NCBI GenBank assembly: GCA_053919585.1
Contig: CM132808.1
From: Euprymna scolopes
Taxonomy: Eukaryota
DNA length: 64,000 bases
Direction: 5' to 3' (one strand)
The notes under the pieces were generated by a model, which ran no database searches, was not told the DNA's origin, and was given only the letters and a program-made list of their open reading frames with translations. Made by a program: the position numbers and the translations under genes. Of the stretch, positions 1 through 64,000 are shown one piece after another (position 1 is the stretch's first letter; every line of letters starts with the position of its first letter).

Positions 1-1212
1 GTGTGCTACATACGTCTTTCCGCTCATCCTTTACCGTCTGTCTGTACTTCCCCTCCCTGCAAAACCACGAACCAGCTTACAGGAGCACCTCGTCACACTC
101 TTGTGGAATGAGAGTAAGCATTATGTTTGCAGAGTGGTCTGTGTTGGAAATCCGAGCGAGGGAGGCTTGGGACTGCCCGATCTCCTGTGTCACAAGCACG
201 CAGAGAGGTTAGCCTTCCTGAGCCGTTCGTTGTACTTAGACGTTCCATGGGTCACTGCGGTTGGAAGCTCGTTTTCCAATCTCTCACCCGACCCCTCGGT
301 CTTCGCCGAGCTTCGACCGAGGGGGGAACAAACATTCTACGCCAAATGCCGGTCCGCACTTAGATCGTTGCCGGGGACCAGTGTCCTTGAACAGTCTAGG
401 AACAGTCTTTGTCGGGAGCTAGTGGGGCATAACACAAAGGAACCGCTAGTGAAAGGGACGGGGATGTCGTTAGAGGAGGTCCGCTCCCAATGGAGTTGGG
501 CGCCGGGTCGGGATTTTCTTACAAACTCGGAATTTTCCCTTACCTGGCGACTTGTCCGGAACACACTGCCCCTCCTTGAAGAACTCAACCTGTACAATGA
601 AGAAACCCAAGTCTACTGCGCTGCAACAAAGGCATAAGGGAAACAGCCGGTCGAGCTTTTTTCAACTGCAGCAGGCTCAAGACCCTCCTAGGGTACGTCA
701 ACGAGGTAACAGCTCACATTGATGCCAAGCGCTGGCTTGAACTCGACGCGTCATTTTGTGGAGAACATTGACCCGCCGCTGCCTAGGGAGAAAAGAATAG
801 TTTTTCTAGCGATACTAGCAGTAGCGAGGATGGTCACACGCCTCAAGCAAGTCCGCGAAGGGATATATGTTCCAGATCGGGATCTGATCGTCTACTTTAA
901 ACATCTGCTTAAAGTAAAGATCAGATGCGATTGGAAGCGGTTGCCTCGAGTGGCCTTTGACAAGAGGTGGGTGCATGACGCTAGCTTGTGCATCCAACGA
1001 GGTGCCAAGTTTGAATTCGTGTTACCACCATAAGCATGGTACATGTGGTACTGGGTCCTACGGAGCCCATCCCGCTAAGTTAGACAAATAAAAAGTAAAG
1101 AGACTCTTGACTGGTGGTACAAATGAGATCCTGTCCCCCGATTGTTTGTTTTTTGGCACTAGAGAACCTTCCAAGGCTACCCTACCACTATCCCCCCTAT
1201 CTTTTTGTTTTA
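1..1212 (+). mobile_element. Tx1-clade (L1 group) non-LTR retrotransposon, 3' part: ORF2 C-terminus plus start of 3' UTR, degenerate
   Basis: ORFs 101-637 (EGGLGLPDL; FSLTWRLVRNTLP) and 719-1033 (F...W before the stop) resemble the post-RT C-terminus of Tx1/L1 ORF2, broken by stops and frameshifts. It abuts the Gypsy RT at about 1213. Confidence 0.7.
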
Positions 1213-2180
1213 CAAAGGGAAGTGGGAGGCGGGTAATTAACAATGGATTGGACTTTTTTCGGGAGAGGGCGGATACCCTCCGAATCAATTAAATGTCCCA
1301 GGAAGGAAAGCGAAGAGACTCCAAACTCACACTTGCTGGGGTTGATGATAACACTGTATTCCAACAATCTGTGGAACAGTTGCTGTAGATGCTGCACGTG
1401 TTCGCTTTCAGATGAACTCGCTACGAGTAGATCATCAATGTATGCGTAAACGAATGGTAATCCATGTAAGACTGCGTCTATAAATCGCTGGAAGGACTGG
1501 CCAGCATTTCTCAGTCCAAAGGGCATTCGTAGAAATTCGAAGAGTCCGAATGGGGTAGTTATAGCAGTTTTGGGGATATCTTCAGGGTCCACAGGAATCT
1601 GGTTGTACGCACGGACGAGATCGATTTTGGAGAATATCGATTTACCATGGAGAGAGTTTGAAAAATCCTGGAGGTGAGGAATGGGGTAATTATCTGGAGT
1701 CGTGCGACTGTTCAGTGCTCGATAATCCCCGCAAGGGCGCCAGTCGCCTGCTGACTTTTTGGGCACCATGTAGAGTGGCGATGACCAATTACTGTTGGAG
1801 GATCGAATAATACCCAAATCCAACATGTGCTGAAATTCTTGCTTGGCGACTTTCAGGCGGTCAGGTTTGAGTCTGCGCGGGCGAGCGCTCACAGGAGGTC
1901 CTCTGGTCTGGATGTGGTGGGTAACATCGTGTGTAACCCTGTCGTTGTTAAAAACAGGACGAGTTATATTAGGGAAACCTTTTAAGAGGTCTGTGTAAGG
2001 GTCCGTAGCATCCTTCAATATGACCGAGCTTATCGTCACCTTTTTATTAATCTTCCCTTGCACGGTAAGTCCAGTGCTATTGTCGATTAATTTGCCGCGT
2101 TTGACGTCCACAAGTATGCCAAAATGATGCAAGAAATCTGCTTCTAAAATTGGAATGGGCTTGTCTCTCCAGTTTTTCAC
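1213..2180 (-). pseudogene. Gypsy pol fragment: protease C-terminus plus reverse transcriptase
   Basis: PILEADFL (end of PR), [38 protein letters not shown]. Confidence 0.92.
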
Positions 2181-2224
2181 GGATATATGTGGAGGTGCCT
2201 GAGGTTTTGGGAAATGAATCCTCT

Positions 2225-2765
2225 GGTGCCTGTGCGTGCACCGGGGCTACTGAAACCGTTACTTCCATGATTTTGTCTGCCAACTCTGCCAATTCCTCGA
2301 CCAAGGTGTGTCTTTGGAAGACGCTAGTATCATCTGAATACTGGACGGCAGCCTATTAACAAATAATTGTTTGAGGATGTCCGGCTGTAGAACGCTTTCG
2401 CCCATTAATTGTTTCATCCGTCTCAGTAATTGGGATGGTTTTCGGTCGCCGAGTTCCTCCTCGATCAGTAGTTGCCGGAGACGCTTTTGTTGGGAGTCGG
2501 TTGTTCTTCTGATTAACTCCGACTTAAAAGTGTCATAAGAAATAGATCCTGGGGGTGCCATTATCAAGTCGCGGACTTCAGCCATCACTTCGTGCGTGAG
2601 TGCAGCCACCACATGGTTCAGCTTAGTTAATTCGCTGTGAATTCGCTGAGTGAAAAACTGAGCTTCCATGTGGGCGAACCACAACGTCAGGTCGTGTGTC
2701 CAGAAAGGCGGAATTTTAAGAACGGCCTGTATTGCCGTTGTCGCTGATATGGTATCACTATCCAT
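2225..2765 (-). pseudogene. Gypsy gag, frameshifted
   Basis: KIPPFW...WF..MEAQF and LGDRKPSQLLRRM; continues by frameshift into LAELADKIME. Confidence 0.85.
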
Positions 2766-2875
2766 GGTTGGTTTGCCGCCCTCGCCTGGGTTGAAAAAAA
2801 CTTAGTTTGAAAGTCTTTAAACTGCCGAATTGGGAATGTCCAGCTCCTCGCGTGTTCTACCAAAGTCTGACGAAA

Positions 2876-2886
2876 CGGGGTCACCA
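2876..2886 (-). promoter_or_regulatory. Primer-binding site (tRNA-Trp-like)
   Basis: Minus-strand TGGTGACCCCG, 1 nt after the LTR CA end; complementary to the eukaryotic tRNA-Trp 3' end (...CGGGGTCACCA). Confidence 0.75.
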
Positions 2887-2887
2887 G

Positions 2888-3434
2888 TGAAGTGAGCTGC
2901 TCGCCGGGCAAAACAACGAACAGCTCCTTAAAAATAATTTTTCATAAACATTAATAAAAAAACAAATATTCAAAAAAATTAATGAAAATAAATAGTCAGA
3001 CTTGGCTTGTTAAAAGAAGTGTAATTTTATTTACCCTTTTGTGTATCACACTCATGTGGTTTCTTTTGTGTCCGTAGAAAAGAAAGAAATCTTGACTGAC
3101 TGGGTAAATGTTCTCTTTTTTGGCGTAAGGTCGAAAAGAAAAGATAAATTAAATATTTTTCTGTGGGATAGCTTTTCGAGTAAAAAGTGGCGTGGAAAGG
3201 TAAGAAGAATGTTTTTTTGGTTTCATTATGAGAACTGGCATAGCGCGTGTCACGCACATGTGACAGACACAGCAGTAGCGCGTGTTAACTCCTCAAGGGT
3301 CAGCGAGCGAAAGAGGAAGAGAGGGCACTTGAATTTGGCGCCACGGTTTTTTTTGTCCTCTTTTTTAGAGCTCTCTGGAAACGGTGACAATTCAAAAGTC
3401 TCTGTCAAATTTTAGTTCCGGGGTAGACGCTACA
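2888..3434 (-). repeat. Gypsy 5' LTR
   Basis: Minus strand starts TGTAGCG at 3434 and ends TTCA at 2888, directly before the PBS. The outer end is inferred because no second LTR is present. Confidence 0.65.
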
Positions 3435-4120
3435 GTCTTAAAGAGGGAAAAATATCCAAACGTTAGAGCACAAAAATAGACATAACTTCCTTAATTTTTA
3501 TTCGATTTAAAATTTTTTAAAACATTCTTTTTTAGCTCATCAAACTCTTTCTATAGATACCAATATTGAAATATTTTAAGCTATTTCAATTTTTTCATGT
3601 GTATTGTGAAAAAGAGTAACATTTTTTGGGAATGGCATAAAGGCTAAAAGTTTTGATTCTGATACCTCAAAATGTTCCGATTTCCAGATTCCGATTAACT
3701 ATCCTAACACTAATTATATCACTTTTTTCCATAACAAAATCTGTGTTGCATAAAAAAAAAAAAAAAAAAAAAAAAATGGAGAAAATTCAGTTTCATCAAC
3801 ATAAATCTTTTTAATATGGATTTTATGACCCTGGTATATATTAATTAGCATTAAAATAGCTTTACCAAGATATAAGACATGACCATATTGTGAAATATCA
3901 AAATGTTTTTATATGAAGTAGCAGGTACTACATTCCGCCATTTTGAATTTAGCCCACTTCTTTAAAACACTTGTAGGAATGGTTCTAGTGGAAAACCCAT
4001 CCTGAAATTTGGAATATACACTGTCATCAAATCTTTTGTCAAAATTACAAATATATTAAAATGACCCTTTTTGAGATAAATATATTTTGTTCAAATTTAA
4101 TAAATAAATAGGGACTGGGG

Positions 4121-6013
4121 GAATTTAGTAAAACTCGTTCCGGTAAAACTCTTCTCCGGAAAACTCGACCCCTTTCGCTAGGTAGAAAAACTGGTCCCTT
4201 ATTGAATAAATATCGATTGAAAACACATTTTATGATCGTTCTTGAAGGAGATATTGTTTTTTTTAAAATAGACTAAAAATATATATATATTTTTTTAAAT
4301 AAAATCGATTTTCTAAGTGTCCGTTTTCTACCTAATTGGCTAAGTTCTTAGTGGTTTCACCTATTTTAAAGCGTTTATTATGTTCATAAACGAGACCGCA
4401 TATTTTTTTTTATATTAATATAAAAAGAATTTACTTATTTACTGTTGTTTATAAAAGGGTAAAATCGATTTTTCTACCTCGCCGACTATGTTGTTTGTTG
4501 TTTAATTTATTTGGAATCGTTTATTCGGTAAAGAAAAAAAAACACAGAAAACAAACAAAAAACATGTTGAGTGTTACGTGAGAACGAGAAATAATGTCCG
4601 GTATATCACATCTTAGGGGTCTTGATAATCGCTAAAAAATAGAAAATTAAAGAAATTCCTGAGGGAGATTTGGTTTTAAAAAGAAAATAATAAATTTTAA
4701 TATTCTTTAAAATATAATTTAGAGAGGAGGGGGGGGGGACTATATCTCCCTTCGAAAAACAACCAACAAAAAATGAAATTAAAAAGATTCTTGATAAACG
4801 ATAACGGGATTTTCAATAAAATTGATTAATAAATTTATTTAGTGATTACTTTTTCTCTTAATGATTGATTTTAGAATTTTGAAGTAAAAATTAAAAAAAT
4901 TAAAAATGAGGGGTTTGTATTACTGTACACAGATTCGAAAAAGTTGTCAAAAAAACAAATTTATTCAGCTCGAAAAGCATACAGTGTTTACCGATGTATT
5001 GGAAAATTCAAAATGGCGCCCGACACTCTCTTTAACACGGTAAGTTCAGGAAAAGATGTTATAAATAATAAACTAGACAAAATACTGTTAGAAATTCGCT
5101 CATTATATGTTACCGTGACATAAGTTGACATATATTCGGTGTTTTTAAATAGTATTTTATCTAGTTTATTATTTATAACACCTTTTCCCAAACTTACCAT
5201 GTTAAAGAGAGTGTCGGGCGCCATTTTGAATTTTCCAATACATCGGTAAACACTGCATGTTTTTCGAGCTGAATAAACATGTTACATTGAATAAAAACAA
5301 AAAAATGTATCCAGTTTGGTAGAAAAGTAACTTATCTTGCCTTTGATAATATTTATTTGTTATATATTTGTTTTTTGACAACTTTTTCGAATCTATGTGA
5401 GTGTACAGTAATACAAACCCATTAATTTTTGCAAAATTTGACAGGACGACAATAAATGTTGATAATTGATAAAATTATAATTTTAAATAACGCATGAGTG
5501 CATTTGGTATGAGAGAAAACAAAAACATAACAAAAAAAAAACTATCATAATTAAAAAAAAAAAAAAAAAAAAAGTAACGAAGAATCAACGAATCGCTCCC
5601 TGTTTTTTAATTTTTTTGTTTCATTTTTTATTATTGTTTTTATGACTCCAAAAAACATCGTTAAAATACGAATAAAAAAAATTTGTAATTAACTTTGTAT
5701 GAACATAATAAACACTTTAAAATAAGTGAAACCACTAAGAACTTAGCCAGTTAGGTAGAAAACGGACACTTAGAAAATCGCTTTTATTTAAAAAAAAAAA
5801 AAAAAAAAAAAAAACAATTAACAAGTAAAAATATTTTTTTTAAATATTATGAGAGGGCTATAGTCTATTTTAAAAAACAATATCTCCTTCAAGAACGATC
5901 ATAAAATGTGTTTTCAATCGATATTTATTCAATAAGAGACTAGTTTTCCTACCTAGCGAAAGGGGATAAGTTTTCCGGGGTCGAGTTTTCCCGAGACGAG
6001 TTTTCCGGGCACC
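4121..6013. mobile_element. Non-autonomous foldback DNA transposon, Mutator-like
   Basis: About 270-bp TIRs (4121-4390 vs about 5700-6013) with repeated (CCGG)AAAACTC units. Candidate 9-bp TSD GGACTGGGG/GGGCTGGGG (8/9 match). No ORF. Confidence 0.7.
4911..5420. mobile_element. Palindromic MITE, copy 1 (same family as 36164-36760)
   Basis: Ends GGGTTTGTATTACTGTACAC / GTGTACAGTAATACAAACCC; nearly the whole element is an inverted repeat; the left arm has a deletion; no TSD recognisable. Confidence 0.8.
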
Positions 6014-6401
6014 GGGCTGGGGACATGCACTAAAAAATATTTCCCTTCATATATTTTACGGAAACTGCATTTTATATGTAATTTCATTCTAGAATGGATA
6101 AGTATTGAAAATTTCACGAAAATCTGACCATTAATTGATTTTTACTAGATTTATTAAACACGGGCATGTTTTTCCGTTCAAAATGCTTACTACGTTATTT
6201 TAAAACGCGAATTATGTAAACACGATTTTCGTACTCTGAAAAAAATTTTTTTTTTTAATTATCACTAGTTTATTTTGCCATCCTTTTAAATGGTTATATT
6301 GATAAGATTAATTTATAATAAACTTACATCGTTTTACATATGGAGGGGGTTCTTGGCCTTTTGGTCAAGTTTTAATCACTTTAGTCACAAAGACCCTGAA
6401 C

Positions 6402-7752
6402 TAGGCACCGCCAAAAATGGCCGCAAAATCAAGTTGTTGTTGTTTTTTAAAACTAAATTACATTTATTAAAATCCATTATTTCTGAGTAACTTTTTTTTT
6501 CCAGAAAGATAAAACCCTGAATTTTATCATATAGAAAACAGAATAATGTAAAACTTTTTCTACTATTTTTAATTCAATTTTAAATGTTAAATTTTCCCAA
6601 AAAGTTAACAATTGTTATTTTTTGTCTTGCACAAAAAACGTACTTAAATATTTAAAAAAAAGGGTTTTTGAAATAATTTATTTATTCATTTATTGTCTAA
6701 CTAAGATTTAGGATGATTTTCTAAGAGAATATGCAAAAATATTATAATATAAGTACCTGAATTTCAAATAATTCCACTTATTCATATATGTAACTAGATA
6801 TTTCGCGTCGCCGAAGAGTTCAGATCGACTCTGTTTACGTTTTCTTTCGATTAGACGAAAACTATGGAAGACTAAACAGGCCAAAAAAACTTATTTTTCA
6901 GTGACGAAAATTTCAATGTATTATTAAGCTGAGGCTGGCCAGTACCAGATGGGTGACCATTTGTATGAGTTTGGTTTTTAATGTGTATGTGTGTGGGGGC
7001 CAGGCTCCCCAAAATGGGGGGAGGGGGCAATTTAAAGCAGAATAAAAAAAAATTATTTCAGCGCGTTTGGTCCACCGTAGTCGAAAGGCGGCAAACGTTT
7101 TCAAACGAGATCGAAAAAAATGATGCTATTTTTAACACAAAGGGCACAATATTTATCGAATTTTTTTTTTTTGTATCGATTATTCAAAGCATGCTCTGTT
7201 TAATAATGGTCATGCATTATTCGGCTCGCTAAAAAAAAATTGTTAATTTATTTATCAAAAATTTTAAAATGGCTTTTTTCGTATAAATATAAAAAAAAAT
7301 TTTTTTTTGTTTTGCTTAACTTAAATTAATTATTTTACTTAACATATTCACCGAATTTCACACTTCAAAACTCAAAAGCGGGATAATTAAACACAATCGA
7401 AGTTCTGATATTCAGACGTCAAAATAAGGTATGCAAACAATTTTTTTTTTTTTTTTTTTTAATCTATAATTCTGTCCCTTACAACAACACAATATGTTTT
7501 GTTCAGTTTCAGATGATTATTTTAAGCATATTTGTTCCCACTTCAAAACAAGGGGGGGTTTTGTAAGCAAAAAAAAATATATATATAAATATCGTTTATG
7601 AAAAATAAGTACACTGTTATAAAGTTCATTCTTCTCCTAATAATCGCTGAAAATTTCGTATTGATCGGATAATTACCTGATTTTTGGTAGATTTTTAAAA
7701 AGACGGTCCGTCAAAAAGTACTGACCTGCCCCCCCAGTTTTGGCGGTGCCTA
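6402..7752. mobile_element. Non-autonomous hAT-type DNA transposon
   Basis: 15-bp TIRs TAGGCACCGCCAAAA / TTTTGGCGGTGCCTA and a perfect 8-bp TSD CCCTGAAC (6394-6401, 7753-7760). Confidence 0.85.
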
Positions 7753-7880
7753 CCCTGAACCCTTCCCTTCCCCAATTTCTTGTAGGGCCTTGTGCCTAAT
7801 TTTGTTGTTTGAAAATCTTTTGGTTTTTTTTTTACTTAATTGTATTTACAAAATTTTAAAAAGCAATAAAATATATAAAC

Positions 7881-7905
7881 AAGATCAAAGTGTAGTATCT
7901 GTTCT
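7881..7905 (+). other. U2 snRNA-derived motif (branch-site recognition region) at LINE 5' junction
   Basis: AAGATCAAAGTGTAGTATCTGTTCT matches the conserved U2 5' region containing GUAGUA; no further U2 sequence on either side. Confidence 0.85.
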
Positions 7906-8279
7906 CTGATACATACATAGCGCTGCCGCTAGGCAGTGCAGTGGGCAGTGCTCTGTTCTGGCGACACACTCTCGTGCCCGGAACACCTGACGAGCTTGTT
8001 GGGTAGCGTTCTGTCCGTACTCCCACTTGGTCTGTCTTTCTCTGCTCTTCCCCCTTACAGGGGGGGGGGGGGATCCGAGCTGATAATTTACGACCTTCCC
8101 GCGAGGGAGGGTCGGAAACACTTTCTCTCTTCCCTCCACTAACTTCTCACTCCCTCTCTCAGTTCTATCTCCCCTCTTGCCGCCTTTGGCGCCAAAGTCG
8201 GCTCCTCACTTTGGACGCCGACTCCACGTCACTCATTTAGGTGAATTTTAATACAGGGAAGAGAGAGCTTTTTTCAAAA

Positions 8280-10934
8280 ATGGACACCCCCAGCCCGGGG
8301 ACCACCAATACAGATACCCCCAGCCAGGGGGCTACCACAAGAAAAACTGCTCCCCAAGAGGACGACTCCCCAACAGGGGGAGCAAAAAGCAACGGGGCAT
8401 ACCGCCCGGACACTAAACCGAAGGGCGCCCCCCCCCAGAAGGGAGAAAACTCACCAGCAGCTCCCCAAGAGGGTGACTTCCAACAAAGGGGAGAAAAAAC
8501 AATGTTGGACGGGGCATCCCGCTCTGACAACAAAAATCAAGAGGCAGTAGCCCCAAAGGACGATAAGGGAGACAGTGCTCCCCAGGAGGGCTACTGCCCC
8601 AAAAGGGGAGCAAATCAAGAAAACGAGAGGGCATACAGCATAGACCTCCCCAAAACAAAAGAGGCAAAAGCTCCCAAGGACAATAAAGAGGACAATGCTC
8701 CCCAGGAGGCCGACTCCCCAAAAAGGGAGGCATTTCCTGGAAGAAGTATAGAGCAAGGAGAGTCAGTCCCAAAGGAAAGCAGAAAGGGAAATGCTCCTCA
8801 AAATAGCAACCCTTCCGCAAAGGAACAGCAAAAACAGTCCAACCTCACCAAAGATCCAACACCAACAAGAGGGTCGGCATGGGGGAAGACTGTAGAGAAG
8901 CAACTGTCCCCTCAAGAGTATAGAGACTTGTACTTGACCAAGTACAGACAATACATAGAGGGGGCAGAAATTAAACCAGTGCCAGGCGCTTGGGAGGCAA
9001 TCGAAGACAGAGTCCTCTCCCTCATCATTTCGGATATGCCGGAAAACCGCCTCCTAGGGATGAAAAAGGAAGACATGGCGGGGCTCTTACACAAGCTAAA
9101 CATCCCGTACCCGAGGAGCTACGCCATGTGGGACATCCTCCTACCCACCAAGTAAGATGCGGAGAGACTCTCTCTACAGGAAATTAAGTATGGGAGAATA
9201 AAACTAAAGCCCGAATACCAGGGCAGGACAAGGACCCGGGTGCAGGTATTCAATGTACCTATGCAAATATCAGCAGAAATCCTGGGATCCTTCTTCACAC
9301 AGTTCGGCGAGGTAGAAAAAATAACCCCAGTGCAGTCGAAAACCGGCATGCACTTGGCCAGCTACACTGTGGCCATGAGGCTAAAGAAAGAAGGCTTCCA
9401 GGCAATACCAGCACAGCTGACATTTAAGGAGGCAACTATGACGGTGGTGGTGGAGGGGCGTCGTCCGCACTGCTGGTTCTGCCAAAAGCAGGGTCACATG
9501 GCCAAGAGCTGCCCTCAAAGGTCAACTCCTACTCGAGTGACACTAAAGGCGGTCCCAACCTCTGAGACAGCACCAGTGTCCAAACAGGCTGTCACAACTC
9601 CTGCAACCAGAGCACCAACCCCAGCACCGAGGAAACCCAAAACTACGCAGGAGGCCAAGGGGGAGGAATGGATCACGGTAATGAGGTGGAAACGGAAGCC
9701 CACAATCCCATCTGCCACCGTCCCACCACCAACCCAACAACCGAGGCAGCAACAACAACAGCAACCTCCACAACAGCCGCAGCAACAGCCACGGCAGCAG
9801 ACACAGCGGCAGCAGCCAAACCAGCCGTTGAATCAGCCGCAGCAACAACATCAGCTGCCGCGGCCAATTCCACAACCAATGCCACGAAAACAGCGGCAAC
9901 AACAAAAACACCAGCAGCCAAAGCAGCAGCAGCAACAACAAAAACGGCTGCAGCAACCAGAACAGCAACAGCAATTAGAGGAGCAGCAACAACCAACGGT
10001 CCCCACACCAATTGAGACGGGGACCAAGCGCAGAAAACACTGCTCCTCTGAGGATGAATCTGCTAGCGAAAGGGAGAGGAACTCAACCTCACCACTCCCC
10101 GGTTCATTCAAAAGAATAAAAAAGAAAAGCAAAAAAAGGAAAGGGGAAGAAAAGGCAGCCCCCACTCCCTGTGAGCATACACCACCTCTAACAACAACAC
10201 AACCCACTTCCACCCCCAAACTACATACTGCACCAACACTAGACACCACACCAACACCAGACACCGCACCAACACCAGACACCGCACCAACACCAGACAC
10301 CGCACCAACACCAACAGTAGACACCACACAGACACTCGTCCCCACACCAATGCAAATTGAGCCGCCATCCCAGAAAGAAAAGAATGTACCCGGGAGGGGG
10401 AGAGACCCTTCAGATTCTCCTACTTACGGACTCACTCCAACAGGGACCCTCGCCCTCGAAACGAGGGAGGAACTTTGTTTTGTAGACCCCCAGTCTGTGG
10501 CAATGGACTTACCACACCGGCAGAGAAAAAATTTAAAACCTCTGCTGGACTGCCAACAGATAGGGGGAAAAGACGTTAATGTCCCCTCTAATTTCCCGGA
10601 TGCCCCACGGCTAACAACTTTCCTCGGGCTTCCTGAGGCCTGCAAGACTAACGTGTGGACAATGCTGGAGGCCGCTGAAGGGGCTGGTCCGGGAATTGAA
10701 CTTATTAACAAAAATGATCCTTCCCTTGGGGAACTCGCAAAACAATGCAAGGGTAGGGTCCCAGTGTTGGTCCATCCGTCACTTTATAGGGCCCTTAAAT
10801 TGACTTACCCTTTGGATGTTGGCAGCATTGTGAGAGAAGGTCAGGATATGAAAAACCTGACCACCTTGAGCATTGCACACAACGTCGGTGTCCTTTCCCC
10901 GGCTGACTTCGGAGCTGAGTGTAACACACCTTAA
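8280..10934 (+). pseudogene. Tx1 ORF1 (RRM-like region, CCHC zinc knuckle, Gln-rich and TAPTPD repeats); one internal stop at 9153-9155
   Basis: ORFs 8241-9155 and 9240-10934 are in the same frame; VFNVP...FFTQFGEVEKI; CWFCQKQGHMAKSC. Confidence 0.8.
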
Positions 10935-10944
10935 GGTAGGTACC

Positions 10945-12540
10945 ATGGCTTTGAATTTGGCTAGTCTGAATGCAAGGGGCTTGAGATCATCGGGCCGGGC
11001 GGCTCGCCCCGGCACGACCTCTTGTCCCTGGGAGTGGATGTGGCTGCGATTCAGGAGACACATTTCGTTTCTTCTGTGGACTGTCAGGTGCTGGCCCGAG
11101 ACTTTGAGGTTTTCTCAGCATATGGCAGCCCGCGGGGGAAGGGAGTCTCCTTGCTAGTTAAACGTACTGTTTCCGCGACGGTCGACGTTGTCCATAGAGA
11201 TGCGGAGAGCAGGCTGGTTGTGGCAGATGTTGCCGTAAAAGATTCTGTGTTTCGGGTGATTGCGGTTCATGCGCCCAGCACCGCTCGTGAGAGGATCTGA
11301 TTCTTCAGTCAGCTTGACGCGTTTGTAGATTGTCGGAAGCGGGTAGTGCTAATGGGGGATTGGAATGCCATCTTAGACCCCGACATAGATAAGGTAGGAG
11401 ACGGAGCTAGAGGGTCTGAGAGGTGCGAGTCCAGCCTGGCTGATCTGATGGCTAGATGCGGACTGGTCGACAGGTTTCGGGTCGAGCATCAAGGGCGGGA
11501 AATGTGGACGTGGACCAATAGCGTTTCCTCCTATCCAAATACCTATTTGGACAGGATGTTAGTTAGGAGAGGCGAAGTAGACTTCTTATCCTGTCCCACG
11601 TTCACTTGGCTAGGCCAGACGGACCATAAATTAGTTATGGCCCGGCTGAAGCTAGGAAATAGGCCTAAGTTAGCGGGGTACTGGAAGTTAAACACCTCCC
11701 TTCTGGAGATACAAGACTTCCGAGATCAGTTAAGAGAATTGATTAAAAAGGCACTAGTGGGAGTAAGTGGTGGTTAGGTCTCAAAGCCAAGATCAGAAGC
11801 TTCTCCGTCAAGTATGCTCAGCGCCTCGCACTAGATAAGGCCAAGACGAAGAAGCAGCTAGAGCAGAAACTAGCCCAGGCTACGGGGGAGGGTGATAGGG
11901 TTAGTCAGGAACTAGCTAAGCAGGACCTTCTACGCGAGACTAGCGAGCGTTACGAAGGTCAAGTAGTTAGAGCTAGGCTTAGAAAGATAGGCATTGAAGC
12001 AGTCAATTCTGATGCAGACGTGCGCCGTGAGGTTTCTAGGCATGACTCGGACAAATACATTGCGAAAGTCAGACATCCGGATGGACGCACCCTGGAATCG
12101 ACTCGGGAGATCTGCGAGGGGTTTCGAGAACATTTCGAGGAGCGTTTTACGCAGCAGCCCGATCTTCCGGTCCTTGAGTTTAGCGACTATTTGGCCGACT
12201 CTCGGCGGCTAGAGCGGCTAGAGCGGCTAGTTGCGAGGGCCGGGTGACAGAGCGGGAGGTCTTTACTGCGCTGAAGCAGGTCAGCTGTGACAGATCGCCA
12301 GGACTTGGTCTGCCATACGAACTGCACTTGAGACTGTCGCCCATGTTTCTGCCTCTTCTGACGGATATGTTCAACGATTGGTTTGCTCAGGGATCCATCC
12401 CAGGACAGGTAACCAAGGGAGTGATCACATTGCTGAAGAAAGGTGACGGGCATGGAGGGGAAGAGTTAGACAACTACAGGCCCATAACTCTGCTAAACAC
12501 AGAGTTGAAGATTTTGGCCAAGGTCCTGTCGAATCGGCTG
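10945..12540 (+). pseudogene. Tx1 ORF2: AP endonuclease and RT N-terminus, frameshifted; remainder of RT deleted
   Basis: MALNLASLNARGL, IQETH, GDWN, TYLDR, TDHK, YWKLN, SPG..GLP.E, NYRPITLLNTELKILAKVLSNRL, then an abrupt switch to UTR-like sequence. Confidence 0.9.
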
Positions 12541-13019
12541 CATCCCTTACCCACAAAATTTTCTTTTCTCCATTCACCCCCATCTAGAGGGAATCCCCAC
12601 CTAGAGACTGACCAGCAGAAGCAAGGTTCTTTTTACAAACCTAGTGGAACGGGCAGTCTATCAACTAGACGGGGTTGGGAGGGTCCTACTAATCACCTTT
12701 TGTTTTTTCTTCCCCCGCCCTTGTCACAAATGAATTATTGTACCATTTTATTATTATCTTTTTTGTTTTTACACGTCAATAAAAAATGTTTTACAAACTG
12801 GGAGTTAAGTAGGACGTCCCCCAATATGAAAGGGTGAATGTGGTATTATGGTGAAAGAAGATACTAGCCGGGAGAAACTTTTGATTTTGTTTAGTTCTGG
12901 AGTGACAAGGATGACCAACGACCCCCACAATCCCCCCTTTTGAGTTGGCCATGTGCCTAAGTTTTTTGTTCATCGTTGATTTTGACTGTATTTTTAACAT
13001 GAATAAAAGATTTAATATC

Positions 13020-13038
13020 TCAAAGTGTAGTATCTGTT
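13020..13038 (+). other. U2-derived motif at LINE 3' junction (apparent TSD)
   Basis: TCAAAGTGTAGTATCTGTT, identical to 7885-7903. Confidence 0.8.
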
Positions 13039-13590
13039 GTTGAAATCCTTCACGACTGAGACAATTTTTATTTTTGTACCTTTTCTCCACGTTAAAATTC
13101 TGTGGTGACTTTTGGAGGTGCCTATTGTTCATAGGTTAACATGCTGATTTCTCACTCTGATTTTAATGACAGGTGCCAAAAAAAAAAAAAATGGAGTCTC
13201 CATTTTCGGCGATAAACTGTAGAAGTACCAGAAAAACTTTTTGCCAAAGTTGAAAAATTATTCACAAATTTTGAATGAATTTGATTTTTATTTTTAATTA
13301 CATTTAATGTCTTTTTCTCGACAAATATTTAAGGTACTCTTGCATAATTAGACCCGAATTTTCGTGAATTCCCGCCAAGCAGCATGGATCAGGCAGGACT
13401 GGCAATTATCGGTAACAGACGCAGACTAATGAATAAAACAAAACAAACCGGAAAAAATACAAATGCAAATAATAAAAAAAAAGTATATTTCATTTTAGTA
13501 TTTCATTTTTTTTGCTAGTTTTTTTTTTTTTTTTGCAAAATATTTATCAACAGAAAGTTTTTTTTTCTCCAAGGAAAGATTTTTTTAACC

Positions 13591-14226
13591 TGTAAGAATT
13601 TCTCTTACTCGTTTTTGCCTTTGGCAGAATGAAAGAGACACTCAGAAAAGCAACAAAGGCTCACCTTAAATTCCAAGAATATTTTATTTACAAGAAAGGT
13701 AAAATGAGTCCATATTTGCAAAAGAGTGCACCTCTTTAGCTTCGGCCAAATGGCAGGTAGTTTATGCCTCGAAAGGTGTAGATAGTTTTCTTCTATGGAA
13801 GATGCTGGTTGAATTCGGCCGCTCATAGAAGTGGTTGAGGGTTCTTCGAAATCCTTCCAGACTGGTCAAATAAGAACAACGCACATTGCGATCGATGTTC
13901 CATAATAAAGGATGCCCTCTTGCGGGCAATGATGATGGATGTAATTAGTCCATAAAACATTTTTGCCTCAGGCTTGTATCCGCATTTAAGTGAACGGAGA
14001 TAACAAATAGAAAAGAACCCTGCCTTATAGTTCATTTGGCACGGAGCGAGACACCACGCGTCTGCTTTGCTCGACACGGAATGGAAATCTGTTTGAAGAT
14101 ACACAATATTCCCGCCAATTCCTGAATCCTCCGCAGCAACTGAAACAATGCAATTTCATTGGTCAAAATAACCGCGTGATGGAACAATCTAGCAGTTATC
14201 GCCCTTGCATTCTGAAATTTCTAACA
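13591..14226 (-). repeat. BEL 3' LTR
   Basis: Near-identical to 20567-21200 (by eye about 9 substitutions and 2 small indels). Confidence 0.95.
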
Positions 14227-14495
14227 CACTGCCAAAGGAAGGAAGAGAAAGAAATGGATTACTCATTTCTTTCTTTTTTTTATTGGGAAATTAATGATTG
14301 TCGCCTATTTGGACAAGTTATCACAATGAAATTCTGTCCCAAAGGACTTAATATTAACACAATAATAGTAATTAAATTCAATGTGTGTCTGTTGTCAATC
14401 TGAACTTATTACGATCTCTCTATAGCAAACAGAGAATTTATTAGTAATAAAAGGTATGACTCTACTGATGAGTCTATAAAAGGAATATACAATTA

Positions 14496-17400
14496 TTAAC
14501 TTGGTGTTTGGTCCGCACAATCCAGACACACCCAATCTTCAACGGTAACTTGTTGGTTGACCCCCACACAACCAAAATGGTACCACTCATTGCACGAGTC
14601 GCAACACACGATAGGTGTTGTTCCGTCGTTGGCGACTGAACATGTAGGGCAAAAGAAGGGGCCTCCTTCTTCCGCAAATTCTGCTAATGCAGGTTCAGGG
14701 TTATGTTTTATCTCTAAAGGATAAATATTTTTAAAGGAATGAATTTGTACATACCCGTTTTTCAGCACTGAGGCTGAACGAACCCTGTTGTCCTTTCCGA
14801 CCAATAATTTTACTACCTTACCCAACCTCCAGACTTATTAGGAGCTTTGATAAGAACAATTTCACCCTCTGATATTTTAGAGGTTTCATTTTCTGTAATG
14901 TGGGCGTCTACTTCTCTAATTGAGAGCAAGTAGTCATTATGCCAACTACGTTTAAATTTACTGACAAATTCATCCCTCATTTCAAGGGAATGTAAGAGCG
15001 AATTTCTATTTGGAGGTTCTGGACAAGGGTCCTCTGAACCGCTAAGATTGATAAGCAGGCGGGAATGATATCCTGTCTGCAAAAAATGGTTGGGAGTCAA
15101 CCCATCAAGGCCTCTATCAGAAGCTGAAATAAATGTTAGTGGCCTATCATTTATGGCCTTTTGAACATCTGAAAGGGCGATTAGGAACTCGAAATAACCG
15201 ACCCTCCTCCTACCCAACAACTTGGAAAGACACTGTTTCACAGTTTTAATTAATCTCTCCCATACTCCACCATGCCATGCAGAGTACAGGGGAATTGTAT
15301 AACGAACAATAGTAGTGAATTTGAAATGTTCTCTAAATTCATCAGACACAAATATGTCTGATAATATAATACCCGATGCTATGAAGGATTTAGCATTGTC
15401 GGAATACATATGAGTTGGTACACCAAATAAGTTGGTGAACCTAACGAACGCTAACAAGAAAGATCTTGCGCTCATGTCCGGTACCAATTCCAAGTGTATG
15501 GCACGTAAACTCCTGCAAGTAAACAGTAGGATGTACATTTTGACATTCTCATTATTGTTTTTGACAAAAACATATCCAGTAATTCCACCCCTACACATTT
15601 GAAGGGCCGGACAAAATTTACTCTATCAGAAGGCAGTTGAGACCCAGAGGGTGCTTTGTACGGTAGAGAATTAATTCTCTTACATATAACACAGTCACGG
15701 AGAACCGACTTCACCGCCTGTCTCCCTTGGGGGATCCAAAAACCCGATAGCCTCACCTTGCTAAGGGTTGAATTTGCTCCCATATGACAACAATTCTGGT
15801 GGGCTTCAATAATGACCAATTTGGTCAGGTGGGTATTTTTTCCTAACAATATAGGAAATTTCACTTCATATGGAAAAACCTCGGAGTTCTGAATACATCC
15901 TTGAGTCCGTATCAGTCCTTCCCTATCTAGGAATAACCCAAGGGCCGTAACTCTTGGGGGAGCAGCCCTATTAGAGGGTTGTTGCAAATAAGCAAGTTCT
16001 GTGGGAAACGCTTCCCTTTGTAAATGAGAGAAGAGCAACAATTTAGCTCTCTTGACGGTGTCAGTCTTTCGGTGACGTAATTTATCACCGAATCTCACAA
16101 CTTTTTCTAAGACATTAATAGCCTTAGTTAATGAGGAAAAATCAGATATTTTAATTGGCAAGTGATTCTCATTAGAAGCAGTTTCATCCGAGAACATACA
16201 TGTTACCATCTTCCTGTTAACATTGTTAAGACAAGGCAAGGGGGACGTGGGCCAGCTGATTTCAACTTGATTAAGCCAATCTGGTCTGCAGGTCCAAAAT
16301 TTGAAAAATTGTTTGAACTTAGAGGCAGTAATACCTCTGATTAAAAGATCAGCCGGGTTATCCGACGAAGGAACATATCTAAATTTAGGGTTTATCCCAT
16401 ATTTAAGTTTAATGTTTTCAATGAACTTATTAATGTCTGACACGCGATTTTCTACAAATATATTTTCTCTCGCAGCCTTCCCATTCAAAATCCATGACAG
16501 GGCTACTTGTGCGTCAGACACGACAAAAAAGGATTTGATATTGATGGGCGCTAGAGCACCCAAAACTTGTGGAATAACTTTAAACGCTAGAAATATAGCT
16601 AATAATTCCAAAACAGGTAGTGATTTTCCCTTGATGGGTGCCACTTTTGCCTTGGCAAATATCAAGGAACACTGAGCACCTTGTTTCGCATACACGGAAA
16701 ACCCATAAGCGTGCTTAGAAGCATCGCTAAAGCAAATAATTTCGACAGGGGATTCCGCTAGGAGAGTACATCTAGGAAATTCAAAGTCCTCTATACAATT
16801 CAGCTCGTTGGCATGTGCTTGCCACGTGGCCTTAACTTCTTCAGGGATTTGTTGATCCCAAGACAACTCCTTTTTCCACAGTTGACTAATAATAATCTTC
16901 CCCTGCACGGTGACAGGAAGAAGTAAAGATAATGGATCATATAGACTTGAGACTTGAGATAATATCTTGCGTTTGGTATTGGCATTGCCATCTATTACAG
17001 ATGGAGCGAGTTTAAGGGTATCCCTTTCAACAGAATATTGATACCCCAGCACCTTTTCAAAGGTGGGGGAAGAAGACTAGATAGTACCATCTTCCATCAT
17101 TTTATTTTGTATGCTCGTGCAATTGGAGTTGCAGGATTGGAGTTCAAACCCCGCTTCTCCGAGTCTGTCGCAGACTTTATTATACACATGGGTTAGAGTA
17201 TCTCGGTCACTATTAGTAGTAACTAAATTGTCAACATAAAAATTATTGGAAATCGAATGTGAAGCTAAATCGGCTTCATATTTTTTGGCATGATGCTTAA
17301 GTATCAAGCTTAATATAAAAGGGTTGGCATTGAACCCAAATATAATAGTATTAAATCGGTAGGCACACAATTTGCCATCTACCTTGAGGAAAAAACAAAA

Positions 17401-19888
17401 TCTATTTTTATCTTCAATAGATTTTAACCTGATCTGTAAAAAAGCTTTGCACAAATCGCCCAAAAGCACATATTTTTCTTTTCGGAAAGTTAGTAGAATA
17501 TCTAGCAACAATGCAATCATGTTAACACCCGAATAAGCAGCGTCGTTAATCGAAATGCTACCTTTACGTTTCAACGAACAATTGAAAACAGGGCGGATTT
17601 TTGTAGTTATTCCCAGACCTTCTTTAATTACTGGCCGATGGGGAATCCATTTTAATTCTCATAAGTTCCATGGGGAATGGAGAAAGGTTCGATAATTCCG
17701 CAGTCTTCATATTCTTTGAAGACCTGTATATAATCGTTATACAGTCCTTTTCCTTCCAAGGACTGGGCCACCCTATGCATTATTCGCAGTGAAGGCACAT
17801 AATTGGACTCCACCTTGAGAAGCTTGTCATACTCCCAAGGCAGCTCGACATAATATTTTCCTTCCTTGAGAACTATAGCCTCTTCGAAGGTATTTATTTT
17901 ATCTTTATCAATTGAAGACAACTGGTTGGCATCCTCGATGCCTATGGAGTCCAGAGAAAAAAACTTTTCTACTCCACGTTCAACAGCAGGACCGTCAAAA
18001 AAAGGTTGCAGCACATCCTCATAAGATGCTACTGGCTTTAATACACTATCAATTAAATATGACTGACACATAGGGAGTGTTTTAATAACTTGATCGAAGG
18101 CTGGCAATTTTTCCACAGCCTTATTTTTGTTTAAAAAACTTTACCCCTCACCGAAGGGAATGATATAATTGGGGAGTTTTCAAGCGGAACCTCCCAGGCA
18201 CTTAATTAAACTGAGATTATGGATTCTAGGAATAAGATCCAGGCCAATGATACCGAGAATGTTAGAACCGTTTAGTTCAGAATAACCAGGGCAAAACTTA
18301 TACCCTTTTTCAGTTAAATTCGACGTAATCTCGTCGAACCTGTTTACGTTAAATTTCAATTTCAAATTTTCAGCAAACAATGCAGAATGATAAAAAGGAC
18401 GCTGATGTCCCAATTTAATAGACACTTCCAGCTCTGAAAGATGTAAGGACTTATTCCCCACAAGGGTATTGACGGACATTTGTACAGTCTCAGGATTTAG
18501 ATTACGGTTGTGAATCAACCGGTCCAGAATTATTTTAGAGAAAAAGGATTTTTGGCTACCCGTATCTATCAGACAGAAAAAATAAACTGGGTGCCCTTTA
18601 ACCTTCATAGATATCTTGAGTACAGGACTAATACTCTTGTCCTGATCCGCCACGAAAGTACGTCCCACAAAGGACCTAGAGCCTTTAGAACACATTAAGG
18701 AATAATGGTTTTTTAGACCACAATTACTGCAATGGAAGGGGAACCCCTTAACCCCCCTGCAACTGGACTCTGAGTGCTCACCGAGGCACCGGAGACATAA
18801 TCTTAATTCTTTCGTTCAAATAATTTTAGATTCCGATTTTGGAAATTTAGAACAAACTCTTGTCAGGTGCCCATCAACCTGACACAATTTACAAAATTTA
18901 TTTTCGCCATTTTTGATGAAAGACTTAGAGTTATCATTACTCTGAAAGGACTTGATTTGTTTTGGCTCCGAATTCTTTGCCACGAGGGTTCCAGCATTCA
19001 ACGAACCCGACATGTTTGGCGGGAAATTTTCCTGCCTTGACGCATTTAAAGGCGACGCCATTATTATGTCTATAACGTCAAACGTATACGTTAAAATAGA
19101 CTTTAAAGAAGGAAACCGTTCACAGGATTTATTCATTATTTCTCTGCAAACACTGTTCAGAAATTTAGCGAACAGAATATGAGCTATTAATCTTCCTGAG
19201 GTGGATTTATCTGTAAGAAAATCCGTGCCAAAGGAATTATCCATCTCCGTCAGTTTGAGTTTGACTCGCTGGAGAAGGATTCTGATATCCCTCAAAGACG
19301 CATAATGCTCTGGTTGCGGAATAATGTCATCGAATATTTTGTTCATAATTGCTGAAGGATTTAAATATTTTTCCTTCAGACACTCCAAAGCTGCGTCGTA
19401 ATTCTCGGGAATCACATCAAACCTAGAAATAATATTAAACGCCTCTCCTGATAATTTGGATTTTAGCAATAATAATTTATCTGCACTTTTCATGTTCGCA
19501 GTACAGAATTCAAATTTCCTTAGGAACCCACGGAATTCAAACTTATTGGGAGTTGGATCCCCACTAAAGGGGGGGGGGGGCACTCCAACTCCATTTTCAT
19601 GGGAACAATATCCCTTGATTTCTCAATCTCCGGCTGGAGCTCAGCCAGTCTGTCATGGACTCCCGCCTTAAACATTTCGAAGTCACAACAGATATTTAGT
19701 CTTTCCTCATCTGGGGACTTTAAAATTAACTGATCTGATAAATCGTCCACTTCAGACAACCGTTTCTCGATGTCGGAAGAAAAGTTATTTATACAACGCC
19801 CACCTCCTCTCTCGTTCATCCAATCCAAAGAAGCCGTTATACGAAACTTCTTAGCCTCTATTCGACCAAGGAGATTTGAATTTGTCAT
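14496..19888 (-). pseudogene. BEL gag-pol polyprotein (multiple stops and frameshifts) ending in a PHD finger
   Basis: Colinear ORF fragments 19520-19906, 18816-19583, 18180-18695, 17652-18116, 17077-17574, 15472-17052, 14813-15598 and 14496-14825. Confidence 0.92.
14517..14657 (-). other. PHD finger (C4HC3) at the integrase C-terminus
   Basis: FFCPTC...CDSCNEWYHFGC...WVCLDC, canonical PHD spacing. Confidence 0.92.
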
Positions 19889-20566
19889 GTTCGAAGGACA
19901 CAACACAAGAAAAAAAAATGGCCGTTCCCACGTGAAGAAATAAAAGCAAAGGGCGCGAAAAAGATTCTCCGACGAGAAACAACTATTATTTGAAGGGGGT
20001 TACGTCAACAAAATTCAAAACTCTCAATGAACAAGGAATTTAAACCCATAAGGAAAGTTCAGACCGACATTACGACAACACATTTCAACAATGAATCAAT
20101 TATAAATTCAAGAATTTAATATATATTTGCTTTCCATACATTATTTAAATGATTACAATTATCGTAAAATATTTGAAAGGTATTTTTTTTTACGAATTAA
20201 AACTTCAGTTTACAATTTACATGAAATAATTTTTTTTTTTTTTTCCAATGAACTTCAGTTACAATTTACATGAAATAATATTTATTTTCAATGAATAAGT
20301 TCTTTTATGGACCATTACAATTTAATATAAGAATGAATATTCAATATATTATTTTTTTTTTTTTCAAAGCACATGGTCTTTTAAGGACCATTACAAATTA
20401 AATATAAAAATGAATATTAAATATTTTTTTTTTTAAAGGCGACACAATGAAAGGAAAAAATCCAAAATAATGGGGGGGGGGATAGAAATCTTATGCAATA
20501 AGAACGTTATTACTCATAAGAAAAAAAAAATTGGAGGGGGGGGGATTTCTTTTGCAATAAAAACGG

Positions 20567-21200
20567 TGTAAGAATTTCTCTTACTCGTTTTTGCCTTTGG
20601 CAGAATGAAAGAGACACTCAGAAAAGCAACAAAGGCTCACCTTAAATTCCAAGAATATTTTATTTACAAGAAAGGTAAAATGAGTCCATATTTGCAAAAG
20701 AGTGCACCTCTTTAGCTTCGGCCAAATGGCAGGTAGTTTATGCCTCGAAAGGTGTAGATAGTTTTCTTCTATGGAAGATGCTGGTTGAATTCGGCCGCTC
20801 GTAGAAGTGGTTGAGGGTTCTTCAAAATCCTTCCAGACTGGTCAAATAAGAACGCACATTGCGATCGATGTTCCATAATAAAGGATGCCCTCTTGCGGGC
20901 AATGCTGATGGATGTAATTAGTCCATAAAACATTTTTGCCTCAGGCTTGTATCCGCATTTAAGTGCGCGGAGATAACAAATAGAAAAGAACCCTGCCTTA
21001 TAGTTCATTTGGCACGGAGCGAGACACCACGCGTCTGCTTTGCTCGACACGGAATGGAAATCTGTTTGAAGAAATACAATATTCCCGCCAATTCCTGAAT
21101 CCTCCGCAGCAACTGAAACAATGCAATTTCATTTGTCAAAATAATCGCGTGATTGGAACAATCTAGCAGTTATCGCCCTTGCATTCTGAAATTTCTAACA
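20567..21200 (-). repeat. BEL 5' LTR
   Basis: Direct repeat of 13591-14226. Confidence 0.95.
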
Positions 21201-21901
21201 AACCATATAATTGTTAGCTGTAAGTTTTTTTTTCTTTTTTGTAACCATATTTTTTTTTCTCTTTTTTTATTGTTGTTCAGTCAAGTTCTTTTGGTGGCAC
21301 TGTCCATTTGTACATCTCCAGGAGAAACCATCCTTTACACACGATCTTTTTTTAAAGTAAACATTTGTGTTTACAATTGTTGCATCTCATTTTTGGGGAC
21401 AGCAATTTCTTCTCCTGGCAATATGAGTGTCTGCATCGATGTTTTCATTTCTTTTTCTAATATGTATAGATTTATTTTCTTGCCTGTCATTTTTCTGTTT
21501 GGCGATTTTGAAAATATATTTGTCAGCTTTTTTTTGTTGTTGTTGGTTTAGTCACTTTCTTCCAATTCGAATGTCGTCTGCTTCCATTTGGATAGTGCTT
21601 TTTCTTTGGGCTAATCAAACTCCCAAAAATTCAATTAAAAAAAATAATAAATAAATAAGTAACTAATCAGAAAATAAAAAGTCACCCCCACCCCTTAATA
21701 TTACCTTAAAAATTACTATAAACATAACAGAAAAAAAAATTAAATAAAATAAAAAGTAAAGTTAGCGTTTCAACATTTGAACAACGCTTGGCTGACACCG
21801 ATGATTGCCGGTCTCGCCCGATCCATGCTTGACGGGAATTCACAAGAATTCGGGTCAAATTATGCAAGAGTACCATATTTAAATATCGATTTTGCATTTT
21901 T

Positions 21902-21906
<5 letters not shown>

Positions 21907-21942
<36 letters not shown>
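21907..21942. repeat. (TA)n microsatellite
   Basis: About 18 TA units. Confidence 0.95.
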
Positions 21943-21944
<2 letters not shown>

Positions 21945-22879
21945 CGGATAGATTAGTTTCCATTCAATAATCTGCTGAAAACAGAAGATAAAACTTTAAA
22001 AAATATATATATAAGGGTTGTACCGCTCGTACACGTGAATCAAAAAAAAAAAAAATCATATTTTACATCTTCTGTTCAAAGTGAAACAATATTTTTTAAA
22101 TTTGACTACTATCCAAATTTTTTAAATATTTATATGGTTGATAACAAAATAGCTCTAACTAAACATGTAAGAAATTTTTTTTACAACCACAATTTCAATT
22201 AAAAAAAATCGATCTGGAATAAAAATCAACAACAAAAAAAAAAAACGTCTCTTTACACCATGCTATTGCTGCTAATGCTATTACTAATACTACATTCAAA
22301 CTAAAAACGATTTTTCCCCGATATCATGTTTTTAAATTGATACGTACCACAAACTATTATTCTTTCAACGGATAAACATAGTAAAAAGATTGTTTTATTT
22401 AAAAGTGGGTGTCCGATTTCACAATTTTCCAAACTCGTCATGTTGAAATCTTTTTTTTAACACAACAAAAAAAAAATGAGTGGTCAAATATATTTCAGAC
22501 ACCCAAAACTATTAAAATTGACATTCCTTTTGGCGAGTTTCCAAATTTCATAAAAAAAATTCTTACTACAAACACAGTACGGACATTTACAAATAAAGGG
22601 GAGGGGGTCGTTACAAAATCTTACCAAAAACGCTGTTTTATGATGTTAACATTTTTATCACTTTATTTGCTTAAAACTTTTAAAAAATATAATGTACATT
22701 ATTATTTATTAATTCATTTGAAAGTATATTCATTTCCAAACAAAACGGTGGTATTTTGAAAACTTAAAGAGCTTTGGTTTGTAAAATATAACTATTTTAA
22801 CAGAAGCCCCTTGAAATCTGATTATCCAAAGCATTTTATCGTCCCTGTGTATTGCTATTCCATGTTTAAAAAGAATGTC

Positions 22880-25010
22880 CTCTATAGTATCAGACCTGAC
22901 GGAATGGTTAATTGTAGGTATAGAGTTTCATACCATCAAAAAAGTTCCAGCAAAAACCTAACAGCCAGCTGTGGTTCTCTCCAAAATGTGCTGCTGCCAT
23001 TGCACACAGAAATCACTTTTCCATTGTTTCCAACATAATAGATGTACTGAGACTAAAGCCGCCTTCAGGTTCGCCAGCAACCTCTGTAAAAAAGTAATAA
23101 AGAATGCGAGAGAGTTGTATGTTCAGTTCGTCAAGTCCAAAGTAGCTGAGCAGTGGCTAGGGTCCCACCAGTTTTGGCAAATAGCAAACAGAATCCTGAA
23201 CAGAAGTGTGTGCTCTATCCCAACTATCATTAATGGACCTGAGGTAATCTCATCAGCATCAGACAAAGCCAAACTCTTTGCCAAGAACTTTGCAGCCAAT
23301 TCTATCCTTTGCGACCAAGGCCGCCAGCCCCCAATTTTTCCTCCTGTATCTGAAAACACACTATATGACATACAAATATCTGTACGTGATGTTGCCAAGC
23401 TAATCAAAAACCTTGATTCCAGTAAAGCAACTGGTCTGACGGCATTCTAATTATAGTGTTCAAAAAGCTTCAACCAGAACTAGCGATGGGTGCTAGTTCT
23501 GGTTGAATCTTTTTGGGAATTATACAAAGTTATTTAAGTATTGTCTTAAAAAGGAATGTTTCCCAACACTTTGGAAAATCTCATCAGTATGCCCTGTATT
23601 TAAGAATTCAGGTGATCACTTATCTCCCTCTCAGTACAGACTAATAAGAGTAAGTTGCTGGAATCTGTTAAATAGAGAAGTAGTTAACCATCTCAACAAA
23701 AACAACCTTCTTAGTGACACGCAATATGGTTTCTGTTCTGCTAGATCTACAGCAGACGTGCTTACAGTTATATCTCATAGGATTAGTGAATCTTTCGACG
23801 GAGGCTTCCTCTCTAGAGCAATTGCTCTTGATATATCAAAGGCCTTTGATAGACTATGGCATAAAGGTTTACTTCACAAGATCTCTAGCTATGGTATCGC
23901 TGGAAATGTCTTCTCAATTAAATCATTTCTCTCTGATAGGTTCATAAGAGCAGTGGTTGATGGGCAGAAATCAGAAACTCTCAGTATCAATGCTGGAGTC
24001 CCTCAGGTGTCCATCCTGGACCCAACTCTTCCTGATCTACATTAATGATCTTCCAAATCACACCCTTACATCATTCATAGACATTTATGCTGATGACACT
24101 ACTATCTATGGTAGCACATCTAAGACTGTAAACGACCAAGTTCTCTCTGATTCTCTCTCCTCTGATCTTGAGCACGTGGTACAATGGAGAAAGAGGTGGC
24201 TTGTTACTTTTAACGCATCTAAAACCAAGCTTTTATCTTTACATCATCAACGCTCTGATCTCCATCTGGCATCAATTGAGGATGCCTCATGTTTTGACCA
24301 GCTTCTGGGCTTGACTTTTACTCCTGATCTTAAATGGAACACATACATTAAATCCGTTGCCAAGGCTGCTGGAAAAATGGTGGGATCCTTCTATTGCTCC
24401 AGTAGATATTTCACTCCTGGTGCAATTTTCTACCTATATAAAAGCCAGGTACAGCCAACGATGGCGTACTGTTGCCACATCTGAGCAGGAGCTGCTAGAA
24501 GCAGCTTATCCTGCCTTGACAGAGTTCAAAATAGACTTTGTAGCTTAGTGGGGGATGCCCTTTTCTCTTCCCTGCAACCTCTTTCCCACGTTGCGAGCCT
24601 GTCTCTACTTTATCATTATTTTCATGGCAAGTGCTCAGCTGAGCTTCAATCTATGCCCCCCCCCGTCAAACTTTCATGAAAAACACTCGTCTAGCCAAAA
24701 CCACTATCAATAATTTCCCACACTCTTTATCTGTGCCTAAACCTGAATGTAGATTCCATGGACAAAGCTTCTTTCTTAGAAGTGCACACCTGTTGAACTC
24801 ATCCGACTGCCTGCTTTCCAGCTGACTACAATCTAATTGTCTTCAAGTCCAACGTAAACAATTTCTTGATGAACCGTCCCCCTAAGTAATCCAATTTACA
24901 AAATTCCCACTGTCTATGTTTACTACACTATAATCACATTGACCCATTAACCCTTATCCTCGGGTGGCCTGCAGGCTTTGATAAGTGGTTATTCCTGTGT
25001 AAAAAGAAAA
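22880..25010 (+). mobile_element. CR1-group LINE (family A), 5'-truncated, degenerate RT plus 3' UTR and A-rich tail
   Basis: QYGF...RSTAD, ALDISKAFD, GVPQ, LFLIYINDLP, YADD, LYKSQV...YCCHI; the 3' UTR ends in an A-rich tail at about 25001. The 5' boundary is approximate. Confidence 0.85.
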
Positions 25011-25019
25011 ATTTTTTTT

Positions 25020-25190
25020 AAATCTGTGAATCAATAATTCAATCTGGCAATAGTTCACCACCCTGACAATGCTGAATTTCTCTCTAACCAACAGTATGGA
25101 TATAGGCCATTCTGTTCTACTGCACACTAAATGTGAAACTAGGGCAGTAGCTCTAGATATTTCCAAGGTTTTTGATAAAGTCTTCTCTGG
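25020..25190 (+). mobile_element. Short CR1-group RT fragment
   Basis: RAVALDISKVFDKV. Confidence 0.6.
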
Positions 25191-25217
25191 AAAATCGACT
25201 TGTACAGCCTTGTATCT

Positions 25218-25354
25218 NNNNNNNNNNNNNNNNNNNNNNNNNNNNNNNNNNNNNNNNNNNNNNNNNNNNNNNNNNNNNNNNNNNNNNNNNNNNNNNNNNN
25301 NNNNNNNNNNNNNNNNNNNNNNNNNNNNNNNNNNNNNNNNNNNNNNNNNNNNNN
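25218..25354. other. Assembly gap
   Basis: 137 N. Confidence 1.
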
Positions 25355-25967
25355 GAAAACGGCTGGGCTGATTTTTATGAAATTTCACACAAAGGTATTT
25401 TATGTACTTGGCAGTGTGCTTAGATAGGTTTCTTCCTATATTCTCCGATAGAAATGTCTTTAATAAGTATTGATAATCAAAATAATTTGATGAAAGAAGG
25501 AACAGGCGATTTTGACTAAAGTTAACGCCTAAAGCAGCCTAACTTCACAAGCGCATTTGAGAAGTTTTATTACGACAAAGACAAAAAAGACTGACATATA
25601 AAATCGACAGTAGGTTCTTTCATATGACAGGCGCGTTCAAAATGAATGTTTCTGTTTGGAGCACAATTGAAGCTGATACTTGAGTTTTGCATTTTAAACT
25701 TCAAGCCATTATATATAAAAATAATTTTATAAAATTAACATTAGGTTCTCTACAGTGCAATGTAGACTACAATGTATTGTGGACTAAGTCACTGGAGAGT
25801 CATGTGAAGCTTCCTCCCGGTGCACTGCGATGAACTAGAGCAGGCAATCAATCAATTTGATTGAAAAATGTGCGATTTCACCAATTTCAATTACAATAAA
25901 AATATGAGAATATGAAACATTTGTTAATCATCATTCAATTTCAGGCAACGTCTGGTTTCCCTGCTAC
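25355..25967 (+). mobile_element. Possible non-autonomous Helitron-like element
   Basis: AAAACGGCTGGGCTGATTTTTATGAAATTT near the start and GGCAACGTCTGG...GCTAC at the end resemble common invertebrate Helitron-type motifs; degenerate. Confidence 0.4.
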
Positions 25968-27963
25968 TTTTATATAAACAAATTTTTATTCACTAAAAGA
26001 AAGATTTTGATATTTTCTATGTTCATATATTCAAACAATATCACATCAATGTGGATGTGCACCAGGGATTGATACTTAAACCTATATTGTTTCTGATCTT
26101 AATAAACAACCTCCCTAACATCACGTGTTACATGCCAAAATATCAGTTCAAAATCTTCAATAATCAATGGATTTAACCATAATAAATAACACTCATATAG
26201 TGCTATAAAAGATTTATTTGAGAAATTTTAGGTTGAAATCCTGATTTCTTCCAATATCTATCATTGGTGGACTTGGTTTTCCGATCACATTCTCGGGCCG
26301 ATATGTAATTATATCAGCTTTTTTTGGCCAGTACCATTGGCCTTTTCTGGAATACTTCATTACTGATACTTCTTTATCAATATCTATAATTGATAAAATT
26401 CACTAGGAAATAAACTTCAATTTTTTTGTTCTAATTGAACATTTAAAAAAAAATTCAGCACTAAAATAGGACATTACTGAACATAATTGTCATATATATT
26501 TCTAAATTTACTATAAATAACCATGAAATTTGAACAAAACACATGACTTCATTCAAATGTTAGAACATCATAAAGTTGAGGTTTTCTGGTACAAAAATAA
26601 ATCAAGATAGAAACTTCCTTCAAAAGGTATACAATACACATTTTCTTTTTATAATCACACACTTGGAATATTTTCTAAATAATTAAAAATAAAAATAAAA
26701 AATGTGTAATTCATTGCTGTAAACCACTTTGTAAACAAACATTCTGTTATGAATTTACATGACAGAACGACACTTGCATGAAAAGTACTTAATTCATTTA
26801 AAATTTTATAACAAAAGAAATCAGCTTTGTTGATATGAAATGTTTTTATTTTAAATAGCGTCTTGTCTAAATGTTAAAAATAAATTATCGAAGAAAAAAT
26901 AATTAAAATATTTCATTTTTCTTTTCATCACAAGTTAAAATATTCAAAGGTTGAGAAAATAAATTTTTTATCAACCGTATGGAAAACTAAGCTGGCCTTG
27001 TCGATTTTTTACATTAAGTCACAAATGTGGATTATTGGTGCTTGCTGCTGCTGCTACTGCTTGAAAAATGAAGGCTGTCCGAAAAATTTCTACTCCAAAA
27101 TTCTTATATGTGCGTTCAAACAGTTGTCAAAAAAACTACTTGATATATTTTTATGATGCATACATGAAAAAATAAAGATTTTTACACTAACCGTGCATGT
27201 TTGAAATTTTTTCAATGAAAATTGTTTATGCTAGAAAAGCCTGAACTTTAAGGGACAGTACGGTCCAAACCAAACGACCAATTCACTTAGGACAAAAACG
27301 AAGATTAAGAAAATACTTTATTCTAATTGATTACCAAATTTGAGTATTTCCCACTTCACGGAACTTTGGAATTCAATGAGATTTTGCACATGACGCTAAG
27401 GTGTAACACACGTGACAACAAATACCTTAATTCTCAGGGGTTCAATGAATAAAAATTTACTAAAAGACTATTATAATAATTAGAAGACGCCATAAAAATT
27501 TAGAAAAATACAGTTTTATAAAAAAAAATAAATGCACAATTCAGAGTTTATACATTGTTTAACAATGTTTAAAATATTTTTCCCATCTGAATGTAATGCA
27601 TGTGACGCTAGAAACAAGACTATTATAAAAAATGGTCATAGGTATGGGGTTTTTTTATGTACTACATGAAAGAATAATGCCTTAAGACTAAACAAACCAA
27701 GAAGAAAAGAGAGTAAAGTATTGTAAGGGCGATTTTAACTATATGTTATCGCTGAAAACCCTTCCGAACTGTAATACCTGTGACGTGGAATGGCCCAATA
27801 CAATCATGTTTGAAATGGGTGTATTTACTGATAACACCACATTCTATCCCTGACATGAGGACAAATGGAAGCAAGGTAATGCCCGAATCCTTAGGGAATG
27901 ATTTCCAGTCCATAGTAAAATGAGGCTAAAAGTGGATGATCAAAATTAATGTTAAGACAAAGC

Positions 27964-28170
27964 TTTTTTTTTTTTTTTTACATGGTAGTCACCACTTATC
28001 AAGGCCCGGAAGCCACTCGGAGGATAAGGGTTATTGTGTGTACAGTAATCAATGGGATAATACCGTAGTAATCGTTAGTAATGGAGATTTGATAAAGTGT
28101 TTTACTTAAAGGAGTGGTTTATCAGGAATTTGTTTATGTTGGACTTGAAGATATCCAAGTTGTAGTCAGT
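27964..28170 (-). mobile_element. CR1 family A 3'-end fragment with poly(A)
   Basis: The reverse complement resembles 24820-25010 (TTCAAGTCCAAC; CCCTTATCCT...GATAAGTGGT); poly-T at 27964-27979. Confidence 0.7.
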
Positions 28171-28269
28171 TTACTTTAAAAACTATAAGACACCTTTACA
28201 ATTTTTATTTTTATTGCATTTTCACCCCAAACAAGGCTATCATCCGAGACATAATTTGCAGGGATACTA

Positions 28270-29077
28270 TGTAGGGAGTTGATCAGCAAGATGTCTGTTT
28301 ACATTACGTTTGAAATTCTGTATATTAGTACAGTCAGGGATGCAGGAACCTGAGAGGGAATTAAAAAAATCTAGCAGTCCTAGGAAGAAACTATTAAAGT
28401 TGAAGGCTTTCTGGCATCTGGGGAGTTCTACTGTGTAAGGATGGAATTTTGCTGCTTGTTGGGTTTGTCAGAGGTATTTACATCAGGGGGGGGGGTACAA
28501 GGGTTTGTAGTTTGTTGGAGCATCTACCACTAAAATACTTGTAAAGCAGACAGAGGGAGCTACATTTTGTCGAGAGGACAGAGGTTGAAGCCTAGCTGAC
28601 AGTGCAGGATCTATTAGATTGGCAATTCTCTTTTTAACCCTGTCTAAGAGCGAGAGATGCACTAGCCTAAATGTGGCAACAATACTCCATACATGAGAAA
28701 TACAGGATACTCTCAGGCATAAGTAACTTTCTAGCACAGTAGAGAAATTCCATCTTCTTTGCAGCAGCCGTGGCGATACCCTTAATGCATCTGTTCCAAC
28801 TCATTATACCTGTGAATGTTAAACCGAGGATTTTGAACAAAGTATTTTCAGGTAATGTATCATTAACCATGGCTATTAATGGTTGAGAAGGTTTCTTGTA
28901 ATTATTAAAGAAAAGAAGCTTAGTCTTGGCAGCATTGAATGTTATCATCCATTTTTGTCCCTATTCCACTACAGACTAGAGGTCTTCCTCTAGGTTTACC
29001 GCCATCGCCTTGGATATGTGTTCATTCATTTTTCCCTCGTATCTGTTATAGAGTGTGGTGTCATCAGCAAATATACC
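28270..29077 (-). mobile_element. CR1-group LINE (family B), 3' half
   Basis: FADDTTLY next to the copia LTR, FNAAKTKLL, MEYCCHI, LQPLSSRQNVA. Confidence 0.8.
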
Positions 29078-29298
29078 TGTTAAGATTAAATAGTTATTCC
29101 CCTTAGACCGATCAAATTAAGTTGTCTCTCTTTGATAACGTGATTTTATGAGACTTTACAAGACTTCATTTTTGCAGTATAAATATCGGTCAGCCATCTT
29201 TGTTTTCGTTGTTATTGATAGTTTTCTTACTGGCCACACGTGCTGAATAAAGTATCAATTTTATATGTATTTTCATCGGCTTTGTGTGTCGTTTTTCA
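29078..29298 (+). repeat. GalEa-like 5' LTR
   Basis: TGTTAAG...TTTCA, repeated at 41313. Confidence 0.92.
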
Positions 29299-29309
29299 TG
29301 GTAGCAGAG
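29299..29309 (+). promoter_or_regulatory. PBS (initiator tRNA-Met)
   Basis: TGGTAGCAGAG immediately after the LTR. Confidence 0.85.
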
Positions 29310-29319
29310 CGTAACAATA

Positions 29320-30720
29320 GCTGCAAACTACAAAAATCCACCGATTTTTAATGAACAAAGTTATGAAGAATGGAAAAATGAGCTATTTATATGGCAGCTC
29401 ATGACGGATATTGATAAAAAGAAGCAGGCCTTGGCGGTTACACTATCTCTAACCGGGAAAGCAGTATTAAACTGTGACAAAGACGAGTTGCACAGAGAAA
29501 ATGGCATGGATACCCTCATATCTGCACTGGATGGATTATTTTTTGCGTTAAACTATAGACACAGCTTACGAAGCATACAGAAACTTTGACGGATTCCGGA
29601 GACCAGGACACGTGGCAATTTCTGAATATATTATAGAATTTGACCAGTGATACCAAAACAGTACCAAATATAAAATGAGTCTGCCAGATGCCGTACTGGC
29701 ATGCAAGCTTTTGGATAACGTGAATCTACCCGACCAGCAAAGACAGTTAATCCTGACAGCATGTGTGTCAGATGAATTATGTTATGACAAAATGAAGTCT
29801 GCCATGAAGAGAATTTTTGGCAACATTTTGAATAAACAAAATGCAGTCACACACTCAGAAAGTAAAAATACCAACATTGTGATGACTGAACAAGAGACGG
29901 CCAACCAAGGTAAGAGGCATCAGTCACATCGTCCTTTTTCAAAACCTCATAACAAAATTAAAGGAACCAATCCGCCTAACAGATATGGTAAAACGAGTAG
30001 ATGTTGGATTTGCAAAAGTGTACTTCATTGGTGGAAAGAATGAGTCTGTTAAATTTACAGAAAATATTAATTCAGACAAAAATGATTCAGCACTCATAGA
30101 CGAATGTAACATTACCCTCTTTATACAGAACAACATTTCTTCTGCAAATGAGATTTTTGCCGTGGAATCATTAAATTCTGCAGTCATTGATACAGCATGT
30201 ACAAGGACAGTCTGTGGTAAAAAATGGCTAAAACATTATGCGGATTGTGATATCCCATCTACAAAAAGTCACAAGCCTTTTCGTTTTGGTGATAGGAGGA
30301 TTATAAACTCATTCAAAAAAGTTATCTTACCAGCCAAAATAGGTAACACGAGATGTAAAATAGAGGTAGAAGTTGTCGATGGTAGATGTTCCGCTTCTAT
30401 TAAGTAAAACTTCATTGAAAAAGGCGAGAACTATCCTGGACTTGAATTCTGACAGGGCTGAGATGTTTGGAAGCCTAGTAGAATTACAATTTACATCTAC
30501 TGGCCACTACTGCATTGACATCACTGACAATTCTGTTTCTAAAGTGTTAATGATAAATGAAAACCTGGATGGCAGTACTAAATTTAAGAGGCTCACTAAA
30601 CTGCACCAACAATTTGGACATGCATCTACTGAAATCTGCAGGTAAAGATGACTAAAATTCTCAACAAATTGGAAGGTGTTATATTAAAATGTGACACATG
30701 CAGAAAACATGCTAAACAAT
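29320..30720 (+). pseudogene. Copia gag, protease and integrase zinc finger, disabled
   Basis: SYEEWKNEL..W, LPDAVLACKLLD, CWICKSVLHW, AVIDTAC, LHQQFGH...CDTC. Confidence 0.85.
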
Positions 30721-31604
30721 CGCCCAAACCTATTGTTGGTTTTTCTTGGGCTAACGATCACAACCAAACCTATTGTTGGTTTTTCTTGGGCTAACGATCA
30801 CAACCAAACCTATTGTTGGTTTTTCTTGGGCTAACGATCACAACCAAACCTATTGTTGGTTTTTCTTGGGCTAACGATCACAACCAAACCTATTGTTGGT
30901 TTTTCTTGGGCTAACGATCACAACCAAACCTATTGTTGGTTTTTCTTGGGCTAACGATCACAACCAAACCTATTGTTGGTTTTTCTTGGGCTAACGATCA
31001 CAACCAAACCTATTGTTGGTTTTTCTTGGGCTAACGATCACAACCAAACCTATTGTTGGTTTTTCTTGGGCTAACGATCACAACCAAACCTATTGTTGGT
31101 TTTTCTTGGGCTAACGATCACAACCAAACCTATTGTTGGTTTTTCTTGGGCTAACGATCACAACCAAACCTGTTGTTGGTTTTTCTTGGGCTAACGATCA
31201 CAACCAAACCTATTGTTGGTTTTTCTTGGGCTAACGATCACAACCAAACCTATTGTTGGTTTTTCTTGGGCTAACGATCACAACCAAACCTATTGTTGGT
31301 TTTTCTTGGGCTAACGATCACAACCAAACCTATTGTTGGTTTTTCTTGGGCTAACGATCACAACCAAACCTATTGTTGGTTTTTCTTGGGCTAACGATCA
31401 CAACCAAACCTATTGTTGGTTTTTCTTGGGCTAACGATCACAACCAAACCTATTGTTGGTTTTTCTTGGGCTAACGATCACAACCAAACCTATTGTTGGT
31501 TTTTCTTGGGCTAACGATCACAACCAAACCTATTGTTGGTTTTTCTTGGGCTAACGATCACAACCAAACCTATTGTTGGTTTTTCTTGGGCTAACGACCA
31601 CAAC
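30721..31604 (+). repeat. 40-bp minisatellite, left array (about 22 units)
   Basis: Unit CAACCAAACCTATTGTTGGTTTTTCTTGGGCTAACGATCA, almost invariant. Confidence 0.98.
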
Positions 31605-32174
31605 TAGTGTTGGGACGATTCCTTATTTTTATACGATTCCGATTCCGATTCCAGGAAAATATTGATTAACGATTCCGATACCAAGTACGATTCCGATTCC
31701 GATTCCTAGGGAATTTATTGTTTTGAAATATACCAGGTAGTTTTATACTTATGGTCAGTAGTTCCCAAATATGTTCCCTAACTTTGGAAAAGATATTTTA
31801 TGTCTACATCGTCATGTTTTGGTTTAAATAAAATTATTATACAGTAAACTAAACGGAAAAATGAGCAAAATTTATTTTAGAGAAAATTTATTTTACTTAA
31901 TTGGAATACAGAAAAAAAAAACTCAAAGAAAATAGAATTTATCTTTCAGAGAAAAAACAAATAAAATAGAATTTATATAACAGAACAAAAACAAGAAAAT
32001 TAGAGAATAAATACACACGATTCATTATTTTGGTCCTCATAATTAACAGATTTAATGAATTAAATAAAAAAAATATAGCGGAATAGAAAGAAAATATATA
32101 CTAATTAAATATAAAAAAGATAAATATTTGATTTAATAATTTATAAATGAACGTGCGTAATGAAAAAAAAAACA

Positions 32175-34428
32175 GGTCGAGTTGAACAACTCACACACCC
32201 CCCTGTAATTTTTTTTACCGATAGTTTCATTAAATTCTTTTGCTGGATTTTCATTGATTACACACTAATCTAATAGATTATGAAAAAAAAAAAAAAATTT
32301 ATCATTATTTCGACATTTGGAAGGGGTGCTCACTTTTTAGTTACAACGTTCTGGTAAACCGGTCACCCATTTTGTAACCATCGATATTTTTTTTTTTTCT
32401 CATAATCTGATAGATTAGTGTGTAAACAATATAAATCCAGCGAAAGATTTAATTAAAACTATCGGTGAAAAAAATTACAGGGGGGGGGGGAGTTGTTCAA
32501 CTCGCGATGTTTGTTTTTTATGAAATTGTTTTTTATAACAATGAATGGACATATTTTTAATTTTTTTAATTTTTTTTTGTTTTTATGAAAAGTTTCAATT
32601 TTTTTTACTTCGTTTTTATTTTTTCTGTTTTTTATAACAATGAATGAACATATTTTTAATTTTTTTTATTTTTGTTTGTTTTTATGAAAATAAAGTTTCA
32701 TTTTTTTTTTTTTCTTACTTCGTTTTTATTTTTTTTGTTAAGGATTCAAGTCCTATAGATTTCACTGACATGTTGGAGAAATGTTTCAAAATTCTCCATC
32801 CCCTTATCTGCTGTCATGTGGTATGCCTCCCGGTACATTGCTTCATCAACGTGGGACCATTTCATGTCTCCGGAAGACCCATAGATGTATTTTATGCGTC
32901 TTTTAATTCTTGACCAGTACCCTTCAATACTGTTTGTGCAGACTTCCGAATGTTCCGAATGGTTGACTGTCCCGTGCACATATCCGAGATTTCCTAAATT
33001 AGAATAGCTCCGCCACTGGTCTGTATAAATTGTTGACCCGACAGCAACACATTCCACAATTACTTGCTCCAATGTTCTTGCTGAGCGGTCCGAGATTCGC
33101 CGCAGGAATCCTTTCCTTTGGGTTCGGTCATAGAACCCTACAACCCATATCTGGTTTGTCACTCGGCCAACGTTATACTTCCTCTTAAATAATAGACTCT
33201 CGTCTATTTCTACAACATGTCCCGGACCGCCTAGCTTTTCCCAGTCTTTCAGCATTTTACTGGAGCAAATATCCCGGCAATACTGATACCACTGGATACA
33301 TGTTTTCTCGCTAATGCCAATGGCGTTTGCCGACCCTGTAACAGGAGTTTGTGTTACGAAGTCGTATATTATTTGTAACAGTGTGGAAATGGTCACTTTT
33401 GCGTGTTCAAAACGTGTACCACTCCGTAATGATGTGATTTTTTTGCAGCGGCAGCATCTCCAACAGAAGCCATCCAGTTTGGCTTTCCCATATTTCTGCA
33501 GGGCCATGTCATGGCCACATGAACAAACCTTACTTTGCGCTATCAAATTCTTCTCCCTGGCATAATCTATTGGCGTTTCATTCATTTTCTTCATTAACTC
33601 CCACCTTGGGTTTCCGGAGGTAGCCATAATTAAAAATTAATTACCACGTGTTCACAATGGAAAAATAACTAGTCTTAATAAAAACAAAAAAAAAGCGCAA
33701 TAAAAGGGCAATAAAAAAAATGCAATTTCTTGACATTCACTTCCGTTCTCCGAAAGTGAGTGACCAATTTGCCAGAAGGAAATTTTTTTTTTTCTTCATA
33801 ATCTGATAGATTGTGTAAAATCGATACGTTTATTTCATAAAAACACACATAAGAATAAACTTTAAAAAAAAAATTCATTGTTATAAAAAACAATCGATGG
33901 TTACAAAATGGGTGACCGGTTTACCAGAATGTTGTAAATCTATAGGACTTGAATCCTTAACAAAAAAAATAAAAACGAAGTAAAAAAAAATGAAACTTTC
34001 TTTTCATAAAAACAAAAAAAAATTAAAAAAATTAAAAATATGTCCATTCATTGTTATAAAAAACAATTTCATAAAAAACAAACATCGCGAGTTGAACAAC
34101 TCCCCCCCCCCCCCCCCGCAGTGTAATTTTTTTCACCGATAGTTTTAATTAAATCTTTCGCTGGATTTATATTGTTTACACACTAATCTATCAGATTATG
34201 AGAAAAAAAAAAAAAAAATATCGATGGTTACAAAATGGGTGACCGGTTTACCAGAACGTTGTAACTAAAAAGTGAGCACCCCTTCCAAATGTCGAAATAA
34301 TGGTAAATTTTTTTTTTTTTTTATAATCTATTAGATTAGTGTGTAATCAATGAAAATCCAGCAAAAGAATTTAATGAAACTATCGGTAAAAAAAATTATA
34401 GGGGGGGTGTGAGTTGTTCAACTCGACC
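32175..34428 (-). mobile_element. Merlin (IS1016/IS1595-like) DNA transposon
   Basis: TIRs start GGTCGAGTTGAACAACTC; perfect 8-bp TSD AAAAAACA; central transposase ORF. Confidence 0.92.
32746..33627 (-). CDS. Merlin/IS1595-family DDE transposase (293 aa, open frame)
   Basis: N-terminal Cys cluster (CSC...WRCCRC), VEIDES, RKYNVGR, IYTDQWRSY, VNHS, TNSIEGYW. Confidence 0.9.
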   Translation of the reverse strand: MATSGNPRWELMKKMNETPIDYAREKNLIAQSKVCSCGHDMALQKYGKAKLDGFCWRCCRCKKITSLRSGTRFEHAKVTISTLLQIIYDFVTQTPVTGSANAIGISEKTCIQWYQYCRDICSSKMLKDWEKLGGPGHVVEIDESLLFKRKYNVGRVTNQIWVVGFYDRTQRKGFLRRISDRSARTLEQVIVECVAVGSTIYTDQWRSYSNLGNLGYVHGTVNHSEHSEVCTNSIEGYWSRIKRRIKYIYGSSGDMKWSHVDEAMYREAYHMTADKGMENFETFLQHVSEIYRT

Positions 34429-35263
34429 AAAAAACAATATACCACGTGACATCGCGCCGTAGATACAAAATAACCTTTCCAAAGTTAACGACCATATATG
34501 AGAAATACCATTAATCGAAAGTTTTTGTGTTTTATACCAAAAGGTAGGTATAGCGAAAAGTTACAATTAAAGGAATTTCAAAAACGATTTTTTGTTTAGC
34601 TATTGATAGTTGTATTTGTGACGGCAGTTCTTCAGACCTCCATAATTCACAAGGAGTAGTTAACACCTATTATTTTTTCTTACTTTTTCATTGCTTTTAC
34701 ACGTTGTTTCTAACGTGAAGAATAAGTTTAGCCAAACTAATTTTGAAATAGGGTATATCAAAGGAACACATATAAAAATGATACCACTATAAAAAACAAG
34801 TGAAATACTAGATAAAATTGAACAAACATAATTACCAAAATTACAGAAAAAGATTTAAAAAAAAAAAAAAAAAAAATGGTGAAGTTTGTTGAGTGAAATG
34901 AATTATTGAAAGAAAATTAATTGAACTAATAGAAATGTTAAATAAAAAAATGTCACATTTCAATATTTTTTTAATAATTAAATTCTCAGGGTTGTCGAAA
35001 TTAAAAATTAAGTGATTTTTTTTTTATTAGGTTTCTTTCGAAGCTTGTTACCTTGAAAAATACATTTAAAACCCTGTTTTTTTTAAATAAATTGAAAAAT
35101 AAATGCAATTAAAAAAATTTAATTGATAATTGAAACTTTAAAAACATTAAACATTGAAAAATTACTTATCTCACAAATTAACGTCCAATAAAGTAGATCC
35201 AGTCTTCATACAGGAATTTGGTTATAATAAATATATCTTTCCCAAACTTAAAAATCAAATTTT

Positions 35264-35294
<31 letters not shown>

Positions 35295-35722
35295 GAGAGA
35301 GAGAGTGCTTTAAAATCGCCGGGGAATGCCGCCTAAAATTTTAAAGAAGTAAATTTTAGGAGTTTAGTGCCTTTCAAAGACGGTTATCATAATTTATTAT
35401 CATCATTTAATTTCCTTCTTTTTTTTTCCTCCCCCCCCCACACCTTTCCACGTGGTTCAGTAGTTAACCAGTGCTCCTGTTGCTGTCAGTCAGCTATCTT
35501 TACCTAAATTTTAATTTCTAGTTAAAAGAATTTTTCATGAATGGAATCAGCATTTTTAAAAATCATTTTCTAAGTTGTATATATTGTATTTACTCTTTGA
35601 AGTTAAGGAGGGTAAAAAAAAAAAAATGGTGACACCTAGATGGTGACGTAGGCAAAAAAAAAAAAAAAAGAAAAAAAAGACACTGCGATTTCGACCCTCA
35701 CTAATAAAACTGCTCTGAGTGA

Positions 35723-35953
35723 CTAGTTGGTAATTTTTTGTTCCTTTTCTTTTTTATTTTGCTCCTCCAATTTATTTGGATGCTTCATAGCTAAATGTTT
35801 TAACATGTTGGTTGTGGTCATGTTAGATGGTTTTATTCCTCGCGATATTTTAATTTGACAGACTTTGCAAATGGCTTTCAACTCATCATCTTCAGAAAGA
35901 CTTTTTTTTTGGACTTTGGGCCATATTAGAAAATTCAGTTTATCTGTAAACAA
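35723..35953 (-). pseudogene. BED zinc finger remnant of hAT transposase
   Basis: IW...AICKVC..KISRG...TTNMLKHLAMKHP. Confidence 0.8.
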
Positions 35954-36163
35954 ATAATTTACTATTAAATTTTGTTTTAAAGCTAGTCACTTATTTGGAT
36001 AATTAATTGAAAATAATCCGCTAAAAAAGACAAAAAGAAAAAAATATAAAGGGATGGGGTGGTAAATTGTACCAACCGGTAGTTAACAAAAAAAACTTAT
36101 AGAATTTAATTTTTGAAACCAATGTATAAAAGTTTACATAATGAAATGCAAATATGCATTTTC

Positions 36164-36760
36164 AGGTTTGTATTACTGTACACAGATTCGAAAAAGTTGT
36201 CAAAAAAACAAATATATAACAAACAAATAATATCAAAGGCAAGATAAGTTACTTTTCTACCAAACTGGGTAATTTATTTTGTTTTTATTCAATGTAACAT
36301 GTTTATTCAGCTCGAAAAACATGCAGTGTTTACCGATGTATTGGAAAATTCAAAATGGCGCCCGACACTTTCTTTAACATGGTAAGTTCGGGAAAAGGTG
36401 TTATAAATAATAAACTAGACAAAATACTATTAAAAAAACACCGAATATATGTCAAAATATGTCACGGTAACATATATTGAGCGAGTTTCTAGCAGTATTT
36501 TGTATAGTTTATTATTTATAACATCTTCTCCTGAACTTACCGTGTTAAAGAGAGTGTCGGGCGCCATTTTGAATTTTCCAATACATCGGTAAACACTGTA
36601 TGCTTTTCGAGCTGAATAAACATGTTACATTGAATAAAAACCCGAAAAATATATCCAGTTAGGTAGAAAAATAACTTATCTTGCCTTTGATAACATTTAT
36701 TTGTTATATATTTGTTTTTTGACAACTTTTTCGAATCTATGTGTACAGTAATACAAACCC
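36164..36760. mobile_element. Palindromic MITE, copy 2
   Basis: Whole-length inverted repeat of the same family as 4911-5420; perfect 8-bp TSD GCATTTTC. Confidence 0.88.
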
Positions 36761-37834
36761 GCATTTTCTTTTGAATTTTTTTTTTGGTTGACTGTGTTCA
36801 ATTCACACATGGTTGATGCGGTTCAATATTGCTAAACTATAAGTCCTTAGTAAAATTCTATTTATAAATACTTTTTAAAATGAAATTATTTAATTAACCG
36901 TAAATATTATTTAGACATAAAAATTAATTGATTACAAAACCTTTTAAAAAAAAATATATTAATTTCTTTTTCGTTCGGCAAAAATCTGCGCAAAACACTT
37001 TTAATTTTCAATTTAAAATTCTAGAAAAAAGATTATATTATTCTGCTTTTAATATAATCAAATTCAGGGTTTTATCTTTCTGGAGAAAAAAAAAAATAAT
37101 GGATTTTATTTCAATGAAATTAAAAAAAAAAAAAAAACTTGACTGAATTGAATTAATTACCCTTAAATTAACGAAGGGGTTATTTAATAACTTTAGGTTT
37201 GGAAGAGATAGGTATGGGGTCGATTTTTTTGAAACTTCAAAAGAAACCGACTACTGTCAAAACTTTGCGAAATAATACAACGTGATCAATTTCATTTTAG
37301 AGATATTTCTTTCAAAAGCCTTCTTTTAAAAAAGAAAAAAAAAGTATATTGTTCTATTAAACCTTTTACTGTTTAAATAATTTGACTTTGCTCGTTTTAT
37401 TTTACGAAAATATAAGTTGAAAAAGCATTTTCATTCACTATTAGAAGATTTGTCAGTAAAAAAAAACAATCCCCAAAAAGATAAGCGTTTTTTTTTATTT
37501 TTACTTGCAATGTAGAGCCCTGCCCCCTGCATACTTCTTTTCAAGTTAACTCCTTTGTAGTTTTGATTACAATAGATCTGAATGAATGAACCTTGTAAGG
37601 GAGGGGCACTAAGCATTGCCCTGTTAATAATGAATTTCTTTGGTTTCTTTTTATTTCTCTCTTGCGGTTAGAAATATCAGAAAATTTTTTTCTTTTTTTT
37701 CAACATCAGACTAAAAGAATCGTAATGAAGGAATCGGAAAATTAAGGTATTTTTTAACGATGCGATTCCGATACCTCCCAAAATACACGATTCTTACGAT
37801 TAACGATTCCGATTAATCGTCCCACCACTACCCA

Positions 37835-38563
37835 CAACCAAACCTATTGTTGGTTTTTCTTGGGCTAACGATCACAACCAAACCTATTGTGAGTTTTTTT
37901 TGGGCTAACGATCACAACCAAACCTATTGTGGGTTTTTCTTGGGCTAACGATCACAACCAAACCTATTGTGGGTTTTTCTTGGGCTAACGATCACAACCA
38001 AACCTATTGTGGGTTTTTCTTGGGCTAACGATCACAACCAAACCTATTGTGGGTTTTTCTTGGGCTAACGATCACAACCAAACCTATTGTTGGTTTTTCT
38101 TGGGCTAACGACCACAACCAAACCTATTGTTGGTTTTTCTTGGGCTAACGACCACAACCAGACCTATTGTGGGTTTTTCTTGGGCTAACGATCACAACCA
38201 AACCTATTGTTGATTTTTCTTGGGCTAACGATCACAACCAAACCTATTGTTGATTTTTCTTGGGCTAACGACCACAACCAAACCTATTGTTGGTTTTTCT
38301 TGGGCTAACGATCACAACCAAACCTATTGTGGGTTTTTCTTGGGCTAACGATCACAACCAAACCTATTGTGGGTTTTTCTTGGGCTAACGATCACAACCA
38401 AACCTATTGTTGGTTTTTCTTGGGCTAACGATCACAACCAAACCTATTGTTGATTTTTCTTGGGCTAACGATCACAACCAAACCTATTGTGGGTTTTTCT
38501 TGGGCTAACGATCACAACCAAACCTATTGTTGGTTTTTCTTGGGCTAACGATCACAACCAAAC
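37835..38563 (+). repeat. 40-bp minisatellite, right array (about 18 units)
   Basis: Same unit with several variant types; runs into the integrase frame KPIVGFSWANDHNQTVAVDL. Confidence 0.98.
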
Positions 38564-41242
38564 AGTAGCAGTGGATCTGCATCAGCTGGACGCTAACCTT
38601 TGGTACCTGCACATAATTGACAAATTCTCTCGGTTCAGTGCTGGATGCATAACAAATAAGAAACGATCATCTATGTTTGTTCAGAATTTTATAAAATACT
38701 GGATAAGCATTCATGGGGCACCACAGTAAATTCCCAGTGATCTTGGCAATGAATTTGACAGTGCAGAAGTACGAGACATGGCTGAGAACTTCAATATACG
38801 CGTAATCACTACTGCTGGTTATTCGCCTTGGAGTAATGGCTTATTAGAAAGACACAACCAAACATTGACAGAAATTTTACTAAAAATTAAATATGAACAG
38901 AATCTTGACTGGGAAACGGCTTTGAACTGGGCACTGATGGCAAAAAACTCCCTACACAATGTACATGGATATAGTCCATATCAACTGGTCTTTGGGAGGA
39001 ATCCAAATATTCCATCAGCACTCACCGATGAACCACCAGCTTTAGAAGGCACCACTACCAGTGAAGTGGTGAAAAACCACATAAATGCATTATACTCTGC
39101 GAGACAGGCCTTCATCAAAGCCGAATCATGTGAAAAAATCAGAAGAGCCCTACGTAAGCAAGTACGACCCACACCAGATGCTTGTATGGCCAGTGACAAG
39201 GTCTACTATAAGAGACCAGATAATAAAGAATGGAGGGGACCTGGTGTGGTGATTGGCCAAGATGGGCCTGTTGTGTTTGTCCGACATGGAGGGATATTGG
39301 TGAGGGTGCATAAATGTAGACTACGACTGGTCCATCCCACGGATGAAAATGGAAACTCTGACCTACTGTCGGATACACCAAGCAGTCAAAGGACCAAAGA
39401 GCAAACCGACCCTACCAAAACTTTTGATGCATCAGAGAATTCTGATGATGAGCAATACACCCAAACCTCCCCAACTTCACACGATGACAATGAGACAATA
39501 CAGGATAAGATTCATATAAAACCAGGTCACACCATAAGTTACACTCACAAGGAGAGTTTACAGCAAATCCAGGCTAAGGTAATTAGCCGAGCAGGAAAGA
39601 CTAATGGAAAAAATAAAAACTGGTATAACATAAAAATTATGGAACCAGCTGACCTGGCAGGTGAGGAATTATCTGTAGACTTAGGCCAAGTCAGCAATCT
39701 CAATAAGCATGTAAGCACCAGAACGCCTGCTGATGATAATAATGTCATGGTCGAAGACAACACTCAATTCTTTGAAGCAGAAATGAAAGAGCTCGACAGT
39801 TGGAAGCAGAACGAGGTCTACACAGAGATAAACGACAATGGACAAAAATGCATATCCACTCGGTGGGTCTGTACCTTGAAATCGACCATGGACGGCATAA
39901 TACCCAAAGCAAGATTGGTTGCACGGGGATTTGAAGAAATACAGGATATACAAAAACATTCTCCAACTTGTGCTCATGAATCTGTAAGACTAATAATGGC
40001 AGTGTCAGCTCAATGTCAATGGAAGCTACATTCTATGGATATCAAGACTGCATTTCTTCAGGGACAAACTATGGACAGGGAGGTATACATAATACCACCC
40101 AAAAAAGCCAAATGTAATAAAAGATGGTGGTTGAATAAATGTGTCTATGGGTTGAGTGATGCCTCTCTTCACTGGTATAACAAGGTGAAATCTGTCATGA
40201 TCGAGAATGAGGGGGCTATGTCAAAAATGGACCCCACAGTTTTCTATTGGATCTCTAAGACTGGTCACCTGACTGGCATACTGGCTTGCCATGTTGATGC
40301 CTTCATTTGGTCAGGTGATCAACAATTTAATAACATCATGGATAAAGTGTTGGAAAGGAAGACAGTGAAATCTAAGTATTGTGGAATTGATCTTAGCTGA
40401 ACCATTTGAACCAGGAGAATTACTCCAAATTTGAACCAGGAGAATTACTCCAAAGAAATATCACCAGTTATTGTGGATTCTCTGAGAGCTATGCAGAAAG
40501 ACTCCCAACTCTCAGAAAATGAAAGAAAATCGTTGCGATCAAAAGTAGGACAGCTGTTATGGTTGGCACACCAGAGTCGGCCAGACTTGCTGTTCGATAC
40601 TTGTATATTAGCAACAAACATTAAAAATGGCACTGTGTCTGATCTACTACAGGTAAACAGAATCATTACCAGAGCCAAATCATCTAAGCTATCACTAAAA
40701 TTTCAACCCCTTGGAAGAGATGAAGGATTACACTTGATGGTATTTAGTGATGCTGCTATGGGTAATCTACCAGATGGTGGTAGTCAGGGTGGCTATATAA
40801 TCCTACTTGTGGGTGAATCTGGTAAATTCTCCCCAATTTGGTGGAGTTCAAAGAAAATTTGACGCATTGTACATAGCACACTGGCTGCAGAAACTATTGC
40901 TATGTCTGAAGCAATTGACATGGCAATTTTTATTGCTACATTATTTTCTGAACTCACTACAGTAAACCCAATCCGCATGAGCTACCTATAATATGTGTCA
41001 CAGACTGCAAATCTCTCTTTGAGGCTGTAAAATCAACCAAATCAGTTAAAGAGAAACGACTCAGAATTGAAATTAGTGGAATCAAGGAAACAATATCAAA
41101 TAGACTAATAAAAGAATTCCAGTGGTGCAGGGATAAAGCACAATGGGCGGACTGCCTAACAAAGAGGGGCGCATCACCCTTTCTTCTAAGGAGCGTGTTG
41201 CAGGAGGGTATGATCAATATACAAGAACAATTAATCCCATGA
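38564..41242 (+). pseudogene. Copia integrase core, RT and RNase H, disabled
   Basis: VAVDL, SDLGNEF, SPWSNGLLERHN, KARLVARGFEE; the RT catalytic motif is altered to HVDAF; several stops. Confidence 0.9.
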
Positions 41243-41312
41243 CTTAAATTTTAAATGGAGACTTTATTTTATTAATTAAAAAAAAAAAAAAAAAAAAAAA
41301 ACTTATGAGATT

Positions 41313-41521
41313 TGTTAAGATTAAATAGTTATTCCCCTTAGACCGATCAAATTAAGTTACTTCCCTTTGATAACGTGATTTTATGAGACTTTACAAGACT
41401 TCATTTTTGTAGTATAAATATCGGTCAGCCATCTTTGTTTTGGCTGTTATTGATAGTTTTCTTACTGGCCACACGTGCTGAATAAAGTATCAATTTTATA
41501 TCCATTTTCATCGGCTTTGTG
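41313..41521 (+). repeat. GalEa-like 3' LTR (last ~12 bp missing)
   Basis: Matches the 5' LTR up to GGCTTTGTG, after which host LINE sequence resumes. Confidence 0.88.
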
Positions 41522-43460
41522 TACCCATTTCAAAGATAATTTTGTCAGGGAGGCCATTTATGAATATCAGGAACAATTTAGGTTCAAGGATCGAACACTG
41601 AGGTTACACCCGCATTTATATATTATATCATATTGATGTACAACCATCAAGGACAACCTGGATTTTTTTCTTATCCAAGATTTAATTAATCGTCCAGTAA
41701 TACCATATGATCTGATTTTTATGAGATCATCATGCCATACCCTGTCAAAAGCCTTAGATATAGTTAGGGCAGTAACCCTAACTCCCCTGCCTTATTCAGT
41801 GCATGGTATATACGTTCAGAAATTACAGTTAGAATATCTGCAGTAAAACGGGCTTGCCTAAACCCACACTGTTGGTCAGACAAAAGTTTAGCAGCTATGA
41901 GATGGTAGACTAGAACTTAATTATGGACTCAAATATTTTGGTGAAAAGATGGAGGAGGCTAATGGGGCGATAGGTCAGTTATTTCGCCAGAATTCTTGTA
42001 AACTGGTACCACAGAAGCAGTTTTCCAGCAATCAGAAAAGCAAGATTCGTTAATGCATTTGTTGAAAATTTTGGAGAGAACTGGAGCAACCTGAGCGGAG
42101 CAATTTTTAATAGTACAGTAGGTATGAGATCAGGTCCACATGCTTTTGAGGAGTCCTTGAGAAGGGGTGATTTTCAGATCATCTAGTGTGGTTTCTGTCC
42201 ACAGAGGAACATCAGGGACAGAGTAGTTTGTTGGGTTCAAAGTTAAATTGGAAGCAAACTGACGGGCAAGCAGGTTAGCCTTCTCGGTTGCCATGCAAAC
42301 AACTTCAAGATTGTTTGATCGTGGGGGAATTGTTGATTGCCTATTATTTACTACACTGTTATAGTTTTTCCAGAAATCATGAGTTCCTAATTTCTGCGCT
42401 TTAATGCACTTTTTGGTGTTTTCGGTATATTCTCTTTTTGCTGTAGCTATTTCTTTCTTACAATTACTTCTAGCTTCTATAAACTTTTGTCTATTTGAAA
42501 TCGATTTATGTTGGATAAATTTGCAATATGCATATTGCCTTTGAGCAATGGCAGCTGTGCAAGTAGAAGCAAACCATTGAGAAAAATAGGGTTTGCTATA
42601 GAACTTCCGTGTGAGAATATGTGCTTCAATTGCTGCTTTGAACCATTCAGTGTTCTCATTTGTGCAACGTTTTACAAGAGGAAAGATATTTCCTTATGAA
42701 ACATATCTGATGTGATCCCTGATGGCATCCAGTGAACTTTATTGTAGTATCTTGTGGTTTTGAGCAATGGCTCTTCAACTTGAGGTCGAGAGTTTAGGGT
42801 GATGTCTTTCATTATCACAGCGTGCTCATCATTCCTCAGAGGGCAATCAGTATTTGTTACACAATCCTCAAGAACTGTGGTCAGAAATATCCATAGGTGA
42901 GGCTTGTTGATCCTGACGATCTGGGAGACAGGTTGGGAATGTTACTGTGTGAAGCAATGGGACATAGAAAAGTTATGTGTGATGCTACCAGCTACGTCTG
43001 TGTAGTCAGAGAAGCCAAGCCAATTACTGTGGTGGACATTAAAACTCACCAAATACATGTACCTGGGTGCTAGTGTCTAGGGAAAGTGCTACATCTATGC
43101 TGTCAGAGACTTGATTGATTAGAAAATAGTCCTGGGTCGAGGGAAAGTGGCAAAGAAAATATAAATAGCTAATGCTATGTTATAAAGCACGTGAAGGTCT
43201 GGTCACCTTATTCTAGTTTAGATTCCTTAGTTATGGGGAGGGTGTTATGAGTATAGACTCCAAGTCCATGCAGGTGTGTCAGAGTCCTTACAACAAAGTG
43301 GAGGATAACCAGACATGTTAAAGTGATTAGAGGGGATGGAGAAGTGCAAGTTAGTTTCACTTGGCGCTATACAGGGAGTTTGCTAAGAAATGATTCTACA
43401 TTGTCTAAGTTAGTTCTAAGTCCATAGATATTTGTAAATTCAAGCCTCAAGGGAGGAGGC
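41522..43460 (-). mobile_element. CR1-group LINE (family B), 5' half: AP endonuclease and RT N-terminus, degenerate
   Basis: Minus strand: FTNIYGLRTN (APE start), YRPISLL, AL.ISKAFDRV, and LFLIFINGLPDKIIFEMG, which joins IFADD across the copia insertion. Confidence 0.8.
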
Positions 43461-44349
43461 GAATCGTTGTTTGATTGTGTGTCTGGTTTAATCATCACTT
43501 TGCAGGTCTCTACATTGCGGGTGAAACAGTCACATTTGCAAGTGATTTTTCAAAGTGGTGACTAGAAATAATGAAATGCTTATCTTTTAGCGATTGCATT
43601 TCTTTCACTGACAATCTTCCAAAGCTCACTACTTTTCAACTTTTTTTAATAAAATGAACAAAGTTTAATTATTTAAACAATAAAAGTTTAATAGAACAAT
43701 ATACTCTCTTTTTTTTTTTTTTAATAAAGGCTGTTTTCAAAATATCTGAAGAAATCAGAATATTTATACCTTAAAATATCGACATAAAATTTGTATAATT
43801 TAGAATTATACTTATTTAAAAATATACAGAAAAATCTTTATGTACATACTCGTCACAGAATGAAGAGGTCATATTTTTAAAATTATGTGGGTTTGGCTAG
43901 TAACTTTTTTATTTGGCTAGTAAACGAAAATATTTAGTTGTCAAAGGTCAACTAAAGATAAATTTGTCTATTGAGCCCTGTTTACCATCTTAAAATCCAT
44001 ATTCTTGCGCATATGTCATTGAAAATCTCTAAAATTTGACAGTTTCCAAATGCAAATAAATCTTCTACATACACTGATCAAATTCAGTTAGAGAACTTAA
44101 GTTAAAAGTTAAATTGTAATGCATTTTATATACAAAAAACTAAAATTTAATACCATCTTAAAATGAATAAATTACAACATTTTCCAAATAATTTGCATAG
44201 ATTAAAAATTCTGCACAACTATTTCTATTTTCTACTGCAAGATTTCTAAATAAATAAAAAAAAAATGCCTTAACTTATTTTTGAAACTTTTATTTTAGAT
44301 TTTGAACATAAAATTACTTTTACACATGCAAATATAGGTAAATAAGTGT

Positions 44350-45260
44350 GTTGAGGTAAGACTAGTTCCAGTCATTGTCATACTGGGAGTTATTTACGTG
44401 GCGATTGGTGTTGGTTTGGAGCAATTACTTGCGAGTACAGGCAGGTACTGGCTGCCTTTGTAACTGGTAATCATTGGTGGCCATGATCAGTATCAGCCTC
44501 CATTGGACTACATAACTAAAATTACCTGTCTTCAAATGTTGGACACTGTTGAGCACTGGAATCCACTGACTATCACTGGATGCATATGGCAGGCGGTGAT
44601 GATCATTGGCAGTTAGTGATGTTTTGAGGTGGTTACATGCATTTACTGGTGAACACTAGCTACCTTTCCAACTGTCATTGTTGGTTCCCAGCATTCATTG
44701 TCAGCCATGACCAAGTATCAGCCTACATTGGACTGCACCAAAATTAAATTCTGTTTTTTATGGTGAGCACTGGTGGAAATTGGTGTTATTTGCGTTTGGT
44801 CATTGTCAGTCACTATCAGTCATGACTAATGTTGAGTCTCATTGGACTGCTCCAAAATGAAATGGTCTGTCTTCAATATTTGTGTACTGTCATCCAGTAG
44901 CAGGCACTATTAGCCGCTGGAGTTATGACTGCGATTGATACTGATTTTCAGGTGGTTGCTGTCACTTCTTGACAGGGGCAGGCACTGGCAGGAAAATCAC
45001 CTGTCTTCAATTGTCGGGTACTGTCATCCATAATGGTCATTGCTCTTGAGTTGACTGCTGTCATCTCATGATACTAGCTGACACTGGCTGGCACTCCTGC
45101 TTCGAGTCTATTATTGCTATTTTTAGACAGTAACTGCTGTTTTGAGGTGGTTAGTTGTAGTTATTAGTGCTTACCTGCAGTCATTTGTGGGCATTGGTTG
45201 CCTTAAAAACTGCCTGTAACCATTGCTCAAAGGTGGCTATGACTAATGTCATGTTTTATT
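44350..45260. repeat. Highly degenerate tandem repeat
   Basis: Recurring CATGA..ATTGGACT, CTGTCTTCAA and AGGTGGTT blocks. Confidence 0.45.
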
Positions 45261-46379
45261 CCAAGCATGAGCAAGCAAGGAACACTATTCTAATTTTTAT
45301 GCAATTTGCTGTGTCGGTGTAGATGTTTTTGTACTTATACAGAATATTAACAATACTATTTTTTATGAATTGTAAACAAACAAACATATGTTAAATGTAT
45401 CAAAATAAGCAAACACGGTCAGTGCTGGTGTAAAAACACATGACAAATATAAAAAAGTTTTCAGTCTCATTGAGGAGAGAGAAAGCAATAAAATAATTAG
45501 TGAGTAAATATTGTGCTACCACTGTTAAACATGACTTGTTTTCGAATGTGAATCTCCTAGGAATTATAAGAAATTATGATAACAAATGAAAGCAACTGAT
45601 AATATGCGCAAAACCTACATTAGTTATTGGTTAATAATCTGACCATATTGAACTTATATGTGGCGTATGCATTTACAAAGCTATGTTTTTTCCTAGTCGG
45701 GAATAATTGATTTCGTTTTATTAGAGATAGACTAGCAAAAATATGTCCCCTTTGATCACATATGGTGAATGAACATATACTACACTAACCTTTAAAGGAT
45801 TGAAAGGGTGCATCAAGACAAACTACACACTTATCTCACAAAAAATAAAGATTATGCCTTGGAGGAGGATATCATAAGGACAGAACAAATAGTACACTAG
45901 CCGCCCCCCACCCACCCTAACAAAGACAATCATAGAAAGATTGTATCATAAGCAACAAGTATATATTACGCTTCTCCCTGAACAGAGGTAATGCCTGGGA
46001 GAATCGCCCCCTATAAGGAGAAAGTAATGCCTGTAAGTATGCAGCCATGGTAACAAGACAGATACTATTCTACCCTCTTCCCCAAATAAAAATATCCTTA
46101 AGACGTTAATATAACAGCAGGACAGATTCTATATTACACTCTTCCTCAAAGGAGGATGTAATACCTAAGAGCAATTTAATTCCTGTGAGAACATTCTAAT
46201 TATAACAGAACTGATACTACACTACCTACTCTCATTAAAATATAATACAATAATAGATTGAATCAGTGTTCTTCATTCATTTAAAGATGCTTAGTCATAA
46301 AAACATTTCTTATGGTTCTATGGCATTTGGGCTCACATCAAAATTTATGAACAATAACATTATAAAATTTCCAATTAAT

Positions 46380-47330
46380 TCGGGGATATCTGAAGATGAG
46401 GTAGGGGTCTAGTGTAAATGTGGCATTGTGGTGACTCAAATGATTTCAGTAAGAGTAAGAGTATGTATTATTGTCACTATAGACAACACCCATTTTCCCC
46501 ACACTTTTGATCGCTTTGTACCTAATTTGTTTTAAATGTTAATTTCTTATACTTTCTGTAAATAAATAATTCAAAATGTAGTATCTGTTCTTGTTACTTT
46601 GACTTTATCTAAACTGTCATGTCTCTGTTTTTTTGCTCTACTTTTTATGGGATGGGGAATTCAGTAACACCTCATGTTTGTATCGTTCAACAACCTAGAC
46701 GGACTGGCCCACTTCTGTCTTCTTTCTCCCCTCTGGGGTTGAAATGTAACCTTCACACTTTCTCTTTTTAATGCTCCCCGTCTCCCTTTCTCAGTTCTAT
46801 CAGCCTCTTGTTTGCTTTGGCATCTTCTGTCATGCCAAAATTATCTTCTGGATTTACCTAACTCCACCACCGTTGAAATAGTGAACTTTACAACCCCCCA
46901 CCCCATTTTCAACTGCTAGAGTTGAGGAGAGGGATTATGATCCAACTTGCATCACCATAGATTTATAATAGGATTACAATAAATTCAACAGCCCGGGAAG
47001 CAATCACAAAAGGAGCTGCTCTCCCAAAGTAAGGAGCAATTAAAGGAAAAGTTTGGGCATACCGCCCAAATTTCAACCAAAACACAGAGGCTTGAGTGAT
47101 AAAGAAATTGCTCCTCTAGAATGGAAGTAGAAAACGTCATCATCCAATGTGGATGATGTGATGGAGGCCAGCTCAGCTCCCCCAGACAGTGATACCACTA
47201 CCAGGAGCTGGAGCTCCCCTAGAACACCAAAAAATGAGAAGTTTCATCCATAATGATGAGTCCTTTCACTTCGAACACCTCCAGGTTCCTCAGAAAACAG
47301 GCTCCACCCAAAGGAGCCAAGGTATCCCCA
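46380..47330 (+). mobile_element. Old Keno-like Tx1 tail/head junction with U2-derived motif at 46571-46592
   Basis: A tail resembling 12830-13019 precedes TCAAAATGTAGTATCTGTTCTT. It is followed by sequence resembling the 5' UTR at 8155-8255 (CTCAGTTCTATC...ACTCCAC...GTGAA) and GCTCCCC-type ORF1 repeats. Confidence 0.6.
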
Positions 47331-49369
47331 GTTTCACCATCAAGAACCGGGCCTGAGCAACACAACTGTCTTTCCTATGTTTTTTGTAGATGTACTAATA
47401 GCACAAATATTGTTCTTCACCAGAACATAACGTGAATCACAATCTTCAAAGCCTTTGAAGGTTTCATGTAGCTCATGAGGATACATAAAGTCAACTTTTA
47501 TTGCTTTCCTCCTTATCACAGGGTTCATATATCATTTTTAAGGACTTTTCCAGACAAATTTCAAGTTTCTGAATCTTAAAAGATGAGGATTTGTTATTCA
47601 TATTGTTTGGATTCCTTGAACTTGAGTATCATTTTCACAACGTTTCGGTAACTTCCATATTATCTAGGTTCGTTCAAAACTAATGGCTGTCTGGGTAGGG
47701 GGGGGCATGGTTTTGAACATCGGCTAATCATAATATTTGTTTAAAATTTCGGTTACTTTTTGACTATGCTTGAAAGATTACAGCTTAAAGTTCTTTTCTC
47801 AAAGAAAAAATAGCGTGTGAAATTAAAAAAAAATACATGGAATTTTATCTCAAATCTGAAAACCATACATTTCTCGAAAAATTCATTACAAAGATCGTGT
47901 TTACATTTTTCTGGCAAGAAATATAAGTTTTCTGGAGTTATTTCCAAGTGAAATATTAAGTTAAAGTCTTAAGATAATGAATTAATGCAATAAATGTACT
48001 TAACTTTTACTAAAAAGGTAATGATTATCCAAAAATTTGGCAGTGGTAGCAACAAAATTTGTTAATTGTGTCAAAAAAAAAAAAAAAAAATCAGGGTGAC
48101 AAAATTCAAAGAAATATGGATGCGCATAAAAAACAATTTATTCCAAGTGTTGAAAGGTCAATTAAATTTACAGTTACAATGACAACTTATTAATTAAAAA
48201 AGTTCAATTAATAGAATTTAAACTTGAAAGACAAACTTCATAAATGTTAATTAAATTCATTAATTATATTGACAATTAATTCAATGAAAAAAAAGTTACC
48301 ATTATTTATTAATTCAAAGTGGACAGAAAACAACTTATAATTATTGAAAAAATAACACTTCAAAAATACAAACTTACGTTTGAATTTATCGGAATGTTTA
48401 TGTGAAATTTAAAGTTGACTGACCCAAACAGGCGTATATGAAAGTTATGCCGTGTAGTTAGAGGGAGGAGATGGGTGGGCAAAACTTTTTCTTTTCAGAA
48501 CTGTGTATCCGTATTTACCAACATGGAACGTTCGTATAATTTTTTACCATTTTTTAATTTATTTTTGTATGTTCCTGTTTTTCAATTTAATTTTATTTTA
48601 CTTTATTTTCCAAGATTATATGAACATTATCTTATGTTGATGATTATACGTTCATGCGTGCAATGAAAATATTAGAATCTTACATATAAAGATTACATTA
48701 AAAATGTAACCGTAAAAAAAAGTAGAAATATTTTTTGCAATTATATTTTTTTTTTATGTGAAAATATTAAACTAACAATGCTTAATTCAATGATAATATT
48801 GGTAGTTCGAGAAATTCATTTTTCTTCGAGTTATATCAATTTCGTTAATATGGACTTTAGGGGCTTTTTTCCTTATGTTCTTGTAAAAATTAAATAATTT
48901 TTTTAGTTGTTATAATTTATGATGCTTCATTTTTATAAAAAAAAGCAAAAATAAAATCATTCAGTTTTTATTTACTACTGAAAACCATAACTTTAGTAAA
49001 GGTATTTTTTGTTTTAAAAAAATAATACATTTCCATTAGGATTTAAATAAAAATGGGTTCATTATATTTCATGATCATTATTTGATAAATACTGAAAATG
49101 TTATTAAAATTGGTTAATTTCTTGATTTTTGGTGAATTTTTAAGTAAAAGGAGGGGTCAAAATGTTTATACATTTTGAGCATCGGCATTCATTTTGCACA
49201 TACCTAATGTTATCTTATGTATCTTGTCAAACTGAGGAATCTTCACGGAACTTCACACAGAACCTTTAATTTAATTCATGGTGTAGCATGCTCTTGTTCC
49301 ATCAATCATGACTGGATAGGATCAAAGTAAGTCGCAATTGTATTTTCAGTTGCCCACACTGAGGATTGA

Positions 49370-50110
49370 ACCTTCAACCTTCAGAAGAAGGTCACTTTTA
49401 CAACTATGGAAAAAGAACCACCAAAAACTATCATTCCTAAATGTGCTGATAACTCGTACTGGTTAGAGATTTATGTCATCTGTATACCAAAAGCCAAATT
49501 TTACTGGACAGTACTTAAAATTCAACTCCCACCATCCACATAATGTAAAGAAAAGAACTGTCTATTGCCTAGAACACTAAGTAACAGCCATGCATATCAA
49601 AAGGAGATGGACAGTTTAAGAGAAATCCTCCACCGAAACAACTATCAAGAGAGCATGACATCAGCTCCAAGAAATCTGGACCAGGCACCAAAGAACACGA
49701 CCCAAAAACTCACCATAGTTTGTATATCATACATGAAGGGCTTGTCCGAAAAATTTCAAAGAATATGCAATCCATATGACATCAGGACAATATTCAGGAG
49801 CGATTCAACTCTCTAGAAACATCTTGTGCAAGTCAAGACCCTTACAAAAAAAAATCATAACTAAGAACTACGTGTATGAGATCCCATGTAAATGTGGAAA
49901 ACTTTACAAAGGTGAGCCATGTCATTCACTAAAAGTAAGGTTAGAATATCAACAAGCCATAATATGTGGAGAGATTACGTAGTCGAGTATGGCTGACCAT
50001 ATATGAAGAGAAAAGCGAAACCATCTACTCCTATACGATGAAGTAACAATTATAAACAGATGAGCGGTGGAGAATAAGACGACTCAAAGAAGCAGCACAT
50101 GTTAAGCGAT
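49370..50110 (+). mobile_element. Penelope-like element fragment (RT C-terminus plus GIY-YIG endonuclease)
   Basis: TGQYLKFNSHHPHNVKK, Y.KGLSEK..RIC, VYEIPCKCGKLYKGE. Confidence 0.8.
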
Positions 50111-50136
50111 GATCAATTAGTAAGTATGTATGTATA

Positions 50137-51959
50137 CAGTGTCGATAAAAAGAAAGCCAGCACCTGTAATTTTTTCAAAAACTGCAAATTTAAGCTAAAT
50201 TTAATGTAACTGTTTAAACAATCTATACCTCATTTGATTTGCCTTTTATTCCTCTATAATTTTACCTGTTTATATTTGACATTTAATTGAAATATTCTAG
50301 TGTTTACATCAATTTAAAAAAATAACTCCAAATTGAGGAGGCAAAAAGAAAGTCCACAGCAACAAATTCACTTAAACCAGCTTAAATTATTGCCCCTAAA
50401 TCAGTTTAAAATATCCACCAACAGGCAACAAAGCATCTCTAATAGTAATTGTTGTTGTTCCAGGTTATACAACGTAACATTTAGTCCATATGCCATGACT
50501 TTCTATTAGTGATCGTCAGGAGCTCATTAATCTCCACCTTTCTGGTTTATCCAATCGAGAAATCAGCCGCAGATTGCAATGTGATGAGAAAACGATATGA
50601 AAGACTGTACAAAAGCACCAAAACACCGACAGTGTTCGTGATGCTCCTAAATCTGGTCGTACTAGAGTTACTTCTAACAGGAAAGACAATGCTATCAAGA
50701 TCCACAGCATAATAAACAGATTTGAAACAGCCCCCCAAACCCAACAACAGTGCAATCTTGTTAAAAAGTGCTTTCTTTCTACTGTCAAGGAATTTAATTT
50801 GCGAGGATATGTTGCAAGATGCAAGTCAATGATTTCTGTAAAGAACAGAAAGCGCCGTCTGGACATCATATGATGCAATGAAGATCATGACTCTTCGCAT
50901 TCGTCAAAAGTGCTTTTTAGCGATGAAAGCCAGTTCAATAGACTAGGCAGTGATGGTAGGCAGTACGTCCGTCGGAGGAAAGACGAAGAATTTAATCTTA
51001 GGTGCTCAGTTTCAACACTGCAAGGTGGTGGAGGTTCAGTTTTGGTGTGGGGCATTATTAATACCAATGGTCCAGGGCCTATAGTTCGCTTGCAAGGTCA
51101 AATTAATTCGACCAAGTACATTAATATGTTGACTGAGCATTTTCTACCCTACTGTTATATTTCCGTTAAAGTAAAAGTTTCTATGGCATGTGATTTTGCA
51201 CACATTCCTTTTCCTTTTTAAAAGGGCTGAGGTTTTTTTCTCTTCAACATTTTGTTACTAACAGTTCTTGCGTTTACTGCTGCTACCTGCTATTTGCTCT
51301 TACGTTTATTATTGGCTGTGAAATTAGTTTGGTAAAGCCTAGTAAAGAGGTTTTGGTCTGTCTTCCGTTCTATGATAAAACACCACACCTACTTTGGCCA
51401 GAATACTTCATGCAGGATAATGCTTCCATTCACACAGTTGGCAATGTCAAGAAGTTCCTGGAAGAGTATGATATTCCGTGTTTGGATTGGCCAGACCTCA
51501 ATCCTATTGAAAACGTATGGCATTACATCAAGCAACAGCTACGCAATGATAAAATTTCAAATTTGGAAGGACTTTGGACAAAAATTAAAGAAAAGTGATA
51601 TGCCCTTCCCCAGAGTATTGCTGCAGTCTAATTCAAGAAATTCCCAAAAGATTGCAGGCTATCAAATTGCAAAAGGGTTATGCTACTAAATATTAACTAG
51701 TTCATTGTGTTCCTGTTGTATTTGTGTTGAATTAATATCCTAAAGTTACATTTAAATAAAAATTTTCCATTGTGCGGACTTCTTGCCCCCTCAATTTGAA
51801 GTTGTTTTTAAATTTAACACTAGAATATTTCAATTAAAAGTCAAATATGAACAGGTAAAATTATAGAAGAATAAAAGACCAATCAAATGAGGTATATTTA
51901 GCTTAAATTTACAGTTTTTGAAAAAATTACAAGTGTAGACTATCTTTTTGCTGCCTGTG
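50137..51959 (+). mobile_element. Tc1/mariner DNA transposon with long TIRs, degenerate
   Basis: TA|CAGTG start, TA at 51960-51961 and ~230-bp imperfect TIRs. Transposase motifs FSDES, VLVWG, FMQDNA, DLNPIENVW. Confidence 0.9.
51153..51387. mobile_element. Solo LTR inserted in the Tc1 transposase
   Basis: TG...CA, 235 bp, perfect 5-bp TSD CCTAC. Confidence 0.8.
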
Positions 51960-52245
51960 TAGTAATAGGTAGTAATAAACAGTAAGAAATAAAATAGATT
52001 TAAGGCTCTTAAAATTTGTACTAGAATTGTCAAGGAACCGTGGCACAGTGTTTACAGTACTTGGGAAAATTCTGAGGGTTTGAAAGTTTAACTTCAGTGT
52101 GGGTACAACTGCAACTTACTTAGATCCTCTATTAAGTCATAGCCCATGCAATGAGAACATACTCTTGAACTAAATAAAGGGTTCCATTCAACATTCAATG
52201 CAGATTCCAAAGTTCAATAGAAAGATTTACAAGTTCAACAAGATG

Positions 52246-52288
52246 CACCTGAAGACGGTCAGAGGTTACATCGACCAAAATGTTGTGA
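52246..52288 (+). ncRNA. Degenerate Penelope-type hammerhead ribozyme motif
   Basis: CTGAAGA-c-GGTC...GACC-AAAA downstream of the PLE ORF; the core GAAA appears mutated. Confidence 0.5.
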
Positions 52289-54040
52289 AAATGATAATCA
52301 AGGTGAAAACATTGATTTGAAGTATCCCAATAATATGAAATTAAAAGTTTTCAAAACAAAATTTGATATGAAGGTAGTTCCCAAAGTAAAGCCTCCTATC
52401 TTTTTAACTCAAAAAGTTCACCATCATTCTCAATGCACTTTTACCAGGAATTCAATGACCCATCTCTGCTTCTGATGCATGTCCATGACAGGGGTTGTGT
52501 TACAATATCTTTTATATATAATGGAGGTATGACTCCTGAAAGTTGGGAGATTCTATTTATAAACACTGCCGATAAGAACTGACAAATCAAATTAATTCAC
52601 GTTCTATTATCAACCAATCAGAAACCAGAATTGCTTCATAAAAATTTAATCTTTTAGCATTCCAGCACAATTTTTTCATGTATACGCGAGAAGGATATTT
52701 TGCTCTTTGCTTGCAAAATTATAAAGTCCAGAACCTGTACAGAACAGCGACCCACAGAAAATTCTTTATATCCAGGACTTGTATAGAATAGTTACCCATA
52801 GAAACTCTTCGGAAATTAAACATGGCTTCCAATGGACCCAGTGGTGACTTTACTTCAATGGATCAGAATCAAAATAACATTTTTAGGATATTTACGAAAA
52901 ATAAAATTTTTAGGATATTTACGAATCCAAAACTTACACAAAGTAATTCAGGCACAACTTGAAAACAGAAAAAACCCTAAGTTTATTGAAAAGAATGCAA
53001 CTGTCTTTGCGGAATTAATACAGTGCTTAAATGACAGGAGTCTATTTCTGGTAATGCAATAAGTCTTGGGCAATGGTTGCAAAGCATTGAACATATTAAG
53101 AGAGCATTATTTATCAAAACACCCTAAAATTATCTCTTTATATACTGAACTGACATCTCTAAAACATATAGAAGCAGAGACGATTTCAGATTATAAGGGC
53201 CAAAACAACAGCAAATTCATTAAAAACGTCTGACAAAGTTATTAACGAGTCTGTTGTCTCCATGGTCCTTAAAGGGTTGCTAAGTGATTTTAAGCCAATC
53301 ACCACTGTGATAACTCAGAAAGAAAAACCTATGACTTTTAGTCAATACAAGGTAGAGTTACAAGGAAACCGAGAAAAAGGTCACAAAAAAAAAAAAAAAA
53401 AAAAAAAAAAACAATTCTACAAATATCATGAAATTTAAAAATGCCCACTTAAAAAACATAAAAATTAAATTATACCTTTACCTCGAATAAAAACCACAAC
53501 TTTTCCAAAAACAATTTTTCTACTAAATAAAGAAAGATTATTTGCTATAATAGTGAGTGACCCAATCACAAGAGTTTCCAATGTAGATACAAGAATTTCA
53601 AAGCGGACTCCATTATAAATGTGGAGAGCTCCGTTAGTGAATATACATTTTTATTTTCATGTACGTTTGACACTTCAACAAATAATCACAACTATGTCGA
53701 TTGTGAGGCAACAGCACATGTAATTACAAAGGAATCAGATTTTATCAATTTTGATCCCAACTTTAATCCTCAGTGTCACTAGCCGATGGCAGTCAAGTAA
53801 ACAATATCATTTGAAGAGACGCGATGATAAAATATCACTAAAGAACAATAAAGGTGAATTTTGTTCCTGTATTCGGAAAACGCTCTTCTAATACCGAAAT
53901 TCAAACAAAATATATTTTCTGTACAAGCCGCCACTAAACAAGGTGCAAATATAAACTTTAGCCCCAATAAATCAAAACTGGTGTACCTGAATGGAACTGT
54001 ATTCGATATTAAAGGAAATGGAAGGCAATATTATTTAAAT

Positions 54041-57000
54041 AGATAGATACGCACTAGATATGTCTAGTAGTGCTGCACTTCTAACACTGTATTTGTTCTG
54101 TTTGTGTTTCAGGATGCATAGATCATCCTTTGATGTGTTATGAATAAAGGAAGATACCTATCTATGATCTATGCATCATCGTTGCTGCCGTCAGGAGAAG
54201 GAGTGACGTTTCGACTGGTGTTAACATCTATGACCCATGCATCCATCAACGGCTGATTATGGTGAAGCTCATTTGTCCAGTTCAGGACTGCCTTTGGGAA
54301 TCCCAAGACTTATCGGAGGAGCTCACCGCTGCACTCACCACTACTTTGAACATCCATGCAGACAACGCACACGCAGTCGCCCATGCACCAGCGCCAGCAT
54401 TACAGCAGAAGCTGAAACTGGCCTCACCTAGGATTGGTCTGGGTTGCAACCCCGACCAATGGTCCTCATTCACACGCCAGTGGAACATCTATAAAGTGGG
54501 CATGGCCATCACACACACCACGCTTCCCATAGCCCTATTCAACTGTTGTAAAGATGATCTACGCACATTTATAATGCATGACATCCATGACGATGTAGCC
54601 TCAATGACCGAAGCACAACTGTTGGCAGCCATCAAACGCCTGGCAGTAAAAGAGGATAGCATCCTGGTACACAGGATCAAGCTGAGCAATATGACTCAGC
54701 CCTCAGGCACTGGCATAAGGACACACTTGGCCAGCCTCCGTGGTCAGGCAGTCTTGTGCCAGTATACAGCAAGGTGCAAGGTTGCTGGTTGTGATCACAC
54801 ATTCGACTATAGCGATGAGATAATCAAGGACAATCGGATTCATGGAATCGCAGACCCGGACATCATGGCGGACCTTCTCGGTGATAGCAAGACAGACCGA
54901 ACACTTGATGAGACTGTCAACTTTATTGCTCAGAAGGAGCAGGGAAAGGCCACTCAGTGGTTGGCACCCAGGCTGGGGCTATAGGGCACTCCATCAAGCC
55001 CACACTCAAGAAATCCCCTGGCAGACCACCCTGCTGGGCATGTCGTGGACCAGAGCATGGAGCAAAAAATGATAGAGACACTAGGTCACAGCTATGCCCA
55101 GCCTGGACATTCACCTGCACCAAATGTTCTGTCAGGAGGCACTACAGTTCCGCTTGTAGCAAGTGCACCTCATGTGGTGCGTGGGGACATCGTGATAAGT
55201 CCTCACGTTTTTGTCGTGGCCAGCAATCCACCAACCGCTCATCCAAGCCCCCTCCAGGCAGGACATCTGGGGTACATCATCTGTCAGATGACCCGGAGGA
55301 CATATATACCAAGTCTGTTTTCGATCAGTTGTGCGGGACTGAGGACTGTGGCACATCCACAACTTTTAATGGATGCAATCCTCCCCTTGTACATCACATA
55401 TTTGATGGTGAGTGGGTGGCACGTGCTTCAGAGCCCCACCCTATGATGACTGTCACATTAACCCCATGCCCTGACGACCACGCCATTCTAGACCACCCCA
55501 TCACTAACGGTGAAAGACTCCTCCCTACATCCATCTCCATGATCGCAGACTCAGGTTGTCAAAGCTGCATTATGCCCATTCAACACGCATATGATATGGG
55601 CTTTTCAGACTCCGATATCATACCCGTGCGGCTCACCATGAGAGGGGCTATAAGAGAAGATTTAGGTGTCCTGGGTGGTATAGTGGTCAAAATCTCTACC
55701 ACTGACATGTCAGGATCAGACAGATGCACCAAGCAGCTCACATACCTCTCAAGCAAAATTGACAGGGCTTTTATGTGTAGGGAAGCTCTTGCGGCCTTGG
55801 GTGCTCTTCCGGCTAATTTTCCTTCAATCCCAACCTGGCAGTCACACGCCACCGTGGCTGGAGTAGATGACGAACCCACATGTTCATGCCCAATGCGGCT
55901 GGAAGAGCCCCCACCGTTGCCTACCGACCTTTCTCCAGGGCTGGATGACAGACCTGAGAGTGTGCCAGCCCTCAAACAATGGGTGCTGGACTATTACAGT
56001 TCGTCCACATTCAACACTTGTGAACATCGTCCTATGCGTATGATGCCGGAGGAGCCATTGCGACTTTATGTTGACCCAGAGGCCCGCCCCCATGCTGTGC
56101 ACAAGCCTGCGATTGTGCCTCTTCATTGGCAAGAACAGGTGCTTCATGATTTGGAAAGAGACGTGCGCCTGAGTGTGCTTGAGAATGTTGGCCCAAACAC
56201 TCCTGTGACATGGTGCTCACGAATGGTGGTGGCAGCCAAGGCGGATGGGTCCCCTCGACGCACAGTGGACCTGCAGCACTTAAATCGACATTCCGTTAGG
56301 CAAACACACCATGTTCAGAGCCCGTTCCATCTTGCTGAGCAGCTCCCACAACATACCCTAAAAACTGTGACAGACGCATGGAATGAATACCACTCTGTGT
56401 CAATCCACCCAGATGATCGTCATCTGACCACTTTCATAACACTTTGGGGACGTTACAGATACAGAGTCGCCCCTCAAGGATTCTTGGCTAGTGGTGATGG
56501 ATACAATCAGCGATTCGATGCCATCATTGCTGACTTCCCAGACAAGGTGAAGATTGTGGATGACACGCTAAAATGGGCGATCTCCATAAGAGAGTCCTTC
56601 CAACTGTGTAGATGGTGTGTCCTTCTGTACCGCAACGGGGTCACCTTGAACCCCAAGAAGCTTCAGTTCACTCAGGAGACAGTAGACTGGGGTGGGCTCA
56701 CGATTACACCCACCAACATCTGCCCATCCTCCAAGTTCATAGATTCTGTCCGGAGTTTCCCTACTACATCCTTGGGTGTGAGGACCTTATTGTGACGACA
56801 GACCACAAACCATTGATAAGAGTCTTAAACGACCAACCTCTCACCGACATTGCAAACCGCCGCTTGCTAAACCTAAAGGAGAAGACCCTGCCATACCGGT
56901 TCACACTCATTCACATCCCAAGTCATAAGAACAAGGGAGCCGATGCAGCATCCCGTTACCCGACTTCAGCAGCAAAACAGCTGCAACTACTAAGTGAGCC

Positions 57001-58725
57001 ACCAGAGGTCACCCCAGATTATCTCCCGGCTGACATTGAGGAACTGGCTGATGAGGCGAGCATGTCATTCAGCGCTTGTGCTGCTCTGAACTCAGTCACT
57101 GATGTAGTTACATGGGATATGGTTCGTGAAGCCACATCCTCGAATTCTACGTTACAACAGCTCATGAACGCAATTCAGGAAGGCTTCCCAGACAATTCCC
57201 GGGATCTGACCCTGGAACTGCGCCCATATTTTAGATACAGTGACAGCCTATACAGTGTTGATGGTGTCATATTGATGGGAGAGCGGATTGTTATACCTGC
57301 GTCAGAACATCCTGAATGCCCTTCATGCTGCCCATCAAGGAATAGGCGCCATGACGGCCCGTGCTGCTGACTCTGTATTTTGGCCCAATATATCCAGACA
57401 TTGGAATGGTCTGCGACAGATGTGGTCATTGTAATTTGGTAGCTAAATCCAACCCTCTGCAGCCGCCTGCTGATATAATTCCCCCAGATTATCCCTTCCA
57501 GTGCATCGCCTGCGACTACTTCCACTATCTCAACATGGACTATGTGGTTGTGGTGGACAGATATTCCAACTGGCCGATTGCTTATAAGTCACAATCCGGA
57601 GCAGCGGGGCTCATCAAACGTCTGCAGAAAATATTCGTCACATTTGGTATCCCTGAAGAAATCACATCTGATGGGGGCCCCCAATTTACGGCTGGCGAGA
57701 CATGAGCTTTCTTAGCTACATGGGGGGTGAACCACAGGGTTTCCAGCGTTGCCAACCCCCATGCAAACAATAGGGCGGAAATTGCAGTGAAAACCGTCAA
57801 GCGCATGTTAATGAACAACACTGGGCCTGGTGGTTCTCTGGACACTGATAGATTCCAGAGAGCCATGATTACATACAGGAATTCCATCGACCCTGAGACC
57901 AAAGCCTACCCTGCACTGGTATTCTTTGGCCAACCAATCAGAGACGCTATCCCAATCCCACTTGGGAGGTATTGTCCACACAACACATGGCAAGAAACCA
58001 TGACATTCCGTGAAAGGGCCCTAGCTCGCAGGCACTCCAGAGAACATGAAAAGTGGGATACTCACACCAGACTCCTACCACCTCTACGTGTTGGGGACCA
58101 TGTGTACCTACAGAATCTTGTAGGCAACCACCCAAAGCGCTGGGAGCGAACAGGAGTTGTTGTGAAAGTACGGCAGTTCCACCAGTATGTGGTCCTGGTG
58201 GATGGATCCGGTCGCGTGACCCTACGCAATAGACAGCATCTACGAAAATTCATACTATTTCTGCAGAGGCAGACACCTCTACGGGTACAGCCCCATAATG
58301 CTCCTGCCCAAGGTCAGGGTCTGCCCACCAAGTCTTTGGAACCTCGGCCAATTGTCACCACATCTCCATCACCTTCCGATCAGCACCCTGACACCACAGG
58401 CCCTGACACCACAGGCCCATCTTCGGAGCCTCCACCCCCAACACCCATGGAACCCATGCAACAGCCATCACAGACGCAGCCAGCATCCCACAACCCGTCT
58501 GAGCATAACAGCATCCCTCTACCCTGTGCTGGCGTGGAGCCAGCTCCGGTTCTTACTCCCCACGGAACGCCTCCCATGCCTGAGAAGAAGCTGTCTCGTG
58601 CCCTGGCACGTCTACTACCACATAACGCGGTGGGACGCATTTCTAACACTGTATTTGTTCTGTTTGTGTTTCAGGATGCATAGATCATCCTTTGATGTGT
58701 TATGAATAAAGGAAGATACCTATCT
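54041..58725 (+). mobile_element. Ty3/Gypsy LTR retrotransposon (probably non-chromoviral) with short atypical LTRs, inserted in Copia pol
   Basis: Shared LTR block 54075-54163 / 58637-58725. Gag, PR (ADSGCQS), RT (VDLQHLN; APQGF; IVDDTL), partial RH (TDHKPL) and IN (DYF; SDGGPQF; NNRAE). The Copia frame YYLN|SV is split around it; AATAG is repeated at the flanks. Confidence 0.92.
54259..58636 (+). pseudogene. Gypsy gag-pol, frameshifted; most of RNase H deleted
   Basis: ORFs 54259-54984, 54957-56795, 56612-57370, 57361-57705 and 57727-58683; RT ...SVRSFP jumps straight to YYILGC...TDHKPL. Confidence 0.9.
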
Positions 58726-59314
58726 AATAGTGTAGTCCCATCAAAAATCGCCTGTCATGATTTACAGATATGGCATAAAATTCTTGTGCACTGCAATATT
58801 CCAGATATCAAAAAGTTGCAGAATGTGGTTGACAAAATGAAAATAAGAACTTCAAAAAACTTGACAAACTGCAACGTTTGTACACAAGGTAAAATACCAA
58901 AACAAGATAGACAAGAAGGTCATAAAAATCCTATCACTGGTATACTGCAATTTGAATGGTCTTGTGGAACCGATGAGAAGAGAAAACTTCAGGTATGCAT
59001 TAAATTTTGTATCCAACTACACCGGTTTAATAATAGTCTATTTTTTAAAGAACAGAACAAATCTGATGCCTTGTTAGCAACTAAAAAATACTTAGCTGAC
59101 ATAGCCCCCTACGGTGCAGTAAATGGTACAGAATTCACTAATAAAGACTTTAAACTTTTATTAATTAATCATTGTATCAAACTTGAAAATCGGCCCCTAA
59201 TTCACCTCACCAAAACAGAACTGCGGAAGAATCATGGCAGACACTTTTTTAAACGGCAAGATGTCTACTCATTGATTCAAAACTCCCCAAATCTTTGGAC
59301 ATGATTGCTGCATA

Positions 59315-59686
59315 TATAATACTGTAACAGAAATGAATCTAGCAAACGACCTCGTGTTTGATTAGCCTGTAAAATACCAGCAAAAAATGTAGAAAAGAAA
59401 AGACAGGCATAATTTTGTAAGTCGCTCACTGGCGAACAACGTGTGCGATTAATTTGTATATGTACACAATTGGTAACGGTTAAATGGGATGAATTCTAAA
59501 GCAGGGCGTTGAGTGGAATTTTTTGTTGAACAGCTCAGAACAAGAGCGAACGGTGGAAGATAACGAATACACAATGATTTGTTGCAAGTTGAGAGAAAAA
59601 AGGAAAAGACTTTCGTGCATTATATCTACAAGAGGACGGTTTGACACTGCCATTTTTAAAAAATTTTTTTGTTCCTTTTCCATTTT
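59315..59686. mobile_element. Unclassified ~370-bp insertion in Copia integrase
   Basis: Interrupts the AAY|YICNR integrase motif at a TATATA tract; boundaries approximate. Confidence 0.5.
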
Positions 59687-62087
59687 ATATATATGCAACC
59701 GGTCCTTTATCAAAAGACTTTCTAGAACCCCATGAGTTTTCTGTGGTAGAAAGGCAAATTTAAGCAGAATGTATGTATTTGGTTACACTTGCTTCGCACT
59801 TATAGATAAGAAAAACAAATTAAATATCAAAACCGGTCGTGGTATATTCCTTAGGTACGATAAAAACAGGCCAGCCTATTTAGTATTTTTTCCAGAGAAA
59901 AATAAAATAAAAAAAACATACACGTTTTATTTCAAAGACAAAAATCCATCATATGAAGCAGATGAATTAATATTTCCTCAAATTCATAAAACAAATGATG
60001 ACAATGAAGTTGCCGTTGATGAGGACAAGAGTGATGACAGCGATGATGCTGATATTAAAATTTAAAATTTATCAGAACGTTACCCAAAAAAAAGTAGAAG
60101 ACGGCCCGATTTTGTGATCAACAATTTGAAAGATTATCAAGTTGATTATTGCTATTCCATGGATAATATGCCTAAAAGCTTTAACAAAGCAATTAATTCA
60201 GAACATTGTCAGCAATGGAAAATAACAATGGAAAGCGAAATAGATGCTTTAATAGAAAATAATACCTATTCGGTAGTGCCTCTCCCAAAGGATAAACATG
60301 TTTCTTCTCAATGGGTCTTTACAAAAAAAGACTACAGCGTCATTGAGTTGAACAGTATAAGGCTAGATTTGTTGCTAAAGCATACTCTCAGATTTATGGT
60401 CTAGAATATTTTTCTACGTTTTCACTGACTACAAATCAGAATTTTATTGCAAATTGCATTGCAATATAACCTTAACATTGACGTAAAAAATGCTTATTTG
60501 AATGTCCCGATAGGCAGTGAAATTTACATTACCCCTCCAGAGGGATTCATAATGAAAAATAAGCTGCGTGTGGAGGCTTAATAAATCACTGTATGATCTG
60601 AGGCAGAGAGATCGAATCTGGCATACAGTATTTCATGATTATATGATTGAATAATATCCAGTAGACCCGTTTGTATACCCAAAACAATGACAATAAACTA
60701 CTGATTTTAGTTTTATGGTTCAATGACATTTCAATCGCAAAAAATTGTGACATAATGTTAACCGATGTTAAGAACAGATTAAATAAAAATAACCGATCTT
60801 GGCAAGATATCATGGTTTCTGGGCATACAATTTATTCATGAAAAAGGAATTATTAAAATGAATCAATCGAGGTACATTGGTAAAATCCTATTAAAGTTTG
60901 GAATGCAAGAAACACTCTACACCGGTTGACTACACAGACTCTGAAATAAGTGACTATACCGAGAGATAATAAGGAAGCCTTATATACTTAATGACTGCTA
61001 TGAGACCTGACATGTTACACAGTAACAAAACTATCACAAAAATTATTAAGATCAACAATGAAGGATTTAAACAGAGCAAAACAAGTTCTTCGTTTTTTTA
61101 AAAGGAACTAAGGAACAGCATTTAGTATTTAGAAATTCAACAAGTCCCCTAAAATTAGAAGGGTTTTCAAATTCAGATTGGGGAAACAATGAAGATCGAA
61201 AAAATGTTTTTTTTATTTTAGACTATCAAAAAATGGGCTTATTATTTCATGGAAATCTAAAAAGTAGCAGATTGTATCTCTTTCCATGTGAGGCGGAATT
61301 CATAGTGCTTACATATACTGTACAAAAAATCCTATACTTAAAAACTATTCTAAAGACTGTTTTAGAGCCAGAATTAACTAAAACTCTCATAGTAACTGTG
61401 ATAATGAAGCCAACACAGTCTTTACTGCAGAACTAAGCATAATCTCATTTCATAAGAAATGAACTAAAAAAGGAATCCATTATTGTAAATCGCATCAGAA
61501 CAAAATATATCCAATATATTTACAAAACCAGCGACAAAAATAAAATTGAAACGTTTTGCCTCTAAACTTGTCAGAATTTGACTTTACATAAATTTTCACA
61601 AGTCCAGGTATATATTAAAAAAAAAAATGTTCTGAGCAAAACGTTAAAGTACATCTATTTTGTTTGTATTAACACTTTTAACATACTAATGCATAACAAA
61701 TGTTTAAACTTTTACTAAAATAAAAATATATATATATATAAAATAAATAAATAAAATCACTTTTTGAAAACATTTTCTTTGTATTTTTTTTACAAATACT
61801 TTTTACATGCTTATTTTAAGGTGCACATTTTTTTTACTTTTATTTTGTGCACAATATTTTCTTTCTAATTTACCGAAAATTTCCTATTTTCTTCTTTTGC
61901 TTTGTTTTAATTTTACTTAAAACAAAAATAAAATAAAAAAAATGAGTTCTTTTTTTTTTTTTTTTACGGATACATATAATATGCATATTTATACATACAG
62001 GTATTTTAGAATGGGAATGCATAATTAAAATTAAAAATGGCTTTAGTTTCCCATGCTCACCTTTTCAAGATAAAAATAAAAATCAAC

Positions 62088-62118
<31 letters not shown>

Positions 62119-63304
62119 TTTTTTTTACACACATAATTTTCTTTGACATTTGAACAAAACTAAAAAAATGGCTCAAATTGTAAGATCTAAATGATTTGTT
62201 TTTATTTTATATGCTGTAACTTTTATTTTACATATTTGAAGAGATAGATTTATTTATTTTTGAACAGAATTAGACAGGAACTGAATGGATTTTCCTATTA
62301 TATAAAAAAAATAGGGGGAGGATTTGCAATATTTTGGATATATAATGAGGGTATGACTCCTGAAAGTTGGGAGATTTTATTTATAAACACTGCCGATAGG
62401 AATTGACAAATCAAATTAATTCACATTCTGTTATCAACTAATCAAAAATCAGAATTGCTTCATAAAAATTGTATCTTTTTAAGCATTCCAACACATTTTT
62501 TTCATGTCAACACGAGAAAGATCTTTTGCTTTTTGCTTGCAAAATTATAAAGTCCAGAACCTGTACAGAACCGTGACCCACTGAAAATTCTTTATATCCA
62601 GGTCTTGTATAGAATAGGTACCCATTGGAAACTCTTGAAATTAAACATGGATTCCAATTCAAAGCATTTCTTTAAGTCTCACATCAATATTTACAAGAGA
62701 GAGAAAAAACTATTAAATCATGAATGCATGTTTAGCTACCATAGCAATGCAATTTGCAATACCCTGTGATCCATTCAGGCAGATTAAAAATAGGAGCCTC
62801 ATATAAACAATGATATAATAAACCAAAAAATTTAATTAACAACAGGAAAAGTTATTTTCATTTATCTCTTTATTTCATAAAGTAGTTTTAAGGATCAATG
62901 TTCTCTACAGAAACACGAAACAAGCTGTTCACATTTGACCAGTTCTAAGATCACCAATACACTAATGTCTATTTTGTCAGTGATTTTGAATCATTTTCTT
63001 TTCATATTTACTTTCCCTTACCCATTTATATTTGGCCAAACAAGCACAATTAAATATTGTTGCTTTCCCCATTGTAGATTGGTATACATTGCATTAGTTT
63101 TAATTTACAATTTTACTTTAGTTACATATGTAAAGTATATGTATAACATCATATAATTTTGTGATAAACTCTTGTATCGAAATATTGAAAATAATAATAC
63201 AATTTCAGAAGAATGTACTTATTTCGATTTTATCTCCATATATAATAAAACAGACAATAATTCCCATCTATAAAAAACATTATAGGAAAAGAAACACTGG
63301 CCTA

Positions 63305-64000
63305 CACAATATTCCAGCCGAGCACTTGCCATGAAAATAACAAAGCAGAGACAAACTCGCAACATCTCTTCTGTGAGAAAGAGGTTGCAGAGAAGAGAAA
63401 AGGACATTCCCTACGAGACTACGAAGTCTATTTTGAACTCTATCAAGACAGGATAAGTTCTTTCTAGCAACTCCTGCCCAGATGTGGCAACAATACTCCA
63501 TCCTTGAACATACCTGGCTCTTATATAGATAGAGAATTACATCAGCAGTGAGATATCTACTCGATCGATAGAAGGATCCTACCATTTTTCTAGCAGCCTT
63601 GGCGACGGATTTAATGTATGTGTTCCATTTAAGATCAGGAGTAAAAGTCAAGTCCAGAAGCTTGTCAAAACATGAAGCCTCCCCAAGACGAGAGCCATTC
63701 ATTTCAATTGATGCCAGATGGGGATCAGAGCATTGATGATGTCAAGATAAAAGCTTGGTTTTAGATGCATTAAAAGTAACAAGCCACGCTCAAGATCAGA
63801 GGAGAGAGAATCAGAGAGAACCTGGTCGTTTACGGTCTTAGATATGCTACCATAGATAGTAGTGTCATCAGCATAAATGTCTACGAATGATGTAAGGATG
63901 TGATTTGGAAGGTCATTAATGTAGATCACGAAGAGAGTTGGGTCCAGGATGGATACCTGAGGGACTCCAGCATTAATACTGAGAGCTTCTGATTTCTGCA
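63305..64000 (-). mobile_element. CR1-group LINE (family A) RT fragment
   Basis: GVPQ, YINDLP, YADD, LQPLSHRRDVASL; close paralog of 23970-24640. Confidence 0.9.

What the first reader, a model, noticed from the sequence alone, without database searches (positions are those of the whole stretch)
54111..54177. Candidate self-priming Gypsy element: the PBS is complementary to its own LTR rather than to a tRNA
Seen: directly after the 5' LTR end (...CCTATCT, 54163) there is no TGG-type PBS. Instead ATGATCTATGCATC (54164-54177) is the exact 14-nt reverse complement of GATGCATAGATCAT inside the LTR (54113-54126). That LTR tract follows an initiator-like TTCAG and lies upstream of AATAAA, so it is plausibly the transcript 5' end. 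The complementary tract is absent after the 3' LTR, so it is a PBS-position feature. The polarity is right: the ...GATCAT 3' end pairs next to U5 and would extend into it. The LTR tract also has an alternative hairpin (AGGATG/CATCCT). Established: S. pombe Tf1 and related Tf1/sushi chromoviral elements prime by folding the RNA 5' end onto the PBS, followed by RNase H-dependent cleavage. Inference: this element has no visible chromodomain and its RT/PR motifs look unlike Tf1's, so it may be an independent, little-described self-priming lineage in an invertebrate.
Basis: partly seen in the sequence, partly recalled or inferred. Interest (0 to 1): 0.85.

Follow-up and report, generated by a model that had tools for sequence, protein, structure and literature searches.

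The report
Self-priming mollusc Gypsy retrotransposon clade
This small Gypsy-type retrotransposon appears to start copying itself with the first ~16 bases of its own RNA instead of a host tRNA, a trick best known from fission-yeast Tf1, here found in a chromodomain-less mollusc clade and backed by leftover replication intermediates in the genome.

Summary
GATGCATAGATCAT (54113-54126) in the 5' LTR is the perfect reverse complement of ATGATCTATGCATC (54164-54177) at the PBS position.

The LTR is 125 nt (54040-54164), not 90. It ends exactly where the helix begins. No TGG-type PBS exists.

Three lines of evidence support Tf1-like self-priming:
- **Covariation.** Seven lineages (this genome, Mytilus edulis, other assemblies; 37-69% RT identity) each carry a different LTR tract matched by their own post-LTR tract. 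Positions 1-10 pair in the six tabulated lineages, always starting at the last LTR base.
- **Replication leftovers, this family.** Twelve isolated pieces consist of the LTR plus a copy of the primer. They end at the complement of C54110, A54111 or G54112, the initiator-like CAG. They carry a C where full-length copies have A54178, so they were copied from the primer, not from a PBS.
- **Replication leftovers, second family.** Its pieces carry 8-19 further primer-derived bases that full-length copies lack.

A related element in the same genome has a classical tRNA PBS.

No chromodomain was found. LTR ends are TA...TA.

Still untested: cleavage biochemistry, the TSS by RNA, and placement in an RT tree. 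Earlier scan notes report the same signature elsewhere in this genome.

The parts
54040..54164 (+). 5' LTR, 125 nt, termini TAGATAG...CTATCTA (TA...TA rather than TG...CA)
   Evidence: Other copies match from 54040. LTR ends genome-wide read CTATCTA followed by unrelated flank. Full-length copies L061 and L062 have the PPT directly before TAGATAG.
54040..54110 (+). Putative U3, 71 nt, ending in the initiator-like TTCAG
   Evidence: This is the part of the LTR upstream of the primer 5' ends mapped from the genomic pieces. Inference.
54111..54126 (+). Putative self-primer, the first ~16 nt of the transcript (AGGAUGCAUAGAUCAU). Bases 54113-54126 pair with the PBS.
   Evidence: Exact complementarity. 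Covariation in relatives. LTR+primer-copy pieces end at the complement of 54110-54112.
54143..54148 (+). AATAAA polyadenylation signal, in the 37-nt loop between primer and PBS
   Evidence: RNA-seq depth falls at about 54160-54171 (thin data).
54164..54177 (+). Primer-binding site ATGATCTATGCATC. Its first base is the last base of the LTR.
   Evidence: Followed by A54178 in all 18 full-length copies matching the pattern.
54259..58683 (+). Degenerate gag-PR-RT-RH-IN coding region, split into at least 5 ORF pieces (54259-54984, 54957-56795, 56612-57370, 57361-57705, 57727-58683). The last piece runs into the 3' LTR.
   Evidence: RVT_1 and rve hits here. RT_RNaseH, RT_RNaseH_2 and Integrase_H2C2 in full-length copies.
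58637..58726 (+). 3' LTR remnant (last 90 nt only). The PPT and the first 35 nt of the LTR are deleted in this copy.
   Evidence: compared with L061/L062. LTR spacing is 4562 here against 5215-5219 in full-length copies.
54038..54042 (.). Possible target-site duplication AATAG (second copy at 58726-58730). Ambiguous because it overlaps the first three LTR bases and the last one.
   Evidence: Joining the flanks restores the reading frame of the interrupted Copia-like element (...YYLN|SVVPSK...). Clean 5-6 bp TSDs are seen in L061, L062, L072, L073 and L074.

Best explanation
The window holds a dead copy of a roughly 5.3-kb Ty3/gypsy LTR retrotransposon with miniature LTRs. It primes minus-strand DNA synthesis with the 5' end of its own RNA, as Tf1 does. 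Proposed steps: transcription starts at the initiator-like CAG (A54111 +/-1). The first ~16 nt fold back over a 37-nt loop that holds the AAUAAA, and they pair with the 14 nt that begin at the last LTR base. RNase H cuts at the conserved UCA|U end of the helix and the freed 3' OH is extended. This gives a very short strong-stop DNA (about 37 nt plus primer), which transfers to the 3' R. Plus-strand strong-stop DNA starts at the PPT, copies the LTR and then the attached RNA primer up to its 5' end. Shown here: the exact complementarity; its position flush with the independently defined LTR end; compensatory covariation across seven lineages; the absence of a tRNA-type PBS; and genomic pieces with exactly the structure of plus-strand strong-stop DNA. 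Inferred: the cleavage, the enzyme, the TSS, and that the pieces entered the genome by end-joining of dead-end intermediates.
For: (1) Exact 14-nt pairing, kept in at least 18 full-length copies. (2) In seven lineages the helix starts at the last LTR base, where the LTR end is defined independently by the 3' LTR, TSD and PPT. The arm sequences differ: GATGCATAGATCAT; GTAGCAGTCAT; GGTACTGTATCAGTCAT; AGTTGTACCTATCAT; CCGTGGTCAT; TAGTTTGTCATCAT; AAACCCTTGGTCAT. Positions 1-10 pair in all six tabulated lineages, with 2-4 pair types at positions 5-10. Over positions 5-14, own arms pair 9.3 of 10 against 4.5 of 10 for arms swapped between lineages. Slid registers give 1-9 of 14 against 12-14 of 14 in the true register. 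(3) In five of the six tabulated lineages the outer end of the helix lies within 0-2 nt of a CAG initiator-like motif. (4) Twelve isolated pieces at different loci, without TSDs, consist of the LTR plus a primer copy. Seven start at LTR base 1. All 12 end within a 3-nt window: the complement of G54112 (4 pieces), A54111 (5) or C54110 (3). They read ...GCATCC(T) where full-length copies read ...GCATCA. (5) In a second family (C34 type) such pieces run 22-33 nt past the LTR end, 8-19 nt of it beyond the 14-nt PBS. Full-length copies read differently after the PBS. Two of them end at the G of the CAG or the next base. (6) No tRNA or Rfam RNA was found at other genomic sites of the 14-mer. A related element in the same genome does have TG...CA LTRs and the PBS TGGCGCTACGAACAGGA, so a tRNA PBS is detectable when present. 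(7) Precedent for capture of replication intermediates: Ty1 LTR inserts at yeast double-strand breaks carry nucleotides found only in cDNA (PMC11372161).
Against: There is no biochemical evidence of cleavage or of an RNA-primed minus strand. RNA-seq coverage was too thin (7-23 reads per run) to place the TSS. In the C34-type family the CAG lies 11 nt upstream of the helix, so there the primer would carry an unpaired 5' tail, unlike Tf1. One piece of that family ends 9 nt upstream of the CAG, and three are LTR palindromes that say nothing about the TSS. All full-length copies keep A at 54178 although the primer would template C. This needs an extra assumption: that only strong-stop DNAs stopping inside the helix are productive, or that repair favours the minus strand. 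The same helix could also serve other roles.
Confidence: 0.85

Rival explanations
1. The 5'-end/PBS helix is a regulatory RNA structure rather than a primer. For example, it could silence the AAUAAA in the 5' R while leaving it active in the 3' R, where the downstream arm is missing. Or it could be a packaging or dimerisation signal. Priming would then be done by something else.
For: A polyadenylation signal lies in the loop in most lineages. The hairpin is predicted to be stable: -26.3 kcal/mol, z = -2.9. Covariation alone cannot separate this reading from priming.
Against: The helix starts exactly at the last LTR base in all seven lineages. Priming requires that; a regulatory hairpin does not. 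No other PBS is present. The genomic pieces join the U5 end directly to a copy of the RNA 5' end, including bases absent from the full-length DNA, which only primer copying explains. The two roles are not mutually exclusive.
Confidence: 0.08
2. A host tRNA fragment or another small host RNA that happens to share the 14-mer primes reverse transcription.
For: Some Ty1/copia lineages use half-tRNA primers (PMC6317226). The invariant primer end ...UCAU resembles an anticodon-loop cut of a CAU anticodon (my own observation, untested).
Against: Seven lineages have seven different tracts, each matched by its own LTR. None starts with TGG. Other genomic sites of the 14-mer are not tRNAs or Rfam RNAs, though only part of those sites was listed. 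The pieces continue with the LTR's own upstream bases.
Confidence: 0.03
3. The match is a chance inverted repeat or an assembly artefact.
For: None beyond the general frequency of short inverted repeats.
Against: The chance expectation is about 4e-7. The pair is present in dozens of copies and in independent assemblies of other species.
Confidence: 0.01

Closest known systems
Tf1 / Tf2 of Schizosaccharomyces pombe (self-primed reverse transcription)
   Same: There is no tRNA PBS. The first bases of the mRNA are complementary to the sequence just downstream of the LTR. Gag and pol lie in one frame (L061 ORF 414-2678 runs from gag into RT).
   Different: No chromodomain. LTRs are 102-171 nt with TA...TA ends, against the TGT...ACA ends tabulated for Sushi-type LTRs (PMC3601003). 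The paired tract is 9-17 nt. U5 is essentially absent. One family has an unpaired 5' tail on the primer. The host is a mollusc. Cleavage was not tested.
Other predicted self-primers: the Tf1/sushi group (Maggy, Skippy, Cft-1, Boty, sushi), the plant Tcn1 clade, and the Ty1/copia TAR lineage (Houba, Osr-1)
   Same: All are predicted from sequence by complementarity between the PBS position and the LTR (PMC6317226; PMC6934838).
   Different: Among Ty3/gypsy elements those are chromoviruses, or they belong to Ty1/copia. The papers I could search describe nothing comparable for chromodomain-less metazoan Gypsy elements. Steamer-like bivalve elements are reported with a tRNA-Asn PBS (PMC11046912).
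Ty1 cDNA intermediates captured at chromosomal breaks in yeast
   Same: LTR-containing inserts carry nucleotides that exist only in cDNA, not in the integrated element (PMC11372161).
   Different: Here they are germline-fixed pieces in an animal genome with a sharply defined right end. They serve as a natural record of primer identity and length.
C. elegans K02A2.6 and Ty3 pol proteins
   Same: K02A2.6 is the best fold match (E 4e-22). Ty3 is the best solved relative (7q5b, E 4e-31). Domain order is PR-RT-RH-IN.
   Different: Sequence identity in the fold matches is only about 15%. Tf2 and Ty3 score almost the same as K02A2.6, so the clade is not assigned.

Membership tests
Ty3/gypsy (Metaviridae) LTR retrotransposon | Pol domain order PR-RT-RNase H-integrase with Gypsy-type RT_RNaseH and Integrase_H2C2 domains | tested here: met
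   RVT_1 and rve in the window's ORFs. RVT_1, RT_RNaseH_2, RT_RNaseH, Integrase_H2C2 and rve, in that order, in L061/L062. Closest solved structure is Ty3.
Ty3/gypsy (Metaviridae) LTR retrotransposon | Direct LTRs, a polypurine tract before the 3' LTR, and a short target-site duplication | tested here: met
   LTR pairs in L061, L062, L067, L070, L072, L073 and L074/L078. PPTs of the form GGGGGGAAGGGAGA, GGGGGGAGA and similar. TSDs of 5-6 bp.
Tf1/sushi chromoviruses | Chromodomain at the integrase C-terminus | tested here: not met
   Pfam finds no chromodomain at E <= 0.01 in the integrase and C-terminal ORFs of L061, L072, L073, L066 and L068.
Tf1/sushi chromoviruses | RT/RH/IN phylogeny places the element inside the Tf1/sushi clade | tested here: inconclusive
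   No named reference sequences could be loaded. The fold search ties K02A2.6, Tf2 and Ty3.
Tf1/sushi chromoviruses | LTR ends of the TG...CA type | tested here: not met
   Ends are TAGATAG...CTATCTA here and TA...TA in all seven lineages. Sushi LTRs are tabulated as TGTYANR...CNTNACA in PMC3601003.
Self-priming LTR retroelements (mechanistic class) | No tRNA-complementary PBS next to the 5' LTR | tested here: met
   Post-LTR tracts start (A)TGA, never TGG. No tRNA or Rfam RNA at other sites of the 14-mer. The positive control, the C39 family, shows a TGG PBS.
Self-priming LTR retroelements (mechanistic class) | The PBS position is complementary to the start of R in the same RNA, and this is conserved through compensatory change | tested here: met
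Self-priming LTR retroelements (mechanistic class) | The complementary tract lies at the 5' end of the transcript | tested here: inconclusive
   Supported indirectly: the LTR+primer-copy pieces end at 54110-54112 and at the CAG in a second family. RNA reads were too few to show a TSS.
Self-priming LTR retroelements (mechanistic class) | RNase H-dependent cleavage of the folded RNA releases the primer | not testable with these tools
   This needs cDNA intermediates or an in vitro reaction.
Mag clade of Ty3/gypsy | RT phylogeny with Mag/SURL references, and TGT...ACA LTR ends | tested here: not met
   The LTR ends are TA...TA, against the TGT...ACA tabulated for Mag A and Mag C (PMC3601003). The RT tree against references was not possible, so membership stays open on that count.

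The most novel reading that the evidence does not exclude
Self-priming may be the ancestral and general replication mode of a large, very abundant mollusc Ty3/gypsy clade. That clade would be chromodomain-less, with mini-LTRs of U3+R, almost no U5 and TA...TA ends. The clade would have acquired the mechanism independently of Tf1/sushi. Its dead-end plus-strand strong-stop DNAs and their snap-back palindromes would be recurrently fixed in the germline. Plain genome sequence would then give a base-resolution record of primer identity, primer length and transcription start.
Probability: 0.5. Interest if true: 0.78.

Novelty: new variant of a known kind. Interest (0 to 1): 0.68.

Why it matters
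Among Ty3/gypsy elements, self-primed reverse transcription has been tied to chromoviruses: Tf1/sushi and the plant Tcn1 clade. A well-supported case in a chromodomain-less animal clade has two consequences. It shows the mechanism is either older or more easily re-invented than assumed. It also explains why tRNA-based PBS finders fail on many mollusc elements.

The LTR+primer-copy pieces are a new kind of evidence. They let primer identity, primer length and the likely transcription start be read from a genome assembly without any experiment, and the same search can be run on any genome.

The extreme LTR economy (102-171 nt, U3 of 38-99 nt, almost no U5, strong-stop DNA of about 37-74 nt) is of interest for how little sequence an LTR element needs.

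Tried and rejected
- **RNA reads for the TSS.** The family is transcribed, but only 7-23 reads per run lay on the stretch. No start pile-up could be called.
- **MAFFT alignment of the R-PBS region (A2).** It misplaced one lineage's arm. Pairs were counted by script in a register anchored on the primer 3' end and the LTR end.
- **Clade assignment.** The AlphaFold model plus the Swiss-Prot fold search did not discriminate K02A2.6, Tf2 and Ty3. PDB gives only Ty3.
- **Loci that gave no 5' LTR-PBS junction.** L069 (Mizuhopecten) and L076/L080 gave no LTR pair. L066 and L071 are 5'-truncated members of the L068 family. P0055 had no DNA available.
- **TGGTGTT at 54216-54222 as a tRNA PBS: rejected.** It lies 52 nt beyond the LTR end (A54164). 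A primer there would have put those bases into the 3' LTR, which is not seen.
- **The AGGATG/CATCCT alternative hairpin: rejected.** It is not conserved.
- **Within-family point mutations in either arm (L003, L012, L013, L016).** These are uncompensated, as expected for decay after insertion, and were not used as evidence.
- **The unrooted eight-sequence tree.** It cannot say whether the tRNA-primed C39 lineage is the outgroup.
Full report
**Observation.** The window reads GATGCATAGATCAT at 54113-54126 and its exact reverse complement ATGATCTATGCATC at 54164-54177. TTCAGG lies just upstream (54108-54113) and AATAAA sits between the arms (54143-54148). The tract is missing after the 3' LTR, which ends at 58726 and is followed by ATAGTG. 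The chance expectation for such a match in a 125-nt LTR is about 4e-7 (my arithmetic).

**Anatomy, with a correction.** Inside the window only 90 nt repeat (54075-54164 and 58637-58726). Other genomic copies match from 54040 onward.
- Full-length copies L061 and L062 have the polypurine tract ...GGGGGGAAGGGAGA directly before TAGATAG.
- RNA reads show the same tract as a loose end before 54040.
- About 30 3'/solo LTR ends in the genome read ...CTATCTA followed by unrelated flank.

The LTR is therefore 54040-54164: 125 nt, with ends TAGATAG...CTATCTA. Its last base is the first base of the complementary tract.

The window's copy is dead. Its coding region is split into at least five ORF pieces. 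A deletion removed the PPT and the first 35 nt of the 3' LTR. LTR spacing is 4562 here against 5215-5219 in full-length copies. The two full-length copies I opened also have broken frames. The element sits inside a Copia-like element whose reading frame resumes across the insertion.

**Classification.**
- Pfam gives RVT_1, RT_RNaseH_2, RT_RNaseH, Integrase_H2C2 and rve, in that order.
- The closest solved protein is Ty3 (7q5b, E 4e-31).
- No chromodomain is detected in the integrase C-terminal ORFs of five elements.
- A model of the PR-RT piece (pLDDT 81.7) matches C. elegans K02A2.6, Tf2 and Ty3 almost equally.

The superfamily is clear. The clade is not.

Protein relatives come from Mytilus edulis, Mizuhopecten and unnamed assemblies. 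Run labels say mollusc. This genome holds over 26,000 first-look candidates of the wider group.

**Covariation.** I fetched relatives with their flanks and defined each LTR end independently from the 3' LTR, TSD and PPT. In every case the bases that begin at the last LTR base are the reverse complement of a tract inside that same LTR, and the tracts differ between lineages.

| Lineage | LTR tract | Post-LTR tract |
|---|---|---|
| Window family | GATGCATAGATCAT | ATGATCTATGCATC |
| L068 | GTAGCAGTCAT | ATGACTGCTAC |
| L067 (Mytilus edulis) | GGTACTGTATCAGTCAT | ATGACTGATACAGTACC |
| L070 | AGTTGTACCTATCAT | ATGATAGGTACAACT |
| L072 (Mytilus edulis, identical LTRs, TSD ATAAA) | CCGTGGTCAT | ATGACCACGG |
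| L073 (TSD ATTAT) | TAGTTTGTCATCAT | ATGATGACAAACTA |
| Own-genome C34 family (LTR 132 nt, TSD GTTTT) | AAACCCTTGGTCAT | ATGACCAAG(A/G)GTTT |

For the six lineages tabulated by script:
- Positions 1-4 are invariant (TCAT/ATGA).
- Positions 5-10 pair in 6 of 6 lineages, with two to four pair types each.
- Pairing fades at positions 14-17.
- Over positions 5-14, own arms pair 9.3 of 10 against 4.5 of 10 for arms swapped between lineages.
- Sliding the register gives 1-9 of 14 against 12-14 of 14 in the true register.
- In five of the six lineages the outer end of the helix lies within 0-2 nt of a CAG.

All seven LTRs end TA...TA and are 102-171 nt long.

**Replication leftovers in the genome.** A genome-wide pattern search found 18 full-length 5' ends reading ...CTATCT-ATGATCTATGCATC-A(TCGTTG...). 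It also found 12 isolated pieces in which the LTR is followed by TGATCTATGCATCC...CCT or ...CCTG and then by unrelated DNA that differs at every locus.
- Seven pieces start exactly at LTR base 1. Five are truncated on the left.
- All twelve right ends fall in a 3-nt window: the complement of G54112 (4 pieces), A54111 (5) or C54110 (3).
- None has a target-site duplication.
- The C after ...GCATC is not in the full-length element, which has A54178. It is the complement of G54112.

This is the structure expected of plus-strand strong-stop DNA. Such a molecule starts at the PPT/U3 border, copies the LTR, and then copies an attached primer whose sequence is the RNA 5' end starting at the CAG.

**The same test on the C34-type family.** This is more telling, because there the CAG lies 11 nt upstream of the helix.
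- Two pieces run 22-23 nt past the LTR end, which is 8-9 nt beyond the 14-nt PBS. L086 ends at the G of the CAG and L087 at the next base.
- L084 runs 33 nt and ends 9 nt upstream of the A of the CAG.
- Full-length copies read differently after the PBS (...CTGGAAACC...).
- Three further cases (L085, L088, L089) are palindromes: an LTR followed by the reverse complement of the LTR up to TCAT. That is what results if a strong-stop DNA whose 3' end is complementary to its own interior snaps back and is extended.

Capture of Ty1 replication intermediates carrying cDNA-only nucleotides at yeast chromosome breaks is documented (PMC11372161).

**The tRNA alternative.**
- None of the seven tracts starts with TGG.
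- TGGTGTT at 54216 lies 52 nt beyond the LTR end and cannot be a PBS.
- The window has no tRNA gene.
- Other genomic sites of the 14-mer are either the PBS itself or unrelated repeats with no tRNA or Rfam match.
- As a positive control, a related element of the same genome (C39 family) has TG...CA LTR ends and the classical PBS TGGCGCTACGAACAGGA.
- In an unrooted tree that element joins the branch between the two self-priming groups: (window, L067, L068) and (L070, L072, L073, C34). Without an outgroup the number of origins is open.

**RNA.** Contigs of several RNA studies hold the 5' region. The raw reads were too few for a TSS. Depth falls at about 54160-54171, which fits polyadenylation near the LTR end and hence an LTR that is essentially U3+R. 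The 90-nt leader folds into the predicted hairpin (-26.3 kcal/mol, z = -2.9).

**Mechanism.**
- *Shown:* the pairing, its register at the LTR end, its covariation, the lack of a tRNA PBS, and genomic molecules that join the U5 end to a copy of the RNA 5' end.
- *Inferred:* transcription starts at A54111 +/-1. RNase H cuts at the conserved UCA|U. The sequence cannot tell whether the primer ends at 54125 or 54126, because T54126 equals the complement of A54164. Strong-stop DNA would be about 37 nt plus primer.
- *Also inferred:* plus-strand molecules that copy the primer to its very end carry a mismatched ...CC(T) 3' end against A54178. They would fail the second transfer and end up as dead-end DNA that is occasionally end-joined into the genome. 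This would explain why full-length copies keep A54178.

**What is known.** Self-priming is established for Tf1. It is predicted for the Tf1/sushi group, for plant Tcn1 chromoviruses and for Ty1/copia TAR elements. A review of LTR structure states that some chromoviruses use hairpin priming, and it tabulates TG...CA ends for Mag, CsRN1, Sushi and Gmr1 LTRs. Steamer-like mussel elements are described with a tRNA-Asn PBS. Searches for self-priming together with molluscs or Mag found nothing relevant. That covers only the open-access library.

Five first-stage notes of this scan report the same signature in other Gypsy copies of this genome. They are unchecked leads, not evidence.

**Limits.** There is no biochemistry, no direct TSS and no reference-anchored phylogeny. 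The end-joining origin of the pieces is an inference. I built no consensus and singled out no copy.

Noticed in passing
window 52491-52804 and 62315-62630; ORF pieces 53680-54039 and 58727-59304: The Gypsy copy is nested in a Copia-like element. Two direct repeats of about 315 nt (88-90% identical, 9824 nt apart) look like its LTRs. Protease-like and integrase-like (H..CNVC) coding sequence continues in frame across the insertion.
   Followed up: partly
G000:C18:99380413-99380666 (L063 300-560): Head-to-head pair of LTR+PBS units of the window's family, joined through an 11-nt spacer (CTGTCGTTGTT). One unit is a 5'-truncated LTR+primer-copy piece ending ...CCTG. Origin unclear; possibly template switching or snap-back.
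   Followed up: partly
L085 (G000:C36:34812159-34812559), L088 (C5:112316960-112317360), L089 (C14:54653445-54653845): LTR palindromes in the C34-type family and two sister subfamilies: an LTR end followed by the reverse complement of the LTR up to the TCAT primer end. This is what self-primed snap-back extension of strong-stop DNA would produce.
   Followed up: partly
L066 10650-10925, L068 10609-11942, L071 about 12228: The 3' LTRs of three copies of the L068 family are all interrupted right after ...GTCATCCTTT by inserted sequence that starts the same way (TCCATATTCC...). The LTR resumes at TCATCCTTTGTGAATAAAG. It is either a shared variant LTR or a preferred insertion or recombination point at the primer cleavage site.
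   Followed up: no
G000:C39:254967-264849 (L077, L081, L083): A related Gypsy family in the same genome has TG...CA LTR ends, the PPT GGTGGGGAGAGG and a classical tRNA-type PBS, TGGCGCTACGAACAGGA. The matched RT-RH stretch has no stops. It served as a tRNA-primed contrast to the self-priming clade.
   Followed up: partly
for example G000:C36:30863123, C4:2446926, C15:34636459, C38:67081194: An unrelated repeat (about 8 listed copies...TTTAGCTCTGATGCATAGATCATCGTATAACA) and another (about 4 copies, TGTCTGGGTGGCGATGCATAGATCATCGGCATATA) contain the same 14-mer as the primer. No tRNA or Rfam match was found; their nature is unknown.
   Followed up: partly
window 53988-53989: Three single-cell RNA reads (run X22) carry a loose end, AAGCAGTGGTATCAACGCAGAG, just before 53989. 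From memory it resembles a template-switch adaptor, which would suggest an RNA 5' end inside the Copia-like flank.
   Followed up: no
G000:C5:126977778 versus L074/L075: In the C34-type family the PBS is polymorphic at position 10. G gives a perfect 14-nt match to the LTR; A (in L074 and L075) gives a mismatch. This could be decay, or the outcome of primer/PBS heteroduplex repair.
   Followed up: no
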